A DNA stretch of 40,725 nucleotides, from the NCBI GenBank assembly GCA_964016885.1, contig CAXHJY010001094.1, forward strand, positions 1 through 40,725. The letters are read 5' to 3'. Numbering within the stretch: position 1 is the stretch's first letter; each line of letters starts with the position of its first letter. The DNA is from Eledone cirrhosa. Its lineage: Eukaryota. Position numbers and translations under genes: made by a program. This document shows, piece after piece, positions 1-40,725 of this stretch. A model generated the notes under the pieces. That model saw nothing but the letters and a program-made list of their open reading frames with translations. It had not been told where the DNA came from and ran no database searches.

Positions 1-22932: not shown

Positions 22933-22990
22933 CGGTTTCGACACACGATTTCAGATAAAGAATCTTGCTAAACAAATTCAGAAACGAAAT

Positions 22991-23048
22991 ATATATATAT
23001 ACATATATATATATATACACATATATATATATACACATATATATATAC

Positions 23049-23081
<33 letters not shown>

Positions 23082-23085
23082 CACA

Positions 23086-23119
<34 letters not shown>

Positions 23120-23899
23120 CACATATATATATATACACATATATATATACATATATATATATATACACATATATATATATACACATATATATATACATAT
23201 ATATATATACACATATATATATACACATATATATATACACATATATATATACACATATATATATACACATATATATATACACATATATATATACATATAT
23301 ATATATACATATATATATACATACATATATATATATATACATATACATATATATACATATACATATATATACTATACATATATATATACATATATATATA
23401 CATATACATATATATACATATATATATATATACATATATATACATATATATATATATACATATATATACATATATATATACATATATATATATACATATA
23501 TATATACATATATATATACATATATATATATATACATATATACATATATATATATATACATATATATACATATATATACATATATATATACATATATATT
23601 ATACATATATATATACATATATATATACATATATATATATACATATATATATACATATATATACACATATATATATACATATATACATATATATATATAT
23701 ACATATATATATATACATACATATATACATATATATATACATATAATATATACATATATATATACATATATATAACATATATATATACATATATAAATAT
23801 ACATATATATATATACATATATATATATACATATATATATACATACATATATATATACAATATATATAATATATATATATATATATACATATATATTAC

Positions 23900-23963
<64 letters not shown>

Positions 23964-24056
23964 CATATATATATATACATATATATATATATACATATAT
24001 ATATATACACATATATATATATACATATATATACATATATACATATATATATATAC

Positions 24057-24087
<31 letters not shown>

Positions 24088-24134
24088 CATATATATATAC
24101 ATATATATATATATACATACATATATACATACAT
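22991..24134. repeat. (TA)n/(TACA)n compound microsatellite array
   Basis: (YA)n on the + strand; the first 300 bp is enriched in cacatatatatata units. Confidence 0.96.
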
Positions 24135-24345
24135 ATATTGTTATATTTGGGGAGGGTCATATTTGCGTAATATTGCCAGAATTAATAACAGAACACACTC
24201 ACTGTTTGGTTGGTTTTTGCTTCTCGCTGTCTTTTATATATATATATCTGCGATCTAACTTACTCGGTCCTCAATGTTGCCATTGACTGACCGGCGGTCA
24301 AAAATAATACAGATACAATATAGACAAACACATATATATATAGTT

Positions 24346-24390
24346 TACATAAATCTTTCGTTGCACATCTGCAACATCGTCAGTGGTGTT
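24346..24390 (-). ncRNA. Minimal hammerhead-like motif in the PLE 3' region (probably degenerate)
   Basis: Minus strand: acacca CUGACGA u GUUGCA gaug UGCAAC GAAA gau UUA ugu. Core boxes and a perfect 6 bp stem II are present; stem I is only ~2 bp. Confidence 0.55.
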
Positions 24391-24654
24391 ATATTCATTG
24401 TTCCTCCTGTTGTGTTGTATGTCTACGCCATTTTTTTGTTCAGTCTGTCTATATATTTATTTATTTATTTGCTTGTTTGTTTATCTTATTTTATTTTGTC
24501 TTCTTTGCGCATGCGTTTGCGTGTGTGTATAGTGTTATGTGTGATGTGTGACTAGTGTGTATAGTGTTGTGTCTGCTGGGTGACTAGTGTGTGTTTATGT
24601 GCTTGTGTATGTATTTATTTATCTTATTTTATTTAATTTAATTTACTTATTTAT

Positions 24655-25660
24655 TTATACTTCTCTTAGGTCAGTGTTGTTTGTTTGGGTGTTGTTGTTG
24701 TTCCACTCATTCTTTCTGTTTAGCTTTGGTCTTCTAATTTCTATTTCACTGGCCTCTCTGATTTGCCTATCTGCTGGGTCATTCCTATGTTTAGATATTA
24801 TTCTAATTTCTATGTTGTCTATGTTACCGTCATGATGTTGTCTAGCATGTTCGTATAGTACTGACCCGTTTTTTCGTCCTTTTAGTTCCCCCCAGTGTTG
24901 GTCTATCCTTTCACCTATGCTACGAGCTGTCTCACCTATGTATGTTGTTGTCGTGTTTCTGCAAGTACCCGCTGTACATCTTATGCTATAGACTACGTTT
25001 CTAGTTTTACAGTTTATCCGGGGGTTCACCTTACATATGATACATTTCCTATTGGTACAGTGGGTTTTCTTAAAAGGGTAGGTTTTGCTGATCAGGGATT
25101 TTATGGTGGTTCCTGGCTTTTCTACCACCTTTATTTTTAAGTGGGTCTTTCTCAGGGCCTTTCTACACTGGTTAGCTAATTTCCCTCCAGGGGTGGCGTC
25201 CACAAACATGACACTCTGATATCTCTGGTTGTCGTACCATGATGTGGCCTTCCCTATCTTATGTCTAGCCCTATCTAAGCTATTCCATGATTTGCTCCTG
25301 TATAGTGGGCAAATTCCTTTCATGTCCAGTTCTATGAGGGTCTTATACTTTTCCATGGCTCCTTCGTATACTCTGACTGTCTCTTTGGTTGTAGCCAGAG
25401 AACTGCATGCGGTTGATGAAGTGTTGGATGTGTCCTTCCATTTCTGTTGGGTCGCACATGCTGGACACATTCTTCATCACTCGTACCAAATCTGCGATCA
25501 GAATATTAAACTTAGCACTACTGGACATTGCTGAGTTTTTGAGTATCAGGTATTTGGAGGCCATGGGTTTAGCATAGTGTGAGTGGAGAATTTGGGCTCT
25601 CTCATCTATAGTGTTAATCCAGAGTTCTGTGTCTAATACAGGTAGTCTATTGTTAGGGTT
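24655..25660 (-). pseudogene. PLE RT C-terminus/thumb + GIY-YIG endonuclease (partial, frameshift at ~25378)
   Basis: From 25660: NPNNRLPVLDTELW..HYAKPMASKYLILKNSAM..RMQFSGY; after a frameshift: PLYRSKSW..MFVDATPGG..IKVVEKPG..C..C..C..NVVYSIRC..C..YIGETARSIGERIDQH..RQIREASEI..LNRKNEW. Confidence 0.88.
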
Positions 25661-27529
25661 GCACTCAAGCTTTCACATGAGAATGAGAGGGCAAGGAAAG
25701 AGAACAGGGCCATAGAAAACATTAAAACAAACCCTAAGGCCTTCTTTAAATTTGCAAAAGAAACTGCCTCAGTACACTGCAAGATTGGACCACTCTTCCA
25801 CACGGACGGTTCATTAACCGAAAATCCCCAAGAGATATGTGAAATACTGAACGAACAGTACAAAAGTGTCTTCACATGTCCACTGAGGCACATGCAAATA
25901 ACGAAGCCAGAGGAGTTCTTTGATGCCACAACACTACATCAAGAAATGACAACCATCAACCACATAGACATAACGGAGGAGGATGTGGTGTACGCCATTG
26001 ATGAAATTAGAACAGACTCGGCTGCTGGACCTGATGGATTCCCAGCAGTTCTAAAAATATGTAAGCGGGCCTTAGCAACTCCACTGAAGATGCTCTTCAG
26101 AAGCTCCTTAGCTAGCGGTGTACTACCCAGGGAGCTGAAAGAAGGCACAATATGCCCTATCCATAAAGGAGGTAGTAGAGCGGAGGCCAAGAACTATAGG
26201 CCAGTCTCCCTGACGTCGCATATCAGTAAGGTCATGGAGCGAGTCGTCAGAAAGAAACTAATCACTTTCCTCGAAGAAAATGACCGCCTGACTAGCACGC
26301 AACATGGCTTCCGCCCAGGAAGAAGCTGCCTTACACAGCTGCTACATCACTACGACTGGGTACTGAGACAGCTACTAGACAGCTCACATGTAGACGTGAT
26401 ATATCTTGACTTTGCGAAGGCCTTTGACAAGGTCGACCACGGAATGATATGTCACAAACTACACGGACTCGGCATAACTGGAAAAGTAGGTGAGTGGCTG
26501 CATGGCTTCCTGAGGGACAGAAGCCAGGCAGTCGCAGCAAATGGGGCCCTCTCGAGGGAAACACCGATAACAAGTGGGGTGCCTCAGGGGACAGTCCTGG
26601 GACCACTACTGTTTTTGGTGGCTCTCTCGGACATGACCTCTGTGGTGCATGCAACAACATCCCTCACTAGCTATGCTGATGACACTAAGGTAGCACAGGC
26701 AATCAAAAACCCGGCTGACGCTGCCCTCTTACAGCAGGATCTGGATGCCATATACAGATGGGCGGAAGAAAACAACATGCAGTTTAATGCTGGCAAATTC
26801 CAAGCCCTACAATACAAACCTGCAAACACAAACACAAATATAGCGGAACACAGCTACACAGGACCAGGAGGGACCGATATCCCCGTGTCAAATTCGATAC
26901 GAGACCTGGGCATAGACATGAGCGATGATGCATCTTTTTCTTCACACATCATGAAGGTGGCGACAGCATGTAGACGATTCGCTGGCTGGATCTTGAGGAC
27001 TTTCCTTACAAGAGATCGAGACACCATGTTGACACTGTGGAGGACTTTTGTCCTAAGCCGCCTGGACTACTGCTCCCAGCTGTGGTCACCCCATAGTGTC
27101 AAACTAACCACAGAGCTCGAGGCAATCCAGCGAAGCTACACCAAGAGGATTGCCAAGATAAGGGAGACAAGCTACTGGGAGAGGCTGAAGGAACTGAACC
27201 TCTACTCCTTGGAGCGAAGACGGGAGAGATACGCAGTGATCTACATGTGGAAAATCCTGGAGGGACTAGCACCAAACTTTGGCATTGGGAGCTGGACCAA
27301 CCGTCGAACAGGACGTCACTGTGTGGTGCCAAAGGTCCCGTCTTCCACATCTAGAATAAGGAGCATGTATTGCAATAGCCTGGGATTCAAGGGCCCTCAA
27401 CTCTTCAACAGGCTGCCGAGGCATCTGCGAGACTTGCATGACGTGGAGGTGGATGTCTTTAAGAAACATCTCGACACCTTGTTATCCAGGATCCCGGATG
27501 AGCCCACAGCAAGACACGAGGGAAACTAA
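25661..27529 (+). CDS. Partial ORF2 reverse transcriptase of a CR1-group LINE (APE domain lost by truncation)
   Basis: [80 protein letters not shown]. Same frame as ORF 25892-27529. A likely indel near 27522 cuts off the tail [12 protein letters not shown], which reads in the adjacent frame. Confidence 0.88.
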
Positions 27530-27663
27530 GGGCAGCAGCAACAAACTCCCTTCTACACCAGTGGCCAACCTATACAGGCTGGAGATAAAGTGTGTAGCAG
27601 CAAGGGCGGTGCCCCAGCATGGCCTCAGCCGGATGGCTGAAACAGGTAAAAGAGTAAAAGAGT
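25661..27663 (+). mobile_element. 5'-truncated CR1-group LINE
   Basis: RT-coding frame open from 25661 ([15 protein letters not shown]), short 3' UTR with hairpin tcagcc-ggat-ggctga and a (GTAAAAGA)2 tail running into the microsatellite. Confidence 0.88.
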
Positions 27664-32078
<4,415 letters not shown>

Positions 32079-32689
32079 TGGTGGCTGCCAACTCGTTTTC
32101 GAGTACGGCCACTACTTTATATCCATGTAGGAGAACCCCTACCGATGCGCTGAACGAGTGACTTTTTAGTCCAGCCAGCGACTTGAAAACTCTGGTACAA
32201 ACACTACACTTGTGACAATTATTGACACATAGTGCTTTGCCTTTGGTACCATGTGACGACAAGTGCAGAGAGATCTCCAGATACAAAGCAATGCCTGTGC
32301 CGTGAAGCTTTTATAGTGAGCAAAGGCACTGCACAAAGCCAGTCCCACTCTCTTAACCAAGATGATATTTACCAAAAAGAAGAACAAGTCAACATCATTG
32401 GATACCATCAGGGTTGCAGGTGTTATATCAGAGTTTTCCTTCTCCTAGAATTCTGCCTTGACAAAGGCTAAGGGGTCATCTCTCCCACTGATTTTGGATG
32501 GCCATTGACTCTTAAGAGCTCCTTTGCCCTTTGACAGGTTTTGTTTTTAGTCCTGCAGGATGTCCAAAGTCACCCTCCTCACCAAGAAACCTTGGTGGGG
32601 TTGCCAGTTTAGTCGCCAACGACCCGACCATGAGACAGGTTGTACTGGGATACATGTTACCAGTAGCACCAAGTGGTGACCTGACATAA
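32079..32689 (-). mobile_element. Non-autonomous RTE-derived bipartite element (SINE-like), copy 1
   Basis: ~610 bp island duplicated at 34173-34785 with the same ends. The minus strand has ctaggagaaggaaaactctga (32428-32448), which I recognise as an RTE 5' UTR motif, and a zinc-finger remnant [17 protein letters not shown] (32158-32208) near the 3' end. Confidence 0.72.
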
Positions 32690-32740
32690 TATACATATAT
32701 ACATATACATATATATATACATATATACATATACATATAT

Positions 32741-32787
<47 letters not shown>

Positions 32788-32944
32788 CATATACATATAC
32801 ATATACATATATATATACATATACATATATATATATACATATACATATACATATACATATATATATACATATATACATACATATATACATACATATACAT
32901 ATATACATATATATATACATATATATATACATATATATATATAC

Positions 32945-32979
<35 letters not shown>

Positions 32980-33067
32980 CATATATATATACATATATAT
33001 ATACATATACATATATACATATACATATACATATATATATATACATATACATATATACATATACATA

Positions 33068-33119
<52 letters not shown>

Positions 33120-33442
33120 CATATATATATACATATATACATATATATATATATATACATATATAATATACATATATACATATATATATACATATATACA
33201 TATATATATATATATACATATATATATACATATATATATATACATATACATATATATATATACATTATACATATATATATATACATATACATATATACAT
33301 ATACATATATACATATACATATATATATATACATATACATATATACATATACATATATACATATACATATATATATATACATATATACATATACATATAT
33401 ACATATACATATACATATATATATATATATATACATATATAC

Positions 33443-33479
<37 letters not shown>

Positions 33480-33483
33480 TATA

Positions 33484-33514
<31 letters not shown>

Positions 33515-33672
33515 ACATATACATATATATATATACATATACATACATATATATATACATATACATACATATATACATACATATATATATACATATACAT
33601 ACACATATACATACATATATACATACATATATATATACATATATACATACATATATATATACATATACATAC

Positions 33673-33723
<51 letters not shown>

Positions 33724-33757
33724 CATATATATATACATATATATAGTATATACATAC

Positions 33758-33788
<31 letters not shown>

Positions 33789-34172
33789 CATATATATATA
33801 CATACATATATATATATATATACATATATATACATATACATATATATACATATATATATATATATATACATATATATACATATACATATATATACATATA
33901 TATATATATATATACATATATATACATATATATACATATATATATATATATATACATATATATACATATATATACATATATATATATATATATACATATA
34001 TATACATATATATACATATATATATATATATATACATATATATACATATATATACATATATATATATATATATACATATATACATATATATATATATATA
34101 CATATATATACATATATATACATATATATATATATATATACATATATACATATATATACATATATATATATA
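32690..34172. repeat. (TA)n/(TACA)n compound microsatellite array
   Basis: (YA)n on the + strand, rich in catata units. Confidence 0.97.
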
Positions 34173-34785
34173 TGGTGGCTGCCAACTCGTTTTCGAGTAC
34201 GGCCACTACTTTATATCCATGTAGGAGAACTCCTACTGATGCGCTAAACAAGTGTGACTTTTTAGTCCAGCCAGCGACTTGAAAACTCTGGTACAAACAC
34301 TACACCTGTGACAATTATTGACACATAGTGCTGGGCCCATGGTACCATGTGACGACAAGTGCAGAGAGATCTCCAGATATAAAGCAATGCCTGTGCTGTG
34401 AAGCTTTTATAGTGAGGAAAGGCACTGCACAAAGCCAGTCCCCACTCTCTTAACCAAGATGATATTTACCAAAAAGAAGAACAAGTCAACATCATTGGAT
34501 ACCATCAGGGTTGCAGGTGTTATATCAGAGTTTTCCTTCTCCTAGAATTCTGCCTTGACAAAGGCTAAGGGGTCATCTCTCCCGGTGATTTTGGATGGCC
34601 ATTGACTCTTAAGAGCTCCTTTGCCCTTTGACAGGTTTTGTTTTTAGTCCTGCAGGATGTCCAGTCACCCTCCTCACCAAGAAACCTTGGTGGGGTTGCC
34701 AGTTTAGTCGCCAACGACCCGACCATGAGACAGGTTGTACTGGGATACATGTTACCAGTAGCACCAACTGGTGACCTGACATAAG
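34173..34785 (-). mobile_element. Non-autonomous RTE-derived bipartite element, copy 2
   Basis: About 97% identical to copy 1 by eye (roughly 14 substitutions and 3 small indels). RTE-type motif at 34525-34545; complete C2H2 finger [22 protein letters not shown] followed by Q and a stop at 34233-34304. Confidence 0.72.
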
Positions 34786-35146
34786 ATATACATACATACA
34801 TATATACATACATACATACATACATATATACATACATACATACATACATATATACATACATACACACATACATACATACACATATACATACATATATACA
34901 TACATGCATATACACATACATACATATATATATACATACATATACACATACATACATATACACATACATACATATACATATACATACATATATACATACA
35001 TACATACACACATACATACATACACACATACATACATACATACATACATACATACACACATACATACATATATACATACATATATATATACATATATATA
35101 TACATACATACATACATATACACATATACATACATATATACAGACA

Positions 35147-35178
<32 letters not shown>

Positions 35179-35433
35179 CATACATATACATACATACATA
35201 CACATATACATACACACACATATATATACATACATACATACATATACATATATACACACATACATACGTACATATATATATACATACATACATATACATA
35301 TACATACATATATATATACATACACATACATATACATACATATACATATACATACATACATACATATATACACATACATACACACACACACATACATATA
35401 TGTATATATATATATACATATATATATATATAC

Positions 35434-35480
<47 letters not shown>

Positions 35481-35509
35481 CATATATATACATATATACA
35501 TATATATAC

Positions 35510-35549
<40 letters not shown>

Positions 35550-35957
35550 ACATATATATACATATATATATATATATACATACATATATATATATACATA
35601 TATATACATACATATATATATATACATATATATACATATATATATATATATACATATATATACATATATATATACATATATATACATACATATATATACA
35701 TATATATACATACATATATATACATATATATACATACATATATATACATATATATACATACATATATATATATACATATATATATATACATATATATACA
35801 TACATACATATATATACATATATATACATACATACATATATATACATATATATACATACATATATATATATACATATATATATATACATATATATACATA
35901 CATATATATATATACATATATATACATACATATATATATATACATATATATATATAC

Positions 35958-35997
<40 letters not shown>

Positions 35998-36295
35998 ACA
36001 TATATATACATACATATATATATATACATATATATATATACATATATATATATACATATATATATATACATATATATATATACATATATATATATACATA
36101 TATATACATACATATATATATATACATATATATATACATACATATATATATATACATATATATATACATACATATATACATACATATATATATATATACA
36201 TATATATATATACATATATATATATACATATATATATATACATATATATATACATATATATATACATACATATATATATACATATATATATACAT
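34786..36295. repeat. (TACA)n/(CA)n/(TA)n compound microsatellite array
   Basis: (YA)n on the + strand; the first 600 bp is notably TACA/CACA rich. Confidence 0.96.
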
Positions 36296-36531
36296 AGTAT
36301 GCATGTATACGTACATACATATATGTATACAGACGTACAGTAGCATGCACATATATATATATATATACATATATATATACATATGCATACAGGTACACAT
36401 ACATATATGCACGTATCAGTTTAGCGGCGCTAACGTCGCTTTGTTCGTTTGTAAACAAACTGAACAGCCTGAATTTATGCCATACGGTGTTAAGGCAACC
36501 ACGTCACCTTTTTGTTCAACACTGACACAGG

Positions 36532-36576
36532 AACGATGTACTAGTTTCAAGCTTGTTAGCTATCATCAGCACCGTT
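36532..36576 (-). ncRNA. Type I hammerhead ribozyme, copy 1
   Basis: Minus strand: AACGGUG CUGAUGA u AGCU aaca AGCU u GAAAC ua GUA^CAUCGUU. Stem I is 7 bp (one G-U), stem II 4 bp, stem III the palindrome ACUAGU; cleavage predicted between 36539 and 36538. Confidence 0.85.
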
Positions 36577-36998
36577 TACCCCATCTGCCAGATAGTTGAA
36601 CGTTCGAAAGTATATACTTTCCTTATGAAAATTAACGGCTGAGCAGCCTAATTTGCATATTGAGTGAGTTAAATCGGTCAGGCATACCGAAAACGATAAA
36701 TTGAAACAAAATGAAAACGAAATTTCATTTCTCACTCTTAGTATGGCACTTACTTAAATGTAAGTATGCATGTATACGTACATACATATATGTATACAGA
36801 CGTACAGTAGCATGCACATATATATATATATATACATATATATATACATATGCATACAGGTACACATACATATATGCACGTATCAGTTTAGCGGCGCTAA
36901 CGTCGCTTTGTTCGTTTGTAAACAAACTGAACAGCCTGAATTTATGCCATACGGTGTTAAGGCAACCACGTCACCTTTTTGTTCAACACTGACACAGG

Positions 36999-37043
36999 AA
37001 CGATGTACTAGTTTCAAGCTTGTTAGCTATCATCAGCACCGTT
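36999..37043 (-). ncRNA. Type I hammerhead ribozyme, copy 2
   Basis: Identical to copy 1. Confidence 0.85.
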
Positions 37044-37451
37044 TCCCATCTGCCAGATAGTTGAACGTTCGAAAGTATATACTTTCCTTATGAAAATTAA
37101 CGGCTGAGCAGCCTAATTTGCATATTGAGTGAGTTAAATCGGTCAGGCATACCGAAAACGATAAATTGAAACAAAATGAAAACGAAATTTCATTTCTCAC
37201 TCTTAGTATGGCACTTACTTAAATGTAAGTATGCATGTATACGTACATACATATATGTATACAGACGTACAGTAGCATGCACATATATATATATATATAC
37301 ATATGCATACAGGTACACATACATATATGCACGTATCAGTTTAGCGGCGCTAACGTCGCTTTGTTCGTTTGTAAACAAACTGAACAGCCTGAATTTATGC
37401 CATACGGTGTTAAGGCAACCACGTCACCTTTTTGTTCAACACTGACACAGG

Positions 37452-37496
37452 AACGATGTACTAGTTTCAGGCTTGTTAGCTATCATCAGCACCGTT
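37452..37496 (-). ncRNA. Type I hammerhead ribozyme, copy 3
   Basis: As copy 1 except for one substitution (tttcaggc versus tttcaagc on +) that gives an A-C mismatch at the base of stem II. Confidence 0.78.
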
Positions 37497-37616
37497 TACC
37501 CATCTGCCAGATAGTTGAACGTTCGAAAGTATATACTTTCCTTATGAAAATTAACGGCTGAGCAGCCTAATTTGCATATTGAGTGAGTTAAATCGGTCAG
37601 GCATACCGAAAACGAT

Positions 37617-37680
37617 ATATATATATATATACATACATATATATACATATATATATATATATATACATACATATATATAC

Positions 37681-37735
<55 letters not shown>

Positions 37736-37967
37736 CATACATATATATACATACATACATATATACATACATATATACATACATATATATATATATACAT
37801 ATATACATACATATATACATACATATATATATATATACATATATACATACATATATACATACATATATATATATATACATATATACATACATACATATAT
37901 ATATACATATATACATACATACATATATATATACATACATATATATATACATATATACATACATACA

Positions 37968-38005
<38 letters not shown>

Positions 38006-38160
38006 CATATACATACATACATATACATATATATATATATATATACATACATATATATACATATATATATATACATACATATATATACATATATATATAT
38101 ACATACATATATATAGATATATATACATACATATATATAGATACATATATATACATACAT
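37617..38160. repeat. (TA)n/(TACA)n compound microsatellite array
   Basis: (YA)n on the + strand. Confidence 0.96.
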
Positions 38161-38248
38161 ATAACTTTGAATAACTTTGAAATGTTTTGGCCAGTATTGG
38201 CCCAGGCCATGTCTAACTTAATAGCACCACCTGGCGAAGTCTTTCAAT

Positions 38249-38938
38249 TCAGGATTTGGGCACCATGGCCCATTCGAGAAGAGAATTACTGTTTGCGGAG
38301 ACATATCCGGGTGTGGGTGGTTTGTCCGGGATTACTTGGAGGAATTTGTCCAAAGACTTCTTGAATTTTGTGTGGTCAGTTTCTGTTTTGACGTGTCCTG
38401 GTGTGATGTTGAAGAGAGCAGGGCCGATTGAGGTGAAATAATTGTGCCGTATTGTTGTTATGAGTTGCGATTTAGATTTTTGAATGGGACGGATAGCACG
38501 GGGCCCAAGCCTTGGGTGTATCTTGAAGGCGATGCCAACATCATTTGGGCAGTGATGATGGAACATTTTCCACATCATGCAGATAATATAACGCTCACGG
38601 CGACGTTGGAGTGAGTAAAGTTTCAGGTTTTCCAATCGACCCCAGTAGTCAAGGTCTGACATGCCATCTATCTTTTTCGTGATTGCCCTTTGAGGAGCTT
38701 CAAGTTTCATGATACTTTGTTTCGTGTGGGGAGACCACAGTGGACAACAGTATTCAAGGTGTGGTCGGGCGAAAGTAGAGAAGAGAAGGATAATGGTGCG
38801 GGAATCTCTCGACTGGAAGGTTCTGAGGATCCAGGAACACATTCTGCGGGCCATGTCAACTTTGCTGCTTATATGCGTGGTCCAGCTTATGTTGCTGTCC
38901 ACGGTTACTCCCAAGTCTCTGATGTTGTTAGATGCCAC
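38249..38938 (-). CDS. C-terminal fragment of a CR1-group ORF2 (post-RT region)
   Basis: [58 protein letters not shown] align by eye with the end of ORF 25892-27529. Confidence 0.83.
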
Positions 38939-38995
38939 GAGAGTTAGATGCCACGAGAGTTGTTAGATGCCACGAGAGTTAGATGCCACGAGAGT
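38924..38995. repeat. Four tandem copies of a 16/19 bp unit at the LINE 5' junction
   Basis: (gtt)gttagatgccacgaga at 38924, 38943, 38959 and 38978 (19-16-19-16 bp). Confidence 0.93.

Positions 38996-40725
<1,730 letters not shown>

What the first reader, a model, noticed from the sequence alone, without database searches (positions are those of the whole stretch)
36296..37616. Tandem ~465 bp units each carrying a type I hammerhead ribozyme: candidate retrozyme / circular RNA family
Seen: three regularly spaced minus-strand motifs (spacing 467 and 453 bp) with intact CUGAUGA and GAAA boxes, a GUA triplet, 7 bp stem I, 4 bp stem II and a palindromic ACUAGU stem III; the unit is non-coding. Known: minimal type I hammerheads with palindromic stem III occur in Penelope-like element pLTRs and in metazoan non-LTR retrozymes, where tandem copies cleave as dimers and can give circular RNAs. 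Inference: a minus-strand transcript would self-process into ~453-467 nt monomers, and the non-integer copy number with ends away from the cleavage site fits rolling reverse transcription of a circular template. The unit seems long for a metazoan retrozyme, and the U-U pair at the base of stem II is atypical.
Basis: partly seen in the sequence, partly recalled or inferred. Interest (0 to 1): 0.88.

Follow-up and report, generated by a model that had tools for sequence, protein, structure and literature searches.

The report
Hammerhead repeat riding Penelope-like retrotransposons
A 467-base non-coding repeat that carries a predicted self-cutting hammerhead RNA, present in tens of thousands of copies in this animal genome, ends its insertions at two fixed internal points the way Penelope-like retrotransposons do, so it is a 'retrozyme' likely copied by their enzyme, a partnership so far mostly inferred from co-occurrence.

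Summary
Observation confirmed: three minus-strand type I hammerhead motifs, 453 and 467 bp apart, in a 2.9-unit array inside (TA)n. It is one copy of a young, dispersed family (10,608 exact copies of a 33-nt core; about 40,000 related motifs including a sister family at 60% identity). The unit folds far better than shuffles (z -7.6) and its helices covary between families. The kind is known: a metazoan non-LTR retrozyme; neither its length nor the U-U pair is exceptional. In 75 loci, 106 of 132 3' ends fall at two fixed internal sites about 60 nt apart, mostly running into (TA)n, and 26 of 27 classifiable inverted insertions pair one short with one long end. [quoted passage not shown] No attached PLE ORF was found. 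Cleavage, expression and circles are untested; an uncleaved multimer could be the template instead. The scan noted a retrozyme and a PLE-pattern repeat in other genomes before.

The parts
36296..37617 (-). Whole insertion: 2.9 tandem units, 5' end at monomer position 308, 3' end at position 243 (the 'short' end), counted from the cleavage site
37453..37495 (-). Hammerhead 1 (one stem II mismatch); predicted cut after 37459
37000..37042 (-). Hammerhead 2; predicted cut after 37006
36533..36575 (-). Hammerhead 3; predicted cut after 36539
37006..37458 (-). Predicted cut-to-cut monomer 1, 453 nt (12 nt shorter TA tract)
36539..37005 (-). Predicted cut-to-cut monomer 2, 467 nt; highly self-paired, 5' and 3' ends brought together by an extension of stem I
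36811..36860 (-). Internal TA tract at the tip of a long hairpin (also 37276-37313 and 36344-36393); variable in length between loci, absent as a tract from the sister family
36755..36769 (-). 'Short' 3'-end site, monomer 245-251, inferred reverse-transcription start 1 (also 37220-37234; the array itself stops in the third copy of this site at 36296)
36696..36706 (-). 'Long' 3'-end site, monomer 305-310, inferred reverse-transcription start 2 (also 37161-37171); the ~60 nt between the two sites correspond to a PLE 'tail'
34786..36295 (.). (TA)n/(TACA)n microsatellite, target on the 3' side
37618..38163 (.). (TA)n/(TACA)n microsatellite on the 5' side
24135..25659 (-). 5'-truncated copy of the resident Neptune-like PLE (GIY-YIG end of the ORF, pLTR with its own minimal-type hammerhead at 24355-24383, short end at 24135): a candidate mobiliser family, not part of the array

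Best explanation
This is one copy of a dispersed family of non-coding ~467-base tandem repeats, each unit carrying a type I hammerhead motif, whose insertions end at two fixed internal sites beside (TA)n microsatellites, and it is likely copied by the reverse transcriptase of a Penelope-like element from a predicted self-cut RNA circle. Shown by sequence: the family, its fold and covariation, the two fixed 3' ends, scattered 5' ends, inverted arms of one variant pairing a short with a long end. Inferred: arrays are transcribed; hammerheads cut, probably as dimers through the ACUAGU palindrome; monomers are ligated; a PLE protein acting in trans nicks (TA)n and primes cDNA at the two internal sites, one per target strand in inverted insertions, then runs through the ribozyme junction for one to several laps. 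Very long arrays probably grew further in place.
For: Copy number and dispersal: 10,608 exact core matches, control 0; 23,681 + 16,617 wider motif matches, controls 0 and 3. Fold: z -7.61, 0 of 100 shuffles as good; across 14 monomers of families A, B, C, 23 of 79 predicted pairs change on both sides, including stem I, stem II and a helix closing 270 nt; in 25 A/B copies 96.7% of cells paired, 0/500 shuffles as high, slid controls 33-43%. Ends: 106 of 132 non-edge arm ends at two sites, (TA)n after 97 of those 106; inverted pairs 26 short+long, 1 short+short, 0 long+long (P about 2e-7). Sister family C has the same two ends at about 230 and 300. Both arms of an inversion are the same variant in 28 of 28 pairs tested (closer than the median of other loci); units within an arm differ by a median 0.7% against 5.4% between loci. 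The resident Neptune-like PLE has ends at 220 and 263-278 with the same pairing and target. Two adjacent internal starts and extension of both strands are shown in vitro for a PLE (PMC11167929). Circles are shown for coral, mussel and axolotl retrozymes (PMC7229834).
Against: No cleavage, transcript or circle was tested here. In the one PLE studied in vitro, hammerhead cleavage was not needed and unprocessed RNA was the main substrate. Only 1 of 9 Xenopus retrozyme dimers cleaved in vitro. Within the young subfamily the catalytic core is barely better kept than unpaired control positions (97.1% against 95.8% unchanged). The partner PLE is not identified: at least Neptune-like, Poseidon-like and Hydra-like families occur in the flanks, none with sequence similarity found to the unit where tested (PLE-A only). 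26 of 132 ends fell outside the two sites (partly script artefacts at the TA tract) and 18 of 45 inverted pairs could not be classed. Covariation rests on three related lineages, found by a pattern that required the core.
Confidence: 0.55

Rival explanations
1. Same element and same PLE mobiliser, but the template is an uncleaved multimeric transcript (or linear monomers joined by template jumps); the hammerhead makes monomers or circles that are not the transposition intermediate.
For: Internal initiation and tandem products need no circle; catalytic hammerhead mutants did not affect insertion by the anole PLE in vitro. Source arrays are near-homogeneous, so multimer copying would also give near-identical units. 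My test on variants within arrays was noisy and did not separate the two.
Against: Linear copying loses part of a unit each generation, so multi-unit insertions need some regenerating step (inference). Young arrays often share one locus-specific TA-tract length across all units (50/50/50, 74/74/74). The monomer's ends are held together by a conserved helix, and stem I and II covary around an intact core over 40% divergence.
Confidence: 0.3
2. The unit is the tandem pseudo-LTR or an internal-deletion derivative of an autonomous PLE that is still in the genome (a question of origin; not exclusive of the mechanism above).
For: 24 of 57 Xenopus retrozyme families match known elements, nearly all PLE termini. 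Geometry relative to the ribozyme matches the resident PLE (ends 220-278 nt past its ribozyme). Hydra-clade PLEs carry canonical hammerheads and target (TA)n; two loci join the unit in the same orientation to Hydra-like ORF fragments (L062, L065).
Against: No unit continued into a PLE ORF at a recurring position in the loci examined; no similarity to PLE-A beyond (TA)n; PLE-A and PLE-B carry a different hammerhead type; the apparent start codon near position 278 lies in a hairpin and is missing in family C; the L065 fragment is degenerate and the two junctions differ. Only about 110 insertions of many thousands were seen, so a rare partner is not excluded.
Confidence: 0.11
3. A satellite DNA spread by DNA-level mechanisms, with the hammerhead a fossil.
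For: Arrays of 36 or more units exist, with higher-order periodicity and, in two, a broken palindrome or a GUG triplet.
Against: Most copies are dispersed 1-5-unit insertions with strand-specific fixed 3' ends, scattered 5' ends and head-to-head inversions; the two longest arrays with both ends seen also end in one short and one long site; structure covaries.
Confidence: 0.04

Closest known systems
Metazoan non-LTR retrozymes (Cervera and de la Pena 2020, PMC7229834: parts 2-4 of 6 read; Li, Clavereau and Pollet 2026, bioRxiv 10.64898/2026.07.22.740005: parts 1-3 of 5 read, supplements closed)
   Same: Non-coding tandem units with one type I hammerhead each, low GC, thousands of copies, highly self-paired predicted monomer; U-U at the base of helix II as in axolotl HHR_Amex2; length inside the published 51-972 bp.
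   Different: Those papers propose PLE mobilisation from shared ribozymes, co-occurrence and pLTR similarity; in the parts read they do not describe insertion ends (no 'tail', 'initiation' or 'target site' in Li et al.). Here the ends show the PLE signature, and no pLTR similarity was found. Expression and cleavage are shown there, not here.
EN+ Penelope-like elements, Neptune/Hydra types (Craig et al. 2021, PMC8557442: passages and section 11 read; Frangieh et al. 2024, PMC11167929: parts 1-2 of 4 read)
   Same: 5' truncation, partial tandems, inverted 5'-truncated arm, tail on one end only, (TA)n target, two internal initiation sites downstream of the ribozyme.
   Different: No ORF; tail about 60-70 nt rather than 30-40; canonical-type rather than minimal hammerhead; initiation sites lie in non-coding hairpins rather than in the ORF start.
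Non-autonomous Chlamys PLEs such as MRC1 (Craig et al. 2021, passage)
   Same: Non-autonomous, multicopy head-to-tail insertions made by PLE machinery.
   Different: They resemble their autonomous partner at the 3' end and mostly lack hammerheads; this family has a hammerhead and no partner similarity found.
PLE minimal hammerheads (Cervera and de la Pena 2014, PMC4209133: parts 1-2 of 4 read)
   Same: Type I topology, palindromic helix III suited to dimer cleavage.
   Different: Minimal motifs have a 7-8-bp helix II with an unpaired 5' base and short helix I; this motif has 6-bp helix I plus internal loop and 4-bp helix II.

Membership tests
Non-LTR retrozyme | Tandem units each with a type I hammerhead motif | tested here: met
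Non-LTR retrozyme | No protein-coding capacity; short unit, GC under 50% | tested here: met
   no LTR/PBS/PPT layout in the arrays read
Non-LTR retrozyme | Many dispersed genomic copies, monomers to multimers | tested here: met
Non-LTR retrozyme | Monomer predicted to be stably self-paired | tested here: met
   z -7.61; covariation
Non-LTR retrozyme | Self-cleavage of the transcript | not testable with these tools
   needs in vitro transcription
Non-LTR retrozyme | Accumulation as linear and circular RNA | not testable with these tools
   needs northern blot or RNase R RT-PCR
Non-LTR retrozyme | Target-site duplication, when present, longer than 4 bp | tested here: inconclusive
   targets are (TA)n, in which a duplication cannot be read
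Rfam hammerhead families | Reaches the gathering score | tested here: not met
   HH9 17.8 bits against 52; no other hammerhead family listed
Element moved by PLE machinery | Two adjacent internal 3' ends (tail on one end only) | tested here: met
   106 of 132 ends; 26 of 27 inverted pairs short+long; same in resident PLE
Element moved by PLE machinery | 5' truncation, inverted 5' arm, (TA)n target | tested here: met
Element moved by PLE machinery | Active autonomous EN+ PLE in the same genome | tested here: met
   many identical 1,217-aa frames in 4,117-bp tandems; RT/HTH_animal/GIY-YIG look-alikes in the Atlas (a lead); Pfam scan blank; clade read from motifs against Craig et al.
Autonomous PLE or its pLTR | Unit joined to or homologous with an RT-EN ORF terminus | tested here: inconclusive
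   none in the loci examined; not met for PLE-A; no genome-wide test possible
PLE minimal hammerhead | 7-8-bp helix II with unpaired 5' base, little or no helix III | tested here: not met

The most novel reading that the evidence does not exclude
A ribozyme-made RNA circle with no sequence taken from any resident PLE hijacks the PLE enzyme by shape alone: two conserved hairpins set the two initiation sites, both strands of a nicked (TA)n target are primed on the same circle, and rolling reverse transcription writes tandem and inverted arrays. This would be a natural minimal substrate showing that PLE enzymes copy circles.
Probability: 0.3. Interest if true: 0.72.

Novelty: new member of a known kind. 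Interest (0 to 1): 0.48.

Why it matters
Which enzyme moves animal retrozymes is an open question; the 2020 review says their repeats show no motif that points to a partner (PMC7761336, passage). Here the insertion ends themselves carry the PLE-specific two-site signature, in two families 40% apart, next to a very active PLE with the same footprint. A 467-nt RNA with mapped candidate start sites is a ready substrate for the PLE in vitro assay and can test directly whether PLE tandems come from circles. The element type itself is not new.

Tried and rejected
Rfam on 34000-40725: only microsatellite noise. The repeat finder on the whole window: swamped by microsatellite. Relic PLE ORF start at monomer ~278: rejected, it is a hairpin without a start codon in family C. 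Internal TA tract as captured target or priming site: rejected as main site, ends cluster elsewhere and family C lacks the tract. Octamer ATGCAAAT as an snRNA-type promoter, as cited for newt satellite 2 (seen only as a citation in PMC2220036; the original was not held): 408 of 466 motif matches keep it, but 54 change it together with its pairing partner, which fits RNA pairing as well; left open. Search for a cognate PLE with the PLE-A RT: saturated by PLE-A. Chimeras with Hydra-like fragments (L062, L065, L078, L149): inconclusive. Core-versus-control conservation: inconclusive. Circle-versus-multimer test from within-array variants: noisy. Family C end census failed on an internal palindrome; I use read by eye (5 of 5 inverted insertions with both ends visible were short+long). 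One search had one helix out of register and was redone; one search split minus-strand arms wrongly and was redone. Sequencing runs: no RNA holder listed. Of 8 runs laid of 24 listed, X2 and X11 (organism B) hold the family in many contigs, X5, X7, X8 and X9 hold few pieces, X1 and X3 essentially none; I draw no range from this. PDB search with the PLE-A RT-EN part: two weak RT matches only. Literature searches found no description of retrozyme insertion ends; subscription journals and the bioRxiv supplements were not visible. Host not identified; the repeat landscape reminded me of cephalopod genomes (recalled, untested).

Full report
Observation. Tandem Repeats Finder gives 36296-37617, period 467, 2.9 copies. 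Random sequences of the same make-up gave such a motif in 6 of 20,000 trials. One copy has a stem II mismatch. Rfam gives only a sub-threshold HH9 match. The window is a whole 40.7-kb contig of a 3.0-Gb genome, mostly (TA)n-type microsatellite with retroelements inserted in it.

The family. An exact 33-nt core occurs 10,608 times, on both strands and, in the listed places, dispersed (control 0). Wider patterns give 23,681 and 16,617 motifs (controls 0 and 3). They comprise family A (the window's; 450-570 nt), subfamily B (420-430 nt) and a sister family C (466-470 nt), collinear with A at about 60% identity. The window monomer folds at -155.6 kcal/mol, z -7.61. An extension of stem I brings the monomer's two ends together. 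In 25 A/B copies the named helices are 96.7% paired, above all 500 shuffles and far above slid controls (relatedness inflates this test). Across 14 monomers of A, B and C, 23 of 79 predicted pairs change on both sides: stem I position 3 reads U-G, G-U or A-U; stem II swaps G-C/U-A and C-G/G-C; its basal pair is U-U in A and B and G-C in C. The layout (6-bp helix I, internal loop, 4-bp helix II, 2-bp palindromic helix III) fits the canonical animal type I motif as described by Cervera and de la Pena 2014. The U-U pair has a cleaving precedent in axolotl HHR_Amex2, and 467 nt lies within the published 51-972 bp. Against over-reading: families B and C were found with patterns that require the core, and within young family A copies the 10 core positions are unchanged in 10,305 of 10,615 copies against 11,208 of 11,703 for 10 unpaired control positions, a small difference.

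The ends. I mapped arm ends on the monomer, numbering from the cleavage site. The loci were mostly the first listed pattern matches on contig C1 plus a few best DNA matches, not chosen for their ends. In 75 A/B loci, 135 arm ends were called, 3 at a locus edge; of 132, 51 fall at a short site (about 245-251), 55 at a long site (about 305-310) and 26 elsewhere, partly where my script broke at an expanded TA tract. (TA)n follows 47 of 51 and 50 of 55. 5' ends are scattered over the unit. Of 45 head-to-head inverted insertions, 27 had both ends classed: 26 short+long, 1 short+short, none long+long (P about 2e-7). Family C ends at about 230 and 300, with 5 of 5 readable inversions short+long (by eye). 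Both arms of an inversion are the same sequence variant in 28 of 28 pairs with 60 or more shared positions; units within an arm differ by a median 0.7% (86 comparisons) against 5.4% between loci (3,424 comparisons). The window's array starts at 308 and stops at 243, a short end.

What makes such ends. The window holds a truncated PLE at 24135-25659. Its family has full 1,217-aa frames in 4,117-bp tandems, many identical copies and 8,708 exact ribozyme matches. [quoted passage not shown] Its ends behave the same way: 47 of 53 non-edge ends (some loci overlap) lie at 205-220 or 246-278 nt past its ribozyme, into (TA)n, with inversions pairing the two. Craig et al. describe inverted arms and a tail at one end as PLE hallmarks. 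Frangieh et al. showed in vitro that a PLE protein cuts and extends both target strands and starts at two adjacent internal sites, the tail being the sequence between them. The retrozyme shares no sequence with this PLE beyond (TA)n, and PLE-A and PLE-B carry minimal-type ribozymes. Poseidon-like and Hydra-like PLE fragments also occur in the flanks, so the partner is not fixed. No unit continued into a PLE ORF at a recurring position in the loci examined.

Mechanism. Shown: family, fold, two fixed internal ends, one per arm, same variant on both arms, multi-unit products that cross the ribozyme junction. Inferred: a PLE protein primes cDNA on the retrozyme RNA at the two sites. Because those sites lie 160-220 nt before the 3' end of a cut monomer, the template must be a circle, an uncleaved multimer, or monomers joined by jumps. 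I favour the circle because retrozyme circles are abundant in three animals, the monomer's ends are held together by a conserved helix, and young arrays often share one locus-specific TA-tract length. The multimer remains a real rival, since ribozyme cleavage was dispensable for the anole PLE, and my variant test did not decide. Long arrays (12, 14 or more, 36 or more units) probably grew in place; two carry damaged cores.

Novelty. The kind is known and PLE mobilisation has been proposed. Seven literature searches found no account of retrozyme insertion ends; subscription papers and the preprint's supplements were not visible. Earlier scan notes record a sea-squirt retrozyme and a tRNA-bearing repeat with a PLE-like insertion pattern in other genomes (unchecked). 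Verdict: new member of a known kind, with good junction evidence for its mobiliser class; interest 0.48.

Noticed in passing
window 24135-25659 (-); L131-L140: Very active Neptune-like PLE family: 4,117-bp monomer, 1,217-aa ORF with a long asparagine-rich insert before the RT, 8,708 exact ribozyme matches, tandems of seven or more copies on C28; missed by Pfam.
   Followed up: partly
L185-L204 (G000 C1): Sister retrozyme family C, 466-470 nt, about 60% identical, same fold and same two ends, G-C at the base of stem II, triplet GUU or GUC, arrays up to about 31 units.
   Followed up: partly
window 6664-10665 (+), 12102-15390 (+), 25646-27654 (+), 38168-38988 (-): Four LINE-type retroelements inserted in the microsatellite: RT with zf-RVT (986-aa frame), endonuclease-RT with DUF6451, an RT of 627 aa, and a 3' fragment with a short internal tandem repeat at 38924-38995.
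   Followed up: no
window 32088-32678 and 34182-34775: Two 96% identical ~590-bp insertions in (TA)n with no ORF, an unclassified short repeat.
   Followed up: no
L175-L176 (G000:C12:26764700-26771200): A 13-unit inverted insertion whose two flanks read the same sequence outward beyond the TA, as if it landed in the TA loop of an inverted repeat.
   Followed up: no
L010-L029 and L177-L178: The long C11 array (about 24 kb) has higher-order periodicity and mostly a broken stem III palindrome yet still ends in one short and one long site; the C3 array has a GUG triplet.
   Followed up: partly
L062 2949-3821, L065 953-2385: Retrozyme arms joined in the same orientation to Hydra-like PLE ORF fragments: either template switches or nested insertions.
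   Followed up: partly
window 37570-37577, 37116-37123, 36651-36658 (-): Octamer ATGCAAAT about 120 nt before each cut site, kept in families A and C; possible promoter element or simply one arm of a conserved hairpin.
   Followed up: partly
flanks of L057, L073, L081, L097, L110, L180, L190, L192: Several further hammerhead-like motif families unrelated to this one turned up in the flanks.
   Followed up: no
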